Source: an uncultured delta proteobacterium
GTDB lineage: Bacteria > Myxococcota_A > Polyangia > Polyangiales > Polyangiaceae
Reading direction: 5' to 3'
DNA: 64,000 nucleotides
Assembly: GCA_963782055.1 (NCBI GenBank)
Contig: CAWAIF010000003.1
Location: forward strand, 3,328,001-3,392,000
Part shown: positions 1-64,000 of the stretch, one piece after another
Layout of the letters: each line of letters begins with the position of its first letter
Numbering within the stretch: the stretch's first letter is position 1
The notes under the pieces: generated by a model
Databases searched by the model: none
What the model was told of the DNA's origin: nothing
The model's input: the letters and a program-made list of their open reading frames with translations, nothing else
Translations under genes and position numbers: made by a program

Positions 1-693
1 GTCCGCGGGCTCGGGCCGGAGGTGCGTGCGCGGCCGCTCTGCGACGACGCGCCGGTGCTGGAGCGCGCGTGGGCGGCGCGCGCCGGGCTCGGCTTCGTCG
101 GCAAGAACGGCATGCTCATCGTCCCGGGCCAGGGGTCCTTCGTGCTGCTCGGGGAGGTCGTCACCACGCTCGAGCTGGAGCCGGACGCGCCGGTGCCGGG
201 CCGCTGCGGGGAGTGCACGGCATGTCTGGACGCGTGCCCGACGGGCGCGCTCGTGCGCCCCTTCGTGCTCGACGCGCGCCGGTGCGTCTCGTACCTGACC
301 ATCGAGCTGCGCGGCCCTGTCCCGGAGTCGCAGCGCGCCGGCGTGGGCGAGCACCTCTTCGGCTGCGACGACTGCCAGACCGTCTGCCCCTTCAACCGCT
401 CGGAACGCCCGCGCGCCGGCGCCACCGCCGCGTTCGCGCCGCACGCACGCTGGGCGGAGACGTCCCTCGAGGACCTCCTCGCCCCGGACCTTTCCGCGCG
501 CTGGCCGGAGCTCGCCCAGGGCAGCCCGCTGCACCGCGCCACCCCGGAGGGCCTCGCCCGCAACGCCGCGATCATCCTCGGCAACACTGGCCAGGGCGAG
601 GAGGCGCTCCGCACCGCCGCGGCCTCCCACCCCTCGCCCGTCGTACGAGACGCCGCCGCCTGGTCCCTCTCGCGCCCGCGCCCTCCGAGATAG
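1..693 (+). CDS. queG: Epoxyqueuosine reductase QueG, C-terminal part (5' end outside the window)
   Basis: Motifs D.APVLERAWAARAGLGFVGKN, GSFVLLGEV, CGECTACLDACPTGA, CVSYLTIE, FGCDDCQTVCPFN (two 4Fe-4S Cys clusters) and HEAT-like tail RNAAIILGN. Frame is open from the window start to TAG at 691-693. Confidence 0.93.
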   Translation, partial: VRGLGPEVRARPLCDDAPVLERAWAARAGLGFVGKNGMLIVPGQGSFVLLGEVVTTLELEPDAPVPGRCGECTACLDACPTGALVRPFVLDARRCVSYLTIELRGPVPESQRAGVGEHLFGCDDCQTVCPFNRSERPRAGATAAFAPHARWAETSLEDLLAPDLSARWPELAQGSPLHRATPEGLARNAAIILGNTGQGEEALRTAAASHPSPVVRDAAAWSLSRPRPPR

Positions 694-830
694 CGTTCTC
701 CCCTTCGCCCTCCGTGTCGCCGCCCGGTAGCCTGGCGACTGGATGGAGTGTCGCCGTCCCGCGGGTCCTGTGGTCGGTCGCCCTCGACGACGACGGCACC
801 GGAGAAGCACGTGCTTCCTCCCTCACTCGC

Positions 831-884
831 CCTGCCACCTGTCCGGGGACACCCCCCCCTGCCACCTGTCCGGGGACACCCCCC
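831..884. repeat. Perfect 2 x 27-bp tandem repeat (CCTGCCACCTGTCCGGGGACACCCCCC), each unit containing the palindrome TGTCC-gg-GGACA
   Basis: Units at 831-857 and 858-884 are identical; partial third copy CCCTGCCAC at 892-900. Confidence 0.9.
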
Positions 885-976
885 AGGGCCACCCTGCCAC
901 CCACGTTTGGAGGCCAGATCGTTAGCGAGCACATGAAAGGCCGCCTAAACGTGTGGGGAGGAGGGGGGGATGGGGG

Positions 977-990
977 GGCATGGGGTGTGC
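977..990 (+). promoter_or_regulatory. Putative sigma54 -24/-12 promoter of MarR-like gene 1
   Basis: GG-CATGGGGTGT-GC (GG-N10-GC), 13 nt before ATG 1004. The same motif and spacing recur at 63371-63384. Confidence 0.6.
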
Positions 991-1003
991 AGTGGGGGGA
1001 GGG

Positions 1004-1510
1004 ATGGATGCCATCATGTTCGGGCTCAAGCGGGCCTATCAGTCGACGCTCACGCTCGGGCGCGCCATCTGCTCCAAGTTCGCGCCGGGGCTCACGCCGG
1101 CGCGGCTCGACATGCTCTACGCGATACACGACAACGCGATGAACTACGTGACGCAGATGAAGCTGCGCCGGCTGCTCGGCGTGTCCCGGCCCACCGTCAG
1201 CCGCATGCTCAAGTCGCTCGAGGGGCTCGGCTGGGTGGAGCGCAGCCCGGGGCCATACCTGGACCGGCGCACCCGCAAGGTGAGGCTCACCGAGCGCGGC
1301 GTCGCGCTGCTCAAGCGCGTGCTCGCCGCCATCCTGGCCACCAGGATGGTGAAGTTCGTCGTCGACGTGTCGCTGACGATGGGGCGATTTTGGGACGCCG
1401 GCCGCTGCCTGGTGGAGCGCGATCGCACCGAGGGCATCCTCCAGCGCATTCGCAGCGACTTCGGAGACACCGCGAGCCTGTACTACCCCTGGGACCACCC
1501 CGACGACTGA
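1004..1510 (+). CDS. MarR-family winged-helix transcriptional regulator (168 aa)
   Basis: GLTPARLDMLYAI...TQMKLRRLLGVSRPTVSRMLKSLEGLGWVER...DRRTRKVRLTERG is a classic MarR wHTH with a DRR wing. Start set at ATG 1004 by alignment with the paralog at 63398. Confidence 0.85.
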   Translation: MDAIMFGLKRAYQSTLTLGRAICSKFAPGLTPARLDMLYAIHDNAMNYVTQMKLRRLLGVSRPTVSRMLKSLEGLGWVERSPGPYLDRRTRKVRLTERGVALLKRVLAAILATRMVKFVVDVSLTMGRFWDAGRCLVERDRTEGILQRIRSDFGDTASLYYPWDHPDD

Positions 1511-1574
1511 GGCGCTCCGGCGTCGTTTCCGTTGCATGGAAACCGGCCTGTTCCCCGTCCAACCGTGGTAAGCC

Positions 1575-2888
1575 ATGCCCATGCAGACTGCACGCATCTC
1601 CGCGCGCGCGGCGTGCGCCGCCGCACTTCTGGCGGTCGCGCTGGGGAGCGCCCCGGCCCACGCACAGGTCTCGGCGGTCGATCCGGCTCGCGCCGCCGCG
1701 CACGCCCACCCGTCGGACGTGAACGCGTCCATCGCCCTAGGCAAGGCCCTGCGCCGAGCCGGCCGCGACCGCGAGGCGCTGGCCGAACTCCGCCGTGGCG
1801 CGAGCACCGTCTCCGGCCGCCGCGGCCCGGGCGCCATCGCGGTCCACTGGGAGATCGCCCGCACGTACATCGCCGAGCGCAACTTCGCGCAGGCCATGGT
1901 CGCCTGCCGCGTCGTCGGTGCGCAGACGGGCGGCGCGGCTGCAGGTCACGCCTGCGCCGCGGAGGCGCACCTGCTCTGGCGCCGCGCGAGCGAGGCGCTC
2001 GGCGAGACGGCGGCCGCGCTCGCCGGCGGCAACAAGTCGTACGACGCGAAGGTCTCGGAGGGCCGCGCCTACGCGCTCCAGCTCAAGGACGCGCAGGCGG
2101 AGGCGTCCTTCCGCGCCGCCATCGGGTGGAAGCCGGACGCGCCGGAGGCGCACCTGTATCTCGGCCGCTTCCTGGTGGACACGCACAAGACCGACCAGGG
2201 CATCCCCGAGCTTCGCAAGGCGGCCCAGCTCGACCCGAGCGGGCCAGAGGCCGCCTACGAGCTCGGACGCGCCCTGGGCGCCACGGCCGATGGGCTCGCC
2301 GCCCTGCAGCGCGCCACGCGCGAGCGCCCCGGCTTCCTGAAGGCGTGGGTGAAGCTGGCGGAGGTCGACCTGGCGCTCGGCAAGACGACCGACGCGCGCG
2401 TCGCCGCGCAGGCCGCGCTCAAGATCGCCGGGCAGGACGCGAGCGCACACATCGTCGTGGGTCGCGTCGACCTGGCCGAGGGCAAGGTCGACGAGGCGCT
2501 CGCCGAGGCGCGCACCGCCCTCGGTGTGCTGGCCAACTCCGCCGGCGCCAAGCTGCTGATGGCCGACGCCTACGCGAAGAAGGGCGAGATCGATCTGGCG
2601 CTGGAGGCCTACCAGGCCGCCGCAAGCTACGACCGCCTGGACCCGGCGCCGCTCGTCCACGCCGCCGAGGCGTGCATCAAGGCGCAGCGACTCACCAGCG
2701 CGCGCGCCTACGCGCAGAAGGTCACGAAGGACTTCGCCGACTGGGGCCCCGGCTGGGTCGCCCTGGGCGACACCCTCGCCGCCGACCACGACCCGGCCGG
2801 CGCGCGCGCCGCGTACACCAAGGCCCTGCAGAGCAAGGGACCGGTGGACGCCGCCGCCGTGCGCGCGAAGCTCGCCCGCCTGCGCTGA
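1575..2888 (+). CDS. Secreted tetratricopeptide-repeat protein
   Basis: Signal peptide ending APAHA, then repeated TPR-like helices (PEAHLYLGRFL, AAYELGRAL, AWVKLAEVDLALGK, GWVALGDTL). Confidence 0.8.
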   Translation: MPMQTARISARAACAAALLAVALGSAPAHAQVSAVDPARAAAHAHPSDVNASIALGKALRRAGRDREALAELRRGASTVSGRRGPGAIAVHWEIARTYIAERNFAQAMVACRVVGAQTGGAAAGHACAAEAHLLWRRASEALGETAAALAGGNKSYDAKVSEGRAYALQLKDAQAEASFRAAIGWKPDAPEAHLYLGRFLVDTHKTDQGIPELRKAAQLDPSGPEAAYELGRALGATADGLAALQRATRERPGFLKAWVKLAEVDLALGKTTDARVAAQAALKIAGQDASAHIVVGRVDLAEGKVDEALAEARTALGVLANSAGAKLLMADAYAKKGEIDLALEAYQAAASYDRLDPAPLVHAAEACIKAQRLTSARAYAQKVTKDFADWGPGWVALGDTLAADHDPAGARAAYTKALQSKGPVDAAAVRAKLARLR

Positions 2889-2938
2889 GCTCGGGCCGGC
2901 GCGCCGCGACGCCCTGGTGTCCCGGACAGAGAGGGGGG

Positions 2939-3961
2939 TCAGGCGTGCAGCCGACGAAAGGCTTCGATGAGGCGTTCGGTCGCCGTGTACGGGTCGATCG
3001 CGCGCGACTCCACCGCCTGCACCGCGGCGTCGAGCTCGGCGGCGAGATCCTCGGTGGCCGCATCGATGAGCGCCTCCCGCAGCGTCTCGCGCACCTCCTC
3101 GGCCAGCCGCGCGTGCTTTCGCGCTCGGCCCGGCGCGGTGCCCACGACCCACTCGCGGTGGCGCTCGAGCGCGGCCACCAGCTCGGCCACGCCCTCGTTG
3201 CGCGTGGCCACGCACCGCACGATGGGCGGGGTCCAGCGCTCCGGCGGGGAACTCCCCGCGTGCAGCCCGGCGGCCTCGCCGTGCACGACGTGCCCCCGCT
3301 GCTTGCCCGCGGCGATCAGCGAGCTCCCGCCGAGCGCGAGCATCAGCTCCAGGTCCCGCACCGTGGCGTCGGCGCCGTCGCGGTCCGCCTTGTTCACGGC
3401 GAAGACGTCGGCCGACTCCATCAGCCCCGCCTTGATCGCCTGCACATCGTCGCCCATGCCGGGCGCCATCACCACCAGCGTCGTGTGGGCGGTGCGCGTG
3501 ATCTCCAGCTCGTCCTGCCCCACGCCCACCGTCTCCACCAGCACCACCTCGCTGCCGAAGGCGTCCAGCACCCGCACCAGATCCCGCGCCGAGCGGGAGA
3601 GGCCACCCAGGTGCCCGCGCGTCGCCACCGAGCGGATGAAGACGCCCGGGTCGGTGGAGTGACGATTCATCCGGATGCGATCCCCCAGGATGGCGCCGCC
3701 CGAGTAGGGGCTCGTCGGGTCCACCGCGACGACGCCCACCGTCTTGCCGGCGGCGCGGTACGCCTCGATGAGCCGGTCGCACAGGGTGGACTTGCCCGCG
3801 CCGGGGTTGCCCGTCACCCCCACGACGAACGCCTTGCCCGTGTAAGGGAAGAGGTCCTTGAGGACCTCCACCGCGAGCGGCACTCGGTCGTCGACGAGGC
3901 GCATGGCGCGCGCGGCAGCCCGAACGTTGCCGTCCAGGATCCGCCGCGCGAGCTCGTGCAT
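2939..3961 (-). CDS. meaB: MeaB/ArgK methylmalonyl-CoA mutase-associated GTPase
   Basis: GVTGNPGAGKSTL, AVDPTSPYSGGAILGDRIRM, FIRSVATRGHLGGLS, ETVGVGQDE, GDDVQAIKAG, NKAD. Confidence 0.92.
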   Translation of the reverse strand: MHELARRILDGNVRAAARAMRLVDDRVPLAVEVLKDLFPYTGKAFVVGVTGNPGAGKSTLCDRLIEAYRAAGKTVGVVAVDPTSPYSGGAILGDRIRMNRHSTDPGVFIRSVATRGHLGGLSRSARDLVRVLDAFGSEVVLVETVGVGQDELEITRTAHTTLVVMAPGMGDDVQAIKAGLMESADVFAVNKADRDGADATVRDLELMLALGGSSLIAAGKQRGHVVHGEAAGLHAGSSPPERWTPPIVRCVATRNEGVAELVAALERHREWVVGTAPGRARKHARLAEEVRETLREALIDAATEDLAAELDAAVQAVESRAIDPYTATERLIEAFRRLHA

Positions 3962-4067
3962 GCGTGCTCTATAACACGGCTGGCGCCGTCGCCTTCACGC
4001 GGCGGCGCTCACTCCGCTCTTGCCGTCGATCGCGATGACCGCGAGCGCGCCCTCCGCGTTGCCGCCT

Positions 4068-5732
4068 TCACCGAAGGCGCTTGTAGCGGTTGATCAGGCC
4101 GTTGGTGGACGCGTCGTGCGAGCTCACCTCCCCCGCGCCCTCCAGCTCCGGGATGATCGCCTTGGCGAGCTGCTTGCCCAGCTCCACCCCCCACTGGTCG
4201 AAGCTGTAGATGTTCCAGACGATCCCCTGCACGAAGATCTTGTGCTCGTACGCGGCGACCAGCTGCCCCAGCACCCGCGGCGTGATCTCCGGCACCATGA
4301 ACGAGCTCGTCGGCCGGTTCCCGGTGAACGTCTTGTGCGGCACCAGCGCCTCGATGCGCTCCTTCGGCGTCCCCGCCTTCTCCAGCTCCGCGCGCACCTC
4401 CTCGCCCGTCTTGCCCTTCATCAGCGCCTCGGTCTGCGCGAAGTAGTTGGCGAGCAGGAGCTCGTGGTGCTTGCCCATCGGGTTGTGCGTCTTGACCGGC
4501 GCGATGAAGTCGCACGGGATGACGCGCGTGCCCTGGTGAATGAGCTGGTAGAAGGCGTGCTGCCCGTTGGTGCCCGGCTCGCCCCAGATGACCGGGCCGG
4601 TGTCGTAGTCGGTGATGCGCCGGCCGGCGCGGTCCACGCCCTTGCCGTTGGACTCCATGTCTCCCTGCTGGAAGTACGCGGGGAAGCGGTGCATGTACTG
4701 GTCGTAGGGGAGGATGGCGTGCGTCTGCGCGTCGAAGAAGTTGGAGTACCAGACCCCCAGCATGCCCATGATGGCCGGGAGGTTCTTCTCCAGCGGGGCC
4801 GCGCGGAAGTGCTCGTCCATTGCGTGGGCGCCGGCGAGCAGCTCCTCGAAGTGGTCCATGCCGACCACGCAGGCGATGGAGAGGCCGATGGCGCTCCAGA
4901 AGGAGTAGCGGCCGCCGACCCAGTCCCAGAAGACGAACATGTTGTCCGGGTCGATGCCGAACTTCTGCACCTCCTTCGCGTTGGTCGAGACCGCGACGAA
5001 GTGCTTGGCGACGGCGTCGTCGCCCGCGCCGAGCTTCTCCAGCAGCCACTTCCGGGCGCTCGTGGCGTTCGTCATCGTCTCCAGGGTGGTGAAGGTCTTG
5101 GAGGCGACGATGAAGAGCGTGGACGCGGGGTCGAGCTCGCGCACCGTCTCCGCGAGGTGGGTGCCGTCCACGTTGGAGACGAAGTGCGCGCGCATGGGCG
5201 ACTCGCCCGGCTTGCGCCCCTGCCAGTACGGTCTGAGCGCCTCGGTCACCATCACCGGGCCGAGGTCCGAGCCGCCGATGCCGATGTTCACCACGTCGGT
5301 GATCCGCTTGCCGGTGTGGCCCTTCCAGTCGCCGGAGCGCAGGCGGTCCGTGAAGCCGCGCATCTTGGCGAGCACCGCGTTCACCTCGGGCATCACGTCC
5401 TTGCCGTCGACCAGGATGGGGCGGTTTCCGCGGTTGCGCAGCGCGACGTGCAGCACCGCGCGGTCCTCGGTGCCGTTCAGCTTCTTGCCCCCGAACATCT
5501 GCCCGATGGCCTCGTGCACCTTCGCCTGGCGGGCCAGGTCGAAGAGCAGCTTCATCGTCTCGGCGGTGACGCGGTGCTTGGAGTAGTCGAGGAAGACGTC
5601 GCCGACCTCGATGGAGAGCGCGTCCGCGCGCTTCGGGTCCTCCGCAAAGAGCGTGCGCATGTGCACGCCGGCCATCTTCTTGTGGTGCTCGGCGAGGGCG
5701 CGCCACGCCGGCGACTCGGTCAGTTCGCTCAT
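4068..5732 (-). CDS. pgi: Glucose-6-phosphate isomerase
   Basis: [75 protein letters not shown] upstream. Confidence 0.97.
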
Positions 5733-5865
5733 CTTGGCCTCCAGTGTTCCCGCCCTCCGGGCGGACCTTGCGGTTTCGTGAAGCAGTTCCCTCCAGGTCG
5801 CAACGCCCGACGCGTAGCGAAGGGCCGCGCGTGCCGCCCCTGCGACCAGGGGGCGCGATGGTAGG

Positions 5866-6667
5866 TCAGCTCGTGGCGCGAGCCCAGGGTCGCGGGCGCG
5901 AGGCCTTTCGCCCCACGTTCTCCGCGTGAAATGCGCTCGGGCACAGATCGTTGACGGGGCAAGTGTCGCACGCGGGCTTGCGCGCGGTGCAGATGCGCCG
6001 CCCGTGGAAGATGAGCACGTGGCTGGTGCGGTCCCACGCCTCGCGCGGGAGCAGCTTCATCAGGTCCTGCTCGATGTCCACCGGGTCGGTGTGCTTCGTC
6101 CAGCCGAGGCGCTGCGCGATGCGCTGCACGTGCGTGTCGACGACGACGCCCTCCGGCGCGCCGAACGCCACGCCCAAGACCACGTTCGCCGTCTTGCGGC
6201 CGACGCCCGGGAGCTTCACCAGCTCGGCGAGCGTGCGCGGGACCTCGCCGCCGTGCGCGTCCACGATGCCGCGGGAGAGCCCGACGATGGACTTCGCCTT
6301 CTGCCGGAAGAAGCCGAGCGTGCTCGTGTAGGGCTCGACGTCCTGGGGCTCGGCGGCGGCGAGGGCGCGCGCGTCGGGGTATTTCGCGAAGAGCGCCGGC
6401 GTCGCCTTGTTGACGTTCACGTCGGTGGTCTGGGCGCTCAGCACCGTGGCGACGAGCAGCTCGAAGGCGCTCCGGTGGTCCAGCTCGCAGTGCGCGTCGG
6501 CGTGGTGCTTCGACAGCCGCTCGAACATGACGAGCGCCGTCTCGCGCGTGACCAGCTTCGGCCCGCGCGCCGCCTTCTTTTCGCTTCGCCGGCTTCGCCG
6601 GCTTCGCCGGGGCGCGCTTCGCCGCCGCCGTCGTCCTCTTCGCGGGCTGCTTCTTCTTCGCGGCCAC
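5866..6667 (-). CDS. nth: Endonuclease III with Lys/Ala/Pro-rich N-terminal tail; single-base frameshift at about 6578-6581 (uninterrupted catalytic ORF 5866-6528)
   Basis: [13 protein letters not shown], Hh[41 protein letters not shown] (4Fe-4S). GTG at 6667 has a GGAG SD and reads [10 protein letters not shown].. in the adjacent frame. Confidence 0.9.
6583..6609. repeat. 3 x 9-bp tandem GCTTCGCCG (Pro-Ala-Lys repeats of the Nth tail)
   Basis: Copies at 6583-6591, 6592-6600 and 6601-6609. Confidence 0.8.
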
Positions 6668-6680
6668 GGGCGCGCTCCGT

Positions 6681-9332
6681 TCAGTTCAGGTCCTCCGGCG
6701 GGGGCGGCACGCTCTCGCCGGCGGGGGGGGTGCTCTCGCCGGGGGGCGCCTCGCTGCCGCCGTCGCCGTCGCGCTCGGCCAGCCGCTCCACACCGACGAC
6801 GCGCTCGTCGTCCTCCACGTTCATGATCCGGACGCCCTGCGCGTTGCGGCCGGTCTCCCGGATCTCCGCGACGCCGGTCCGCAGGGTCTGGCCGCGGTCG
6901 GTGATGAGCATGACCTCGTCGCTCTCCGCCACCAGCTTCACGTCCACCACCGGCCCGTTGCGCTCGCTCGCGTCGATCAGGATGATGCCCTTGCCGCCGC
7001 GGTGCTGGACGCGGAACTCGTCGATGAGCGTGCGCTTGCCGTAGCCCTTCTCGCAGACCGCGAGCACGTACGGGCGCTCCGGGTCGGTCACCGCCAGGCC
7101 GACGACCTGGTCCTCCCCGGCGAGCTCGATGCCCTTCACGCCGACCGTGGCGCGGCCCATCGCGCGGACCTGCTCCTCGTGGAAGCGGATGGACTGGCCG
7201 AGCTTGGTGGCGATGAGCAGGTCGCGCGAGCCGTCGGTCAGCGCGGCGGAGAGCAGGGCGTCGCCGTCCTCGATCTTGACGCCGATGATGCCCTTCTCCC
7301 GGAAGTTCTCGTAGCCGTCCAGCTCGGTCTTCTTGATCTGGCCGCGCCGCGTGAGGGTGACGACGTACTTGCCCTTCTCAATCTTGGGCACCTCCACGAT
7401 GGCGGCGACCTTCTCCCCCGGCTCCATCCCGACGAAGTTGACGATCGCCCGGCCCTTGCTCTGCCGCGTGGCCTGCGGGATCTCGTAGACCTTCTTGACG
7501 TAGACCTTCCCGCGGTCGCTGAAGAAGAAGACGTAGGCGTGCGTCGAGGCGATGAAGAGCTGGGTGACCCAGTCCTCCTCGCGCGCCTCCATGCCGATGC
7601 GCCCCTTGCCGCCGCGCTTCTGCGCGCGGTACGTGCTCGTGGAGGTGCGCTTGATGTACCCGGCGTGGGAGATGGTGACGACCATGTCCTCTTCCTGGAT
7701 CAGGTCCTCCTCGTGGATCTCCGCCTCCGTCGCCACGATCTCGGTCCGGCGCTTGTCGGCGTACTTCTGCCGCACCTCCTCGAGCTCCATGACGATGACG
7801 TTCTTGAGCACCTCCTCGTCGGCGAGGATGCCGCGCAGGCGCGCGATCTCGGCGCACAGCTCGCCGTACTCGGCCGCGAGCTTCTCGCCCTCCAGCCCGG
7901 TGAGGCGGGAGAGGCGCATCTCCAGGATGGCCTTCGCTTGCCGCTCCGAGAGCGTGTAGGGGGTGCGCTTCTTGGCGACCTCGATCTCCGAGTCGGGGCG
8001 CCCGGCGCGGCGGACGAAGGCCTCCAGGCCCTTCAGCGGCAGCGCCATCAAGCGGCCGCGCGCCTCCTCCGCGTCCTTCGACTCGCGGATGGTCTTGATG
8101 ACCAGGTCCACCTCGGTGATGGCCATCCCGAGGCCCTCGACAATCTCCCGCTGGGCCTCCGCCTGGCGCAGCTCGAAGCGGGTGCGGCGAGTGACGACGT
8201 CGCGTCGGTGCTCGACGAAGCAGGCCAGCGTCTCCTTGAGGTCGAGGGTGCGCGGGCGCCCGCCGACGATGGCGAGGTTGATCACGCCGAAGCTCGTCTG
8301 CAGCTCGGTCATCCGGTAGAGCTGGTTGATGACGACCTGCGCGAGGGCGTCCTTCTTCAGCTTGACGACGATGCGGATGTTCTCCTCGCGGTCGGACTCG
8401 TCGACGACGCCCTCGCGCCCCTCGACGATGCCGGCGATGCGCTTCTCCGAGCGCAGCTCGTCGATCTTGGAGATGAGCTTCGCCTTGTTCACCTGGTAGG
8501 GGATGGCGGTCACCACGAGCTGCTCGCGGTCCGCGCCCGCGCCTTGCTGCGGCTCCACCTTGATGGCGGCGCGCATGATGATCGACCCGCGCCCGGTGCG
8601 GTACGCCTGCTCGATGCCCGTGCGGCCGTAGATGAGCGCGCCGGTGGGGAAGTCCGGGCCGGGGACGAAGCGGATGACGTCGTCGATGGTGCAGTCGGGG
8701 TTCTTGATGAGGTGGATCGTCGCGTCCACCACCTCCCCCAGGTTGTGCGGGGGGATGTTGGTCGCCATGCCGACGGCGATGCCGCCCGTGCCGTTGATGA
8801 GCAGGTTGGGCACGCGCGCCGGCAGCACGACCGGCTCCATGTGCTGCTCGTCGAAGTTGGGGACGAAGTCGACGCAGTCCTTCTCGATGTCGCTGAGGAG
8901 CTCCATCGCGATCTTGGCGAGGCGCGCCTCGGTGTAGCGGTAGGCGGCCGCCGGGTCGCCGTCGACGGAGCCGTAGTTGCCCTGCCCGTCGATGAGCGGG
9001 TAGCGCATCGAGAAGTCCTGCGCGAGGCGGACCATCGCGTCGTAGACGCTGGCGTCGCCGTGCGGGTGGTACTTGCCGAGCACGTCGCCGACGATGGTCG
9101 CGCTCTTGCGGTACTTGGACGTCGGGAGCAGACCCGCCTGGTAGGCCGCGTACAGGATGCGCCGGTGCACGGGCTTCAGGCCGTCGCGCACGTCGGGGAT
9201 GGCGCGGCCGATGATCACGCTCATCGCGTAATCGAGGTAGCTCGTGCGCATCTCGTCGGAGATGCTGACGGGGATCTTGTTGTTGTGATTGGGGCCCTGC
9301 GGGCCCTGACCCTGAGGCGTGTCGGTGGACAT
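6681..9332 (-). CDS. gyrA: DNA gyrase subunit A
   Basis: [38 protein letters not shown], catalytic RYTEARL, GyrA-box QKRGGKG, C-terminal beta-pinwheel repeats. Confidence 0.97.
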
Positions 9333-9458
9333 GGGATGGGTTCGGCGTTGCGCGCGAGGGGGCGCCCGCGGAGCGGACAGGGTGTCTACTACACGCGGGG
9401 CCGAGGGGCTACGGCCCAGGCGGTCGCGGCCGCATCCGCGCGGCGGGGCGCCGGGCCG

Positions 9459-11249
9459 CTACTGCTCGTCGACCGAGACGACCTCCATCTCGAAGGTGAG
9501 CGTCGCGCTCGGCGGGATGGTGGGCGGCCGCCCGGCGCTGCCGTAGGCCAGGTCCGGCGGGATGACGAGCGTGCGCTTCTCCCCCTTGCGGGCGCCGACC
9601 AGGCCGTACTCCCAGCCCTTGATCACCACGTTCTCGCCCAGCGCGAAGGGGAAAGGCGCCGAGGCGTGCTCGTCGAAGACCTTCCCGCTGTCCAGCTTGC
9701 CGGTGTAGCGGACGCTCACCTCGTCGCCGAAGACGGCCGCCCTGCCGGAGCCGGCCCTGGTCGTCGTGACGCGCAGGCCGGTGTTGCTCGCGAGCGCGGC
9801 CTCGTAGACCTGCGAGCGCGGCGTGCCGGACGCGACGAGGCGCTTGGCGTGGGAGAGCTCGTCCTCCACGACGCTCTCGAACTTGGCGTAGGGCTGCGCG
9901 CCGGAGAGGCGGCGCCCGTTGATGAAGAAGGTGGGCACGCCGGTCACCCCCAGCGACTTGGCGAGCATGATGTCGCCGTCGATCTCGTGGCCGTGCTTGC
10001 GCAGGGTGATGGCCGAGTCGGCGGTCGCGCGGGGGACTCCGTGGGTGGCGGCGACGTCCAGCAGGTCGTCGCGCCGGAAGCCGGAGGTGCCGCCCGGGCC
10101 GCCCTGCTTCGCGAAGATGGCGTCGTGCATGCTCCAGAAGGCCGCCTCGCCGTTGCGGGCGCGCGCCTCCAGGGCGACCTCCGCCGCGGGCGCTGCCTGC
10201 GTGTGGAAACGGAGGGGGTCGTTCTTCCAGACGATGCGCAGGCTGTCGCCGTAGGTCGTGCGGAGCTGCCTCATGGTGGCGTCGGCCTTCAGGCAGTACG
10301 GGCACTGCAGGTCGCTGAACTCGACGATGGTCACCAGCGCGGTCTTCGGCCCGAGCGTCGGGCTGTCGCCCACCGCCACGTATTCCATCGGCGGGGAGGG
10401 GGACTTGGTGGTGGCCGTCGTCTTCGGCTTGGGAGCAGCGAAGGCGGTGGTCGACGCGCGGACGTAGACATGGTCGCGCGCCACGCCCGAGGCCACCAGC
10501 GTGCGGGCGCGCGCCAGCTCGGTGTCGATGGTGGTCTGGAAGGTGGAGAGCGGCTGGGCCCCCGACACCTTGACGCCGTTGATGAAGGAGGTGGGCGTCC
10601 CGGTCACGCCGAGGGACTTCGCCAGGGTGGCGTCGTCGTCGACGCGCGACGTCCACTTGCCCGCCGAGAGGCCGTCGACGACGTCGTCGCCGTTGACGCC
10701 CGCCGTGGCGGCCCAGCTGCGGTAACTGGAGGCGCGCAGCGCGCTCTGGTCGTCGACGCAGCGGTGCGCGAACTGGAAGAAGGCGTCGCTGCCGCCCTGC
10801 TCGAAGACGCCGCGCGCCGCCTCGGCCGCCTCGTGCGCGTGCGTGTGGAAGGCCAGAGGGTCGTTCTTCCAGACGACGCGCAGGTCCCCGTGGCCGTACA
10901 GGCTCTCCAGGCTGTCGATGGTCGTGGTCAGACGCTTGGTGAACGGGTCCTGCAGGTCACCGAAGACGACCATGGTGACCAGCGCGTCGCGGTCGCCGTG
11001 CATCGGATCATCGGAGGAGATGGGCACCGGCGAGGCCGTGTCACTCCAGGCGGCCACCGTGGCGGCCTTCGTCGCGACGGCCTTCGCCTTCCCGCGGTGC
11101 ATCCGGAAGGCCATGATGGCGCCGGCGCCGGCGACGACCATCAGCGCCACCACGATCAGCCCGACGACGAGGACGATGATCCACGGGCCGCGGGATGGGG
11201 GCGGCGGCTGCGCTTGCGGCGGCCCGAACGGTGAGTACCCCTGTTGCAT
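9459..11249 (-). CDS. Membrane-anchored tandem DsbA/thioredoxin-4 domains fused to an FKBP-type PPIase (596 aa)
   Basis: Pro-rich N-terminus and TM (WIIVLVVGLIVVALMVVAGAGAI). Domain 1 FGDLQDPFT..GTPTSFING; domain 2 FSDLQCPYC..GVPTFFING; FKBP VSVRYTGKLDSGKVFD..VIKGWEYGL..IPPDLAYG..IPPSATLTFEMEV. Confidence 0.88.
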   Translation of the reverse strand: MQQGYSPFGPPQAQPPPPSRGPWIIVLVVGLIVVALMVVAGAGAIMAFRMHRGKAKAVATKAATVAAWSDTASPVPISSDDPMHGDRDALVTMVVFGDLQDPFTKRLTTTIDSLESLYGHGDLRVVWKNDPLAFHTHAHEAAEAARGVFEQGGSDAFFQFAHRCVDDQSALRASSYRSWAATAGVNGDDVVDGLSAGKWTSRVDDDATLAKSLGVTGTPTSFINGVKVSGAQPLSTFQTTIDTELARARTLVASGVARDHVYVRASTTAFAAPKPKTTATTKSPSPPMEYVAVGDSPTLGPKTALVTIVEFSDLQCPYCLKADATMRQLRTTYGDSLRIVWKNDPLRFHTQAAPAAEVALEARARNGEAAFWSMHDAIFAKQGGPGGTSGFRRDDLLDVAATHGVPRATADSAITLRKHGHEIDGDIMLAKSLGVTGVPTFFINGRRLSGAQPYAKFESVVEDELSHAKRLVASGTPRSQVYEAALASNTGLRVTTTRAGSGRAAVFGDEVSVRYTGKLDSGKVFDEHASAPFPFALGENVVIKGWEYGLVGARKGEKRTLVIPPDLAYGSAGRPPTIPPSATLTFEMEVVSVDEQ

Positions 11250-11309
11250 GGCCGCGGGACTATACCCGCGGCGTGCCGCCCCGTACACGCGGACATGCCG
11301 CGGGGTGAC

Positions 11310-13673
11310 TCACAGGGCCACCAGCTCCGGCGCCAGCGCGGAGAGCAGGTCGAGCGTCACCGCCTTGCGCACGCCGGACGGGTCCGCCGGCCCCACGCAC
11401 GCCGGGCACCCCGCGGCGCACGGACAGGACGCGACGAGGTGGCGCGCCCGGCCGAGCAGCGGCGCGCGCAGCGCGAAGATGCGCTCGGCGAGGCCGGTGC
11501 CGCCGGGGACGTGCTCGTAGAGGAAGAGGGTGGGGGTGTACTCCTCGCCGTGCGGTCGCCCGGTGCCCGTCGCGTCGCCGAGCGCGACGCCGAGGTCGCG
11601 CGGGTCGCACATGAGGGCGAGGGTCGCCACTGTCTCCAGCGCGCGCCCCGCGCCGCGAAGGCCATCCACCACCGCCGCCTGCCCCGCCGGGTGCGACGCG
11701 GCGACGCCCTCCGGCACCGTCAGCCAGAAGGCGGTCGTGTGCATCTGCATCTCGGGCAGGCGCACGTCCCCGTAGCCGGCGTTCTCGTGCGTCTGGAACT
11801 TGATCTTCTTGTACCCGACCACCTTCTCCACGATGCAGACCTCCCCCCAGCTCGACGGCCACGCCGCCCGAGGTGACGCGTCGGCGGAGGAGGAGACGTC
11901 GATGACCGAGATCTGCGTGTGGGTCATCGCGTCGGTGAAGTAGTCCGGCTTCACCGCGCGCACGTACGCCTTGTGGTTCTCGTAGTCGAAGCGCTCCACC
12001 TGCCAGCACTCGCCGTCGTGCTGGTAGATCGCCTGCTCGTGCAGCATCGTGTGGGCGCCACGCCAGTCCAGCTCGGCGAGGGTGCGGTCGTGCTCGGCGT
12101 CGATGATGACGACGTTGTCCCAGCCGATGCTGCGCAGCGAGACGTCGTTGGCGGGGTAGGCGTCCGCGGCCCAGTGGTAGGTGCCGGCGGCCTCGTGCAC
12201 CACCCCGTGCTGCGCCAGGAAGGCGAGGGCGTCGGCGGTGTCCTCCGGGCCGAGCGAGCCGAACGCCTCCCCGCGCCGGAAGGGCAGCTCGAAGGCGGCG
12301 CACTTGAGGTGCTGCACCAGCACCTCCACGTTGTCCGGGTCGATGCGCGCCTCCTCCACCGGCGCGCCGAGGAGGTACTCCGGGTCGCGCGCGAGGAACT
12401 GATCGAGCGGCGCGCTGCACGCCACCAGCACGCAGATGCTCGTCGTGGCGCGGCGCCCCGCGCGCCCGAAGCGCTGCCACATCGCCGCGACCGAGCCGGG
12501 GTAGCTGGCGCAGATGACCGCGTCGAGCGCGCCCACGTCGATGCCGAGCTCCAGGGCGTTCGTCGCCACCACGCAGAGGATCTCCCCGCTCCGGAGCCGC
12601 CGCTCGATGTCGCGGCGTGTCTCCGGCAGGTAGCCGCCGCGGTACGCCATGATGCGCGCCGGGTCGATGCCGTCCTCGGCCACGGCCTCGCGCAGGTAGC
12701 GCAGCATCGTCTCCACGCTGTTGCGCGAGGGGCCGAAGACGATCGTCGGCACCTCGGCCCGCACCAGGTCCGCCGCGAGCATCACCGCCTGCTTCACGTA
12801 GCTCGCCCGGATGCCCAGCTCCTCGTTGACCACCGGCGGGTTGAAGAGGAAGAACTTGCGGCCGCCGGTGGGCGCGCCGCTCTCGGCGACCAGGTCCACC
12901 TCCTCCTCCGGCAGACCGAAGAGGCGCGCCGCGTGCTCCCGCGGGTTGCCGATGGTCGCCGTCGCGCCGACGAGCGTCGGCCGCGCGCCGTGGAACGCCG
13001 CCACGCGCATCAGCCGTCGGATCACGTTGGCGACGTGCGACCCGAAGACGCCCTTGTAGGTGTGCATCTCGTCCACCACCACGTAGCGCAGGCTCTGGAA
13101 GGTGCGCGCCCAGCTCGCGTGGTGCGGGAGGATGCCGGTGTGCAGCATGTCCGGGTTGGTGACGATGATGCGCCCCTTCTCGCGCGCCGCGCGCCGCGCG
13201 TCGCCCGGGGTGTCGCCGTCGTAGGTGACGACGCTCGCCGGCACGCCCGCCGCCCCCATCAGCTCCCGCACGCCGGCCTCCTGATCCCGCGCGAGCGCCT
13301 TGGTGGGGAAGAAGTAGAGCGCGCGCGCCTCCGGGTCCTCGCGCAGCGCCTGCAGCACCGGGAGGTGGAAGCAGAGGCTCTTGCCGCTGGCGGTGGGCGT
13401 GGAGACGACGAAGGCGCGGCCGCGCTCGGAGAGGGCGAAGGTCTCCGCCTGATGCGTGTAGAGTGCATCGATCCCCCGCGCGCGGAGAGCGCCGGCGAGC
13501 GCCGGGTCGAGCCCCGGCGGCACGGGGGCGAGGCGTGCGGGGCGGGGGAGGTAGTCCTTCTCCGCGGCAAAACAGGGGCGGACGTACCGGCTCTTCAGCC
13601 AGCGCTCGAGGACGGGGTCGATCCCCCGGACGCGCGTCCAGGGCGCGGGCGGGCGACGTGACGAGAGCTGCAT
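11310..13673 (-). CDS. DEAD/DEAH-box helicase with DUF1998 C-terminus (MrfA/YprA/Hrq1 family)
   Basis: LYTHQ, PTASGKSL, FPTKALARDQ, TNPDMLH, DEMH, ATNALELGIDVG, QRFGRAGR, C-terminal CPCAAGCPAC. Confidence 0.9.
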   Translation of the reverse strand: MQLSSRRPPAPWTRVRGIDPVLERWLKSRYVRPCFAAEKDYLPRPARLAPVPPGLDPALAGALRARGIDALYTHQAETFALSERGRAFVVSTPTASGKSLCFHLPVLQALREDPEARALYFFPTKALARDQEAGVRELMGAAGVPASVVTYDGDTPGDARRAAREKGRIIVTNPDMLHTGILPHHASWARTFQSLRYVVVDEMHTYKGVFGSHVANVIRRLMRVAAFHGARPTLVGATATIGNPREHAARLFGLPEEEVDLVAESGAPTGGRKFFLFNPPVVNEELGIRASYVKQAVMLAADLVRAEVPTIVFGPSRNSVETMLRYLREAVAEDGIDPARIMAYRGGYLPETRRDIERRLRSGEILCVVATNALELGIDVGALDAVICASYPGSVAAMWQRFGRAGRRATTSICVLVACSAPLDQFLARDPEYLLGAPVEEARIDPDNVEVLVQHLKCAAFELPFRRGEAFGSLGPEDTADALAFLAQHGVVHEAAGTYHWAADAYPANDVSLRSIGWDNVVIIDAEHDRTLAELDWRGAHTMLHEQAIYQHDGECWQVERFDYENHKAYVRAVKPDYFTDAMTHTQISVIDVSSSADASPRAAWPSSWGEVCIVEKVVGYKKIKFQTHENAGYGDVRLPEMQMHTTAFWLTVPEGVAASHPAGQAAVVDGLRGAGRALETVATLALMCDPRDLGVALGDATGTGRPHGEEYTPTLFLYEHVPGGTGLAERIFALRAPLLGRARHLVASCPCAAGCPACVGPADPSGVRKAVTLDLLSALAPELVAL

Positions 13674-13793
13674 CCGCCCATACTAAACATCCGTGCGGTA
13701 CCCTGTCCACGCGGCAACGAGCACGCGCCGCCGGTTTCCGCCTTTTCTCTCGCGACTGTAGCGGGCGCGTGGTAACCCACACGGGCTCGTTTT

Positions 13794-14669
13794 ATGACCG
13801 ATCCCGAGCAGCCCAAAGCCGCGGAAAATCCGCCCCCGGAGCCACCCCTGGAGCCTGCGCCCCCGGAGGGGCCGCTGGCGCCTGAGCCGGTCCTGCCGCC
13901 CACCCCCAAGGACGCCCCCGCGGCCGTCCCGAGCCTCATCGCCCCGGACGTACCCCGCCTCGGGATGCCCACCGGCGCCGGCCGTCACATCCCGGCCGAG
14001 GGCTCGCCCTCCTACATCTTCCTCGCCATCGTCTCCATCACGACGCTGGGCGTGGACATCGCCTCCAAGCTCTGGGCGGAGAAGATGCTCGACCTGCGGC
14101 CGCCCATCACGGTCATCAAGAACCACATGGAGTTCATCCTCGCCCGCAACAAGGGCGGGGCGTGGGGCCTGCTGCAGGGCACGAGCGAGTCGGTGCGGCG
14201 CCCCTTCTTCCTGCTCGTCTCGGCGCTCGCCATCGGCTTCATCGTCACGCTCTTCTCCCGCCTGCAGCCGCGGCAGCGCGCGCTCAGGTGGGGGCTGCCG
14301 CTGGTGCTCGGCGGCGCGCTGGGCAACGTCTTCGATCGCATCCGTTACGGGTGGGTCATCGACTTCATCGACGTGCACACCGCCTACAAGGGCATCGATC
14401 ACCACTGGCCCACCTTCAACGTGGCGGACATCGCCATCTGTCTGGGCGTCGGGCTGATGGCGGTGGACATGCTCACGTCCAAGCGTGGGCCGAAGCGCAA
14501 GGCAGACGCGAGCCCGGATCAGCCCGCGCCGGCCGCGTCGCCGGAGAGCGCCCAGCAGGGGGCGGCGGCGGTGGAGTCGTCGGAGGCCGCGCCCGCGGAG
14601 CCTGCCGCGCCGGAGCCGAAGCCCGATGAGGCCACGGTCGGCGAGGGAGAGACTCGCGCCGCCGGGTGA
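13794..14669 (+). CDS. lspA: Lipoprotein signal peptidase II with Pro/Ala-rich terminal extensions
   Basis: DIASK, NKGGAWG, GGALGNVFDR, VIDFI, WPTFNVADIAI (catalytic Asp pair). Confidence 0.92.
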   Translation: MTDPEQPKAAENPPPEPPLEPAPPEGPLAPEPVLPPTPKDAPAAVPSLIAPDVPRLGMPTGAGRHIPAEGSPSYIFLAIVSITTLGVDIASKLWAEKMLDLRPPITVIKNHMEFILARNKGGAWGLLQGTSESVRRPFFLLVSALAIGFIVTLFSRLQPRQRALRWGLPLVLGGALGNVFDRIRYGWVIDFIDVHTAYKGIDHHWPTFNVADIAICLGVGLMAVDMLTSKRGPKRKADASPDQPAPAASPESAQQGAAAVESSEAAPAEPAAPEPKPDEATVGEGETRAAG

Positions 14670-14673
14670 GCGC

Positions 14674-15603
14674 GTGCGACCGGAGCTCTTCAACCTCTTC
14701 GGCGTCGGGTTCCCGGCGTACTTCGTCCTGCTGGTCACCGGCTTTTTGTTCGCGACCACCGCGGGCGTGCTGTGGGCGAAGCGCATCGGCCAGAGCCCCG
14801 ACGTCATCGTCGACCTCTCCCTGGCGATGCTCCTCAGCGGCGTCGCCGGCTCGCGCATCCTGCACGTCTTCGCCGATGGCTACTTCTGGGACTACGTCCA
14901 CCTCTGCACCGATCCGTCGAGGGTGACCTGGCCGCTCGACGCACACACGTGCCTGTCGGCGGCGTACGGCGGCGTGTGGGACGCGGCGGCGCACGCGTGC
15001 CACCCCGGCCACCGCGACTGCCTCGCCTGGGCGAAGTTCTGGGCCGGTGGGCTCACCTACTACGGCGGCTTCATCGGCGCCGCCGTCGGCGCGTGGTTCT
15101 TGCTGCGGCGGGACAAGTTCCCCTTCTGGAAGGCGGCGGACATGGCGGGCTTCGCCATCCCCATCGGCCTGGCGTTCGGGCGCATGGGGTGTCTGCTGGC
15201 CGGCTGTTGCTTCGGATCGGTCTGCAACCTGCCGTGGGCGCTCTCCTTCCCGGCGCGTAGCCCGGCGAGCGACGAGCAGGCGCGCGATCACCTCCTCGCC
15301 AGCTCCCACCTGCCCAGCCTCCCCGTCCACCCGACGCAGATCTACGAGTCGCTCGGCTCTCTCGGCATCGCCGTGGTGTGCCTGCTCTGGATGCACCCGC
15401 GCAAGCGCTACGACGGCCAGGTCTTCGTCCTCTTCCTCGTGCTCTACGCGGTGGTGAGATTCCTGCTGGAGGTGCTGCGCCGCGACGATCGCGGGGGCGC
15501 CTTCATGCTCTCCACCTCGCAGCTCATCGGCCTCGCGATGATCGGCGCGGCCGTGGTGATTCATCGCTTGCGCACCGGCCCGCGCGCAGCGGCGCCGGCG
15601 TGA
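14674..15603 (+). CDS. lgt: Prolipoprotein diacylglyceryl transferase with Cys-rich insertion
   Basis: GLTYYGG, AD..GRMGCLLAGCCFG, HPTQIYE, YAVVRFLLEVLRRD, STSQLI. GTG start 4 nt after the lspA stop. Confidence 0.88.
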   Translation: MRPELFNLFGVGFPAYFVLLVTGFLFATTAGVLWAKRIGQSPDVIVDLSLAMLLSGVAGSRILHVFADGYFWDYVHLCTDPSRVTWPLDAHTCLSAAYGGVWDAAAHACHPGHRDCLAWAKFWAGGLTYYGGFIGAAVGAWFLLRRDKFPFWKAADMAGFAIPIGLAFGRMGCLLAGCCFGSVCNLPWALSFPARSPASDEQARDHLLASSHLPSLPVHPTQIYESLGSLGIAVVCLLWMHPRKRYDGQVFVLFLVLYAVVRFLLEVLRRDDRGGAFMLSTSQLIGLAMIGAAVVIHRLRTGPRAAAPA

Positions 15604-15645
15604 AGCTTTCTCGCCCGTCGGCGTCGGCTGGTGCATAATCGTCGA

Positions 15646-15972
15646 GTGAGCACTTCGCTTCGTCGCACCTTCGCCTGCCTCATGGTCGCCGTGCCGCCGC
15701 TCGTCCTCTTCGCGTGCTCGTCGTCCGACGTGCGGCCCGCGCCGCTCGGTGACTGCACCGGCAACTGCGGCAACTCGACGGACGCGACCGTCACCGTCGA
15801 CGCCGGCAACGACGTGCAGAGCACCGGAGACGGCGCGACGGGCGACGCGGCCCCGCTCCCCGATGGCGCCCAGCCCGACGGGGCGCTCCCGGACGGCGGC
15901 TTCCCCGACGGCGCGCTCCCCGACGGGAACCCGCCTCCGGATGGTGGCGGCCTGGACGCCGCCACCGAGTGA
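15646..15972 (+). CDS. Small lipoprotein with CxGxC motif and PDG(A/G)x repeats
   Basis: Basic N-terminus, hydrophobic stretch and lipobox LFA-C; CTGNC; 15-nt repeats encoding PDGAQ/PDGAL/PDGGF/PDGAL/PDGNP. CATAAT lies 6 nt before GTG 15646. Confidence 0.7.
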   Translation: MSTSLRRTFACLMVAVPPLVLFACSSSDVRPAPLGDCTGNCGNSTDATVTVDAGNDVQSTGDGATGDAAPLPDGAQPDGALPDGGFPDGALPDGNPPPDGGGLDAATE

Positions 15973-16022
15973 CGGCGCGAACGCCGGTCGTGTGAGCGCC
16001 GCCTGGTGGTAGGCTGCGCCGC

Positions 16023-16907
16023 ATGACGGCACAGGTCCTGGACGGTCGCGCGCTCGCCGAGTCGGTGCGCGCGGAGGTGAAGACGGGCGTCGATGGCTTC
16101 GTGAAGGAGCACGGCCGCGCGCCCGGGCTGGAGGTGGTGCTCGTGGGCGAGGACCCCGGCAGCGTCGTCTACACGCGCAACAAGGAGAAGGCCGCCGGGG
16201 AGGCGGGCATTCGCGGCAAGCTCCACAAGCTGCCCGTCAGCACGACGGAGGCGGAGCTGCTCGACCTGGTCCGTCGCCTCAACGCCGATGACGCGGTCGA
16301 CGGCATCCTGGTGCAGCTCCCGTTGCCCAAGCACATCTCCGACCAGAAGGTGATCGAGACGATCGACCCGGCCAAGGACGTGGACGGCTTTCACCCGATG
16401 AACGCCGGGCTGCTCGCCGTCGGCCGCGCCGATCGCGCGATGGTGCCTTGCACGCCGCGCGGGTGCATGAAGCTCATCGCCCTCGCCGGGGCGAAGGTGG
16501 AGGGGGCGCGCGCGGTGGTGGTCGGCCGCAGCAACATCGTCGGCAAGCCGGTCGCGCAGCTCCTGCTCGCGGCGCACGCCACCGTCACCATCGCCCACTC
16601 GCGCACGGTGGACCTGGCCGCGGTCTGTCGCGAGGCGGACATCCTGGTCGCCGCCGTGGGCCGGCCTCACCTGGTGCGCGGCGACTGGATCAAGCCGGGC
16701 GCCGTGGTCATCGACGTCGGCACCAACCGCATCCCCGCGCCGGAGAAGGGGGAGGGGAAGACCCGCCTCACCGGCGACGTCGCCTTCGAGGAGGCCAAGG
16801 AGGTCGCCTCGGCGATCAGCCCGGTCCCCGGCGGCGTGGGCCCGATGACCATCGCAGGGTTGCTGGAGAGCACGCTGATCGCCGCGCGCCGCCGGATGGG
16901 CGCGTAG
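16023..16907 (+). CDS. folD: Bifunctional methylenetetrahydrofolate dehydrogenase/cyclohydrolase
   Basis: [54 protein letters not shown]. Confidence 0.97.
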
Positions 16908-16910
16908 CGC

Positions 16911-17795
16911 TCACATCAACTTGTCGAGCAGCCGGTCCAGCGCGTCCAGGTCCGCGTAGGGGATCGCCACCTCGCCGCGGTTGCCGCGATCGCGCACGAG
17001 CACCTTGGTGCCGAGCGCGCGCGAGAGGCGCGTCTCCAGGTCGCGCACGCTGGCCGCCTTCGCCGCCTCGCGCTCCTTCTGGCCGGTCACCGCCGCCTTC
17101 TTCGCGCCGCGCACCAGCGCCTCGGTCGCGCGGACGTTGAGCTTGCCGCGCAGCACGCGCTCGGCGAGCGCCTCGATGGCGTGCGCGCTCTCGGCGCCCA
17201 GCAGGGCGCGCGCGTGCCCCTCCGAGAGCTCGCCGGTCACCACCTTCGCCCGGACGCCCGCCGGCAGCTTCAAGAGGCGCAGGCTGTTGGCGATGGTCGT
17301 GCGGTCCTTGCCGAGGCGCTTCGCGAGCGCCTCCTGCGTGTAGCGCGACTCCTTCACCAGGCGGTCCAGCGCCTCCGCCAGCTCCACCGGGTTGAGGTCT
17401 GCGCGCTGCACGTTCTCGATGAGCGCCAGCTCGAACGCCGCCTGCGGCGAGACGTCCTTGACGACGACCAGGACCTCCTTGAGGCCCGCCTTCTGCGCCG
17501 CGCGCCACCGGCGCTCGCCGGCGATGATCTCCAGCCTGTCCGTCGCGCCGAGGCGCCGCACCACCAGCGGCTCGATGAGCCCATGCTCGCGGATGGACTG
17601 CGCGAGCTCCTCCAGCGCGTGCGGGTCGAAGTGCTGGCGCGGCTGCCCGCGCTGCGGCACCACCTTCTCGATGGCGCAGGAGAAGACGCTCCGGTCGCCA
17701 TAGCCGCTCGCCTTCGGCGGGTGCGTGGGCAGCAGGGCGTCCAGGCCCATGCCCAGCGCGCGGCGCTTGCTCGCCGCCGCGGGCTTGTCAGCCAT
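16911..17795 (-). CDS. parB: Chromosome partitioning protein ParB
   Basis: N-terminal ALGMGLDALL ParA-activating peptide, QPRQHF, IAGERRWRAA (CTPase), LIENVQRADLNPVE, HTH DRTTIANSLRLL, LSEGHARALL. Confidence 0.95.
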   Translation of the reverse strand: MADKPAAASKRRALGMGLDALLPTHPPKASGYGDRSVFSCAIEKVVPQRGQPRQHFDPHALEELAQSIREHGLIEPLVVRRLGATDRLEIIAGERRWRAAQKAGLKEVLVVVKDVSPQAAFELALIENVQRADLNPVELAEALDRLVKESRYTQEALAKRLGKDRTTIANSLRLLKLPAGVRAKVVTGELSEGHARALLGAESAHAIEALAERVLRGKLNVRATEALVRGAKKAAVTGQKEREAAKAASVRDLETRLSRALGTKVLVRDRGNRGEVAIPYADLDALDRLLDKLM

Positions 17796-18603
17796 GGATC
17801 AGCTCCTTGGCGAGCGCGAGGTAGCCCTGCGCCCCCTTGGACTGCGCGTCGTAGAGCAGCGCCGGCTTGCCGTGCGACGGCGCCTCCGACAGACGCACGT
17901 TGCGCGGGATGACCGCGTCGAACACGCGGAAGTGGCGGCGCACCTCGTCGGCGACCTGATGCGCGAGGTTGTTGCGCGGGTCGAACATCGTCAACACGAT
18001 GCCCTCCACCTCCAGCGCGGGGTTGGTGCTCCCCTTGACGCGGTCGATCGTCGCCATCAGGTGGGTGAGGCCCTCCAGCGCGTAGTACTCGCACTGCAGC
18101 GGCACCAGCACGCAGCTCGCCGCGGTGAGCGCGTTGACGGTGAGCAGCCCGAGCGAGGGCGGGCAGTCGATGAACACGTACTCGTAGCCGCGCTCGGCGA
18201 GCACCGGCTGGAGCACCTTCTTCAGCTTGAAGGCGCGGTCGGCGTCGTCCACCAGCTCCAGCTCGGCGGCGACGAGGTCCTGCGTGGAGGGCGCGACGTC
18301 CAGGCTCTCGATGTCCGTCGGCCGGATCACCTCGGCCAGCGGGAGGCGGCCGATGAGTGCATCATACACGCTCTTCTCGACCGTCCGCGGGCGCACGCCC
18401 ACGCCGGAGCTGGCGTTGCCCTGCGGGTCCATGTCGATGAGCAGCGTGCGGCGCTCCGCCGCGGCGACGCTGGCGGCCAGGTTCACCGCGGTGGTGGTCT
18501 TGCCGACGCCGCCCTTCTGGTTGACGACGCAGATGACCCGCGGCGCGCCCTTGGCGTTGCTGCGTGTGGAGGAGCGGGGCGCGGCCATCGGCGCGGCTTG
18601 CAT
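17788..18603 (-). CDS. parA: Chromosome partitioning ATPase ParA/Soj (start uncertain, 18588-18618)
   Basis: NQKGGVGKTTTAVNLAA, IDMDPQGNAS, IDCPPSLGLLT, PLQCEYYALEG, IPRNVRLSEAPSHGKP. Overlaps the parB start. Confidence 0.95.
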   Translation of the reverse strand: MQAAPMAAPRSSTRSNAKGAPRVICVVNQKGGVGKTTTAVNLAASVAAAERRTLLIDMDPQGNASSGVGVRPRTVEKSVYDALIGRLPLAEVIRPTDIESLDVAPSTQDLVAAELELVDDADRAFKLKKVLQPVLAERGYEYVFIDCPPSLGLLTVNALTAASCVLVPLQCEYYALEGLTHLMATIDRVKGSTNPALEVEGIVLTMFDPRNNLAHQVADEVRRHFRVFDAVIPRNVRLSEAPSHGKPALLYDAQSKGAQGYLALAKELIHG

Positions 18604-18954
18604 AGCCCGGCTCCACAAATCTCGCGCGTGTTTTTTGGTCGACCCCAGGGCGAGTAGTATGGTGTCGGCAGATGTAGGACATGGTGGTCAAAACGATGCG
18701 ACGCAACCTCCTCGATGATGTCTTCCACCCCCGCCACCAGGCGGAGGCCGATCTCGTCGAGAGGGTGCTGCGGGAGGGTTTCTGGGTGCAGCGCGATCCG
18801 GGGAACCGGGGCGCGCGCATCATCCGCATCGACACGCGCCGCGCGCGCTGACGCGGCTGGCCGGCGACCACCCGGCGGTTATCGAAGTCCCCCGCGCGCG
18901 CGAGCGCGACGGCCGAGAAGTGCCCAACGACGACACGTGGAGGAGGAACGAATC

Positions 18955-19134
18955 ATGGCTGCCCCCAAGAGCTACCGGAGCATCGAGGAGTTCGAGCGTG
19001 AGGAGCTTCGCTCTCACCTGAAGGTCGGCTTCTCGCTCGACGATCTGCACCAGGAGGCGACGTTCGACTCGAGCGACATGCTCTTCGACGACACCGTCGA
19101 CGAGTACGACCCCGACCAGTTCGACGAAGATTGA
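18955..19134 (+). CDS. Small highly acidic hypothetical protein (59 aa)
   Basis: Strong SD GGAGGAGG 8 nt before ATG; GC3-biased codons; MAAPKSYRSIEEFEREEL...FDDTVDEYDPDQFDED. Confidence 0.78.
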   Translation: MAAPKSYRSIEEFEREELRSHLKVGFSLDDLHQEATFDSSDMLFDDTVDEYDPDQFDED

Positions 19135-19176
19135 CCGCACCCGCCTCACCCCTCGCTTCCCGCTTCTGCTTGACGT

Positions 19177-19279
19177 GCTCGGCTCCTCTTCCTCCCGGGA
19201 CGCCCGGTTCGTAACCGGTCGTCCGCTCGGAGCCGAGCCGCCGCCCCCGGAGACCGCCTCTCTCCGGGGGCATTTTTTT
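19177..19279 (+). ncRNA. Candidate structured 3'UTR / sRNA (long hairpin plus intrinsic terminator)
   Basis: Perfect 10-bp stem GCTCGGCTCC (19177-86)/GGAGCCGAGC (19229-38), inner stems GGACG/CGTCC and CCGGTT/AACCGG, CU-rich bulge TCTTCCTCCC, then the terminator. Confidence 0.4.
19243..19279 (+). terminator. Rho-independent terminator
   Basis: 11-bp stem GCCCCCGGAGA/TCTCCGGGGGC followed by A-TTTTTTT. Confidence 0.88.
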
Positions 19280-19311
19280 GTCCTGCGAACGCGCTCGTGA
19301 CGCGGGCCTGC

Positions 19312-19339
19312 TTGACGACGTGAAGCGGCCAAGTATGTT
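19312..19339 (+). promoter_or_regulatory. sigma70-type promoter of tig
   Basis: TTGACG-N16-TATGTT, same architecture as the tRNA promoter at 29915-29942. Confidence 0.65.
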
Positions 19340-19349
19340 GCCCCCTCCC

Positions 19350-20759
19350 ATGCAAGCGACTGTTTCCCGAATTTCCCCGGTGATGATCGAGCTTTCGGTC
19401 GAGGTGCCTGCCGCGACCGTCAAGACCGAGATCGACAAGGCCTACGCGACGCTCTCGAAGAAGGCGCACATCCGGGGGTTCCGTCCCGGCAAGGTGCCCC
19501 GCGACGTGCTCGCGCGCCTCTTCGCTCCGCAGGTCATGAGCGACGTGATGAACGCCCTGGTCAACACCACCTTGCCGCAGGTGCTGACCGAGCAGAACGT
19601 CACGCCCATCACGCAGCCCTCCGTCGAGCCGGGGAAGGTCGCGCAGACCGAGCCCTTCTCCTACAAGGCGCGCTTCGAGGTCACCCCCGAGGTGGAGGAC
19701 GTCAAGTTCGAGGGCTTCGAGCTCTACCGCCCCAAGAACGAGGTGACCGACGCCATGGTGGACGAGGAGCTGGAGGGCATCCGCCAGCGCTTCGCCACCC
19801 TCAAGACGCCCGAGCCGGAGCGTGCATCCAAGGCCGGTGACGTGGTCACCATCGATTTCACCGTCAGCGTGGACGGCGAGGCGGTCAAGGACGGCGGCGG
19901 CCAGGGCGTGCAGATCGAGCTCGCCGCCGGCCAGGCGCTCCCGGAGCTGGACACCGCCCTCACCGGCAAGAAGACGTCCGCGTCGATGGATGTGGAGGTC
20001 ACCTTCCCGGACAACCACCCGCGCGCTGACTTCCGCGGCAAGAAGGGCCTCTTCCACGTGACCCTCACCGACACCAAGGAGCGCGTGCTCCCCGCCCTGG
20101 ACGACGAGCTCGCCAAGGACGCCGGCACCTTCCAGACGCTCGTCGAGCTCCGCGCGGACGTCCACACCCGCCTGGAGAAGGCGATGAAGGACAAGACCGA
20201 GATGGCCCTCGCCGAGCAGATCGTCGAGAAGCTCAACGAGGCCAACCCGGTGGAGGTGCCCCCCTCGCTCGTCGAGCAGCAGGCCCGGGTGATGGAGCAG
20301 GAGGTCGCCCTGCAGGCGCGCCGCATGGGTCAGCGCATCACGCAGGAGCAGCTCGCCGGCATGGCGGAGCGCCTCCACGAGGACGCCGCCAAGAAGGTGC
20401 GTGCCGGCCTGCTGATGGCCGCCATCGCCCGCAAGCTGGACGTCAAGGTCACCGACGAGGACATGGACAAGGGCATGGCCGAGATGGCCGAGCAGTCCGG
20501 CAAGAACATCGCCAAGGTCCGGGCGGAGTACCGCGACAAGCAGAAGCGGGACATGCTCATCGGCATGATCCTGGAGGACAAGATCCTCGACCTGGTCGAG
20601 GGCAAGGCCAAGATCGTCGACGGCGATCCTCCGGCGAAGGCCGAGCCGAAGGCGGAGGCGAAGAAGGACGACGCCAAGGCCGAGGCGAAGAAGGACGAGG
20701 CCAAGCCCAAGGGCAAGGCCAAGAAGAAGGACGAGAAGAAGGAAGAGCAGGCAGGCTGA
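19350..20759 (+). CDS. tig: Trigger factor
   Basis: TF signature [14 protein letters not shown]-like [15 protein letters not shown], Lys/Ala/Asp-rich tail; lies upstream of clpP-clpX. Confidence 0.95.
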
Positions 20760-20835
20760 GCCGGCCTTTTCGGGGGCAGGCCCCGCCATCCGGGGGGCTT
20801 GGCAGCTCCGCGATGCGCCTTACGAGGAGAGGAAC

Positions 20836-21501
20836 ATGTCGATCAAGCGCCCCGAGAACCGCAACCAGGCCGTCGCCACCCTCGAGCGTCACAGGGACTT
20901 CATCCCGTACCCGACGGTCGTCGAGACGACGCACCGCGGCGAGCGCAACTGGGACATCTTCAGCCGCCTGCTCAAGGACCGTATCGTCTTCCTGGGCACC
21001 GAGATCAACGACGACGTCGCCAACATCGTCATCGCCCAGTTCCTCTTCCTGGAGAGCGAGGATCCCGACAAGGACATCATGCTCTACATCAACTCCCCCG
21101 GCGGCGTAATCACGAGTGGTCTCGCGATCTACGACACCATGCAGTACGTACGATCTCAGGTCGCCACGAGCTGCCTGGGCATGGCCGCGTCCATGGCCGC
21201 GGTGCTGCTGACGGCCGGGCAGAAGGGGCGCCGCGCCGCGCTCCCCAACGCCCGCATCATGATCCACCAGCCCCACGGCGGCGCGCGCGGCCAGACGACG
21301 GACATCGAGATCCAGGCCAGGGAGTCCCGCCACCTCAAGGACGTCCTGGTGGAGGTCCTCTCCGACTCGACGGGCAAGTCCAAGGAGCAGATCCACAAGG
21401 ACATCGACCGCGACTTCTGGATGGGCGCGAAGCAGGCCAAGGAGTACGGCCTCATCGACGACGTCATCGCCCCCAAGCCCAAGGGGAGCGGCAAAGAATG
21501 A
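20836..21501 (+). CDS. clpP: ATP-dependent Clp protease proteolytic subunit
   Basis: [28 protein letters not shown] (Ser), IMIHQP (His), DRD (Asp). SD GAGGAGAGG. Confidence 0.97.
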
Positions 21502-21598
21502 CGCGCGTCAAATCAGTCTGGGCCGCAAGCTTGCCGCCCGCCAAGCAACTGCATACACTTTGCTCGTGATGTCACGCTGGATGGAGGCGCCGTAGACC

Positions 21599-22855
<1,257 letters not shown>

Positions 22856-23061
22856 GCCGGCCTGGTCGCGCTGCGTGAGCGCGCCGTTCACGTCGAGGCG
22901 ATCCGACCGTCGGGTCGGCCCGCCACGCTGGGGCGGGACGACACACGCGGTCTGCGCGGTCACGCAGCGCTTTCGCGTGGCGCATCGCCCGGGTGGATCC
23001 GCGCCCCCTTGACGGGCCAGCTTTCCCGCGAGAGCATGCTTGCGACCAGGCGCGTGACGCG

Positions 23062-23075
23062 GGCCCGGGTGTTGC
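23062..23075 (+). promoter_or_regulatory. Putative sigma54 -24/-12 promoter
   Basis: GGCCCG-ggtg-TTGC, 14 nt before ATG 23090. Confidence 0.5.
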
Positions 23076-23089
23076 ACATGGGGGAGTCG

Positions 23090-23683
23090 ATGCTCAACAA
23101 GAGGCCATCTCTACCGCTGCCGAGCGGGGTCACTCTGGCGGACGCCGCCGAGGGCGCGCGCGACGCGGTTCGCCAGTTCCTTTCCCTCCCTCAGGAGGAC
23201 AAGCGCGCCCTGTCGGCGTGGCTGCTCGGTCCTTACCAGCACGCCACACGCTTCAGCCCGAAGGGGATCACCACCCGCCGCGACAGCGTCCCCCCGCCGT
23301 CGGCGCCTCCCGTGGAGCTGCGTCTCGAGGAGGTGGTCGCCGCCGCCAAGCAGGCGCTGGACAGGGCGATCGAGGCTGCCACGAGCGAGCTCGGGGCCGA
23401 GGCGCTGGTGCGTCTGCTGCCGCCGGTGGTCCACGTCGTCCCTGCTCACGACATCTACGGGGCCCGCGGCTACGTGCCGGTGGATGTGCCCGGCCTGCGC
23501 CTCGCCGACAGGGTCCTGGCCCTGCTGGTGTCCGACTTCCTCACGCGCCCGGACGACTTCGTACAGAACGCGCCGCAGCTCCGGCAGCCCGCCGCCTCTG
23601 GCGTGCGGCGCTCGGGCTTCACGCACCGCGTGGACCCGGACCGGGTGCCCACCTTGCCGAAGCTCCCCGCCAGCCGGGGGTGA
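23090..23683 (+). CDS. Hypothetical protein inserted between clpX and lon (about 197 aa)
   Basis: Coding-like codon usage; GGGGAG before ATG; C-terminal motif [22 protein letters not shown]. No recognised family. Confidence 0.7.
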
Positions 23684-23721
23684 CTTGGCGCTAGGGGCAA
23701 GGCGCGGTAAACCACCCGGTG

Positions 23722-26241
23722 ATGTTCTTCAAGAACGACGGTGACGGGAAGACCGCCGCCAAGAAGCGCACGCTTCCCCTCCTTCCCCTGCGCGACATCA
23801 TCGTTTTCCCCCACATGGAGAGCCAGCTCTTCGTCGGGCGGGAGCGGTCGATCAACGCGCTCGACGCGGCCATGGCGCAGAGCAAGGAGATCTTCCTCGC
23901 CGCCCAGAAGAACGCGAAGACCAACGAGCCGCAGCCGGAGGACATCTTCCCGGTGGGCACCGTCGGCACGGTCAAGCAGCTGCTGCGCATGCACGACGGC
24001 ACGGTGAAGGTCGTCGTGGAGGGGCGCCGCCGCGCGCGCACCCGCAAGTTCGTCCAGACCGACGAGTACTTCCTGGTGGAGGTGGACGAGATCCCGGAGG
24101 CCTTCGTCAAGAGCGTCGAGGTCGAGGCGCTCATGCGCAGCGTGCAGAGCGCCTTCGAGATGTACGTGAAGCTCAACAAGAAGGTGCAGCCGGAGGTGCT
24201 GATGGGCGTGCAGACCATCGACGACCCGGTGCGCCTCTCCGACACCATCGTCGCCAGCCTGCCCACCATCAAGCTCACCGATCGCCAGCAGCTCCTGGAG
24301 ATGGATGACGCCATCAAGCGTCTGGAGCGCCTGCACGAGCTCATGCAGGCCGAGATCGAGATCCTTCAGGTCGAGAAGAAGATCCGCTCCCGCGTCAAGA
24401 AGCAGATGGAGAAGACGCAGAAGGAGTACTACCTGAACGAGCAGATGCAGGCCATCCAGAAGGAGCTGGGTGGCGGCGATCGCGACGAGTTCAAGAACGA
24501 GCTCCAGGAGATCGAAGAGCAGCTCAAGACCAAGCGGATGAGCAAGGAGGCCGCCGCGAAGGTCAAGAAGGAGATGAAGAAGCTCAAGATGATGCACCCG
24601 ACGAGCGCCGAGGCGACCGTCGTGCGCAACTACATCGACTGGATCCTGGGCTTGCCCTGGTACGACAAGAGCGAGGAGAACTACGACCTCTCCGCCGCCG
24701 AGACGATCCTCGACGAGGACCACTACGGCCTGAAGAAGATCAAGGAGCGCATCGTCGAGTACCTGGCGGTGCAGGCGCTCACCAAGAAGCTGCGCGGGCC
24801 GGTGCTCTGCTTCGTCGGGCCGCCCGGCGTCGGCAAGACCAGCCTCGCCAAGAGCATCGCCCGGGCGACGGGCCGCAAGTTCGTGCGGCTCGCCCTGGGC
24901 GGAGTGCGGGACGAGGCGGAGATCCGCGGCCACCGGCGCACCTACATCGGGGCGATGCCCGGCAAGCTCATCCAGAGCCTGAAGAAGGTGGGCACCAACA
25001 ACCCCGTCTTCTTGCTCGACGAGGTGGACAAGATGTCCAGCGACTTCCGCGGCGATCCCGCGGCGGCGCTGCTGGAGGTGCTCGACAGCGAGCAGAACAG
25101 CACCTTCAACGATCACTACCTGGACATCGACTACGACCTCAGCGACGTGATGTTCATCACCACGGCGAACACCCTCTCGGGGATCCCGGTGCCGCTGCAG
25201 GACCGCATGGAGATCATCCACCTCAGCGGCTACACCGAGTTCGAGAAGCTGAACATCGCGATGAAGTACCTGGTGCCGCGGCAGAAGAAGGACTGCGGCC
25301 TGGACGAGGTGCCCTTCACCATCAGCGAGAGCGCGGTCCGCACCATCATCCACCACTACACGCGGGAGGCGGGCGTGCGCTCGCTCGAGCGCGAGATCTC
25401 CAGCGTGTGCCGGAAGGTGGCGCGCAAGGTGGTGGGGGAGGGGACGCCCGCGGCCGGTGCCGCGCCGCGCGCGCCCGCGGCGATCGACGTGGGCGCCCGG
25501 GACATCCCCACCTACCTGGGCGTCCCCAAGTACCGCGTCGGCAAGAAGGAAGAGCACGACGAGATCGGCATGACCAACGGCCTCTCGGTCACCTCCAACG
25601 GCGGCGGCGAGCTGCTCGCGTGCGAGGTGGCGGTGGTGCCGGGCAAGGGCAAGCTGGTCATCACCGGCCTGCTGGAGAAGGGCATGGAGGAGAGCGCGCA
25701 GGCGGCGATGAGCTACGTGCGATCGCGCGCGACGACGCTCGGCCTGGACGCGGATTTCTACCAGAAGCTGGACGTGCACGTGCACTTCCCGGAGTTCATC
25801 CGCAAGGACGGACCGAGCGCGGGCGTGACCATGGCCACCAGCCTGGCGAGCGCCCTCATCAAGGTGCCGGTGAGGCGCGATCTGGCGATGACGGGCGAGA
25901 TCACCCTGCGGGGACGGGTGCTGCCCATCGGCGGGCTGAAGGAGAAGCTGCTCGCCGCGCACCGGAGCGGGATCACCGTCGTCGTCGTCCCGCGGGAGAA
26001 CCGCAAGGACCTGCGCGAGGTGCCGCGCCGCGTGCTCAAGGCGATGCGCGTCGTGCTCGTCGAGCACATGGACGACGTGCTGCGCGAGGCGCTCTGCCTG
26101 CCCGACCCCGACGCCGTCTTCGGCCCGGCGAAGGACACGATGGAGTACCGGGGCGGCGAGCTGGTGACATCCTCCGGCGGTCGCAAGCCGCCGCCGGTGC
26201 CGCCCGCGGGCGAGCCCAGCCCGGCGCCCGCGCCGGCGTGA
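23722..26241 (+). CDS. lon: Lon protease (endopeptidase La), LonV-like
   Basis: [41 protein letters not shown], Ser-Lys dyad KDGPSAG / IGGLKEK. Confidence 0.97.
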
Positions 26242-26303
26242 CTCGACTCTGAGCGTGTAGAGCGAGTCCTCTACCCGCGCCGGATGGGGTACGACTGGAA
26301 GGC

Positions 26304-29300
26304 GTGAAGTCCGGCTTCGAGGAGGCGCTGGCGCGGGATCTCGCGCCGCTCGGCGACGACGCGGCGAAGGCCACGGCGTTCGTGGTGCGCGGGACGGACG
26401 AGGACGTCCTGGGGCGCGTGGCGGGGGGGAAGCTGCGGCTGAAGGTCCGCGACGCGTGGGGCGCGGAGGGCAGGCGTGCGCTCTTTCTCCTGCTGGAGCA
26501 GGGCGACGCCGGCGTGCTGCGGCGCCTGGGGAGCGTCTGGGCCGCCGCCGCGAAGGGGAGCGGGCACATCCCGGAGCTCGAGGCGGAGCGCTGGGTGGAG
26601 CACGTGGTGTGGGAGTCGTCGGAGCTCTCGCCGAACCACCTCGGCCCGCCGCACACGACCCTCGACGCGCGGATGCTCCCGGACGACGCCGCGTCGTTGC
26701 TGGTGCGCGTGGCGTTGACGCCGGACGAGGATCCGAAGGCCGCCTTCTCCCGCAACTGCTTCGCGACGGCGGTGCTCGCCGCGCCGCACGTGGGGGAGGT
26801 GCTGGTCGCGCACGCGGAGGAGGTGTGTGCGGCGGTCGAGGCGCTCGGCGCGTCGCACCGGGCGACCGCGCTGGAGAGGCTGGAGGCCACCAAGGTCGAT
26901 CCGCTGCCGCTGCTCGCGACGCTCGTGGGGCTCGCGATCGGGGAGGCGAAGACCGTGCGGGTGGCCGCCCTCAAGATGCTCGCGCGCGTCCCGGAGGAGG
27001 CCCGCTCGGCGCTGCGCGCGGCGGCGCTCGACGCGGGACGGCCGGCGGCGGAGCGGACGCACGCGGTGCGGTGCCTCTCGGCGCTGGGGGAGAGTGACGC
27101 GGGCTTCTTCCGCAGGCTCCTCCAGGACGACGCGGCCAAGGCCCTGAAGGACGCCGCGGAGGGCGCGCTGCAGGCGGCGCGCGCCGAGGTGCGCGCGGAG
27201 GTGGGCGACGTGGTGGTCCCGCCGCTGCCGCAGAGCGCCATCACGGCGATCCGGGCGCTCGCCGACGCGTGGGCCACCGAGGCGCCCGCGCGGCTGGCGG
27301 CGCACGCCGCGCGGTTCCCGGCGTTCCGGGCCACCGCGGTGGAGCCGATCACCGAGGAGGAGATCGCCGAGGCCGTGCGCCAGGCCTCCGAGCCCGACCC
27401 GTGGACGCGGGTGCCGGAGTCGGGGCTGGCACGCCTCTTCCGGTCCACCGACTTCCGCGAGGTGCACAGGCTGCTCGCGCGGCCGGACCTTCACCCCGTC
27501 CACGTCGCGCGCCTCTTCCGCATGTTCAATCCGCGGGTGACCGACGAGCACCTCCTGATGCGCCTCGATCCCATCCTGCGCGAGCACCGGGCGCAGGCCC
27601 CGGCTCCGTACCCGCTGCAGACGGTGGAGGTGGCGGCGCGCTACGCGGGGAGCGCGACGCCGCGCGTGGGCATGCTGCTGCTGACGGGGTGGCCCTTCCA
27701 GTGGGGCGAGGAGGTGCAGCGCGCCTACCTGGAGCACAACGTGGACGTGCTGGAGGCGGCGCTCGGCGTGCGGGCGGTGCCCGGCCTGCAGCTCGCGCCC
27801 ATGTACGCCTACTACGCCGGCGACTCCCGCCGGAACGCCCTGGAGCACATCGCGGCGCTGTCGCAGGTCCCCCCGGGCTGCGCCCCGCGGCTCTGGGAGC
27901 TGGCGCTGGAGGGGCCGAAGGCGGAGCGCGCGCCGGCGCAGGCGTGCGTCGCGCGCATCCCGGGCTTCGAGGACAGGCTGCTCGCCGCGATGCACCAGGG
28001 CTCACAGGAGGCGCGCGCGGCGGCGGCGAGGTGGGTCGGCTCCCTGCGGCTGGAGCGCGCGAAGCCGGCGCTGGTGGCGGCGCTGCGCAAGGAGAAGAAG
28101 GACGTCGTTCGCGCCGCGCTCATGGACGCGCTGGAGGCGCTGGGGGAGCCCATCGACGCCTTCGTGGACCGCGCGGGTCTGGCGAAGCGCGCGGAGCAGG
28201 TGCTCTCGAAGGCGGCGTGCCCGGCGCTGGAGTGGCCGGAGATCGCCGCGCTCCCCCCGCTGCGCTGGGGCGACACGGGCGAGGTCGTCGGGGAGCGCGT
28301 GGTCCGCGCGTGGCTCGCCGAGGCGCACAAGCAGAAGAGCCCGGCGGCCTCGCCGGTGATGCGCATCTACGGCCGGTCGCTGCGCGAGGACGACCGGCGC
28401 GCCTTCGCCGAGGCGCTGCTGCGGACGTGGATCGCGCACGACGTGGAGAAGCCCGGCGGCTGGTCGCAGACGGGCTACGACAAGCCGAGCACGGCCATCG
28501 GCGACAAGGGGGTGCTCGCGCTGGTCGCCGCGCTGGGCGGGCGGGAGATCGCGCCTCTCGTCGCCGCGTACCTCCGGGAGTGGTACGGCGTGCGCGCGGC
28601 GCAGTGCAAGGCGCTGGTGCAGATGCTCGCGTGGGTGGAGGACCGCGGGGCGGTGCAGGTGCTGCTCGCGACAGGTACGCGCTTCCGCACCGCGGGGATC
28701 CGCAAGGAGGCGGAGGCGCAGGCGCGCGAGCTCGCCGAGCGCAAGGGCTGGACGCTCGACGAGCTGGCCGACCGCACCGTGCCCACCGCCGGCCTGGACG
28801 ACCGCGGGGAGCTGGAGCTGGACTACGGCGCGAGGCGCTTCCGCGCGCGGCTGGGCGAGTCGCTCGAGCTGGTGCTCACCGACGACACGGGCGCGGTGCT
28901 CAAGGCGCCGCCCGGCCCTCGCAAGGACGAGGACGCGGCCGTCGTGAAGGCGGCACGCGCGGGGTTCGCGCGGTCGAAGAAGGAGCTCGCCACCATCCTC
29001 AAGATGCAGTCCGCCCGCTTCTACGAGGCGATGTGCACGCAGCGCGCGTGGCCCGCCGCCGACTGGAAGGACTTCGTGATGGGGCACCCGGTGCTCTCGC
29101 GGCTGGCGATGGGGGTGGTGTGGTCCGTCGAGGACGGCGGCCGGACGGCGAGCTTCCGCCCGCTGGGGGACGGCGCGCTCTCGGCGGCGGATCACGCCGA
29201 CGTGCCGCTGGGCGACGCGGGCGTCGTGCGCGTGGCGCACCCGGTCCACCTGTCCGACGCCGAGGCGGCGGCGTGGCTGGAGCATCTGCGCGACTTCGAG

Positions 29301-29729
29301 CTGCTGCCGCTCTTCGTCCAGTTCGGCCGTCGGGTCTACCGGCTGCCGGAGGAGCGCGCGCGCGCCGAGGCGCTGGAGGACTTCCGCGGCCACATGATCG
29401 AGGCGTTCAAGCTGCGCGGACGGGCGACGAGGCTCGGCTACGCGCGCGGCGCGACGGAGGACGGCGGCTGGTTCTATGCCTACGAGAAGGTGTTCCCGTC
29501 CCTCGGCCTGACGGTGGCGCTCGGCTTCAGCGGCAACGCCTTGCCGGAGGAGAACCGGACGGTCGCGCTCGGCGAGGTGCGGTTCGAGCGGCGGCACGGC
29601 CAGCGCGCGGTTGGGGCGAAGCTGGGCGAGGTGCCCGCCGTGCTGCTGAGCGAGGCTCGCGCGGACATGGAGGAGCTGGCGGGGGAGGGGACCGGCTTCG
29701 ACCCCGACTGGAAGAGCAAGGTGCGGTAG
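26304..29729 (+). CDS. DUF4132-domain (MolR-like) protein with HEAT-like repeats
   Basis: C-terminal GWTLDELADRTVPTAGLD..LDYGARRF..HPVL..VAHPVHL..WLEHLRDFELLPLFVQFGR..VPAVLLSE is a typical DUF4132 pattern. Confidence 0.8.
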   Translation: MKSGFEEALARDLAPLGDDAAKATAFVVRGTDEDVLGRVAGGKLRLKVRDAWGAEGRRALFLLLEQGDAGVLRRLGSVWAAAAKGSGHIPELEAERWVEHVVWESSELSPNHLGPPHTTLDARMLPDDAASLLVRVALTPDEDPKAAFSRNCFATAVLAAPHVGEVLVAHAEEVCAAVEALGASHRATALERLEATKVDPLPLLATLVGLAIGEAKTVRVAALKMLARVPEEARSALRAAALDAGRPAAERTHAVRCLSALGESDAGFFRRLLQDDAAKALKDAAEGALQAARAEVRAEVGDVVVPPLPQSAITAIRALADAWATEAPARLAAHAARFPAFRATAVEPITEEEIAEAVRQASEPDPWTRVPESGLARLFRSTDFREVHRLLARPDLHPVHVARLFRMFNPRVTDEHLLMRLDPILREHRAQAPAPYPLQTVEVAARYAGSATPRVGMLLLTGWPFQWGEEVQRAYLEHNVDVLEAALGVRAVPGLQLAPMYAYYAGDSRRNALEHIAALSQVPPGCAPRLWELALEGPKAERAPAQACVARIPGFEDRLLAAMHQGSQEARAAAARWVGSLRLERAKPALVAALRKEKKDVVRAALMDALEALGEPIDAFVDRAGLAKRAEQVLSKAACPALEWPEIAALPPLRWGDTGEVVGERVVRAWLAEAHKQKSPAASPVMRIYGRSLREDDRRAFAEALLRTWIAHDVEKPGGWSQTGYDKPSTAIGDKGVLALVAALGGREIAPLVAAYLREWYGVRAAQCKALVQMLAWVEDRGAVQVLLATGTRFRTAGIRKEAEAQARELAERKGWTLDELADRTVPTAGLDDRGELELDYGARRFRARLGESLELVLTDDTGAVLKAPPGPRKDEDAAVVKAARAGFARSKKELATILKMQSARFYEAMCTQRAWPAADWKDFVMGHPVLSRLAMGVVWSVEDGGRTASFRPLGDGALSAADHADVPLGDAGVVRVAHPVHLSDAEAAAWLEHLRDFELLPLFVQFGRRVYRLPEERARAEALEDFRGHMIEAFKLRGRATRLGYARGATEDGGWFYAYEKVFPSLGLTVALGFSGNALPEENRTVALGEVRFERRHGQRAVGAKLGEVPAVLLSEARADMEELAGEGTGFDPDWKSKVR

Positions 29730-29914
29730 GCCCATCCCCGCTGTTTCCGGGGCAAACGTCCCACTGCTAGCATGCTCGCAGTCGCGCGTTCCGGCGCGGC
29801 GTGGCGGGCGTGGCTGGGAGGTCGCCGTCACGATCCCCGGCCCCGTCCCCTCCCGGCGGGTGTCGGGAAACCGCCGCGGCCGCCGTCCATGGGCAAGAGG
29901 CCGAGCTTTTGCGC

Positions 29915-29942
29915 TTGACCTCCCCGCGCGCGCAAGTATGTT
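29915..29942 (+). promoter_or_regulatory. sigma70-type promoter of the tRNA-Val/tRNA-Asp operon
   Basis: TTGACC-N16-TATGTT followed by a GC-rich discriminator CCGCGCC. Confidence 0.7.
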
Positions 29943-29975
29943 CCGCGCCTGCCTTTTTCCTTACTTTGTGCCTGC

Positions 29976-30047
29976 GGGCGGGTAGCTCAGCGGTAGAGCG
30001 CTGGCCTTACAAGCCGGATGTCGCAGGTTCGAGCCCTGTCCCGCCCA
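29976..30047 (+). tRNA. tRNA-Val (TAC), CCA not encoded
   Basis: Acceptor GGGCGGG/CCCGCCC, D-arm GCTC..GAGC, anticodon loop CT-TAC-AA, T-arm GCAGG-TTCGAGC-CCTGT, discriminator A. Confidence 0.97.
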
Positions 30048-30090
30048 CGCTTCTCGGGTCGTTCAGGGTCGTCACTCGGTCGTTCACGTT

Positions 30091-30167
<77 letters not shown>

Positions 30168-30209
30168 ACGCAGAGACACTCCGAGAAGTCACGCCGCACG
30201 GGGGGGGCA

Positions 30210-30249
30210 GCACCCGGCCGCATGGGGCACGAAGCCCTGCGGCCGGTGC
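30210..30249. terminator. GC-rich hairpin between convergent tRNA-Asp and small ORF (possible terminator)
   Basis: GCACC.GGCCGCA..GGGC / GCCC TGCGGCC GGTGC imperfect stem; no U-tract. Confidence 0.35.
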
Positions 30250-30250
30250 G

Positions 30251-30454
30251 TCATGCGTGGGCGTGCCCGGTGTCGCCTTCCCAGCCCTCGATGAGGGCGA
30301 CGGGGAAGAGGGCCAGCAGCGTGGCCGTCAGCACGAAGAGCGCGAACGGCGAGATGAAGGCGAGAGAGAGGACGAACAGCGGCTTCTGCCAGCGCGGCAT
30401 TCCCGCGAAGGTGTGCCGCAAGGCGCGCCAGGGGTGAAGCTTCTCGCGTTTCAT
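30251..30454 (-). CDS. Small membrane protein (67 aa)
   Basis: SD AAGGAG 5 nt before ATG; hydrophobic segment LFVLSLAFISPFALFVLTATLLALFPVALI; ends GHAHA. Confidence 0.72.
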   Translation of the reverse strand: MKREKLHPWRALRHTFAGMPRWQKPLFVLSLAFISPFALFVLTATLLALFPVALIEGWEGDTGHAHA

Positions 30455-30539
30455 GGGTGCTCCTTTCTCCGCGCGTGCCGCGGCGGCGTGCGGTCGAGCC
30501 GAGCGTGCGACGAGGAAGCGGCGGATGCTGGAGATCCAA

Positions 30540-30553
30540 GCATCGCGCGTGCC
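30540..30553 (-). promoter_or_regulatory. Putative sigma54 -24/-12 promoter
   Basis: Minus strand reads GGCACG-cgcg-ATGC-TT, upstream of the 67-aa gene. Confidence 0.55.
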
Positions 30554-30672
30554 GCGCGGCCGGTGCGGGCGCGTTGCGGCTGGATCGCCGCTGCCTGACG
30601 GCTGTCGGAGTGTCGACGGCGTGCCGGGCGCGCCGGAATGCCGCTGCGCGGTGCAGACGGTGCGCCCCTGCG

Positions 30673-31035
30673 TCACTGCTTGGTGATCGTGTCGATCATC
30701 CGCCGCCCGTCATCGGTCTCGGTGAAGCGGAAGCTCACGTGGTCGCCCACGGCGATGCGGTCGAGCTGGTGCGTCGTGCGCGGCTCGAAGGACATGGTCA
30801 TCGCCTTCATGTAGCCGGGGATGTCCTCGTGGGCGATGTTGACGAAGTTGCGCGAGGGGCCGAACGACTTGACCACGCCCCGCGCGTCGTAGGTGTGCCC
30901 CTCCAGGAGCGGCGCCTCGTGCTCGCTCCGCGCCTCGTGCGCGGCGAGCGCGGCCGTTCCGGCCACGCAGAGCACCAGCCCCACCGAGAGCAAGATCCCA
31001 CCGAGCTTCGTCATGTGCTTCGTCCCTCGAGTCAT
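30673..31035 (-). CDS. CusF-like periplasmic copper-binding protein (start 31035 or 31014)
   Basis: Signal peptide, then ARGVVKSF..VNIAHEDIPGYMKAMTMSF..VGDHVSFRF (His plus Met-x-Met Cu(I) site of the CusF OB fold). Confidence 0.85.
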   Translation of the reverse strand: MTRGTKHMTKLGGILLSVGLVLCVAGTAALAAHEARSEHEAPLLEGHTYDARGVVKSFGPSRNFVNIAHEDIPGYMKAMTMSFEPRTTHQLDRIAVGDHVSFRFTETDDGRRMIDTITKQ

Positions 31036-31074
31036 GGGTCACCAGTCCTGGCGCATCTTAAGGCAGCGCGCCCG

Positions 31075-31989
31075 TCAAAACCACGTGTGCACCAGCGTCC
31101 AGTTGAGCCCGAGCGTCGCCGGCTGGTTGCGGCCGAGCCCGGGAGGCACCCACGCGATGCCGGTCTGCATGCGCCAGGTGTCGGAGACGGGGAAGACGGC
31201 GCCGGCGCCCAGCGTCAGGGCGTAGCGCTCGGAGTCCGGCGCGTCGCGGCCGTCGATCGTCGCGTCGCCCTCGTAGGCGAAGGACGCCGAGAGGGCGAGC
31301 GCGATGCCCTCGAAGGTCACGTAGGTGAGCGCGCCCAGCACGCTGATCTGCGGTGCCTCGGTCTCGCTGACCGCGCCCACCGTGCGCGAGGTGCGCGCGG
31401 CGAGGATGCCGGAGAGGTCGACCAGCCACGGCCCCAGGGCCTTCTCGAGCGAGAGGCCGCCGTTGATCTGGAAGGCGCCGATGCCGGTGGCGCCCGCGGC
31501 GAGCGGGCCGGACGCGGACTCCGGCGGCACCCCGGTCGGGAAGGTGATCCCGGCGAGGACCGCGATGCCGGGTACGTACTGCTTCTCCGCCGCCTCGAGG
31601 AAGTCGTAGCGCGCGCTCAGGTTGGCGTCGCCGAAGCCGCCGCCGAAGTCGGTCGTCGCGCCGGCCTTGCGCCGCGTCTCGACGAAGGGGACCAGCGCGG
31701 CGATCTGCGCGCGGCGGAAGAGGCGGACGGCCCCGAAGAGGTCCTGCTCCAGGTCCCACTCGGTGGTGCCCGCCGGGGGCGTGACGTAGTGGCCGCCGGC
31801 GTCGAAGGAGCCGACCAGCGAGCCGAGGCGGAGCTGGGCGCCGACGAGCGCCTTCTCGTGCATGGCGAGGCGTCCGGGGGTGACCGCGCCGGTGCCCGCG
31901 CAGCACGCCTGCGCCCTCGCGCTCCGCGCCCCGGAGAGGCACGCGACCGCGAGGGCCAGGCCGACGGCGGCAGCCCTAGCGGACGACAA
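31075..31989 (-). CDS. Putative outer-membrane beta-barrel transporter with N-terminal Cys-Cys motif
   Basis: Signal peptide ARA|QACCAG; LVPFV..GFGDANLSARY..FPTG..TGIG pattern (MetA/phenol-degradation-like barrel); alternating amphipathic strands; terminal Phe (HTWF). Confidence 0.7.
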   Translation of the reverse strand: MSSARAAAVGLALAVACLSGARSARAQACCAGTGAVTPGRLAMHEKALVGAQLRLGSLVGSFDAGGHYVTPPAGTTEWDLEQDLFGAVRLFRRAQIAALVPFVETRRKAGATTDFGGGFGDANLSARYDFLEAAEKQYVPGIAVLAGITFPTGVPPESASGPLAAGATGIGAFQINGGLSLEKALGPWLVDLSGILAARTSRTVGAVSETEAPQISVLGALTYVTFEGIALALSASFAYEGDATIDGRDAPDSERYALTLGAGAVFPVSDTWRMQTGIAWVPPGLGRNQPATLGLNWTLVHTWF

Positions 31990-32407
31990 CGCTCAGCACC
32001 GTGGTGTCGGCGGTCTGGCCCTGCGTCGCGGCGTGGAGGTCCCACGTCCCGGGCATGAACAGGTCCACGTCGGTAGCCACGTAGCGGCCGGAGCCGAGCG
32101 CGGTGACCGTGGGAACCACCGACGTGCCGTGGCCCATCGTCGGCATCCACGGCGTGACGGTCATGGTGAGGCCATCCACCGGTTGCGAGCTCGCGGCGTC
32201 CTGCACGGTGAGCTCCACCGCGTTGACGCCGCGCACGATGCCGGTGTCCTGGGCGCGCAGGGTGAGCTGCAGCGCCCCGGAGTCGCTCGTCGCGCTGTCC
32301 AGCGCAGCCGGCGCGAAGCGCAGGCTCGCCGGATTGGCCGTGGTCGGTCCGGACGAGGCGCACGCGACGGCGCCGAGCAGCATGGCGCCTGCCAGCCAGG
32401 GTCTCAC
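31976..32407 (-). CDS. YtkA/FixH-like lipoprotein
   Basis: Lipobox AVA-C; PWMPTMGHG metal motif; GRY..LFMPGTW. GTG overlaps the upstream stop (GTGA). Confidence 0.82.
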   Translation of the reverse strand: MRPWLAGAMLLGAVACASSGPTTANPASLRFAPAALDSATSDSGALQLTLRAQDTGIVRGVNAVELTVQDAASSQPVDGLTMTVTPWMPTMGHGTSVVPTVTALGSGRYVATDVDLFMPGTWDLHAATQGQTADTTVLSVVVR

Positions 32408-33027
32408 GGGACGCTCACGTAGAACGCCGCGTGGCCGTGAGGCGAGTCCTCGGTGTCCGTGCACTCCTCGCGGAAGTGGAAGCGCACCGTCCACTGCCCC
32501 GGCTTGTCGAAGCGGATGGGCCCGACGGTGTAGACGCCGGGGGAGGTCTCCGTCGCGTGCGGCGAGGAGTTGGGCGCCGGGTGGGTGTCGTTGAGGAACA
32601 CCTCCAGGTCCGGGTTGGCGTCGGTGAGCGGCGTGCCGTCCACCTTGGTCGTGGCGGTGACGGTGAAGGTCACGTCGGCGTTCTCGCAGACGGGGCTGGA
32701 CGACCACTTCACGTGGTACTTGCAGTCGTCGTCGTCGCCCTCCTGGTTGAACATGGTATCGCCGTAGTCCCCCGTCGCGCCGGCGTCGGGATCGGCCGCG
32801 CCGGCGTCGGCGGTGCAGGCCGCGGGGTCGACGGTCACGACGATCGGCCCGGCGTCGCCGCTGCAGTGGGTGTCGGCGGCGCCGGAGACCGGGCCTCCGG
32901 GGGTGGAGCAACTGGCGTTGTCGCTGGACGTGGAGCACGCGGCGATGACGACGGCGAGCGCGGCGATCGCGCCCGCGGTCCGGATGGAACCTCGAGACGA
33001 AGACAACGAATGGACGTGTACGGACAT
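32404..33027 (-). CDS. YtkA/FixH-like Cys/His-containing lipoprotein
   Basis: SD GGAGG; lipobox IAA-C; DDDDCKYHV, THPAPN, PGVYTVGPIRFDKPGQWTVRFH, SPHGHAAF. Confidence 0.75.
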   Translation of the reverse strand: MSVHVHSLSSSRGSIRTAGAIAALAVVIAACSTSSDNASCSTPGGPVSGAADTHCSGDAGPIVVTVDPAACTADAGAADPDAGATGDYGDTMFNQEGDDDDCKYHVKWSSSPVCENADVTFTVTATTKVDGTPLTDANPDLEVFLNDTHPAPNSSPHATETSPGVYTVGPIRFDKPGQWTVRFHFREECTDTEDSPHGHAAFYVSVP

Positions 33028-33083
33028 GCAGGCCTCCTGCAGACGTGGGAACGTGCGCGCGGACCCCCACCGCGCGAGGTGGA

Positions 33084-33503
33084 TCACGCCGCGAGGGCTC
33101 GAGGAGGCGGGGTGGGCGGCTCGTCCGGACCGCGGGAGCGAAGGGGCAACGGCTGCGGCGCGCGCGTCACCGTGACCACGCGCGGGAGGGGAGCCAGCTC
33201 GGCGGTGAGCCCGGCGGGGCTGCACGTCGGCAGCGCGGGGGCCGGCGCGGGCGGGTCGGTGTCGCAGGTGGAGTGGATGACCGGGTAGGGCGTGGCGCGC
33301 CGCTCCAGCAGGCGCTCGTGCGCCAGAGCCTCGCACTCCGGGCAGTGGCACTCCCCCATCTTCATCCCGCACATGCAGTGATGCTCCTGCACGCCACCCA
33401 GCGCGCGGATCACCGGCATCGTCGCGGGGCCCAGCCACACGGGCGCCAGTACCACGAGCAAGCAGCAGAGCTTGACCACGGCGTGCACCGCAGCCCTGGA
33501 CAT
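33084..33503 (-). CDS. DUF2946/CutF/CruR-like Cys-rich leader protein with C-terminal polyproline motif (139 aa)
   Basis: Hydrophobic N-terminus, HHCMCGMKMGECHCPEC, Pro-rich linker, terminal EPPTPPPR; first gene of the Cu operon. Confidence 0.72.
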   Translation of the reverse strand: MSRAAVHAVVKLCCLLVVLAPVWLGPATMPVIRALGGVQEHHCMCGMKMGECHCPECEALAHERLLERRATPYPVIHSTCDTDPPAPAPALPTCSPAGLTAELAPLPRVVTVTRAPQPLPLRSRGPDEPPTPPPRALAA

Positions 33504-33546
33504 CCTGCGCGGTCTCGCGGAGAGGGCCCGCGCCACCACCGACCGC

Positions 33547-33580
33547 GCGTCGGATTGCAAGGACCCTTGCAATGCGACGC
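33547..33580. promoter_or_regulatory. 34-bp near-perfect palindrome, putative repressor operator
   Basis: GCGTCG-g-ATTGCAAGG-ac-CCTTGCAAT-g-CGACGC in the divergent intergenic region, 44-77 bp upstream of the leader ORF. Confidence 0.65.
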
Positions 33581-33780
33581 CAGGCCGCGGGAAACGGCCA
33601 CGGACCACGCCATCCGACCCTGGCCGAAGGCCGGGCGACGGCTGCAGAGGCGCGCAGAGGAAGGGCCGCCAGGGCATCACGGCTCCTCTGCTATAGATGC
33701 GGGTCGCGCCCGGGGCAAGTCGGCTCATGTGGACTTCCCGCGCGCGATCCCTTATTTCAAGGGCCCCAGAGGACACCCCG

Positions 33781-34008
33781 ATGATCGAATGGCCCCACGA
33801 AGACGCGCAGACCGAAGGCGCCTCGCGAGTTCTCGAGCTGTTCAAGAAGACGGGCTTCGCCGCCCAGCTGGAGGAGGACACCCACACCTGGACCTTCCGG
33901 AGCTGGGCGCGCAGCCCGGAGGCGCCGGCCCGCATGCTGCTGCGCAACGACGCCGGCGAGTCGCGCGCCTTCGTGCGCGAGGTCACCGGGCTCTGGCGCG
34001 TGGAGTAG
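33781..34008 (+). CDS. Small hypothetical protein (75 aa)
   Basis: GAGGA before ATG 33781; coding-like codons; MIEWPHED...VTGLWRVE. Confidence 0.6.
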   Translation: MIEWPHEDAQTEGASRVLELFKKTGFAAQLEEDTHTWTFRSWARSPEAPARMLLRNDAGESRAFVREVTGLWRVE

Positions 34009-34048
34009 CCTCACCCTCCGCCCCTCTCTCCACTGCCTGGAGAGGGGG
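34009..34048. repeat. REP-like palindromic element, copy 1
   Basis: CCTCACCC..CCCCTCTCTCCA-ctgcc-TGGAGAGGGG; similar to 47489-47532; at a convergent junction. Confidence 0.65.
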
Positions 34049-34892
34049 AGGAGAAGGAGGCGAGGAGGGTGCGGTAGGCGGGCTCGGCTTCGGGGAGGCC
34101 GATGGCCACCAGACCCGGGACCACGTCCTCCTCCATGCCGTCGAAGAAGGCGCGCGCGTAGCCGGCGTCGGTGAGCGTGCCGAAGTTGGGCTCGGGCTGC
34201 GCCTCCGGCTCGCCGCGCGCCCACTCCGGCCCGCGGGTGGCGAGGCACAGGCGTGCAAAGTGGGCGAAGAGGCCCGGCAGCTCGCCGGCGAGGCGATCGC
34301 GCTCGCCAGGGTCCGCCTCACGCATCAGCAGGGCGCCCGCCTCCCAGCCGAACTCGCCGTGGAAGGTCTCGTCGACCAGGATGGCCGACACCACCTCCCG
34401 CGCCAGCGGCACGGTGGCCGCGCGCAGCGCGCGCCGGAACATGCGGCCGCTCAGCGTCTCGCCGATGCAGAAGGCGGCGACGAGCATCTGTCGGACGTGC
34501 TCGCGCAGCGAGGCGCCGGCCACCTCGTGGTGGAGGGCGTCGGCGTCGACCTCCGGCGCGGCGGGTCGGCCGAAGGCCTCGCACATGCGCATGCACAGAT
34601 CCGTGTGGCGGACCTCGTCGGCGATCATCCGGGCGAAGGCGCCGGACCAGTCGAGCGGCGCGCCGAGGAGCTGCACGTGGGCCGCCAGCTCGGTGAAGAG
34701 GGTCAGCGAGTGGAGCTCCTGCACCGCCCGCGTGCGCCAGAGGAGCGCGGCGTCGTCGAGCGCGTGGGCGTCGTAGCCCGCCGGATCGAACGCCTCGAAG
34801 TGGACCTCGCCCCGGCGCGGTCGCACCAGGAGCTCGTGCTCCTCGGTCAGCGCGAGGTCCTCGCCGCTGCTGCGGCGCAGCGTGAAGGTCAC
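34011..34892 (-). CDS. Ferritin-like di-iron four-helix-bundle protein (about 293 aa)
   Basis: Ligand pattern E(QELHS)..DEVRH..E(GETL)..DETFH; GTG start 13 nt after the upstream stop. Confidence 0.82.
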   Translation of the reverse strand: MTFTLRRSSGEDLALTEEHELLVRPRRGEVHFEAFDPAGYDAHALDDAALLWRTRAVQELHSLTLFTELAAHVQLLGAPLDWSGAFARMIADEVRHTDLCMRMCEAFGRPAAPEVDADALHHEVAGASLREHVRQMLVAAFCIGETLSGRMFRRALRAATVPLAREVVSAILVDETFHGEFGWEAGALLMREADPGERDRLAGELPGLFAHFARLCLATRGPEWARGEPEAQPEPNFGTLTDAGYARAFFDGMEEDVVPGLVAIGLPEAEPAYRTLLASFSSPSPGSGERGGG

Positions 34893-34905
34893 GGCGCCTT
34901 GCGCG

Positions 34906-35223
34906 CTACCGGGGGAGGCCCCTGGGCGGGGCGTTGATGATGCGCGGGCGGAAGCTCGGCGGGCCGCTCGGCGCGGGCGCCGCGCTGGCGGAGCCGGACG
35001 GCGCGGCGGACGGGGCCGCGCTGTCCGACGGCGCGGGGGTGGCGGTCGCGTTGGTGTGGACCTGCTCGGTCGGCGCCGGCCCGTTGACGTGCGGCTCGGA
35101 GGTGTCCGGCGCGTTGACGCCCGGCGGGTTGTCCTTGGTGCAGGCCACCGCGAGGGTGCCGATGCCCACGAGCGCCACGCCTCGGGTGAGGGCGGTGAGC
35201 CGTTGGAGTCGATGACGTCGCAT
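34906..35223 (-). CDS. Small disordered lipoprotein with repeated xN(A/G)P motifs (105 aa)
   Basis: Arg-rich N-terminus, lipobox AVA-C, motifs GVNAP, HVNGP, HTNAT, IINAP; TAGGCT 6 nt before ATG. Confidence 0.72.
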   Translation of the reverse strand: MRRHRLQRLTALTRGVALVGIGTLAVACTKDNPPGVNAPDTSEPHVNGPAPTEQVHTNATATPAPSDSAAPSAAPSGSASAAPAPSGPPSFRPRIINAPPRGLPR

Positions 35224-35287
35224 GCCCGCAGCCTACCCCAAACGGCTCCCCCCGCCATCCCCGCCGCGCTCCGGCCACCGCAAGACC

Positions 35288-36274
35288 TCAGCGGTCGGAG
35301 TCCACCGCGCGCAGGGTCTCCTCAATCCCGCGGCCCGGCTGGAACGCGAGCACCGTCCGGGCGCGCGTGTCGTCCACCATGCAGACGTAGCGGATGTGGT
35401 CGAGCTCCGGCGCGGGGAAGCTGGTGAGCCGCAGCGAGAACATGCGCTGGAGCGTGGTCTTCGCCAGCGAGTACGGCACCGGCACCCGCTTGCGGCCGAG
35501 GATGGAGATGACGCGCGAGAGGGGCAGCGGCTCCGGCCCCGCCACGTTGAAGATCCCCCGCACGCCCGGCGCGAGCGCGGCCTGGAAGGCGCGCACCACG
35601 TCGCTCTCGTGGATGACCTGCACCATCGGGTCGTAGCCGAGCAGCGTGGGCATGCGCTGCAGGCGCAGGAAGTTGGAGGCGGCGTTGCGCACCGTGCCCA
35701 GGATGTGGACCGGCCGCAGGATGACGGTCTCGGTATCGGGGTGCTTCCAGAAGAAGCTCTGCGCGAGCATGTCGACCTCGATGAGGTCGCGGATCTCGGA
35801 GAAGCGCGCGCCGCCGAGCAGGGGGGCCTCCTCCGTCAAGAACTGCGGGTTGTGTGGCTGCGGGCCGTACACGTTGGCGCTGGAGAGCACCACGAACTTG
35901 GGCACGTGGAACTGCGCGACGTACTCGAGCAGCTTGGTGAAGCCCTCCACGTTCCACGAGTGGTGCTCGGCGGCGGAGGCTCGCGGGTCGTGCATGACGC
36001 CCAGGTGCACCACCGCCTCCACGTCCCCGCCGCGGAAGACCTCCTTCAGCTTCTTGCGGCGCAGGTCGAGCTGCTGGTGCTCCACGTCCTTCGGCTTGTC
36101 GGGGAAGGCGCGGCGATCCACGCCCACGACGGTGCGCTCGCGGTGGAGCACGCGGGCGAGGCGCCGGCCGAGCCGCCCGCAGATGCCCGTCACCACCACC
36201 TTCCCGCCGCCGCGCGGGGCCGTCTTCGGCCCGGACGCGTGCGACCTGGGCTTGGGCTTGGACGCGCGGGGCAT
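35288..36274 (-). CDS. NAD-dependent epimerase/dehydratase family protein
   Basis: VVVTGICGRLG Rossmann motif, VVHLG, SSANVYG, LRPVHILG, GIFNVAG. Confidence 0.85.
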   Translation of the reverse strand: MPRASKPKPRSHASGPKTAPRGGGKVVVTGICGRLGRRLARVLHRERTVVGVDRRAFPDKPKDVEHQQLDLRRKKLKEVFRGGDVEAVVHLGVMHDPRASAAEHHSWNVEGFTKLLEYVAQFHVPKFVVLSSANVYGPQPHNPQFLTEEAPLLGGARFSEIRDLIEVDMLAQSFFWKHPDTETVILRPVHILGTVRNAASNFLRLQRMPTLLGYDPMVQVIHESDVVRAFQAALAPGVRGIFNVAGPEPLPLSRVISILGRKRVPVPYSLAKTTLQRMFSLRLTSFPAPELDHIRYVCMVDDTRARTVLAFQPGRGIEETLRAVDSDR

Positions 36275-36279
36275 CGGCG

Positions 36280-37146
36280 TCACCAGAACACGTGCGGCCT
36301 CTCCATGAGGCCGCGGTTGATCATCGACTGCACCTGGGCCTTGACCACCCACACCTTCTCCTCGATCACCGAGTCGTCGTCGTCGGCGTCGCCGGAGAAG
36401 CGCATCGGCTCGCCGAAGTAGATGCGGTAGCGCGTCGGCAGCGGCAGCGCGCCGCCGGGCAACAGGAGCTGCGGCATGATGGGGAAGGCGGGCATGCGGA
36501 AGAGGCGCGCGAGCGACTCCAGGTTGGCGACCGAGACGTACTGCTCCTCGCCGCCGATGACGGCCACCGGCACGATGGGCGTGTTCGTCTCCACGGCGAG
36601 GCGCATGAAGCCCAGCCCGAACTCGACGAGCTGGTAGCGGTGGTCGAAGGTCTTGGAGATGCCCCGCGAGCCCTCCGGGAAGACGAGCAGCGCCTCGTCG
36701 TGCTCCAGCAGGCGGCGGGCGTTCTCCGGCACGCCGACCACCTGGCCCACGCGCGAGAAGAGCAGGGAGACGAAGGGCAGGGTGCCCGCCCACTTCTCCA
36801 CCATCGCCCGGACGAAGCGCGGGGGCTCGACGTCCATGAACATCGCCGCGCCGATGAGCGCGCCGTCGATGGGCAGCTGCCCGGAGTGGTTGGCGATGAG
36901 CAGCACCCGGCCCTCCGGCACGTTCTTGGCCCCGAAGACCTGCGTGCGGAAGTAGCGGCGGTGCAGCAGCGCGACCGCGGAGAGCGCGTACTTGGTCCAC
37001 TCCGGGTCCTGGCCGAAGGAGTCGACGCCGCTCGGGCCCAGGTTGAGGGGCACGCGACGCAGCCGCTCGTCGAACTCCTCGCCGAGCATGGACGTCATGC
37101 TCCGCTCCACGGCGCGCGTGGCGAGGCCCGTCGCCGCGCGGATCAT
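36280..37146 (-). CDS. Lysophospholipid/glycerol-3-phosphate acyltransferase (PlsC family); start uncertain
   Basis: NHSGQLPID (HX4D), VFPEG, GFMRLA..PIVPVAVIG. Confidence 0.88.
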   Translation of the reverse strand: MIRAATGLATRAVERSMTSMLGEEFDERLRRVPLNLGPSGVDSFGQDPEWTKYALSAVALLHRRYFRTQVFGAKNVPEGRVLLIANHSGQLPIDGALIGAAMFMDVEPPRFVRAMVEKWAGTLPFVSLLFSRVGQVVGVPENARRLLEHDEALLVFPEGSRGISKTFDHRYQLVEFGLGFMRLAVETNTPIVPVAVIGGEEQYVSVANLESLARLFRMPAFPIMPQLLLPGGALPLPTRYRIYFGEPMRFSGDADDDDSVIEEKVWVVKAQVQSMINRGLMERPHVFW

Positions 37147-37373
37147 CTCGCCGCCCAGGCCGCTCCAGCGCGACCTGACGAGCGCGCCTGACGCCCCGTC
37201 GCGCGGTGGCCCCTGGCGCCCCGCCCCGTCCCGTCCGGGATGGCCTTGCTCGCGCAGCACGATCCAAGGACTACGCCGCGGTCGCGCGGGGGGTCAAGCA
37301 CCGGAGGGGAGGGGGACCGGGTCGGTCGCGATTCTCGCCGCGGCGGGGCGCGCGCGATTTACGCTGGACACCC

Positions 37374-38267
37374 ATGCGAGAGCCGCCGCCGCTTCGACCC
37401 GGGGACCGCGTCGCGATCGTGGCCCCGTCCAGCCCGTTCCCGCGGCCGGCGTTCTTCGGCGGGCTGGAGTGGCTGCGCGAGCGCTACGCCCTCGCCGTGC
37501 GCCCGGAGATCCTCGCGCGGAGCGGCTACCTCGCCGGCGACGACGACCGGCGCGCCGCGGAGCTTGGTGGATACATGCAGCAGCCGGGCATCCGCGCCAT
37601 CGTGTGCGCTCGCGGTGGCTACGGGGCGACCCGTATCGCGCGGCGGCTGCCGTGGGACGCCTTCGCCCAGCACCCGAAGTGGATCGTCGGCTTCTCCGAC
37701 GTCACCGCGCTGCTGCTCGAGGCGGCGGCACGCGGCGTCGCGGCGGTGCACGGGGCCAACGTCACCGGCCTGGGTCCCGCCTCCGGCCCTGCCCGCGCGC
37801 GGGTGCGCGCCTCGTGGCTCGCCGCGCTGGAGCGGCCGGGATCGCCGCGGGCGTGGCCCGGTCTGCAGGTGGTGCGCACCGGCCGGGCGAGCGGACCGGC
37901 CTTCGGCGGCAACCTCTCGCTGGTCGCGACGATGGCGGCGGCCGGCACCCTGCGGGTGCCCGACGGCGCGGTGGTGCTGCTGGAGGACGTGACCGAGCGC
38001 CCCTACCGCGTCGACCGCATGCTCACCGCGCTGCTCGACGGGGGCCACCTGGCCCGCGCCTCCGCCTTCGTCTTCGGCTCCTTCGCCCAGTGCACCCCCG
38101 GGCCCGATGGCGTGCGCGTCGAGGAGGTCCTCGCCGACCGCTTCGGCACCCTCGGCGTCCCCGTCGTCACCGGCGCCCCCTTCGGACACACCGACGACAA
38201 CGAGGCCTTCGTCGTGGGCTCCACCGCCACCCTCCACGGCCCCACCCTCACCTTCACCTCCTCGTAG
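37374..38267 (+). CDS. LD-carboxypeptidase (peptidase S66, LdcA family)
   Basis: VAIVAPSS, RGGYG, GFSD (Ser), GGNL, LEDV (Glu), PFGH (His). Confidence 0.92.
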   Translation: MREPPPLRPGDRVAIVAPSSPFPRPAFFGGLEWLRERYALAVRPEILARSGYLAGDDDRRAAELGGYMQQPGIRAIVCARGGYGATRIARRLPWDAFAQHPKWIVGFSDVTALLLEAAARGVAAVHGANVTGLGPASGPARARVRASWLAALERPGSPRAWPGLQVVRTGRASGPAFGGNLSLVATMAAAGTLRVPDGAVVLLEDVTERPYRVDRMLTALLDGGHLARASAFVFGSFAQCTPGPDGVRVEEVLADRFGTLGVPVVTGAPFGHTDDNEAFVVGSTATLHGPTLTFTSS

Positions 38268-38294
38268 GGAGAGGGGGGAGCGGCCGGGATGAGC

Positions 38295-41200
38295 TCAGCG
38301 GCCGGGGAGCGGGGGCGGGACGGATCCGGTGCCGCCCTCGTCCTCCTCGTCGTCCTCGACGATCTCGGCGATGTCGTCCACCACCATGATCTCCTCGTCG
38401 TCCTCGCCGGCGGCCTCCGCGCCCTGGAAGGGGCGGGCGATGGTCTCGTCGTTGAAGTCGATCGCCGGGCGCTCGTCGGTGGAGGAGAGCATGTCGCTCG
38501 GGGGGGGCACGGGCGTCTTGCTGGCGTCGGCCAGCGCGGGGTGGGAGCCCGGCTCGGCCCGCGAGGGCGAGTTGGCCTGCATGATCGCCGCGACCTGATC
38601 GGCCGGGACGGCCACCGTCGGGAACTCGGAGTCGCGCTGCGACTTGGGCGGCTGCGATCTGGGTGGCTGCGACCTGGGCGGCTGGCCGGCTGGGGTCTCC
38701 GAGGTGTCCGTCAGGGCCGCGACGATGGCGCCGGTGTCGGTCGGCATCTCCATCGGCCGCGGGGTGAAGGCGACCGGGGTCGGCTGGCTCAGCTTGCCGG
38801 TGGAAGGCGTCGGCATCGACGGGTTGGTGCTGTCCGGCAGATCCTCCAGCGTGGGGGGCTTGGGCGGCGCGTAGGCGTCGGAGGCGCCCGGGTCGGGCTT
38901 CTTGAGCATGTTCGCCTTGGCGCGCTCCAGGCCGGCCTGAGCCTCCGGGTCGCCCGACTTCATCCGCAGCACGCGGCGCCAGGCGTCGGCGGCCTCCCGC
39001 GGGTCCTGGAGCTGCTCCTCCCACATCCGCGCGACCTTGCGCGCCAGCTCGGCGCGGGTGGTCATGTCCTTGCCGCGCAGGATCTGGTCCTCGTACAGCT
39101 GCACCATGCCGCGGTAGTCGCCGAGCTCGGTCAGCAGAGAGGACAGCTCGTCCATCACCGCCGGCTCGTTCGGGGAGAGGTCGTGGAGCTTCTTGAGGTC
39201 GGCGGCGGCGCCGGCCTTGTCGTTCAGCTCGGTGCGGCGGAGCTTGGCGCGCTGGGAGAGGAGCTGGCGGACCAGCGGCCCGTCGAACACCTCCGTCAGC
39301 GCGTGGCTGATGGCGGCCTCGGCGCGGGAGAGGTCCCCCACCTCCTTCGCGAGGTCTTCCAGCGCATCGAGGGTGGAGGGATCGACGTGCGCGACCAGGG
39401 CGTCCCCCATCCAGCCGAAGGCCTGGTCGACGTCGCGCAGGCCGCGGAAGGACAGGGTGGCCGCGCGCCGCAGCAGGGCGCCGCGCGTCTTGCCGCCGTC
39501 GCGCGCGCCACCGCCTCCGGCCGCGAGCGCGGCGCAGAGCGCGCGACGGAGCTTCTCCACGCCGGTCTGCCGGTCGCCCTCGGCGGCCGTCTCCTCCAGC
39601 AGGGTGAGCGTCTCGTCGGTGGGCACGCCGGTGAGGGCGAGCTCGAAGAAGGTGCGGGCGCGATCGGTCATGCCGCGCGCGCCGGCGACCTGGGCGGCCC
39701 GCGCGAGGGCGCGGGTGCGGTCCGCGGGCGCCTTGCAGCGGGAGACCTGCCGCTCGTAGAGCTCCACCACGTCGGCTGGCTTGTCGGCCAGCGCGGCGAG
39801 ACGCTCCAGCAGGGGCTCGGCGTCGGTGGGGGCGACGCTGGTCATGCCCTGCTCGCCGTGGTTGATGGCCTCGGCGCTGGTGGCGCCGGCCTTCGCCCGC
39901 GCCTCCGCCTGGCGCACCAGCTCCGTCGCGCGCTCCGGGCCGGAGAGATCGCGCAGCAGGATGTCGTGCGCGACGAAGAGCGCGTCCTGGTCTGCCGCGC
40001 GCACCGCGAGCTCCTCCAGGCGACCAGCGAGATCCAGGTCGGCGCCCTTGGCGCGCACGATCTCCATCGCCACGCGCATGGCGTCTTGATCGCGCCCCAC
40101 CTCGGCGAAGCGATCGAAGGCACCGCGCAGGGCCTCGGTGCGCTCCGGCCCGCCGCGCGCGTCCATCCACCAGTCGCAGAGCTTGCTGGCGACCAGGCCC
40201 TTCCAGCCGAGGCGATCCCCCAGCTCCACGTAGGCGGCGCGCAGGTGCAAGTTGCCGAGATCGGCGAGCTCGGTCAGCGCGGCGAGGGCCTCGTCGCCGC
40301 GGTTGAGGCGGTCGGCGAGGATGGCGCAGAGCTTGAGGGTCATGTCGGCGGCGTCGTCCTCGTCGCCCTCCACCTCGATGCGCTGGGCGAGCAGCTCCGC
40401 CACGCGGTCCCACTGCTCGATCTTCTCGCAGAGCTCGCACAGGCGGGCGAGGGCGTCGAAGTCCTCCGGGTCCGCCTTGCGCACCAGATCCAACGCGCGG
40501 ATCGCCTGCTTCGGGTCGTCCAGGCGATCGTAGAGGCGCGCGAGGCGCGCGGCGATCTGCCCGCGCTCGGTGGTGTCCGCCACCAGCTTGAGCTCGCGCT
40601 CCAGCGCGTCGGCCGCGGAGGCGAAGTTGTCCCGGGCCTCCTGCAGATCGGCGATGGCCTGCAGGGCGGGCCGGCAGGTCGGGTCCAGATCGCTCAGCAC
40701 CGACTCGTAGCGCAGGATGGCGGTGTCCACGTCGCCGACACCCTCGGCGAGGAGCTCGGCCTCGCGCAGGGCGACGCGCGCCTTGTCCGCGGTGTCCACC
40801 GCGATGCTCCCGAGGCGTCGCAGCAGGGTGGTGGCCTCGGTGTGATCCTCGCGCTCGACGGCGTAGTCGATGAGCTTCTCCAGCGCCTCGCAATCGTCGC
40901 CGTCCTCCAGGACCTTGAGCCACTGCTCGCGGGAGGCCTCGCGGTCGCCCAGCTTGGTGGCGTAGAGCGTCGCCGCCTCGCGGCGGATGGCGACGCGCTT
41001 GGTCCTGTCGGTGATGCGGTTGCCGCGCTTGGAGAGGAAGGCGACGAGCTCCGGCCACGAGTCGGTCGCGGTCAGGCGCTCGCCGAGGGCGCCCGCGTAC
41101 TCGTCGTTGACGGGGTCGAGATCGGTCGCCTGCTGGAGCTTCTCCAGCGCGCCCGGCTCGTCGCCGGCGCGCAGCAACAGCTCCGCGGCGTGGGCGTAGA

Positions 41201-43367
41201 GCTGCGCCTCGGCGCGCGGCTCGCCGGCGCTCTGCCCGCGCTGCGTGGCGGCGAAGGCCGCACGGTCCCAGCGCTCGGCCGCGACGAAGCACCGCTCCGC
41301 CGCCTCCCACAGCTTCGCGCTGCGCTGCGCCTCGGCGGCGTCGACGTAGGCCTCGCCCGCGGCGTCGGCGTCGCCGAGCTGCTCGCGCAGCTCGCCGAGG
41401 CGCTCGAGGAGCTGCCCGCGCGCGACGACGTCGTCGAGCGACCCGGCGCTGTCGGCGATGACCTGCGCGGCCTCGACGATCTGCCCGCCCTTCTCGAAGA
41501 GCTTGGACGCGGTGCTCACCGCGCGGTCGTCGTCGGGCGTCAGGGCGGCGATGCGCGACCAGGCCTCCGCCGCGGCGATGAAGTCCCGGCGCTTCTGCTC
41601 GTGGAGGCCGGCGAGCTTCTTCTCCAGGGCGATCTTGGTGTCGACGTCGGCGGCGGCGCTCGCCTCCGACTCGAGGAGGTTGGTGAGATCGTCCCAGCGC
41701 TGCGCCTTCTCCAGGATGCGCGTGAGGGACTGCCGCGCGCTGTCGTCGCTGCGGTCGATGGCGAGCAGCTGCTTGAGCGCGGCGACCGCGCCGTCCACGT
41801 CGCGCAGGTTGCCCTCGCAGATGCCGGCGACCTCGCGCAGACGCTCCTTGCGCGTGTCCAGCGACTCGCGCGAGCCGGACACGGCGCGCACGCTGTTGAG
41901 CAGGACGTCACGGAGGGTGGAGTAGTCGCGCTTGCTGCGCAGGTAGTCCTCCACCCACGCCAGCGCCTCCGGGTGCGTCGGGTCGGTCTCCAGGACCTCC
42001 TTGTATTTTGCGAAGGCCTCGGCGCGCTTGTTCTTGCCGGCGAGCATCTGCGCGGCGTCGAGCACGCCCTGGAGGCGATCGGGCGGGAGGCCGCTGACGC
42101 GCTTGGGCTCCACCGCCACGGGCGCGGCGGAGATGGCCGCGGCAGGTGGGGCGGACGCGGACGGCGCGGCCTGGGGAGGGGGACGGCGCGACGGCACCGG
42201 CGGCGGCGCGCCCTGCGGGGCGCCCTGCGCGTACAGATCGGCGAGCTTGGCGGCGGCCGCGGCGTCGGAGTCGCGGATGGGCTCCAGGATGGAGGCGGCC
42301 TCCGCGAGCTGGCCGTTCATCTCGTAGCTGAGCGAGAGCGCCTGGCGCGCGTCGGCCGCCATCGACCCGCGGGGGTTGCTCGTCACGTACGCGAGGTAGC
42401 GCGAGAGCGCCTCCGGCTCGCGCTGCATGGTACGTGCATAATACACGAGAAGCTGCATGCCCCGCTCGTGGGCGGGGTCGAGGTCCAGCGCGGCGCCGGC
42501 GTAGGCGAGGCCGTGGTCGCCGTCGTAGACCTCCGCCAGCCCGACGAGGAGCTCGGCGGCGGGGGCGCGCTCGTCCATGGCCACGTTCTCGCCGGCCTGC
42601 ACGCGATCCAGGATGCTCGACGCGTACTCCTGCTGCAGCGCGGGATCCTGGTCGTCGACCTGCCGCGCGCGGCCGAGCGCGCGCGAGGTGCCGGGCAGGT
42701 CTCCGGCGGCGCGGCGGGCGGCGGCCTCGTCGCGCAGCAGCGCGGCCTGGCGGGTGGGGTCGGTCTCCAGCGCGAGCTCCGCCTCGTACAGGGGGAACGC
42801 TTCTTCGTACTGGCCGAGCGACTTGAGCAGCTCGCGCGCCTGGAAGATGGCGTACGCGCTCTGCGGGTCGATCTCCAGCGCGCGGCGGTAGCTGTCCACC
42901 GCCTTGCGCGGCTGCGAGAGCGGCGGCTCCGACCAGAGGCGACCGAGCTCCTCGTACATGCCGGCGACCTCGCCGCGCAGCTCCGGGCTCTGCGTGAGGA
43001 GCGGCGTGAGCGCCTTCGCGCGGCGGTCGAGCAGCGCGACGAGCGCCTTCACGTCGCCCTTGTCGCGGTAGAGCTGCGCCAGCCGCTCGGCGGCGACCTG
43101 CTGGGTGGGGTCGCGGTCGATGGCGGTCATGAGCACGCGCGCGGCGCGGTGCGCGTCACCCAGCGCGGTCATCCACACGTTGGCGGCCTCGCTCAGCCAG
43201 TGCGCGGAGTAGGCGGCGTCGGGCGTCTCGTTGCCCACGCGCTCGAGCAGCATGGCGTACGACTTCGGATCCGTCGCACCGGCCTGGTGCGCGTACGCGA
43301 GCGCTTCTTCGTCGTGCGGGTTGGCGACGAGGCGCTGAAGGAGCGCTTCGATTTCGCTCGGATCCAT
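38295..43367 (-). CDS. Giant cytoplasmic TPR-repeat protein (about 1690 aa) with disordered acidic/Pro-rich tail
   Basis: Long array of TPR-like helix pairs (AVDSYRRALEIDP, AKYKEVLETDPTHPEAL, AADAWRRVLRMK); C-terminal QPPRS repeats and E/D-rich end. Confidence 0.85.
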   Translation of the reverse strand: MDPSEIEALLQRLVANPHDEEALAYAHQAGATDPKSYAMLLERVGNETPDAAYSAHWLSEAANVWMTALGDAHRAARVLMTAIDRDPTQQVAAERLAQLYRDKGDVKALVALLDRRAKALTPLLTQSPELRGEVAGMYEELGRLWSEPPLSQPRKAVDSYRRALEIDPQSAYAIFQARELLKSLGQYEEAFPLYEAELALETDPTRQAALLRDEAAARRAAGDLPGTSRALGRARQVDDQDPALQQEYASSILDRVQAGENVAMDERAPAAELLVGLAEVYDGDHGLAYAGAALDLDPAHERGMQLLVYYARTMQREPEALSRYLAYVTSNPRGSMAADARQALSLSYEMNGQLAEAASILEPIRDSDAAAAAKLADLYAQGAPQGAPPPVPSRRPPPQAAPSASAPPAAAISAAPVAVEPKRVSGLPPDRLQGVLDAAQMLAGKNKRAEAFAKYKEVLETDPTHPEALAWVEDYLRSKRDYSTLRDVLLNSVRAVSGSRESLDTRKERLREVAGICEGNLRDVDGAVAALKQLLAIDRSDDSARQSLTRILEKAQRWDDLTNLLESEASAAADVDTKIALEKKLAGLHEQKRRDFIAAAEAWSRIAALTPDDDRAVSTASKLFEKGGQIVEAAQVIADSAGSLDDVVARGQLLERLGELREQLGDADAAGEAYVDAAEAQRSAKLWEAAERCFVAAERWDRAAFAATQRGQSAGEPRAEAQLYAHAAELLLRAGDEPGALEKLQQATDLDPVNDEYAGALGERLTATDSWPELVAFLSKRGNRITDRTKRVAIRREAATLYATKLGDREASREQWLKVLEDGDDCEALEKLIDYAVEREDHTEATTLLRRLGSIAVDTADKARVALREAELLAEGVGDVDTAILRYESVLSDLDPTCRPALQAIADLQEARDNFASAADALERELKLVADTTERGQIAARLARLYDRLDDPKQAIRALDLVRKADPEDFDALARLCELCEKIEQWDRVAELLAQRIEVEGDEDDAADMTLKLCAILADRLNRGDEALAALTELADLGNLHLRAAYVELGDRLGWKGLVASKLCDWWMDARGGPERTEALRGAFDRFAEVGRDQDAMRVAMEIVRAKGADLDLAGRLEELAVRAADQDALFVAHDILLRDLSGPERATELVRQAEARAKAGATSAEAINHGEQGMTSVAPTDAEPLLERLAALADKPADVVELYERQVSRCKAPADRTRALARAAQVAGARGMTDRARTFFELALTGVPTDETLTLLEETAAEGDRQTGVEKLRRALCAALAAGGGGARDGGKTRGALLRRAATLSFRGLRDVDQAFGWMGDALVAHVDPSTLDALEDLAKEVGDLSRAEAAISHALTEVFDGPLVRQLLSQRAKLRRTELNDKAGAAADLKKLHDLSPNEPAVMDELSSLLTELGDYRGMVQLYEDQILRGKDMTTRAELARKVARMWEEQLQDPREAADAWRRVLRMKSGDPEAQAGLERAKANMLKKPDPGASDAYAPPKPPTLEDLPDSTNPSMPTPSTGKLSQPTPVAFTPRPMEMPTDTGAIVAALTDTSETPAGQPPRSQPPRSQPPKSQRDSEFPTVAVPADQVAAIMQANSPSRAEPGSHPALADASKTPVPPPSDMLSSTDERPAIDFNDETIARPFQGAEAAGEDDEEIMVVDDIAEIVEDDEEDEGGTGSVPPPLPGR

Positions 43368-43469
43368 GTGCGCGCGGAGGCTATCCCCTTTCGTTTCTGC
43401 AATCAATCAGCGGAAAACCGGGCCAGGCCTCGTCGCGCGAGTCCGGCGCCGGCGAGGGCGGGTCGAGGG

Positions 43470-44993
43470 CTATTCGAGAATGCCGTAGCGGCCGGACGTC
43501 CCCGTCGAGGAGGCGGCCGGAGCGGTGTGCTTGGGCGTGCGGATCGTGTGGCGCGGGTGGTGGACCGTGTGGGTCGGCGCGGGGGCGGCGGTGGCGACGG
43601 CGGAGGCCGAGGCGGTGGGCTCTGCCGTCGCCGTGTCCGCGGTGGTCGCCGCCGTGGTCGCGGGCGGGGGCGGCACCGGCGCGGCGGTGGCCACGGTCGG
43701 CTCGGGCGGAGCATCCGACCGCATCAGCCACACGGCCAGCGCGCCGCCTGCGAGCAGCAGCAGCAGGGCGGCGAGGCCGACGCCCAGCGCCAGCGGCCAG
43801 CGCGAGGTCGGCAGGACGACCGCGGGCGCCTCCAGCGAGTCGGCGGCGTTGGGCGGGGGCGGGTTGGAGAGCACGCGGCGCGCCTCGGCGAGCGTCGCGC
43901 CGGCGAGCGACGCGCGCACCCCGCTCGTCATGGACCCGCGCGCGAGCTCCATCGCGTGCCCGAGCTCGCTCGCCATGGCGTCGGCGTTCGGCGGGCGCTT
44001 GTTCGGGTCCTTCGACATCGCCCGGAACACCACGCGCTCGAGCTCCGGCGGGATGCGCGCCTCCGGGCACACGTCGGCGAAGGGCTTGGGGTTGGACTTG
44101 ATGTGCCGCGCCATGACGATGATGGCGTCGTCGTCGGTGTACGGCGGGCGGCCGCTCAGCATGTGATAGAGGATCACGCCAAGCGAGTAGAGATCGCTGC
44201 GCGCGTCGAGCGGCTTGGCCTGCGCCTGCTCCGGCGACATGTAACGTGGCGTACCGAAGACCGTCCCCGCCTGCGTCTCGATGGCGTTCATCGGGCCGGC
44301 GCCCTCGCCGAACATCTTGGCGATGCCGAAGTCCAGGACCTTGATGATCTCCTCCGGCTGGCCGCTGGCGTTGACCACGTGGGCGAAGAAGAGGTTGTCC
44401 GGCTTCAGGTCACGGTGGACGATGCCCTTGTGGTGCGCCTCCGCCAGGGAGCGCAGCGCCTGGCGCGCCACCTCCACGGCGACCTCGGCGGTGACGCGCT
44501 TCTCCCGCTGAAGGCGCTGGCCGACCGACTCGCCCTCCAGCAGCTCCATGGCGAGGTAGAGCTCGCCCGTCTCGCTCTGGCCGAAGTCGTAGACGGTGAC
44601 GGTGTTGGGGGAGACGAGCACGCTGTTGGCGCGCGCCTCCCGCAGGAAGCGGGCCTTGGCGGCGTCGTCGACGGCGCGGTCGCTGCGCAGGATCTTGATG
44701 GCCACCTCGCGCCCGATGGCGAGCTGCCTGGCGCGGTAGACCGCGCCCATCGACCCGGCGCCCAGCTTGGCGACGACGGTGAAGCGCTCGGCGAGCGTGC
44801 GGCCGAGCATGCTGTCGCCGGAGGCGTCCGCCATGTCCTGCGCGCGCAGGAGGAAGCCGCCGTCGTGCGGGCAGTGTGTCGGCGCGCCGGCGCCCTCGTC
44901 GAAGCGACGGTGACACGTCGGACACACGAGGCCGTGGACCTTGCGCAGCGAGGGCGCGGTGTCGTCAGGGTGATGTCGGGAAGGGAGCGACAC
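43470..44993 (-). CDS. Membrane Ser/Thr protein kinase with N-terminal Zn-ribbon (start uncertain, 44927-45020)
   Basis: CPTC..CPHDG; LGAGSMGAVY, VAIK, HRDLKPDN, DFG, GTPRYMSPEQ, DLYSLG; TM and Pro/Thr-rich tail. Confidence 0.93.
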   Translation of the reverse strand: MSLPSRHHPDDTAPSLRKVHGLVCPTCHRRFDEGAGAPTHCPHDGGFLLRAQDMADASGDSMLGRTLAERFTVVAKLGAGSMGAVYRARQLAIGREVAIKILRSDRAVDDAAKARFLREARANSVLVSPNTVTVYDFGQSETGELYLAMELLEGESVGQRLQREKRVTAEVAVEVARQALRSLAEAHHKGIVHRDLKPDNLFFAHVVNASGQPEEIIKVLDFGIAKMFGEGAGPMNAIETQAGTVFGTPRYMSPEQAQAKPLDARSDLYSLGVILYHMLSGRPPYTDDDAIIVMARHIKSNPKPFADVCPEARIPPELERVVFRAMSKDPNKRPPNADAMASELGHAMELARGSMTSGVRASLAGATLAEARRVLSNPPPPNAADSLEAPAVVLPTSRWPLALGVGLAALLLLLAGGALAVWLMRSDAPPEPTVATAAPVPPPPATTAATTADTATAEPTASASAVATAAPAPTHTVHHPRHTIRTPKHTAPAASSTGTSGRYGILE

Positions 44994-45075
44994 GCAAATT
45001 TCCGGGCGGTCCGGGCCCATTCCGGGCGGATCGGGGTATCGTCGCTCGCCCGGGGCGAACGCGCAAGCGCGGACG

Positions 45076-45912
45076 TTACTTGCGTGGGTCCTTGCGCAGG
45101 GGCAGGACGTTGCGGGGGTCGCAGACCACCGAGACCTCCGGGGCGAGCAGCCGCGCCGGGGGGGTGATGGTGGTGATGTCCACGCCCTCCCGCACCCGCC
45201 GCGCCTCCAGGTGCAGGTGCACCAGCTCGGGCGAGCCCGTGTCCCCGACCGTGCCCACCACGTCCCCCGCGCGCAGGCGCGCGCCCTTGGTCAGGCCGGG
45301 CGCCGGCGCGTCCAGGTGCCCGAAGAGCACGATGTAGTCGCGCAGGCCGCCTCCCTCGCGCAGGGTGTGGCGGGTGACCACCGTGTTGCCGAAGAGGGGG
45401 CCGACGTAGACCACGTCGGCGTCGCCTTGCTGGTTCTCCAGCGGCACCATGTGGATGGGGGTGCCCTTCGCCTGCGGCAGGTCCACGCCGCCGTGCCCCA
45501 CGGCGTGGAGGGTCGGTCCGCGGCGCTGCGTCAGGTCCGGCCGGTCCAGGTCGAAGCCGGACACGACGCTGTGGCCGCCGGGCAGCCCGGGGGGCACCGG
45601 GTAGACGTACGCGTCGTAGTCCGCGGGTCTGTCGGGGCGTCGGGGGATCTCGTCGTAGACGATCCACTCGCCCGAGCGGTTGTGGTGGGCGTTGCGCGCC
45701 AGCGGCGAGGCGGGGACCGAGGGCGTGAGGTGGACGCACGCGCGGCCGTCGGCGAAGAGGCCCGGTCCGCACTCGGCGCCGTCGGTCGCGGGATGGGCCG
45801 CGGTGGCGGGGGCGGCGGAGGCCTCGTGCACCACCCAGTGCGGCAGGCTCCCCCGGGGGGCGAGGACCCCCACGGCGAGGGTGGCGGCCGCGAGGGCGAA
45901 CGTCCGGTGCAT
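45076..45912 (-). CDS. Secreted M23-family metallopeptidase
   Basis: Signal peptide; HGGVD (HxxxD), FGHL, GTVGDTG, HLH (HxH). Confidence 0.85.
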   Translation of the reverse strand: MHRTFALAAATLAVGVLAPRGSLPHWVVHEASAAPATAAHPATDGAECGPGLFADGRACVHLTPSVPASPLARNAHHNRSGEWIVYDEIPRRPDRPADYDAYVYPVPPGLPGGHSVVSGFDLDRPDLTQRRGPTLHAVGHGGVDLPQAKGTPIHMVPLENQQGDADVVYVGPLFGNTVVTRHTLREGGGLRDYIVLFGHLDAPAPGLTKGARLRAGDVVGTVGDTGSPELVHLHLEARRVREGVDITTITPPARLLAPEVSVVCDPRNVLPLRKDPRK

Positions 45913-45991
45913 CTCCCAAGGATAACCCGCCCGGGCGGCCGCGGCTTCCCGTCCGTTGCGCCCGCCGAGTCGCGCGCGCTACAAGAACGCC

Positions 45992-46642
45992 ATGCCAAGC
46001 GATCTCGCGCCGCGCCTCGCGTCGCTCTTCGAGGCCGAGCGCACGGTGCGCCGGCTGCACGCCGAGCTCCTCCGTGGCGATCACGCCGCGCTCGCGGCCG
46101 CCCTGGAGCGGGCGGCGAAGGAGGCCGCCGGCCTGCCCGACGCCCCCGAGGCGAACGTGCGTCTGGTGCGCGTGGCCGAGCTGCTCGCCGAGGTGGAGGG
46201 CGCGCGCTCGGTCGACGTGCTGGTCGACATCATGGGCAGCGATCACCCGGAGGCGCGTCTCTCGGCGGGCGAGGCGCTGGAAGAGCGCGGCTACTCCCGC
46301 TTCAAGGAGCTCGCGCTGGGGGTGGAGCGCGCGCTGGAGCGACTCCCGCCCAGCAGCCCCGCGCTGGTCGAGCTGCCGTACCTGCTCGCCGAGATCCCCG
46401 AGCCTGGCGTGATGAAGCTGCTGGGCATGTTCCTGAAGCAGAAGGAGCCGGGCCCGGTGGCGGCGGCGATCGAGGCGCTGGTGGAGGTGGGCGATCCCGC
46501 CGCCAAGCGGCTGCTCGAGCCGCTCTGCGCCGACGAGCGGCACGTCTCGATGGAGGACGAGGGCGGCGACGAGGGCCACGTGGCCATCGGCGAGCTGGCG
46601 ACGGAGGCGGTGGAGATGCTCGAGCGCGGCGGGCGTCCATGA
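45992..46642 (+). CDS. HEAT-repeat protein
   Basis: EARLSAGEAL, PVAAAIEALVEVGDPAA HEAT-like helices; stop overlaps the next start (ATGA). Confidence 0.75.
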   Translation: MPSDLAPRLASLFEAERTVRRLHAELLRGDHAALAAALERAAKEAAGLPDAPEANVRLVRVAELLAEVEGARSVDVLVDIMGSDHPEARLSAGEALEERGYSRFKELALGVERALERLPPSSPALVELPYLLAEIPEPGVMKLLGMFLKQKEPGPVAAAIEALVEVGDPAAKRLLEPLCADERHVSMEDEGGDEGHVAIGELATEAVEMLERGGRP

Positions 46643-47484
46643 CGACGCCCGCGCCGTCGGAGGTGGCCTCGCGCCCCGGCCCGCGGCTCGGCCCGGCGGA
46701 CGCGGCCATCTTCGAGACGTTCGTGGTGCCGCGCTACCTGTCCCTCTTCGGCGAGCTGGCGCTGGAGAGCGTCGTGGAGAGCGAGGGCGCGCAGCTCGTC
46801 CACCTGGGCTGCCGCACAGGCTACCCCGACCGCGGCCTGGCGATGAAGCTGCAGGGCGCGGCGGTCTTCGGTGTGGACGAGTCGCACGCCGCCATCGAGC
46901 TGGCCGGGGCGAAGGCCGCGACCATGCCGAACATGATGTACAACTACCGCGTCGGCGACGCCTACCCGGCGCCGCTGCCCGACGCCGCCTTCTCGCACGC
47001 GCTGTCGATCCATCCGCTCGCCGCGCCGAACTCGCGCGCGCTGCTCATCGCCGAGATGCACCGGCTGCTCGCGCCGTCCGGGCAGATGGTCCTGGCGCTG
47101 CCGATGCGCGGGTCCTTCCTGGAGGTGGCCGACATCCTGCGCGAGTGCGGGCTCAAGACCGACGACTCCGCGCTGACGGCCGCGGTCGACCGCGCGATGG
47201 CGCGGCGTCCGACGGTGGAGGCGCTCGCCTCCGAGATCGAGGAGGCGGGGTTCGAGTACGTCGACGTGAGCCTGCGCCCCGCCACGATCACCTTCCCGAG
47301 CGGCCGCGCCTTCGCCGAGGACCCGATCACGCGGCTCCTTCTGCTGCCCGAGTTCCGGATCAACCTGGAGATGGAGGACCTCTCCGGGCCGATGGACTAC
47401 GTGCGCGACGCGATCGACAAGTACTGGAGCGAGAGCGAGTTCGAGCTCACGGTCAACGTCGGCTGCGCCACCGGCCGCCGCTGA
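46639..47484 (+). CDS. Class I SAM-dependent methyltransferase-like protein
   Basis: Degenerate motif I LVHLGCRTG, VFGVDES, PLPDAAFSHAL, EMHRLLAPSGQ. Confidence 0.75.
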   Translation: MTTPAPSEVASRPGPRLGPADAAIFETFVVPRYLSLFGELALESVVESEGAQLVHLGCRTGYPDRGLAMKLQGAAVFGVDESHAAIELAGAKAATMPNMMYNYRVGDAYPAPLPDAAFSHALSIHPLAAPNSRALLIAEMHRLLAPSGQMVLALPMRGSFLEVADILRECGLKTDDSALTAAVDRAMARRPTVEALASEIEEAGFEYVDVSLRPATITFPSGRAFAEDPITRLLLLPEFRINLEMEDLSGPMDYVRDAIDKYWSESEFELTVNVGCATGRR

Positions 47485-47488
47485 TCTG

Positions 47489-47532
47489 CCTCACCCCCCA
47501 GCCCCCTCCTCTCCACCACGTGGAGAGGGGGA
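47489..47532. repeat. REP-like palindromic element, copy 2
   Basis: CCTCACCCCCC..CCTCTCCAC-cac-GTGGAGAGG (perfect 9-bp stem) at a convergent junction. Confidence 0.65.
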
Positions 47533-47548
47533 GAAGGAAGGAGGGGCC

Positions 47549-48532
47549 TCAGCGGCAGTAGCCGTCGATGCAGACGAGGCCGTTGGCGCAGTTCTTCCCG
47601 ATCGTCGGGTCGCAGTCGCTGCCCAGGTTGGAGTCGGAGCCGCACACCTGGTAGCTGCCGCTCTGGGTGGTGACCTGCTTGCAGATGTTGAACTTGTCGG
47701 CGTTCTTGCAGGAGTTCGGCGTGCCGTCGCAGGCGATGTAGCAGTTGTGGCGCAGGCAGATGCTGCCCGTCGCGCAGGCGTCCTGCACGCCCTCCTTCGC
47801 GCAGACGAAGTTGGGCTTCTGGTTGGGCATACAGCCGTCGTTGATGCACACCAGGCCGCCAGAGCAGCTGTTGCCCGCGCCGCACGGGGCGTCGCAGTGG
47901 CCCTGCACGCAGACGTCGCCGCCGGTGCACTGCGCGTTGGTGGTGCAGGGGTTGGGGTTGCCGGTGCACACGCCCTTGCCCAGATCGCACGCGTAACCGG
48001 TGGGGCAGGGGGTGTTGGCGTCGCAGGAGGGGGTGCACACGCCCTGGACGCACTGCTCGTTCGCCCCGCACTGCGTGGCGTCGGCGCACTGATCGGGGGG
48101 GGCGGTGCACTCGCTGTTCAAGCACTTGGCGCCGGCGCCCAGGCCGGAGCACTCGCTGTCGCTGAAGCACCCGGAGTAGCCGGCGTCGGTGCCGCCGTCG
48201 GTGCCGCCGTTGGAGACGCACGCGGCCTGGCCGTTCTGCACCTTGCAGGTGTAGCCGCTCACGCAGCCGTTCTGCGAGCAGTCACCGGGGTGGCAGGTGC
48301 CATCGGAGCCGCAGGTGCTACCCACCGAGCACTGGCTCGGGGCCGAGCAATCGTTGCCACCCGGGGCGAGCTGGCACTGCCCGCTCACGCACTGGTAGCC
48401 GTTGCCGCAGTCGGCATCCGTCCCGCAGTTCTGACCGACGTAGTGTCCGCCGTCGCCGGAGTAGATGGGGCAGCCGCCGAGCAGCGCGATGCCGAGCCCA
48501 CCGAAGAAACACAACGAAAAGAGTCGCTTCAT
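47549..48532 (-). CDS. Cys-rich (disulfide-repeat) surface lipoprotein (327 aa)
   Basis: MKRLF..LLGG-C lipobox; repeated CxxDxDC/CxxGxxCxxGxC modules; GGAG SD. Confidence 0.85.
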   Translation of the reverse strand: MKRLFSLCFFGGLGIALLGGCPIYSGDGGHYVGQNCGTDADCGNGYQCVSGQCQLAPGGNDCSAPSQCSVGSTCGSDGTCHPGDCSQNGCVSGYTCKVQNGQAACVSNGGTDGGTDAGYSGCFSDSECSGLGAGAKCLNSECTAPPDQCADATQCGANEQCVQGVCTPSCDANTPCPTGYACDLGKGVCTGNPNPCTTNAQCTGGDVCVQGHCDAPCGAGNSCSGGLVCINDGCMPNQKPNFVCAKEGVQDACATGSICLRHNCYIACDGTPNSCKNADKFNICKQVTTQSGSYQVCGSDSNLGSDCDPTIGKNCANGLVCIDGYCR

Positions 48533-48580
48533 GGCGTATCGTCTCCGCGACGGCTCCAAGGGCCGCCTGCTCAGCAGTCT

Positions 48581-48595
48581 AGCAATGCGCGTGCC
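48581..48595 (-). promoter_or_regulatory. sigma54 -24/-12 promoter (near-consensus)
   Basis: Minus strand GGCACG-cgca-TTGCT, about 50 nt upstream of the Cys-rich lipoprotein start. Confidence 0.75.
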
Positions 48596-48797
48596 TCGGA
48601 CAATGCGTGGAAGACCTAGGCATTTTTGGGCAGGCCGTGGGGCGCCTGTGCACGGGGGTTCACGCCCGATGTGGACCGTTGGCCTGCTTCTTCGTAACGT
48701 TGGGCGGTCCGGCGCCAACCAAGCCGGGCGGCTGGCACCAGGCCCGTGGCCGGAAGGTTGTCGGCGACTTGCTCTCGTGTGACAAGACCCACGAACG

Positions 48798-51131
48798 ATG
48801 TACGTCCAGTGCGAGCGGTGCAAGACCGAGTATGACTTCGACGACGCGCTCGTCAGCGAGCGCGGCACCACCGTCAAGTGCACTCAGTGCGGCCACCAGT
48901 TCAAGGTGCGCCGGGCGACGGAGGGCACCGGCGACCGCTGGGTGGTGAGCACCGTCTCGGGCAAGACGCTGGTGTTCACCTCGCTGCGCGAGCTGCAGAA
49001 GGCCATCCTGGGCAAGCAGGTGGGGAAGGGCGACTCCCTCGCGCGCGGCGCGGGGCCGCCGCGGCTGCTCGGGGCCATCGCCGAGCTCGAGCCCTTCTTC
49101 GACAAGCGGGCGAGCGTGCCGCCGGGGCACGAGACGCGTCGCACCTCGTCGCGTCCGCCGCCCGGCGCGCAGCCCACCTCGCTCACGCCGCCCAAGCGCG
49201 CAAGCACGCCGCCGCCGCGCGCCCGCATCGACACGCTGCGCCCACCGGTGGACCACGCGGCGGCGATGCCGCCGCCCGCGCCGGCGCCGCGAGCCCCCTC
49301 GATGGACGGACCGCGCACCTCGCCGCTGGCGCAGACGCACGGCCCGACGATGTCCGCGGCCGCCGCGCTCGCCAACACGCTGCAGCACGTCGCGACGACG
49401 CCCGCGCACAGCACGGGCCTGCCGATGCTCCCCCCCGTGCCGTCCGCACCCGACCCGCCCACGCTGCCCGCGCTGGAGCCGACGGAGCCCGCGTTGATGG
49501 TCGGCCCGTCGCACCCTGCCGCGGCGATGGTGGCGCAGGTGGCGCCGCAGACGACGCTGGCCATCCCGCAGCAGGCGATCCAGCAGCAGGCGGCGCGGCA
49601 GCAGGCGGCGCAGCAGCAGCAGGCGGCGCAGCAGCAGACAGCGCAGCGTGTGGCGCCGCCGCCCGGCGTGGAGATGTCCTCGCCGCTGCCGCCGCCCACC
49701 ATGCCCATGCGCGCGCAGGAGGATTCCATCTTCCCCCAGCCGTCGGTGCCCGACGACTATGTGGCGCCGCCGCGTCGCCGTGTGGGCGGCTGGGTGGTCG
49801 CCTTCGTGCTCCTCGCCGGCGTCGGCGTGCTCGGCTGGTTCGTCGCCAAGCCATACCTCGCGCAGCGCGCCAAGCAGACGGCGGCGCTCGCGCCGCTCGA
49901 CCCGCGGGCGCAGCAGTTTCTCACCGAGGGCGAGCGCGCATTCAACGACGGCGACCTGGACGGCGCCAAGGAGGCGTTCGACCGCGCGAGCGGCGTCGCG
50001 GAGAAGGACCCGCGCGTGCTGCTCGACGTCGCGCGCGTCGACGCCGCGCAGGCGGACGTCGCGTGGCTGCGCGTGCGGCTGGTGGACCCGACGGCGGCGG
50101 AGCAGCTCACCCTCGCCAAGAAGGACCTGGACGATCTCTCGGTGAAGGCCGGTCAGGCGGCCGACGCGGCGTTCGCGGCGGCGCCCGACGATCCGGCGGC
50201 GACGCGCGCCAAGATCGACGCGCTGCGCATCGCGGGGGATCTCGCCGGGGCGCGCGCGCTCATCCCCAAGATCACGTCGATCGCCTCGCAGCCGGAGAGC
50301 GCGTACGTGCTCGCCGCGCTGGACCTGTCCGACCCTGGCCCGCCGACGAGCCAGGCGCTCGAGCGGCTGCGCGACGCCGCGGCGAGCGAGGGCAACCTGG
50401 GGCGCGCGCGGGCGGCGCTCGTGTACGCCCTGGCGCGCAACGGCGACACCGCGGGGGCGCGCAGCGAGCTGCAACGTCTGCTCGGACTGCCGCACCATCA
50501 CCCGCTGCAGGCGGCGCTTCGCGACTACGTCGATCGCGCCCCGCAGAGCCCGGTCGGTGACGCCGGGCCGGTCGCCGTGGTGAACGTCAACTCGTTGCCC
50601 GGCGGGGGTGGCGGTGGCGGTGGCGGTGGCGGTGGCGGCAGCGACCCGCGCGTCTTGCTGGAGGAGGCGGACAAGGCCAAGTCGCACGGCGACCTGCTCA
50701 AGGCCAAGGACCTCTACGGCCGCGTGCTGGAGAAGAACCCCAACGACTCGGAGGCGCTGGCCGGGCTGGGCGAGGTCTCCTACGGGCAGCACGACCTGCC
50801 GAACGCGCAGACCTATTACAAGCGCGCGATCGCGGTAAACTCGTCCTTCCTCCCCGCGCTCGTGGGCCTCGCCGACGTGCTCTGGGACTCCGGGGACAAG
50901 GCGGGCGCGATCAAGATGTACAAGGACGTCGTCGATCGCTTCCCGGAGCAGGCGTACCCCGCGCGCGTCAAGACGCGGGCGACGTCGGGCGGCGGCGGGG
51001 GCGGGCAGACGGCCCCGACGGCGACCGCGACGGCGACGGCGACGGCGCCCACCGCGACGGCGACGGCCACCGCGACCGCGACAGCCGCGCCGAGCGCGAC
51101 ATCCGACAAGGGAGCGGGAGACAATCCTTGA
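48798..51131 (+). CDS. Zinc-ribbon (MJ0042-type)/GYF-like, single-TM, periplasmic TPR protein
   Basis: CERC..CTQC; W..G...F.SL.ELQ..I..GAIAELEPFF GYF-like segment; Pro/Gln-rich linker; TM GWVVAFVLLAGVGVLGWFV; TPRs; poly-Gly and TA repeats. Confidence 0.85.
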   Translation: MYVQCERCKTEYDFDDALVSERGTTVKCTQCGHQFKVRRATEGTGDRWVVSTVSGKTLVFTSLRELQKAILGKQVGKGDSLARGAGPPRLLGAIAELEPFFDKRASVPPGHETRRTSSRPPPGAQPTSLTPPKRASTPPPRARIDTLRPPVDHAAAMPPPAPAPRAPSMDGPRTSPLAQTHGPTMSAAAALANTLQHVATTPAHSTGLPMLPPVPSAPDPPTLPALEPTEPALMVGPSHPAAAMVAQVAPQTTLAIPQQAIQQQAARQQAAQQQQAAQQQTAQRVAPPPGVEMSSPLPPPTMPMRAQEDSIFPQPSVPDDYVAPPRRRVGGWVVAFVLLAGVGVLGWFVAKPYLAQRAKQTAALAPLDPRAQQFLTEGERAFNDGDLDGAKEAFDRASGVAEKDPRVLLDVARVDAAQADVAWLRVRLVDPTAAEQLTLAKKDLDDLSVKAGQAADAAFAAAPDDPAATRAKIDALRIAGDLAGARALIPKITSIASQPESAYVLAALDLSDPGPPTSQALERLRDAAASEGNLGRARAALVYALARNGDTAGARSELQRLLGLPHHHPLQAALRDYVDRAPQSPVGDAGPVAVVNVNSLPGGGGGGGGGGGGGSDPRVLLEEADKAKSHGDLLKAKDLYGRVLEKNPNDSEALAGLGEVSYGQHDLPNAQTYYKRAIAVNSSFLPALVGLADVLWDSGDKAGAIKMYKDVVDRFPEQAYPARVKTRATSGGGGGGQTAPTATATATATAPTATATATATATAAPSATSDKGAGDNP

Positions 51132-52939
51132 CCCATCAACGAATTGGCGTGGCCCGTGGGGTTCTCTTCGCCGCCGCCCTCGCCGCGGCGGCGTGCGAGG
51201 GCCGTCCGCAGGCGGGAGGCAGCTACGGCGCCAAGAGCACGCCGCGCTCCGGGCCGGCCGTGGTGGTGCTGGACCTCTCGGTGGGGATCCCCGAAAAGGA
51301 GCAGGCGGGACTGCTCGGCCCGGCGCCAGGGCGGCGCCGCAGCTTCGACTCCCTGCTCAAGACCATCGACCAGGCCCGCCACGACAAGAGCACGCGCGGC
51401 TTCTACGTCCACTTCGGCCAGACGACCTTCGGCCTGGCGCGCGCGCAGGAGCTCGGCGAGAAGCTTGCGGGGGTGCGCAAGGACCAGCCGGTGTACTGCC
51501 AGGCCGACGCGCTGGACAACGCGACGCTCATGGCTGCCGCGCTCGGCTGCTCCAAGATCTACGTCGCGCCGGCGGGTGAGGTCGCCGCGGTCGGCATCGC
51601 CGCGCAGATGATCTACATGCGCAAGCTGCTCGCCGACGAGCTGCACCTGTCCATCGACATGCTGCAGGTCGGCAAGTTCAAGGGCGCCGAGGAGCCGCTC
51701 ACCCGCGACGGCCCCAGCGACGAGGCGCGCCAGTCGCTGGAGAGCGTGCTCGTGGACCTGCGGCGCGCTTGGCTGGAGGGCATCGCCAAGGGGCGCGCCG
51801 GTCAGCAGGGCGCGGCCGTGGCCGCGGAGGACGGCCCCTTCTCCGCGCCGGGCGCGAAGGCGCGCGGCCTCATCGACGAGGTCGGCTACGACGACGACGC
51901 GCTCGAGGCCGCCAAGAAGGCGTGCGGCGCGGTGCGCTCGGTGGTGCGCTACGGCTCCGGCGCGCACGCCGCGGGCCCGGCGGTGGACGACGTGCTCCGC
52001 ATCTTCGCCGGGGACGAGAGCTCCGAGCCGCAGGTCATGGTGCTGCGCGCGGTGGGCAGCATCTCGTCGGGGGGCGGGAGCCTCTTCGGCGACAGCGGCA
52101 TCACCGACAGGGAGCTGGTCCGGCGCGCCAAGCGCGCCGCCGACGACGACGCCATCAAGGCGGTGGTGCTGCGCATCGACTCGCCTGGCGGAAGCGCGCT
52201 GGCGAGCGACCTCATCTGGCACGCGCTGATGAAGCTGCGCGAGAAGAAGCCGCTGGTGGTGAGCGTGGGCGGCATGGCGGCGAGCGGCGGCTACTACCTC
52301 GCGTCGACCGGCAACGAGATCTTCGCCGAGCCGACGAGCATCGTGGGGTCCATCGGCGTGGTGGGCGGCAAGGTCGCCGTCGGCGACGCCCTCGAGCAGA
52401 TCGGCGTTCACGCCGAGACCTTCTCCGCCAAGCCGGGGGACCCGGCGGCGGCGACGCGCGCGGGCTACGAGTCGCCCCTCATCGCGTGGGACGACGCGAC
52501 CCGGCAGCGCGTCTTCGAGTCGATGAAGGGGATCTACGACCTCTTTCTCTCGCGCGTCGCGGAGGGTCGCAAGACGACGGTCGACAAGATCGCCGTCTCC
52601 GCCGAGGGCCGCATCTTCAGCGGGACCGAGGGCAAGGCCCGCGGCCTCGTCGACACCCTGGGCGGGCTCGATGCCGCCATCGCGCGGGCGCGCGTGCTCG
52701 GCGGCCTGCCCCCCGACGCGCCGGCGCGCGTGTACTCCCCGACGCCCAAGTGGGTCGAGCTGCTCGGCGGTCAGGACGACGGGGTGAAGGCTCCGGTGTC
52801 CGGCCTGACGGGCCCGGTGGACCTCTCCTGGATCGCCCGCGCCGCGCCCGACATCGTGCCGTACGCGAGCAGCCTGCTCCCGCTCGCTACCGGGGAGCAC
52901 TCGCTCTGCGCGCTGCCCTTCGCCCTGCGCATCCGGTAG
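51128..52939 (+). CDS. sppA: Signal peptide peptidase SppA (protease IV, S49), probable lipoprotein
   Basis: GKFKGAEEP (Lys), LRIDSPGGSALAS, AASGGYY (Ser), GSIGV, EGRIFSG..GLVDTLGG; lipobox-like AAA-C; TTG overlaps the upstream stop. Confidence 0.88.
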   Translation: MTHQRIGVARGVLFAAALAAAACEGRPQAGGSYGAKSTPRSGPAVVVLDLSVGIPEKEQAGLLGPAPGRRRSFDSLLKTIDQARHDKSTRGFYVHFGQTTFGLARAQELGEKLAGVRKDQPVYCQADALDNATLMAAALGCSKIYVAPAGEVAAVGIAAQMIYMRKLLADELHLSIDMLQVGKFKGAEEPLTRDGPSDEARQSLESVLVDLRRAWLEGIAKGRAGQQGAAVAAEDGPFSAPGAKARGLIDEVGYDDDALEAAKKACGAVRSVVRYGSGAHAAGPAVDDVLRIFAGDESSEPQVMVLRAVGSISSGGGSLFGDSGITDRELVRRAKRAADDDAIKAVVLRIDSPGGSALASDLIWHALMKLREKKPLVVSVGGMAASGGYYLASTGNEIFAEPTSIVGSIGVVGGKVAVGDALEQIGVHAETFSAKPGDPAAATRAGYESPLIAWDDATRQRVFESMKGIYDLFLSRVAEGRKTTVDKIAVSAEGRIFSGTEGKARGLVDTLGGLDAAIARARVLGGLPPDAPARVYSPTPKWVELLGGQDDGVKAPVSGLTGPVDLSWIARAAPDIVPYASSLLPLATGEHSLCALPFALRIR

Positions 52940-52981
52940 GGCGCAGAGGTCCTCGAATCCGGTGGTATCGTTCGTCCCGGC

Positions 52982-55900
52982 ATGAGCGGCGACGAGACCA
53001 ACGTCCACACGCGCATCACGCTGCCGCCGCCGGAGTACATGCCGGCGCCGGCCGCGCAGGAGGGCGGATTCACGATCGAGCCGCTCTCCCGCCATGATGG
53101 ACGGAAGGCGGAGGAGGCGAGCCTGCGGGCCGAGCTGGACGCGGCGCGTGGCAGCGGGGACGCGGAGGCGGAGCTGCGGGCGGCGGCCGGGCTGGCGCGG
53201 CACCTCGCGGCGCGCGAGCGCGACGTCGACGAGGCGGTGGAGCTGGGCCTGCGCGCGCTGGACCTCGGCGAGGACGGGGAGCTGCGCAAGGAGGTGGCCG
53301 GCTGGCTGGAGAGCCTGGGCGAGCCGGGGACGGCGGCGGCCGTCCTGCGGAGGCTCGCCGCCCAGGACGGCGCGCAGGGCGGCGCGACGATGGTGCGCGC
53401 CGGGGTGCTGCTGGCGCGCGCTGGCGACGCGCGCGGGGCGGCCGCGGCCTTCGACGAGGCCGCGAGGCTGGATGCGGCGGACGCCATGGCGCTGGAGCTC
53501 AAGGCGGCGCTCTGCGGCTGGGCCGCGGAGGTGGTGGGGTCCCGGGCGGCCTCGCGCGCGTACGTGGACGCCGCGGCGCGCCGGCGAGAGGCGGGCGCGC
53601 TGCCGGCGGAGCTGGAGGACCTGCTGCGCGCCTTCGAGGCGGAGCCCTCCAGCGAGCTGGCGGCCCGCAGCCTGGCGATGGGCTTCGTCGAGCGCGGCAA
53701 GCCTCACGTGGAGGCGGAGGTGTGGCGGGCGCACGCGGCGGAGCTGGAGGGTCCCCCGCAGCGGCTGGTGCTCGTGCGGCGGATGCACGAGGCGCTGCGC
53801 GCCCACGACCTGCTGGGCGCGCTCGGCGCGGCGCTCGACGCGCACCTGGACGGCGTGCTCGAGGGCGACAACGCCGCGGCCTTCGACGACGTACTCTTGC
53901 GCATCGGTCTGCTCGAGCCGCTGGCGGCGCGCCTTGAGGTGGAGGCGGAGCGGCTGGAGGCGGAGGACCGGGCGCGCGCCGTCGAGCAGCTCGCCCAGCT
54001 CTTCGCGGGACCACTCGCCAGCGCGGACAGGGCGGCGGTGCAGTACGTGCGCATCTTGGCGGAGCACCCGGAGCGCTCGGAGGCCGTGGAGGCGCTGCGC
54101 GCGCGGGCGGCTGCCGGCGACCGCGTCGCGCTGGTGGAGGGGCTGGTGCGGGGCGCGGCCGCGCGATCGGCGGACAGCGCGGGTCGCGCGCGGTGCGCGC
54201 GGCTGCTGGCGCAGCTCGCCGACGAGGAGCTCCGGTCGCCGCAGCTCGCCGCGTGGGCATTCGGGATGCTGGCGGAGGCTGAGCCGGAGGACGCGGCGGC
54301 CCATGCCGCGGCGGAGCGGCTGGCCGTACGCGTGGGCGACACCGCCGAGCGAGCCGCCTTCCGGAGCGCCCTGGAGGCGGAGCTCGGCAAGGAGGCGCGG
54401 CGGCTCGGCCTGGGCCGGTGGCTGCTCAAGATGGAGCTGCAGGCGCCGGACGAGACGGAGGCGCGCGCCGCGCTCGCCGCGACGGCCCGCGCCCGCGGGG
54501 ACGTGGAGGAGGCGGCGGCGATCACCGCGCCTCTGCTGGACAAGCCCGCGCCGACGCCGCGCGACGTCAGCATCGCGTGGGTCGGCGCGGCGCACGCCCG
54601 CGACCCGCGCACGAGGGCGCGCGCGCTGGAGGCGCTCGCGCCCTCGGCCGCGCCGCAGGTCGCCGCGCTGCTCCTCGCCGTCGCCGCCGACGGCTACGCC
54701 GCCGCCGGCGACGCGGCCGCGGCGCGTCGCGCGGCGGAGCACGCGTGTCAGGCGGATCCGGGGTCGGTGCGGGCGGTGGTCGCGCTCGCCCGCGCGAGCG
54801 CGGGCGAGCGGGACCGCACGTCGGCGTCGGCGCTGGAGCGCGGGCTCACCGTGTCCTTCGCGAGAGGCTCGCTCTGCGAGGCGCTCGCGTCGGCGCTGGA
54901 GCAGCTCGGCGAGACGGACTACGCGGTCGCCTGGACGCAGCGCCTGGTGGCGCTGCGGCCGGGCGACCTGGGGACGACGCGCGCGCTCGTGCGCCGCGTG
55001 GCCGCGGCGCAGGACGCCTCGCGGCTGATGGACACGCTGCTGTGGCTGCTGCCGCAGCCACAGCCGGCGGGTCCGCTCGGCGATCTCGATCGCCGAGGGT
55101 CTGGTCGCGCTCTCGGAGCTCGAGCCGGCGCGCGCGGCGGCGGTCGCGCGGCGCACGCTCGACGCTTTGGGGTCGCGCCACGACGGCCTGCGCGCCGCCA
55201 TCCACACGTGCGCTGCGCGCGCGCGCGACGGCGCCCTGGCGGCGGCGGAGCTGGCGCGCCGTATCGCCGCCCAGACCACCCCCTCCGAGCGCCCGGCGCT
55301 GCGAATCGAGCTCGCGCGCATGCGTCTGGAGCTGGGCGAGCCGGAGGCCGCCGCGCGGCAGGTGGTGCTCGCGCTCCGCCACGGGTTCGATCCGCTCGAC
55401 GCCGTCGATCTGATCGCCGGCCTGGAGGGCGCCGCCGCGTCCCCCGACGGCGAGCTGTGGCTCGCCGAGGCGCGCGCCTGGCAGCTCGCCGCGGAAGCCG
55501 ACGCCGCCCCCGCCCCGCTCTCGCGGCGCGCGGTCGCCCGTCCTCCCTCGACGCGCGGCGGGCCCGCGGAGGCGTCGGCGCGCGCGTGGCGTGCGCTCGG
55601 CGGCGCCCGCTGGGATCTCGCCGCGGACCGGCGCGGCGCCGAGGAGGCGTGGCTCCGCGCGGCGCGCGTGGCCCCGTCGGGCGGCTACCTCGCGCTCGGC
55701 GTGGACCTGGCGAGCTTCGCGGGGGCGCGCCCTGCGCTGGAGCGCCTCAACGAGCTCATCGCGCTGGAGCGCGATCCGGTGCGCGCCGGCGCCATCGCGG
55801 GGGAGGCGGCGCGCGCGGCCCTCGCCGTCGGGGAGCCCGCGCGGGCGATGGAGCTCGCCGAGACCGCCCTGGCGAAGAACCCGATGCTCGCCGGCGCGGT

Positions 55901-58900
55901 GGAGATCGCCGAGCGCGGCGCGCTGGAGGCGGGTACGGTGCGCGACATGTCGCGCGTCTACGAGACGCTCGGCTCGCAGGCGCGCGGCCGCTTTGGACGC
56001 CGCGCGGCGCACTACCGCGGCGCGCGCTTCTTCGAGCAGCGCGGGGAGGTGCAGCTCGCGATGAAGCACGCGGCGCAGGCGTTCGCCGCGGTGCCCTCGG
56101 AGGGCGCGACCTTCCTTCTGCTCGCGCGCATCGCCTCCAAGGCGGGCGACCCCTCCTACGCCGTGCACGCCATCGAGGAGGTGGCGGAGACGGCGCAGAG
56201 CCGCCGGGCGCGCGCGAGCTGGCTCCTCCGCGCGGCGAGCGTGGCGGGCAGCGGCGAGGAGGGCGTGCGGGTGCGCGTCGACGTCCTGCTCAAGGCCGCG
56301 TTCCTGCAGCCGACGCCCAGCACGCTGGCGCTCCTCGCGGACGCCGCCCGCGCTCTCATCGCTCGCCTGCCGGAGGAGCGCTCGCTCTTGCAGGTGCGGC
56401 TCACGCGGGCGAGCGCCGCGCTCGCCAAGCGGCTCGCGGGGCCGGACGGCGCGCGTGTGGCGCTCTCCTTCGCCAGGCTGGCGCTGGAGCTGTTCGACGA
56501 CGCCGGCGGCGCCGTGCAGGCGCTGGAGCGCGCCTTCGCGTCGGACGCCGACATCGAGGAGTACCTTGAGCTGCTGCCGCTGGCGCCACGGCTCGCCACG
56601 GCGCCGGACGCCCCCGCGGTGCTCGCGCGCGGCCTGGATCTGGTCGATCAGCCGTACAGCAACGTGGGGGTGCCGGCGCTGCGTCTGCTCGGCGCGGTCG
56701 CCGCCGCGCGCGAGGACACGCCCACCGCGGCGCGGTTCCTCATGCTGGCCGCGGAGCGCGAGAGCGACGACGATGCCCTGGTGCGCGAGGCGGACCTGGC
56801 GGCGGCCACGGCCTCCGGTCCCACGCGGGAGCGCTTCGAGAAGCGCATCCCGGCGGCGCGCCGGGCCGAGGTGCACGCCGCCTTCGCGGAGTCGGAGCGG
56901 CTGGCCGGGCGCCTCGAGTCGGCGATCGGTGCGCTGGAGCGCGCGTCGGCGCTGGCGGAGGGCGAGGAGAAGAAGGCCCTGGAGACACGCACGAACGAGA
57001 TCTACGAGGCCAGCGGGCGGGCCGACGAGCTGGTGCGCCGCGCCCTCGCCGAGGCGCAGGATCCCGAGCGCCTGCCCGTCGACCGCGCGGCGCGGTGGAC
57101 GGAGATCGCGGCCAACCGGGAGGCGCGCGGGGACGTCGTCGGGGCGGTGGAGGCGCTGCACGAGGCCGCTCACCTCGATCCGGAGCCGCTGGAGCGCTGG
57201 AGCCAGCTGGAGCGCGTCTCGGCGATGGCGGGCACCCACGAGGCGCGGGTGGAGGCGCTGCGCGAGATCGAGGTCCGCGTCGCGACCGACGCGCGCCCGG
57301 CGGTGCTGCGACGGCTCGCCCGCGCGCTGGAGGAGACGGCCGACCTGCGGGCGGTGGAGCAGACGTGGCAGCGCATCCTGGAGCTGCAGCCGGACGACGA
57401 GGAAGCGGACCGGGCCATCGAGGACATCGTCGCGCGGGAAGGGGACCACGCGCGTCTGGCGGCACACCTGGCGCGGCGGGCGGACCGCCTTGCACGTTAC
57501 CCCGAGCACCGCGAGACGCTGCGCGTGGTGCGGCTGCGCCGCGCGGCGATCCTGGAGCAGCGCCTCGGGCAGGTGCAGCAGGCGTGCGAGGAGCTCAAGC
57601 GCGTGGTGGCGGAGTGGCCCAACAACGAGAGCGCCCTGCGTTACCTGGGCGACCTGCTGGAGCGCGAGGGAGATCACATCGCCGCCATCCCGGTGTGGCG
57701 TCACCTGGCGAGCCTGGCCGCGGACGAGACCTCGCGCGCCGAGCTGATCGTGCGCGCGGCGCACGCCGCGCGCTCGGCGAACGACGTCGCGCGCGCGGAG
57801 GAGCTGGCGCGCTCGGTGCTGGTGCGATCGCCCGGGCACAGGGAGGCGCTGGAGCTCATCGTGGAGATCGCCCGCGAGCGCGGGGACCACGCGGCGCTGG
57901 CCGACGCGCTGGCGGCGCTGGCGGGCGGACCGGGTGAGGACCCGGGGCAGCGGGGTGAGTGGCTGGTGGAGGCGGCGCAGTCGGCGGCGCGCTCGGGGGA
58001 CGCGCAGTCGGCGCTGGGTCACGCGCAGCGCGCGGCGGAGATCGCCCCGACGCGCGCGGCCACGCAGCTCTTCGCGCGGGGGCTGGAGTATCGCGTGCGC
58101 GGCCCGGGCAACGCGGAGGACGCGCGCCGCACGCTCGCCGAGCTGGACCGCGTCGAGGACGCGATGACGGGCGACGATCTGGCGCTCTCGTTGTTCTTGC
58201 GGGCCGAGGCGCTGGACGTCGCCCAGGGCGGCGACGCGGGCCTGGTGTCGCTGCAGCGCGCCTCGGGGGAGGCCGCGGAACACCCGCTCGTACAGGTGGC
58301 GATCGCCGAGCGGCTGGTGGCCAAGTGGCAGTTCGCCGAGGCGCTCCCGCACTACGAGAGCGCCCTCGCGGGGAACCTGCTCGGCCTGCGCGTCCCGTCG
58401 ATGGTGGCGCTGGAGGCGGCGGAGGCGGCGTCGCGCGCGGAGCGGCCGGAGGAGGCGATCGCCTTGCTGCAGCGCGCGGCCGACGACCCTGCGGCACGCG
58501 AGCCCGCGCTGAAGAAGCTGGCGCACGTGGCCGCCGTGATGGGCGACGCCCCGCGCGCCCGCGAGGCGCTGGAGTCGTTGCTGCGGACGGGGAGCGGCGA
58601 CCGCGCGGCGACGCTGGCGCAGCTGGGCCGGCTGCTGTTCGCGGTCCCGGGCGAGCGCGAGGCGGCGAGCGCGGCGTTCCGCGAGGCCATGGAGGCCGCG
58701 CCGGCGGACAGCGTGCTGCGCGCGCAGCTGGAGGCGGAGCTGGGGGCACTGACGCTGCGGCGGTCGGGGCAGATGGCGGCGGAGTCGGTGCCGCGGAGCG
58801 ACAGCGCGCCGGCCCCGGCGCCGCTGGAAGAGGGGGCGTCGCTCGGGCAGCTCGCCTCCTCGGTGGCGGAGGCGCCGCCGGGGCCGGACCGCACGCGGGC

Positions 58901-60125
58901 GCGGGCGTCGCTGGCGCGAGCACACCTCGCGCGAGGCGACCTGGCGGTGGGGGAGTCGCTGCTGCTGGAGTGCCTGTCGGAGGGCGACGTGGAGGCGGGC
59001 GATCAGCTCGCGGCGATGCTCCAGCGCGAGGGCGATCGCGGTGGCGACCTGGTGCGCGTGCGGCGCCTGCAGGTGGAGCACGCGCCGGGCGACGTGCGGC
59101 TGCTCGTCGCGCTCCGTGAGGCGGCGCTGGGGGATCGCAACCTGACCTACGCCCGGGCGATCGATCACGTGCTGCGCGCGCTGGACCCCGGCGCAGGCCC
59201 GCTACCGCCGCCGCCGCTGTCGGTGCAGGTGGAGCACCAGGGGCTCCTCACGCTGCTCGCGCGTCCCGCGCTGGACGCGGTGGGGGAGGCCCTCGCGCTT
59301 GTTTGGGAGGGCGCGGGCTCGGTGCTGGCGCGCGATCCGGCGAGCTACGCCATCAGCGGGCTGGAGCGCGTGGCGCCCGGATCGCAGACGACGATCGCGC
59401 GGCTCTACGAGCTGGCGCTGCGACTGCTGGGGTCACCCAACATCCCGCTGTACGCGCGGCGGGCGCCGGGGACGAGCGGGGAGGGGCCCGCGTCCACGAC
59501 GCGGGTGCCGTCCACTCCACCGGGCGGCCTCGCGGCGGGGGTGGCGCTCTTGCCGGTGCTCTCCGCCACGCTGGTGGGGGACGTGCGGGAGGACAGCGTG
59601 GCGCTGCGCTACGCGCTGGGGCAGGCCGTCGCCGCGGCGCTGCCGCAGAGCGCGCTGGTGATGGGGCTGCCGGAGAGCGAGGGGCGGGTGCTGTGGAACG
59701 CGGTGCTCGCGTCCTTCGGGCCGCCGGAGTTCGGGAAGCTGAGCGATCCGTCGGGCACCCGCCTGGTGCAGACGTTCTGGAACACGGTGCCACCGCGGGT
59801 ACAGCGGCGGCTGCAGGAGGTGCTCGCCAAGGTGCCCACCGACTTCGACGGGATCGTGGAGCGCTCGCGGCAGAGCCGGCGGCGGGTGGGGATGTTCCTG
59901 GCGGGCGACTTCGGGTACGCGGCGCGGGTGACGGCGGCGGACCTGGGCCTGGACGCGGCGAAGCTGCACATCGACGACCTGGCGGTGGTGTGCCGGTCGT
60001 TCCCGCCGCTCGCCGACCTGGTACGCCTGGCGGTGAGCCCGGAGTACGCCGACGCGCGGTTCCGGCCGATGCCGGAGGGCGCGCCGCGTGCCACACTCTC
60101 CAGCGGACGGTACAGGATCCTGTGA
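52982..60125 (+). CDS. Giant TPR-repeat protein (about 2380 aa if joined), interrupted by a single extra base at about 55087-55088
   Basis: Frame of ORF 52982 is protein-like to ..PLGDL (55087), then Arg/Gly-rich shadow. The frame of ORF 55167 is protein-like from 55089 (IAEGLVALSELEP..) to TGA 60123-60125. Confidence 0.8.
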
Positions 60126-60727
60126 AGCGGCGTGGCAGGCGGTGGCTGGGGGTGCTCGGAGCGTCGGCGCTGGCGTCGGCGCTGGTGGGCCCGGCCTGCA
60201 TCCTGGCGGACCCGCCGCCGGAGCTGGTGGTGCCGGGGCACAGGCGACCGGCGATCGTGACCATGTCGGTGCGACCGGTGCTCTCGGAGAAGATCCGGTC
60301 GGTCGCGGACATCCCGCCGCCGGCGGGGATGGCGGCGTTCGTGGAGGTGGATCCGGACGTGCCGCTGGAGTGGCGGGTGTTCGTGGACGGCGAGGTGAAG
60401 CGGTTCGGGACGGTGCAGCCGCAGCCGCAGACGGCGTTGGCGGAAGCGGGGACGGTGGACACGCGCACCATCACCTTCGGCCTCGACCCCACCGACGGCG
60501 TGGACGACTCGGCGTGTCACGTGATCCAGCTCTCCGTCGCGCTGGCGTTCACCGCCGACAACAAACCGGTCGAGCCGCCCGGGGGCGACACGGCGTACTG
60601 GTTCTTCGAGCCGGTGGACTGCGCGCTGTTCGACGCCGGTCCGGTGCCCGACGCCGGCGACGCGGGGGACGGCGGCGACGCGAGCGACGACGCGGCGGAC
60701 GCGGACGACGCGGGGGTCGACCCGTGA
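60122..60727 (+). CDS. Hypothetical lipoprotein (201 aa)
   Basis: GTG overlapping the upstream stop; KRRGRR, hydrophobic stretch and GPA-C; acidic DAG-repeat tail. Confidence 0.75.
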   Translation: MKRRGRRWLGVLGASALASALVGPACILADPPPELVVPGHRRPAIVTMSVRPVLSEKIRSVADIPPPAGMAAFVEVDPDVPLEWRVFVDGEVKRFGTVQPQPQTALAEAGTVDTRTITFGLDPTDGVDDSACHVIQLSVALAFTADNKPVEPPGGDTAYWFFEPVDCALFDAGPVPDAGDAGDGGDASDDAADADDAGVDP

Positions 60728-62604
60728 GAACGTGGCCGCTCGTCGCGGCGACGACGCTGGTCTTCGCGGCGTGCGACGCCGTCGACGTGCCCGTAGACCC
60801 GCTCCCGCCGTACAACCGCTGCGAGAGCGACGAGCAGTGCAACACGCGCTACCCGGGGCTGGGGACCACGTGCGACCCGACGGCGGGTGCGTGCGCGCGC
60901 GCGGGCCTGAGCGGCATCGTCTACCTGGTCTCGATGCCGGACGATTCGCCGTACGCGCCGGGGATGGATTTGCTCATCGACGGCACCAGCTTCCCGAAGA
61001 ACTACGTGGCGTGCGGGAGCGAGAAGTGCACCGCGCCGCCGCCGCTGAACACGACGACGGGGATCGTGACGGTGTCGATCACCCCCGCGCAGGCGCTCTG
61101 GCCGCCGGACGGCCTGCGCCCCAACACCCCCCTCCCGACGAGGAACTCGCCCACGAGCCTCCCGGTCGCGGCGGTGTTTCGCCCGATGTGGAAGGACCCG
61201 GCCACCACGACATGGCTGGAGGCGAGGGATCTCGGCATTCAGATCGCCGACCGGCGCTCGGTGCCGACCACCACGCCCACCCCACCGGCCCCCACCAACG
61301 GGACGACGGATGGCCCCGGAGTCGGGTACTCCGTCCAGGTTCAGTCGGGGACGCCGGCGGCGCCGGCCTACTTCGACATCGAGCTGAGCCCCAGCGAGCC
61401 CTACACGGCCTTTCCTCCGGTGTTGCTCGCGCAGACGCCGGTGTCGTCGGGCAGCGCCGTCCTCAACGTGGAGAACGTCGGCGGGCAGGGATTGCTGGTG
61501 CTGGACGACATCACCTACACGTTGCAGCTCGGCGCGGGCGCCCCCAACCTCGCCGGGTGGTCGCTCTACCTCGTCGACGCGCACGACCGCCGCATCTCCT
61601 CGCTCGGCGTCCTCAGGGGGACGCCTGGCGAGCAGGTGGTGCTGCACCGCCCGCTCGTGACCACCGGGACGCAGCAGGCGCTGCTGCTCCAGCCACCGAT
61701 CGGCTCCAAGGCGCTGCCCTACCTCCGCATCGAGGCGCAGAGCGGGGTGATTCCCACGGCCATCCAGCTCTCGGCGCTCCCCGCGCCGGTGCTGGTGCGC
61801 GGGAGCGTGACCTCGCAAGCGGACTTCACACGGCACGTGCAGGCGGACATCGTGTTCGACGCGCCGGCCTATTCGGTCGACGGGCTGACGCCGCCCAACG
61901 TCGTCCCGTACGCGTACCGTACGCGCGTCTCCACCGACGCCGACGGCAAGTACGAGGTGACGCTGCCGCCCGGCGAGTACAAGGTCTACGTCGCCCCGAA
62001 GGATCCGGACCTCGCTCTGACGGTGCTCTCCGCCAAGGTGGGCGCCGCGGATCCGGTCATCAACGGTCGCGGCCTGGAGGTGGTGGCGCGGGCGCACCTG
62101 CGAGGACGCGCGCTCACCTCCAGCGGCGCTCCGCTGAGCTTCGCGACGGTCGTGGTGACGGCGGAGCCGGCGGCGGACCGGCGGCTGCAGAAGACGGCGG
62201 ACCCGCTCGCCGTGCCGCGGACGGTCAGGGCGACCACCGGCGGCGACGGGACCTTCGACGCGCTCGTGGACCCGGAGCTCGGGACCGCCTACGACGTCAC
62301 GGTCGAGCCGGCGGGTGGGACCAACTTTCCGTGGGTGGTGATGCACTCGGTGGTGGTGGACAAGGCCGATGTGACCCTCCCCGACGTGACGGTGCCCCCG
62401 CCCTATGTGGCGGAGGGCTTCCTCTCCGATCCCAACGGCGCGGCCGTCATCCCCCATGCCATGATCCGTGCCTACGCCTTCCCGGTGCCCGCCGGCGACG
62501 CCGACGGCGGGGCGCCGCGGACGCGCGGGGCTCGCCTCGTCGGCCAGACCCTGACGGCCGCCGACGGATCCTTCCGGCTCTTTCTTTCCCTCCCACGGCC
62601 CTAG
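60724..62604 (+). CDS. Lipoprotein with Cys-rich N-terminus and carboxypeptidase-regulatory/prealbumin-like beta domains (626 aa)
   Basis: GTG overlapping the upstream stop; lipobox FAA-C; CESDEQC; TDADGKYEVTLPPGEY, TTGGDGTF, TAADGSF repeats. Confidence 0.78.
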   Translation: MRTWPLVAATTLVFAACDAVDVPVDPLPPYNRCESDEQCNTRYPGLGTTCDPTAGACARAGLSGIVYLVSMPDDSPYAPGMDLLIDGTSFPKNYVACGSEKCTAPPPLNTTTGIVTVSITPAQALWPPDGLRPNTPLPTRNSPTSLPVAAVFRPMWKDPATTTWLEARDLGIQIADRRSVPTTTPTPPAPTNGTTDGPGVGYSVQVQSGTPAAPAYFDIELSPSEPYTAFPPVLLAQTPVSSGSAVLNVENVGGQGLLVLDDITYTLQLGAGAPNLAGWSLYLVDAHDRRISSLGVLRGTPGEQVVLHRPLVTTGTQQALLLQPPIGSKALPYLRIEAQSGVIPTAIQLSALPAPVLVRGSVTSQADFTRHVQADIVFDAPAYSVDGLTPPNVVPYAYRTRVSTDADGKYEVTLPPGEYKVYVAPKDPDLALTVLSAKVGAADPVINGRGLEVVARAHLRGRALTSSGAPLSFATVVVTAEPAADRRLQKTADPLAVPRTVRATTGGDGTFDALVDPELGTAYDVTVEPAGGTNFPWVVMHSVVVDKADVTLPDVTVPPPYVAEGFLSDPNGAAVIPHAMIRAYAFPVPAGDADGGAPRTRGARLVGQTLTAADGSFRLFLSLPRP

Positions 62605-62633
62605 GGCCCGCGTGTATCGTAGGTCCCGAGCCC

Positions 62634-63236
62634 ATGGAGCAGGACAGCAAGATCAATCTCCTCGCGAAGGTCGCGCGCACCACCATGCCGCAGGACGGTG
62701 TGCCGGAGGGGAGCACCGGGATGTCCATCCTGACGCTGGCGGCCGCGTCCTACGGCGCGCGCCCCAACGACGACGCCACCGTGCCGACGGGCTTCGATCC
62801 CAACGCCGCCAAGCTCTTCGAGGCGATCATGGAGGGCGCGTACCTGGTGGCGTCGGCCGACGGCGTCTTCGACGCGACCGAGCGCGCGACCTTCGAGAAG
62901 GTCCTCTGGGTGGCGTGCGGGGGTGTGGTGGCCGAGTCGGAGATCGGCGCGCTCGTCGCCGACTTCGCCGACCAGCTCGCCGAGGACGGCCTGGACAGGC
63001 GTGTCGCGGCGGTGGGTGAGCAGATCCAGAAGCGGAGCCACGCGCTGGAGGTGCTGCGCATCGCCGCGCTGCTCGCGCAGACGAGCGAAGACGTGAGCGA
63101 CGTGGAGCGGACCGTGCTGAACAAGATCGCGAAGGCGTGTGGGCTGGACGAGCCCGCCGTGGACACCGCGCTCGCCGACGTGCGCTCGGCGCTCGCGGGG
63201 GCGGGCAGCCGTCCGCCGCCCGCCGCGTCCTCCTGA
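62634..63236 (+). CDS. TerB-family (tellurite-resistance-like) protein
   Basis: AYLVASADGVFDATERA..AQTSEDVSDVERTVLNKIAKACGL TerB signature. Confidence 0.8.
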   Translation: MEQDSKINLLAKVARTTMPQDGVPEGSTGMSILTLAAASYGARPNDDATVPTGFDPNAAKLFEAIMEGAYLVASADGVFDATERATFEKVLWVACGGVVAESEIGALVADFADQLAEDGLDRRVAAVGEQIQKRSHALEVLRIAALLAQTSEDVSDVERTVLNKIAKACGLDEPAVDTALADVRSALAGAGSRPPPAASS

Positions 63237-63256
63237 GCGGCGACTCGACGCGCCCT

Positions 63257-63302
63257 CCCTGTCCCCCCTGTCCCCCCTGTCCCTCCCCCCTGTCCCCGGA
63301 CA
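63257..63302. repeat. TGTCCC(CCC) short tandem repeats ending in palindrome TGTCC-cc-GGACA
   Basis: TGTCCC copies at 63260, 63269, 63278 and 63291; palindrome at 63291-63302. Confidence 0.8.
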
Positions 63303-63370
63303 CCAAACGTCGGAGCGCAAGCGTGCTTGCACTTCGACGTTTCGGCCGGAAACGCGGAGAGGGGGGGCGT

Positions 63371-63384
63371 GGCATGGGAGGTGC
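63371..63384 (+). promoter_or_regulatory. Putative sigma54 -24/-12 promoter of MarR-like gene 2
   Basis: T-GG-CATGGGAGGT-GC, 13 nt before ATG 63398. Confidence 0.6.
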
Positions 63385-63397
63385 TCTGCGGGGTGGG

Positions 63398-64000
63398 ATG
63401 GACCCTGTGTTCTTCACCATCAAGCGGGCCTACTACGCGACGTTGCGGCTGACGCGGCGGGCCCTCCGCGCGATGGGGCTCACGGCGGCGCGGTTCGATC
63501 TGCTCGACGCGCTGTACCGCCTCGGGACCCGCACCATTCACCTTCAGAGTCAGATTCGGCGCGCGCTCGGCGTGGCGCGCTCGACGATCAGTCGCATGAT
63601 GCGCTCGCTCGAGCAGCTCGGGCTGGTCGAGCGGCGGCGCGACGGGCGGGATTGCATCGTCGCGCTCACGCCCGAGGGGCGACGCCGCGTACGCCGGGCG
63701 TTCTTCGGGCTGGTCCTCGTCGGGCACGTCGGGTTCGCGCTGGACGGCGCGCTGGCGCCGGGTGAGCGCCGCTGGCCCGCCGCGCGCGCGTGCGCGAGCG
63801 CCCGCAGGCACCTGGAAGCGCTGTGCATGCGCATTCGAACCGGCTTCGGCGACGAGGCTACCCTCGACAGGCTCACCGAGTACGGCTTCTGGGTGCTCCG
63901 GGAGGAGGAGCGGGTGCGGCGTGCCCGCGCGCATCGCGAGCGCCGCCAGGCGCGGCTCGATTCGAGCGTACGGGCTCGGCGGTTCGCCGCAGTGACCCCG
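63398..64000 (+). CDS. MarR-family regulator, paralog of 1004-1510 (no stop inside the window; absent from the ORF track)
   Basis: Manual translation: MDPVFFTIKRAYYATLRLTRRALRAMGLTAARFDLLDALY..QSQIRRALGVARSTISRMMRSLEQLGLVERRRDGRDCIVALTPEG..RIRTGFGDEATL. Confidence 0.85.
   Translation, partial: MDPVFFTIKRAYYATLRLTRRALRAMGLTAARFDLLDALYRLGTRTIHLQSQIRRALGVARSTISRMMRSLEQLGLVERRRDGRDCIVALTPEGRRRVRRAFFGLVLVGHVGFALDGALAPGERRWPAARACASARRHLEALCMRIRTGFGDEATLDRLTEYGFWVLREEERVRRARAHRERRQARLDSSVRARRFAAVTP

Follow-up and report, generated by a model that had tools for sequence, protein, structure and literature searches.

A Cys-Cys barrel with YtkA lipoproteins behind a candidate arrest-peptide leader: a possible TonB-independent copper route in Myxococcota

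In bacteria that have no OprC/NosA-type receptor, the way in which copper passes the outer membrane on its route to oxidases and N2O reductase is largely an open question. An operon of five genes, all on the minus strand (30673-33503), in the 64,000-nt stretch of DNA analyzed here (the window) bears on this question. In order, the genes encode a leader, two YtkA lipoproteins, a barrel and a CusF-family protein (Table 1); 56 nt separate the leader from YtkA-1, YtkA-1 overlaps YtkA-2 by 4 nt (32404-32407), and YtkA-2 overlaps the barrel by 14 nt (31976-31989). Pfam matches scored 33 and 40 bits for YtkA-1 and YtkA-2 (cut-off, 25.9) and 56.8 bits for CusF (cut-off, 27). A preliminary description of this DNA had reported five co-oriented genes with the middle three overlapping, had quoted a set of soft-metal motifs, and had seen no adjacent CusCBA pump, P-type ATPase or multicopper oxidase. 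The coordinates confirm the layout, all of the motifs were found (that of CusF reads H69-EDIPGY-MKAMTM), and none of these copper systems is among the gene calls of the window. The host genome encodes a CusA-like pump and two P1B ATPases, all away from the operon, as well as aa3 and cbb3 oxidases and a nos cluster. The operon is read here, with a probability of about one half, as an envelope route, independent of TonB, by which copper enzymes of the periplasm are supplied with the metal and which is switched on by ribosome stalling in its leader.

Table 1. Features of the operon and of the region upstream, in window coordinates.
Feature	Position	Strand	Remarks
sigma70-like promoter	33690..33718	-	TTGCCC-N17-TATAGC; predicted; 9 nt before in-frame GTG 33680
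Palindrome	33540..33587		23-nt arms; between promoter and leader core; 1 of 10 intergenic genome-repeat copies
Leader (P0001)	33084..33503	-	139 aa; hydrophobic N-terminal helix; H41-C43-C45..C54-C57..C80; C-terminal TPPPR
Anti-Shine-Dalgarno	33102..33108	-	GCCUCCU; Pro132-Pro134 codons; pairing predicted
Shine-Dalgarno of YtkA-1	33032..33038	-	AGGAGGC; predicted sequestered
YtkA-1 lipoprotein (P0002)	32404..33027	-	lipobox Cys31 (by eye); DDDCKY, RFH, SPHGH conserved
YtkA-2 lipoprotein (P0003)	31976..32407	-	GTG start; lipobox Cys16 (by eye); M88-P-x-M-G-H93 and M118; CrdA/CtaK-like
Barrel (P0004)	31075..31989	-	TTG start; 12-strand COG4313/FapF fold; mature N-terminus Q27-A-C29-C30
CusF-family periplasmic protein (P0005)	30673..31035 or 30673..31014	-	H69, M76, M79, M81; accessory

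Relatives of the barrel are present in 83/401 genomes of a phylum sample (about a fifth) and in 84/151 genomes of a family sample, and the operon is thus not a chance arrangement. Six-frame profile or BLAST searches provided the locus counts for the di-Cys, YtkA, neighbors and gene order; the gene caller, trained on the GC-rich host genome, misses genes in low-GC loci. YtkA lies directly upstream of the barrel at 66/80, 70/80 and 6/8 loci, and a Cys pair at the mature barrel N-terminus was found at 127/128 loci, the single miss being contig-truncated. All 40 weaker barrel loci also carry an N-terminal di-Cys (35 CC, 5 CxC/CxxC), for a total of 167/168. The synteny across Myxococcota that the preliminary description proposed to check is strong for this pair but does not extend to the string as a whole: the order leader-YtkA-YtkA-barrel-CusF recurs at 0/80 loci and leader-YtkA-YtkA-barrel at 12/80. 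The conserved unit is a YtkA lipoprotein with a Cys-Cys barrel, not the five-gene string. In one genome of the same genus (G190), the barrel is without a YtkA neighbor and lies on another contig than leader-YtkA-1.

The barrel, of 304 aa, was modeled by AF2 with 12 strands at a pLDDT of 93.5, falling to 68 at residues 21-30. Its closest structure match is FapF (Z 28.1; residues 25-303 aligned), and Pput2725 (PDB 4RL8) scores Z 26.3 (residues 34-303 aligned), with rmsd values of 2.2-2.5. The PF13557 score, 23.9 bits, is just above the cut-off of 22, below which most relatives fall. With the COG4313/PF13557 channels (Pput2725, FapF [5O65], SphA and TcpY), it shares the 12-strand fold and an N-terminal segment before strand 1, whereas the invariant N-terminal di-Cys, the fixed YtkA partner and the copper context set it apart. 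The known channels of this group transport either hydrophobic solutes or subunits of amyloid, and the report on Pput2725, a poor conductor of hydrophilic solutes, makes no mention of cysteine (PMC4493636). A complex prediction of the barrel with YtkA-2 gave 0.30 against a mark of 0.32 and is not counted as evidence. The barrel had no match among plasmids, and the ESM Atlas returned only barrel look-alikes (PF13557; Myxococcota, Bdellovibrionota and Pseudomonadota). In other phyla, distant forms with CxxC lie next to nosZ and TlpA.

Two known types of outer-membrane copper protein invite comparison. PcoB/CopB (PDB 7PGE) is likewise a small TonB-independent barrel that moves copper, in a direction that is disputed, with import favored by PMC9210255 and efflux by PMC12509749. 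However, it belongs to another family (Z 12.6, rank 23), the barrel studied here has no CopB Pfam match, the PcoB/CopB N-terminal region is of the His/Met type rather than a Cys pair, and its partner, the multicopper oxidase PcoA, is not seen here; at 165 loci no verified multicopper oxidase was found (one motif match is unverified). The OprC/NosA/BfrG receptors behind CruR also lie in leader-headed operons with copper chaperones, but the 22-strand barrel, plug domain and TonB box of such receptors are absent from the present unit. The absence of a TonB receptor, a point of the preliminary description, stands for the unit itself and not for its surroundings, where TonB-receptor-like genes lie near 10/165 loci.

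Of the soluble and lipid-anchored partners, CusF is the only one of its kind in the host genome, and it occurs at 5/165 loci. Its His/Met2 site is present (H69, M79 and M81), and M76 presumably stands at the position of the E. coli CusF Trp. Unlike in CusCFBA, cusF here is apart from cusCBA; the pump genes are 1.9 Mb from the operon, have no cusF of their own, and encode a CusB that carries a YtkA domain. In YtkA-2, M88 is invariant and H93 and M118 are conserved at >=90% (at least nine in ten), which makes them candidate copper ligands; the motif agrees with the description of CrdA (PMC9182242), and the family profile matches the copper-binding CrdA structure (PDB 9LL2, E 8e-6). The YtkA-1 family, found at 48/80 loci, does not have the Met motif. 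CtaK/YtkA and the YcnJ C-terminal domain of Bacillus subtilis and CrdA of Helicobacter pylori share with these proteins the PF13115 domain, a lipoprotein anchor and conserved Met/His; the differences are that YtkA is here coupled to an outer-membrane barrel and comes in three paralogous types. To call YtkA proteins established copper chaperones, as had been done, is too strong: in the available text of the sources the evidence for CtaK/YtkA is genetic and the ligands are "putative", and the fold also occurs in efflux proteins (CrdA, CusB) (PMC9145763, PMC13344008).

In the proposed route, the N-terminal segment would plug the barrel lumen at its periplasmic end, as the segment of Pput2725 does, and its Cys pair would capture copper at the barrel exit for transfer to YtkA-2, YtkA-1 and, in this operon, CusF, from which it could reach Sco/NosL-type assembly factors. 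The usual thioredoxin-like partner, encoded directly after the barrel at 58/80 loci and missing from this window, may keep the barrel thiols reduced. A supply role is suggested by the neighbors at 165 loci, NosD (4), NosL (4), Sco (5), MbnP (3), Csp-like (3) and CtaA (2), with oxidase I/II and heme O synthase adjoining one; most loci are without such neighbors, and the loci are phylogenetically related. At two loci (L170, L175), the YtkA-barrel pair forms the co-oriented tail of nosD-F-L-Y, which we take to be the place that NosA has in the nos cluster of pseudomonads. In a reduced genome of 1.8 Mb (G095), the unit lies head to head with Sco, and its YtkA has SMVGCGC instead of MPxMGHG and His in place of the second Met. 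The preliminary description's broader proposal of a TonB-independent, envelope-located and probably copper-handling module fits these neighbors. In the literature searched, no account was found of such a module, of YtkA alongside a COG4313 barrel with a Cys plug, or of the leader. Searching the supplements to the CruR and CutF papers yielded 0 matches, although the full CutF protein list is probably outside the files searched.

The leader had been counted as a component of the relay; its features are better read as those of a candidate CutF-like arrest peptide, a cis-acting translational sensor predicted from sequence. Like the CutF (Rhodobacter capsulatus) and CruR (Bordetella) uORFs, it is a first gene of fewer than 150 codons with a putative export signal, a Cys cluster, C-terminal PP and conserved spacing. 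Measured against the CutF-like rule set, its length is 139 aa (<150), PPP is at 132-134, within the last 15 residues, and the next gene is on the same strand at <1000 nt (PMC9973294). The leader matches no Pfam family, and 0/19 members of its own family match DUF2946 (PF11162). This family is marked by one His and five invariant Cys (H-C-C..C-C..C) and by a TPPPR motif that follows the last Cys at 51-55 residues in 129/132 proteins; the leader of the window has a hydrophobic helix at residues 3-34. AF2 gave only two helices at low confidence (pTM 0.30). The CxxC lies 69-81 residues upstream of TPPPR, and the spacing of 52-53 residues is counted from the single last Cys, in contrast to the CruR pattern CXXC-45-RAPP. 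The PPPR tail is shared with CutF, whose tail is PEPEGPPPRL and which is copper-induced, whereas that of CruR is RAPP, according to the available text of 10.1101/2025.02.05.636593; the cargo (MbnPH, AhpC/TSA, Sco) is shared with CruR. The family heads mbnP-mbnH at two loci (L216, L222), as does CruR with cargo of this type (PMC9426467), and at three others (L102, L108, L128) two leaders head two divergent units.

The predicted switch lies in the Pro codons themselves, which contain the anti-Shine-Dalgarno, in contrast to the intergenic stem-loop of CutF and to CruR, where Rho termination operates and RAPP is in common codons. In the window, the pairing probability is 0.97 and drops to 0.12 after synonymous recoding. 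The Shine-Dalgarno is paired to the Pro/Arg codon motif in 15/26 cases (2.4 expected after recoding), and own leader/Shine-Dalgarno pairs beat swapped pairs (34/20000 permutations). Codon choice departs from that of the genome, with CCT for the third Pro in 22/29 (genome, 4%) and CGA for Arg in 18/26 (3.9%). Held-out leaders were weaker (5/15 paired, 1.2 expected; CCT in 5/15), and some of their starts are probably miscalled. Taken as a whole, the intergenic RNA does not fold with unusual stability (z -0.54); only the specific pairing stands out. Masking a ribosome footprint raised the predicted opening of the Shine-Dalgarno in the window from 0.03 to no more than 0.28. A sigma70-like promoter directly precedes the leader start at 20/44 leader loci (0.8 in shuffles), and the leader mRNA is often leaderless, unlike those of CutF and CruR; the minus-strand promoter at 33690-33718 was not picked up by a consensus scan. 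With in-frame GTG/ATG codons at 33680/33677, the leader may begin 59 codons upstream of its annotated start at 33503, giving 198 aa if GTG 33680 is used. The palindrome was ruled out as an operator, being a dispersed repeat that is absent upstream of other leaders.

The leader would be exported co-translationally, and a ribosome paused on PPP would cover the anti-Shine-Dalgarno and free the next gene, so that the stalled state is ON. The fixed spacing of 52-53 residues would place the last Cys where the translocon opens into the periplasm; binding of a metal there, or formation of a disulfide, would pull on the chain and free it. Release of the stall by copper, the CruR polarity expected for a supply role, is given roughly even odds; copper-induced stalling, the CutF polarity, which the TPPPR tail would favor by analogy, somewhat poorer than even odds; and a response to redox alone, little chance.

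Copper-induced stalling would suit a buffering or detoxification operon, in which copper keeps the leader stalled and the YtkAs and CusF sequester periplasmic copper, which they either deliver in trans to CusCBA or send out via the barrel, a path proposed for Caulobacter PcoB. This is judged unlikely, even though the PPPR tail, putative export signal and predicted hiding of the Shine-Dalgarno recall CutF, the efflux-type chaperone CusF is the sole one in a genome whose CusCBA is without it, the YtkA fold occurs in CrdA and CusB, and a leader-YtkA-barrel-Trx operon runs on into copZ-copA at one locus (L139) and a P1B ATPase is next door at another (L098). Against it are the near absence of efflux genes (CusA and CusC at 0/165 loci, P1B ATPases at 2/165), the nos, Sco, MbnPH and oxidase neighbors, and the retention of the unit beside Sco in the reduced genome.

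An improbable reading makes the barrel a redox or protein conduit, a thiol relay or a FapF-like exporter that works with the thioredoxin-like protein and with mono- and multiheme cytochrome lipoproteins, and the leader a sensor of the periplasmic disulfide state parallel to RegB/RegA. Thioredoxin-like genes at 67/80 loci, CxxCH lipoproteins at 40 and multiheme cytochromes at 16 would fit, as would the amyloid exporter FapF as closest structure and a RegB/RegA-like pair at 49/165 loci, near-exclusive with the leader (best NCBIfam matches, yet below the equivalog cut-offs at 238 vs 350 and 177 vs 250 bits). However, cytochromes are nearly absent outside the home family (4/80 phylum loci) while YtkA stays, the Met/His/Cys swaps in YtkA indicate a soft-metal site, and the neighbors are copper-specific.

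There is only a slight chance that the same architecture handles another metal (Zn, Ag, Cd, Hg or Ni), with the His/Cys5-6 cluster of the leader as a possible zinc site. Hg and Cd, too, are bound by vicinal Cys pairs. A NicO-like permease lies near 3 loci and Ni/Co genes follow some of the CutF-like leaders (PMC9973294), but the Met-rich YtkA, CusF, and the Sco, NosD/L, MbnP, Csp-like, YcnI-like and CopA neighbors are of copper type. The curA operon of M. xanthus was rejected as an equivalent system: none of these families is among its nine genes in the available text of PMC3707914.

A copper supply route remains the preferred reading. Tentatively, it may represent a type of TonB-independent copper importer, widespread but so far undescribed, in which a Cys-pair-gated 12-strand barrel passes copper straight to a lipoprotein chaperone and replaces NosA/OprC across Myxococcota. 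Its control would lie with a new family of transmembrane force sensors that use a single codon run as both arrest motif and anti-Shine-Dalgarno and that replace the RegB/RegA-like pair lineage by lineage. YtkA with the Cys-Cys barrel makes a specific two-gene candidate whose invariant residues can be targeted by mutation. If the reading is true, metal transport would be added to the functions of the COG4313 fold, and the leader, with its fixed ruler and codon-encoded anti-Shine-Dalgarno, would be a third design of metal-sensing arrest peptide, relevant to why CutF and CruR answer copper in opposite directions. The finding would also bear on N2O reduction by soil myxobacteria.

All five genes of the operon, and every motif that the preliminary description had cited for them, are present in the window. 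The YtkA-1, YtkA-2 and barrel genes overlap by 4 and 14 nt, and the leader matched no Pfam family. The genome that holds the window (7.58 Mb, 97% complete), whose closest relatives are recorded as Polyangiaceae and other Myxococcota, has one barrel gene and one CusF gene. The tRNA genes and 67-aa ORF lie between the operon and a DUF-type gene at 26304-29729. Just upstream of the operon (34011-35223) is a ferritin-like gene (weak AurF match), preceded by a gene for a Pro-rich lipoprotein with the C-terminal end PPRGLPR.

Features of the operon and its flanks (window coordinates)
Feature	Position	Strand	Basis or remark
Promoter, sigma70-like	33718-33690	minus	predicted; in-frame GTG at 33680
Palindrome	33540-33587		between promoter and leader core; copy of a dispersed intergenic repeat
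Leader, 139 aa	33084-33503	minus	gene call
YtkA-1	32404-33027	minus	Pfam YtkA over cut-off
YtkA-2	31976-32407	minus	Pfam YtkA over cut-off
Barrel, 304 aa	31075-31989	minus	Pfam PF13557 over cut-off
CusF	30673-31035 or 31014	minus	Pfam CusF over cut-off
tRNA-Val and tRNA-Asp; 67-aa hydrophobic ORF without family	29976-30167 and 30251-30454	tRNAs opposite	downstream of operon

The five-gene order including CusF was not seen elsewhere: none of the best 80 of 129 loci from the GTDB scan matched the window order. Neighbourhoods were sampled at 80 of 90 phylum-search matches, at these GTDB loci and at 8 metagenome loci, and a YtkA-2-type gene lies immediately 5' of the barrel gene in 66/80, 70/80 and 6/8 of them, respectively. 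Among the best 80 of 129 GTDB loci, a thioredoxin-like (AhpC/TSA) gene occurs at 67 and directly 3' of the barrel at 58, YtkA-1 at 48, a small CxxCH lipoprotein at 40, the leader at 20, a multiheme cytochrome at 16 and CusF at 4; the order leader-YtkA-1-YtkA-2-barrel is found at 12. In the window's own genome, a third YtkA type clusters with the CxxCH lipoprotein and multiheme cytochrome genes 230 kb from the operon, and a more distant thioredoxin-like gene lies at another site. From these counts and scattered partners, the window therefore holds one variant of a system built from modules, in which CusF takes the usual thioredoxin place. The detached cluster (G000:C3:3588813-3591028) adjoins a small integrated element. 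The module is accompanied at three loci (L108:11073-14557; L149:4010-6484; L099) by a DUF3570 barrel together with DUF4266 and a pair of small Cys/heme proteins.

The AF2 model of the barrel, based on 103 aligned homologues of the 120 listed, has 12 strands (pLDDT 93.5) and is nearest to FapF (Z 28.1), followed by Pput2725 (Z 26.3), a channel of COG4313, whereas PcoB is remote (Z 12.6). The segment preceding strand 1 begins Q27-A-C29-C30. An N-terminal Cys pair is found at 127 of 128 barrel loci, the single exception being truncated by a contig end, and at 110 of the 128 the mature protein has no further cysteine; in 40 weaker loci the pair is CC (35) or CxC or CxxC (5). In Pput2725, N-terminal residues are reported to fold inside the lumen, entering from the periplasmic side (PMC4493636), and the fold of the barrel suggests a luminal position for the Cys pair, with a pLDDT of only 68 around the segment. 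Relatives of the barrel occur in 83 of 401 phylum-sample genomes and 84 of 151 family-sample genomes. Outside the phylum, a Ralstonia megaplasmid (L227:2-6546) carries, 3.4 kb away from a nosZ-like gene, a distant di-Cys barrel (CATCGC) with a thioredoxin-like gene behind it, and a Nitrospirota locus (L225:5110-8969) carries a distant di-Cys barrel (SCGSANC) with TlpA behind small His/Cys ORFs.

The ligand is quite probably copper. Among 65 YtkA-2 sequences, M88 is invariant and H93 and M118 are conserved in at least 90%, and the profile matches PDB 9LL2, a copper resistance protein with the Met motif of H. pylori CrdA, for which micromolar Cu(II) binding has been measured (PMC9182242). In a reduced genome (G095; 1.8 Mb, low GC), SMVGCGC replaces the Met motif and His the second Met, giving Cys/His for Met/His; there, the YtkA, barrel and thioredoxin genes are divergent from Sco and CcmH, head to head with Sco (L046:5802-9101). 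Papers on B. subtilis CtaK report genetic evidence, copper rescuing the deletion, and describe its ligands as putative (PMC9145763, PMC13344008). BLAST of neighbours at 165 loci (three duplicates removed; families verified for examples) found NosD (4), NosL (4), Sco (5), CtaA (2), MbnH-like (5), MbnP (3) and Csp-like (3) genes, oxidase subunits with heme O synthase at one locus, CusF at 5, TonB-receptor-like genes at 10 and P1B ATPases at 2; CusA and CusC were found at none of the 165. At two loci (L170 and L175) the YtkA-barrel pair ends a same-strand nosD-F-L-Y run. The window genome encodes oxidases of the aa3 and cbb3 types and has a nos cluster as well.

The neighbour set, the G095 locus with Sco and the nos runs favor supply of cuproenzymes over defence, at roughly 2 to 1. 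The use of the YtkA fold in efflux, by CrdA and as a domain within CusB of the window genome, speaks against supply. That CusB belongs to a CusC-CusB-CusA-like pump (L228; G000:C3:5297430-5304512), and because the pump lacks its own cusF, the window CusF may serve it. Furthermore, the operon at L139 continues into copZ-copA, and neighbours at the majority of loci are uninformative. Supply to cuproenzymes is nevertheless preferred.

A profile of 19 leader sequences finds 214 proteins among 50%-identity representatives; the alignment shows no variation at H41, C43, C45, C54, C57, C80 or TPPP. Both motifs occur in 132 of the best 150 matches, 129 of these 132 having a cysteine 51-55 residues ahead of the third Pro, and in 93 leaders with one candidate cysteine this spacing has a standard deviation of 1.2 vs 2.3 for the spacing just upstream. 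A similar ruler of 45 residues is reported to matter for regulation by CruR (PMC9426467). CutF, ending in PEPEGPPPRL, reportedly responds to copper with a PPP stall that opens a stem-loop over the next Shine-Dalgarno (SD) sequence (PMC9973294, 10.1101/2025.02.05.636593). None of 19 members of the leader family matches DUF2946. At 28 of 29 other leader ORFs the next same-strand gene belongs to the module, the barrel is present in 18 of 19 leader genomes, and at three loci each of two divergent units has a leader of its own. Newly found copies also precede mbnP-mbnH and small His/Cys lipoproteins. Unassigned lipoproteins of the latter kind (C..I..ACH..D...GP.HECH), right behind the leader at L214:2047-2865, L224:2054-2368 and L186:6245-6580, are possibly further metal chaperones.

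The third Pro of the leader is CCT in 22/29 and the Arg is CGA in 18/26, compared to backgrounds for each codon of 4% genome-wide and 6-8% near gene ends. A brake exerted by rare codons may account for part of this bias. The bases of these codons are complementary to the SD of the following gene. In the window, GCCUCCU (33108-33102) is computed to pair with AGGAGGC (33038-33032), the SD of YtkA-1, with a probability of 0.97. Such pairing is predicted at 15 of 26 loci, compared with 2.4 expected when the codons are recoded synonymously; one frameshifted copy, one leader lacking an SD and two for which no start was called were left aside. The effect is weaker in 15 held-out leaders (5 vs 1.2 expected). 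Own pairs outperform swapped pairs (34/20000 permutations, a value inflated by kin). The L228 pump is headed by another ORF that resembles a Cys-Cys leader. Its 3' end, CUCCUCC, may base-pair with GGAGGAG of cusC; this ORF would share the anti-SD logic of the window leader but is of a different family.

Sigma70-like promoters are computed 6-10 nt 5' of the start at 20 of 44 leader loci (0.8 in shuffles), predicting leaderless mRNAs there. The palindrome family has the core TGCAAG-4-CTTGCA and 10 genome copies, some with long shared flanks. The leader (26/165 loci) and a RegB/RegA-like pair (49/165) are nearly exclusive, coinciding at one locus only. RegA-like genes occur in 3 of 19 leader genomes vs 83 of 132 others, uncorrected for kinship, and the window genome has none.

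Taken singly, the components belong to types already known (COG4313 fold, YtkA/CrdA, CusF, CutF-like leader), and a copper barrel that works without TonB has a reported precedent in PcoB (PMC9210255, PMC12509749). Our literature search found neither a COG4313 subfamily with the Cys pair, nor a coupling of such a barrel to YtkA, nor the leader family described, although supplements to the CutF papers may include some such leaders. The operon's cargo is like that of CruR operons, while the leader tail is like CutF, and the two polarities are opposite, copper releasing the stall in CruR and holding it in CutF. Copper, bound as a ligand, would pass through the barrel, which would deliver it to YtkA; a ribosome stalled on the leader would be the ON state of the operon, and arrival of the last leader cysteine in the periplasm would exert a pull that releases the stall.

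Follow-up and report, generated by a model that had tools for sequence, protein, structure and literature searches.

A candidate metal-sensing leader of Polyangia whose arrest-site proline codons may act as the anti-Shine-Dalgarno sequence of a YtkA-like lipoprotein gene

The leader ORF and its surroundings

The window, that is, the whole stretch of 64,000 nucleotides that was analysed, carries on its minus strand the leader ORF P0001, whose stop codon is separated by a spacer of 56 nt from the start of P0002, the gene proposed to be under its control (Table 1). P0002 begins with an ATG at 33027-33025 and encodes a lipobox, AACS, recognised by eye. The second YtkA-like gene has a GTG start that overlaps the preceding stop codon (GTGA), and genes for an outer-membrane protein and a CusF-like protein lie beyond it. 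Judged by these domain matches, the genomic context of the leader is copper-related, and the initial annotation's proposal of a leader with a Cys/His/Met cluster and a near-terminal PPP(R) ahead of copper-type genes is supported by the two YtkA-like proteins, the outer-membrane protein and the CusF-like protein. Among 53 representatives of the leader family, the gene after the leader was of YtkA type in 14, of MbnP type in 3, and a DUF1775 gene and a TonB-receptor plug gene in one each.

A scan for sigma-70-like promoters between 30300 and 34100 found none. The terminator scan returned one weak terminator-like site, at 33866-33851, upstream of the leader, and none between the leader and the downstream gene, and the Rfam matches in 29500-34500 consisted of two tRNAs only. 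Among the sequencing runs that contain part of the stretch, soil-metagenome DNA contigs occur at a small share, and no RNA run is listed.

Table 1. Features of the leader locus, with positions in the window
Feature	Position	Strand	Details
Leader ORF P0001, 139 aa	33084..33503	minus	stop TGA at 33086-33084
N-terminal hydrophobic helix, residues 3-23	33435..33497	minus	putative Sec signal peptide or membrane anchor
Candidate metal-binding cluster H41-H-C-M-C-G-M-K-M-G-E-C-H-C-P-E-C57	33333..33383	minus	
C80, further invariant Cys	33264-33266	minus	putative metal ligand set with residues 41-57
Arrest-type motif P129-P-T-P-P-P-R135	33099..33119	minus	codons CCG CCC ACC CCG CCT CCT CGA
Anti-SD GCCUCCU inside Pro codons	33102..33108	minus	predicted partner of the SD, both in the minimum-energy structure and in the ensemble
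Leader end and intergenic spacer	33042..33098	minus	two predicted inner hairpins within the anti-SD:SD helix (minimum-energy structure)
Local hairpin UGCAGG-agg-CCUGCA	33027..33041	minus	covers the SD and the A of AUG
SD AGGAGG(C) of the lipoprotein gene	33032..33038	minus	5 nt before the ATG
YtkA-like lipoprotein P0002, 207 aa, proposed regulated gene	32404..33027	minus	PF13115, E=9.9e-8
Second YtkA-like lipoprotein	31976..32407	minus	PF13115, E=6.3e-10
Outer-membrane beta-barrel-type protein (Phenol_MetA_deg-like)	31075..31989	minus	PF13557, E=5.1e-5
CusF-like periplasmic copper-binding protein	30673..31035	minus	PF11604, E=2e-15

In the AlphaFold2 model of the leader, residues 3-23 form a helix (block pLDDT 94-95), after which a conserved LGP comes next, and it is through this modelled helix that the leader is probably exported or membrane-anchored. 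The model as a whole is mostly coil (pTM 0.36), and a PDB profile search with the leader family gave no match at E<=1. Across 34 family members the columns H41, C43, C45, G46, M47, G50, C52, C54, P55, C57 and C80 are invariant, as are P132-134 and R135, and in 8 orthologs the invariant block comprises T131, P132-134 and R135. The leader had been described as ending in P-P-T-P-P-P-R, which is not so: translation of the minus-strand ORF gives a C-terminus reading EPPTPPPRALAA before the stop, with A-L-A-A placed between the motif and the TGA.

The leader family and its relation to DUF2946 and CutF

For the leader, 169 homologous proteins were found, and in a set of 1.84 billion representatives its family makes up about 168 clusters when 50% identity is applied, mostly from Polyangia; within the same taxonomic family, 49 of 383 genomes contain a match. 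Common to the members are the N-terminal helix, the cluster H-x-C-x-C-G-M...C-x-C-P-x-C and a near-terminal TPPPR. The PPP falls in the last 16 residues in 63 of the 71 unique family ORFs, with 2-10 more residues before the stop, and the leaders precede, by 17-275 nt, a gene of the same orientation that has a strong SD. This is a real and conserved family. By sequence comparison it is also a separate one, named by no library; the protein-atlas clusters nearest to the leader hold hypothetical proteins without a name, most often from Acidobacteriota, and DUF2946 does not occur in them.

The initial annotation had linked the leader to DUF2946 (Pfam PF11162), a membership that was defined here as an HMM match above the gathering score of 23.7 bits and that was borne out neither by HMM searches nor by profile comparison. 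P0001 had no match at E<=1 in Pfam and NCBIfam, the 8 orthologs gave 0 Pfam DUF2946 matches at E<=10, and no Pfam domain fell on any of 120 homologs among the matches listed. Over the whole genome, the best E value of PF11162 was 0.4, at other places, with nothing at the leader locus, and across a phylum sample the model exceeded its cut-off in 9 of 301 genomes, including 0 of 23 in the taxonomic family f1. An hhalign comparison of 34 leader members with 8 Myxococcota DUF2946 proteins returned a probability of 0.4% (E=0.16, 11 C-terminal columns aligned). A DUF2946 identity for the leader was rejected on the negative HMM searches together with this probability.

Among known leaders, CutF (Rhodobacter capsulatus, cutFOG), with its motif P109-EPEGPPPRL-118 (10.1101/2025.02.05.636593), offers the nearest term of comparison. 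CutF-like proteins were taken in the rule-based definition of PMC9973294. Where the size and motif rule has fewer than 150 aa and PP in the last 15 residues, the leader has 139 aa and PPP at 132-134, and its gene context agrees as well, with the 56-nt spacer leading to a YtkA-like lipoprotein gene and a CusF-like gene in the same gene string. As far as the accessible portions of the CutF reports describe, both proteins have fewer than 150 aa, an N-terminal hydrophobic segment (in CutF, a Sec signal), a metal motif with Cys and a near-terminal PPPR, the last residues being EPEGPPPRL in CutF and EPPTPPPRALAA in the leader; both are followed, after a short spacer, by a copper gene in the same orientation, with its SD hidden in RNA structure (in silico for the leader), and for both the proposed logic is that a stall exposes the SD. 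However, no sequence homology between them is detectable by the DUF2946 HMM or hhalign. The same portions of the reports give CutF a CxxxC motif, as against H-x-C-x-C-G-M-x-x-G-x-C-x-C-P-x-C and a distal Cys in the leader, and a multicopper oxidase as target, as against YtkA-like lipoproteins and CusF. Whereas the anti-SD of the leader lies inside the PPP codons, that of CutF is placed by the text description in an intergenic stem-loop, whose stem may reach the last cutF codons.

Codon usage at PPP and pairing with the SD

The T-ending Pro codons had been called atypical, and the counts agree: only 2 of the 23 Pro codons of the leader are CCT, both in PPP, the five-gene operon has CCT at 4 of 68 Pro codons, and the sole CGA of the leader encodes the Arg after PPP. 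In 63 family loci, CCT accounts for 89 of the 189 PPP codons (47%), followed by CCG (46), CCA (35) and CCC (19), against a Pro background in the same loci of 8.3% CCT and 6.0% CCA (n=1716). CCA thus reaches 18.5% at PPP compared with its background of 6.0%, and the Arg after PPP is CGA in 25 and AGA in 9 of 56 cases, compared with 12.3% and 2.3%. The Pro two codons before PPP shows ordinary usage (CCG 22, CCC 11, CCT 4, CCA 1). Bias in the choice of Pro codons is limited to the stall site.

The enrichment of CCA, CGA and AGA, for which SD pairing gives no explanation, suggests slow decoding as a second factor. It could be asked whether slow decoding is the only one, in which case rare CCU/CCA and CGA/AGA would have been selected, SD complementarity would be a by-product, and the sequestering element, if any, would be intergenic as in cutF-cutO. 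Such an explanation is credible but unlikely. It would accommodate the 3-fold enrichment of CCA, the 34 of 56 Arg codons that are CGA or AGA (14.6% in the background), the loci L077 and L079, in which PPP is encoded by CCA x3, and the P(SD:PPP) of 0.00 in the related loci L063 and L074; the anti-SD of CutF (CTTC) is moreover described, in the available text of PMC9973294 and PMC8456105, in a stem-loop of the 40-bp intergenic region. Against it, the 124 rare-codon uses at PPP divide between CCT and CCA as 89:35, compared with 143:103 in the background, and the pairing results below bear on it further.

At the window's locus, the initial annotation had placed GCCUCCU at 33108-33102 and AGGAGGC at 33038-33032, and both positions proved right on the minus strand, the former consisting of the G of CCG (P132) and the CCT codons of P133 and P134 (GCCTCCT in the DNA). 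The second hairpin it had claimed, UGCAGG-agg-CCUGCA, is present at 33041-33027 with -7.1 kcal/mol; in 7 ortholog sequences inspected by eye, no matching palindrome stands out. The fold of 33140-33000 contains the anti-SD:SD pairing, but with z=-0.88 against shuffles it is not significant, and CCTCCT occurs 37 and 48 times on the two strands of the window. Taken alone, the anti-SD/SD match at this locus is not remarkable against chance. In the ensemble, P(SD unpaired) is 0.02 and P(SD:PPP window) 0.86, compared with 0.30 and 0.17 in synonymous recodings drawn from background codon usage. When duplexes were ranked in 24-nt windows, the SD region often had a better partner than the PPP window (at the window's locus, scores were lower in 115 of 276 windows), and this ranking was replaced by shorter SD-anchored windows of 15 nt.

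At the family level, the pairing signal is well beyond chance. When the 15-nt PPP window was paired with the SD window in 53 representatives, matched partners gave -10.53 kcal/mol and permuted partners -9.51 kcal/mol (p=0.0004), and six control windows located 15-120 nt upstream gave -7.5 to -8.4 kcal/mol with p=0.22-0.91. This matched-partner advantage limited to the PPP window is not predicted by slow decoding. Across 46 loci the mean P(SD:PPP) is 0.301, against 0.116 in the null (p=2e-4), and it exceeds 0.5 in 15 loci, the null mean doing so in 3. In many distant members P(SD:PPP) is about 0, and the SD is mostly paired elsewhere in 31 of the 46 loci, a point in favour of slow decoding. Contiguous Watson-Crick pairs number 10 in L019, 9 in L043, 8 in L045, L046 and L056, and 7 at the window's locus.

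Covariation was evaluated in the 29 representatives whose PPP window has CUCC and whose SD zone has GGAG. In 23 of them, the bases that follow CUCC and precede GGAG are complementary to each other (permutation mean 13.0, sd 2.2, p=1e-4), with all four Watson-Crick types represented (A:U 13, C:G 7, U:A 2, G:C 1), and the combinations AGGAG/CUCCU, CGGAG/CUCCG and GGGAG/CUCCC occur side by side in one clade. CUCCN and NGGAG covary among these representatives, and they continue to do so at <=50% identity (about 13 of 16 vs 6.8, median p=0.001) as well as when the limit is <=45% (p about 0.009). Extending the helix on its other side showed no covariation (6 of 11 vs 5.8 expected, p=0.6), the association of CCUCG with CGAGG was not significant (Fisher p=0.14), and phylogenetically independent pairs, of which there are only 5 and which therefore have no power, gave about 3 in the same direction and 0 in the opposite one (median p=0.25). 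From slow decoding one would not expect the base 5' of GGAG to be tracked by the third base of the Pro codon that follows CCU. The claim that the Pro codons form an anti-SD is accordingly backed family-wide by CCT enrichment, partner-specific duplex energy and the covariation of synonymous sites with the SD flank.

These results bear also on whether the leader is a regulator at all. A 139-aa protein with a conserved Cys cluster and helices could be a stable metallochaperone, either periplasmic or anchored in the membrane, with a Pro-rich tail for protein contacts and an SD complementarity without consequence, and CutF itself was first discussed as a possible chaperone (PMC8456105). This is very improbable, as PPPR is invariant at 2-10 residues from the stop, the codon bias is limited to exactly the PPP-R codons, the stall codons covary with the SD, and the leader consistently lies ahead of a gene of the same orientation that has a strong SD, at a distance of 17-275 nt.

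The proposal that a stalled ribosome would unmask the SD is weakened at the window's locus. With a modelled ribosome at PPP, the family mean of RBS opening drops from 10.47 to 8.83 kcal/mol, compared with 10.00 for a control block (p=0.0099), and there is no significant advantage over a ribosome at the stop (p=0.089). At the window's locus, opening changes from 10.7 to 9.7 kcal/mol, which is no gain over the control block (9.8), and a ribosome at the stop gives 9.6. Blocking PPP frees the RBS by only about 1 kcal/mol at this locus, likely because the local hairpin takes over, and this small gain also speaks for slow decoding.

Proposed mechanism and comparison with known systems

Taken together, it is fairly probable that the ORF is a CutF-type leader that acts in cis, is exported and senses a metal, and whose Pro codons serve as the anti-SD of the YtkA-like gene. 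While sequence, family conservation, codon bias, covariation and computed pairing are observed, we infer that the leader is exported, binds metal and stalls the ribosome, and also which way the operon responds. The N-terminal helix would take the nascent leader to the Sec translocon during translation, and, from the spacing, the Cys/His/Met cluster (41-57 and C80) would already be beyond the membrane when the ribosome reaches P132-P133-P134. By analogy with CutF, binding of a metal, probably Cu(I), by the cluster could alter the dwell of the ribosome on PPP-R. The stall-site codons ..G CCU CCU.. would pair with the AGGAGGC SD that serves the YtkA-like lipoprotein gene and lies about 70 nt downstream; a ribosome on PPP would bury this anti-SD and leave the SD with only the weak local hairpin, hence usable, while a ribosome that runs through would terminate 5 codons later and let the long-range helix re-form. 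The rare A-/U-ending codons at PPP-R probably slow decoding too, as an additive second feature. As copper handling or tolerance in the periplasm seems to be the task of the genes downstream, it is likely that copper would lengthen the stall and turn the operon on.

In SecM-secA, MifM-yidC2, VemP-secDF and ErmCL-type leaders, a stalled ribosome disrupts the mRNA helix that hides a downstream SD. Like them, the leader described here is proposed to be exported, to carry an arrest peptide close to its end and to work by the disruption of an SD-hiding helix, and in silico its SD is paired, in unoccupied mRNA, with a partner at the arrest site, as is characteristic of leaders of the SecM and CutF kind. 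However, what they sense is export force or a drug and not a metal, and none of their arrest motifs is known to be a plain PPP with codons that the genetic code makes complementary to GGAGG.

Another system to be considered is CruR (Bp2923, Bordetella pertussis), a DUF2946 protein. According to the available part of PMC9426467, it is a copper-responsive uORF that carries a Cys motif and, at its C-terminus, an arrest-type motif, as proposed for the leader, and its rare CCT codons for Pro fall in a C/U-rich stretch, the RNA properties of which matter for regulation. It differs in that its RAPP motif is written in frequent codons, with the rare CCT about 20 codons upstream of the arrest motif, and in that it works through Rho-dependent termination, copper relieving the arrest and turning the importer off, with a spacer of 162 nt (PMC9426467, same part). 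If the leader operated similarly at the transcriptional level, a stall at PPP would control whether Rho gains access to the spacer or termination occurs there, with the C/U-rich stretch acting as unstructured RNA for Rho loading and not as an anti-SD. The two rare CCT Pro codons of CruR, which in that portion of PMC9426467 lie in an unstructured C/U-rich stretch whose structure matters, are in line with this, as is the presence of uptake-type genes (MbnP in 3 of 53, TonB-receptor plug in 1 of 53) after distant members of the leader family. Such control is nevertheless improbable here: the C/U-rich element spans just about 9 nt within a sequence of 72.5% GC, the 56-nt spacer is short and predicted to be strongly structured, a terminator-like site between the genes was not found, and covariation with the SD flank is not expected of a Rho-loading site.

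Regarding the pairing of Pro codons with the SD, anti-SD-like pyrimidine tracts in coding sequence were shown to pair at long range with an RBS in B. subtilis, in a report (PMC12697547) whose available part has nothing on arrest-site Pro codons as anti-SD. By title and start of abstract, this use of Pro codons was not found in the open-access literature either, which is not proof that it is unpublished. Pro-Pro codons can spell CCUCC, so a polyproline arrest site can double as an anti-SD. In 5 of 8 myxobacterial DUF2946 leaders, CCT begins the terminal PP, which points to independent origins of the dual-coded design. Tentatively, and with some doubt, it may be supposed that a dual-coded PPP, in which the peptide stalls, the CCU-CCN codons, maintained in the face of a strong GC bias in codon use, are the anti-SD and arrest equals unmasking, arose independently in unrelated exported metal-sensing leaders (the Polyangia family, DUF2946 and others).

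If the leader indeed regulates its operon through its Pro codons, copper sensing by nascent exported peptides, known from CutF and CruR, would extend to a myxobacterial leader family that libraries do not recognise, and a simple and testable design rule would follow, namely that a polyproline arrest site can also be an anti-SD. It would be a rare case in which selection acting on synonymous positions within an arrest motif becomes readable from covariation with the adjacent gene's RBS. In practical terms, some 170 unannotated small ORFs would be flagged as probable regulators of copper genes of the YtkA, CusF and MbnP types.

The leader and its genomic setting

The 3' end of the leader reads, on the minus strand, ...GAG CCG CCC ACC CCG CCT CCT CGA GCC CTC GCG GCG TGA, and the protein closes with ...EPPTPPPRALAA, which contradicts the initial annotation, where it had been made to end at the arginine. 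The two stretches proposed there to pair as anti-Shine-Dalgarno (anti-SD) and SD were correctly placed, the latter within ...TCTGCAGGAGGCCTGC ATG (ATG at 33027-33025, minus strand), and the local hairpin claimed over the SD is present. The T-ending Pro codons are indeed atypical, CCT making up 2/23 Pro codons of the leader, namely P133 and P134, both inside the Pro-Pro-Pro motif (PPP, P132-P134), and 4/68 across the five-gene string; R135, at 33099-33101, is the sole CGA of the leader.

Features of the leader locus
Feature	Position	Strand	Remarks
Next upstream ORF	34011-35258	minus	same strand as leader
Gap before leader ATG	33504-34010		~500 nt
Leader ORF P0001	33503-33084	minus	139 aa; stop TGA 33086-33084
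GCCTCCT (anti-SD)	33108-33102	minus	
Leader-to-lipoprotein-gene spacer		minus	56 nt
Palindrome UGCAGG-agg-CCUGCA	33041-33027	minus	folds at -7.1 kcal/mol
AGGAGGC (SD)	33038-33032	minus	
Lipoprotein, YtkA-like domain	33027-32404	minus	E=9.9e-8
Second YtkA-like lipoprotein	32407-31976	minus	E=6.3e-10
Outer-membrane protein, Phenol_MetA_deg type	31989-31075	minus	
CusF-like protein	31035-30673	minus	E=2e-15
tRNA-Asp (GTC)	30091-30167	plus	just past CusF-like gene
tRNA-Val (TAC)	29976-30048	plus	just past CusF-like gene

Four genes follow the leader on the same strand. The GTG start of the second YtkA-like gene overlaps the stop of the first (GTGA, 32404-32407), which suggests translational coupling within the operon. 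An Rfam search of the region matched nothing except the two tRNAs, a sigma-70-like promoter scan of the region gave no match, and no promoter-like site was found in the gap upstream of the leader.

The leader is a conserved gene although no Pfam or NCBIfam model matched it at E<=1. A first search, in 61 related genomes, found seven clear orthologous loci. M1, an LGP that follows a hydrophobic segment, and the cluster H41-x-C-x-C-G-M...G-x-C-x-C-x-x-C57 plus C80 are common to all eight sequences, as is an invariant T-P-P-P-R, which is separated from the stop by 1-4 residues. A profile search returned 169 homologous proteins, with no Pfam domain among the 120 listed and few named organisms, all Polyangiaceae or Labilithrix among the matches listed. 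Exhaustive searching of 1.84 billion representatives gave 168 clusters at E<=1e-3, and 49/383 genomes of the window's taxonomic family carry a match, a tally that counts in one genome flagged unpublished. In the AlphaFold2 model (mean pLDDT 73.5, pTM 0.36), residues 3-23 form a very confident N-terminal helix, short helices surround the Cys cluster, and coil extends from about residue 69 to the C-terminus; this predicted layout is consistent with an N-terminal signal or anchor, then a small metal site, set well apart from the stall motif by a long spacer.

Likeness to CutF outside DUF2946

SecM, MifM, VemP, CutF and CruR already exemplify this kind of system. Membership of the leader in DUF2946, the family to which the initial annotation had linked it, was rejected by HMM and by profile-profile tests: 0/8 orthologs matched at E<=10, the best hit of PF11162 over the whole genome (E 0.4) lay away from the leader locus, and an hhalign comparison of 34 leader-family members with 8 DUF2946 proteins of myxobacteria reached a probability of 0.4%. 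In a phylum-wide sample, a bona fide DUF2946 gene occurs in 9/301 genomes, and in 0/23 of those from the window's taxonomic family.

PMC9973294 defines a CutF-like protein by a length <150 aa, PP in the last 15 residues, an N-terminal signal and a co-oriented downstream gene. The leader has the length, the PP and the gene, together with a putative N-terminal signal, and its stall motif is resembled by EPEGPPPRL of CutF, given as P109-EPEGPPPRL-118 in PMC8456105 and in a 2025 preprint on CutF of Rhodobacter capsulatus (bioRxiv 10.1101/2025.02.05.636593). The leader is thus a real, conserved CutF-like leader, one that by all appearances works like CutF yet lies outside the CutF family in sequence. 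What is new is, first, this leader family of the Polyangia, which lies outside DUF2946 and carries an expanded Cys/His/Met motif; second, codon bias and covariation as evidence that the anti-SD is formed by the arrest codons; and third, the confinement of rare codons to PPP-R. In CutF, by contrast, the anti-SD is described within an intergenic stem-loop. No description of arrest codons as anti-SD was found in the titles and opening lines of abstracts listed by literature searches.

In other Myxococcota, the tails of bona fide DUF2946 leaders end in SPP or RAPP-type motifs, and the terminal Pro-Pro begins with CCT in five of eight (L098, L099, L104, L106 and L109, loci from other genomes), two of these five sharing 89% identity. 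L106 has the tail ...TCG CCT CCG... and a CAGGAGG SD about 30 nt past the stop. A CCU-CCN anti-SD design may extend to DUF2946 itself.

Putative arrest codons and SD pairing across the family

Taken alone, the match at the window's locus is weak evidence, because CCTCCT is frequent in the 72.5%-GC window (37+48 on the two strands) and the fold of 33140-33000, whose minimum-energy form includes the GCCUCCU:AGGAGGC helix, has an ordinary energy (z=-0.88). A set of 95 loci was gathered and searched with an HMM built on the eight orthologs, giving 71 unique leader ORFs plus one running off its contig; 63 have PPP in the last 16 residues, eight do not (L050, L064, L065, L068, L075, L078, L088, L091), a downstream start is recognisable in 62 loci, and 53 representatives remain at <=70% protein identity.

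At PPP in the 63 loci, CCT makes up 89/189 codons (CCA 35, CCG 46, CCC 19), against a background of 8.3% CCT, 6.0% CCA, 51.2% CCG and 34.5% CCC (n=1716), while the Pro two codons before PPP shows ordinary codon choice. According to PMC12697547, experiments show long-range pairing of anti-SD-like pyrimidine tracts in coding sequence with a ribosome-binding site (RBS), and such tracts are as a rule depleted, which makes their enrichment in this family notable.

Duplex energy with the SD windows is -10.5 kcal/mol for a 15-nt window on PPP, against -7.5 to -8.4 for six upstream control windows, and the PPP window prefers its own SD to permuted ones (-10.53 vs -9.51 kcal/mol, p=0.0004), an advantage absent from all six controls (p=0.22-0.91). 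With 24-nt windows, PPP is often beaten as duplex partner of the SD region. Covariation was seen as well: in 29 representatives the T-PPP-R window holds CUCC and GGAG precedes the start codon, and in 23 of them the nucleotide that follows CUCC is complementary to the one that precedes GGAG (permutation mean 13.0, sd 2.2, p=1e-4), with all four Watson-Crick pair types present. The nucleotide following CUCC is the third, synonymous position of the Pro codon that comes next. The signal holds at <=50% identity (about 13/16 vs 6.8, p about 0.001) and is still seen at <=45% (p about 0.009). A tree shows 10 changes of the C-type SD flank and 7 of the G-type codon, and AGGAG/CUCCU, CGGAG/CUCCG and GGGAG/CUCCC occur together within one clade; an independent-pairs test had only 5 pairs and no power (about 3 concordant, 0 discordant). 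No covariation was found on the opposite side of the helix, and the CCUCG/CGAGG association was not significant. In the family, the median length of the longest uninterrupted Watson-Crick helix is 5, with 7 at the window's locus, 8 in L045, L046 and L056, 9 in L043 and 10 in L019.

SD pairing fails to account for a 3-fold enrichment of CCA at PPP, or for that of CGA (25/56) and AGA (9/56) at the following Arg (background 12.3% and 2.3%), so that, in addition to pairing, the arrest site has likely been selected for slow decoding. Rare A-ending codons at this site across the family point to such selection acting independently of SD pairing. Five loci (L063, L074, L077, L079, L081) have tails ...ARPPPTPPPR plus 6 further residues, CCA-rich PPP codons (CCA three times in L077 and L079), spacers of 70-194 nt, and, downstream, genes for small lipoproteins (about 110 aa) whose N-termini are rich in His and Asp (C-D-S-H-D-E...). 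L063 and L074, a pair on the leader tree, fold without SD:PPP pairing, and in this group an element other than the PPP codons appears to sequester the SD.

Modelled switch and probable direction of regulation

Partition-function folding was applied to RNA beginning 30 nt ahead of PPP and reaching 12 nt beyond the start codon. For the window's SD it gives a probability of 0.02 of being unpaired and of 0.86 of pairing with the PPP window, against 0.30 and 0.17 for random synonymous recodings that follow background codon usage. Across 46 loci with spacers <=150 nt, mean P(SD:PPP) is 0.301 vs 0.116 in the null (p=2e-4); P exceeds 0.5 in 15 loci, and the null mean does so in 3. SD accessibility differs modestly (0.218 real vs 0.264 recoded), because an SD in GC-rich RNA usually pairs with something. 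With a ribosome on PPP modelled as an unpaired block in 52 loci, mean RBS opening energy falls from 10.47 to 8.83 kcal/mol, lower than with a control block 30 nt upstream (10.00, p=0.0099) and, short of significance, than with a ribosome at the stop codon (9.37, p=0.089), and the effect is large in L019 (14.4 to 2.8), L021 (12.9 to 4.3) and L043 (13.5 to 5.4).

At the window's locus, PPP does no better than the control (10.7 to 9.7; control 9.8), apparently because the SD is then taken up by the local hairpin; the switch there would exchange a strong long-range helix for a hairpin that is local and weak, a difference to which an equilibrium model is poorly suited. The reading of the Pro codons as anti-SD is supported at family level by codon bias and covariation, and plausible at the window's locus.

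According to PMC9973294 and the 2025 preprint, metal binding prolongs ribosome dwell in the CutF model. By analogy, the nascent leader would be brought to the Sec translocon during synthesis, so that with the ribosome at PPP-R the Cys/His/Met cluster, 75-90 residues earlier, would already lie outside the membrane, and metal bound there would lengthen the dwell on PPP. With Pro133 in the P site, the footprint would span roughly 33119-33092, covering the whole anti-SD, with the 30S binding site about 45 nt further downstream; without a stall, the ribosome would terminate five codons on and the anti-SD:SD helix would re-form.

Since the downstream genes are YtkA-like and CusF-like, we would argue for a direction in which copper switches the window's operon on. 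Among the 53 representatives, distant members (L086, L090, L093, L076, L023) are followed by MbnP (3), DUF1775 (1) or a TonB-receptor plug (1), the last in L023, from a Thermoanaerobaculia genome. These being uptake-type, not tolerance-type, copper genes, the distant members may use the opposite, CruR-like logic, and the sign of regulation may vary within the family.
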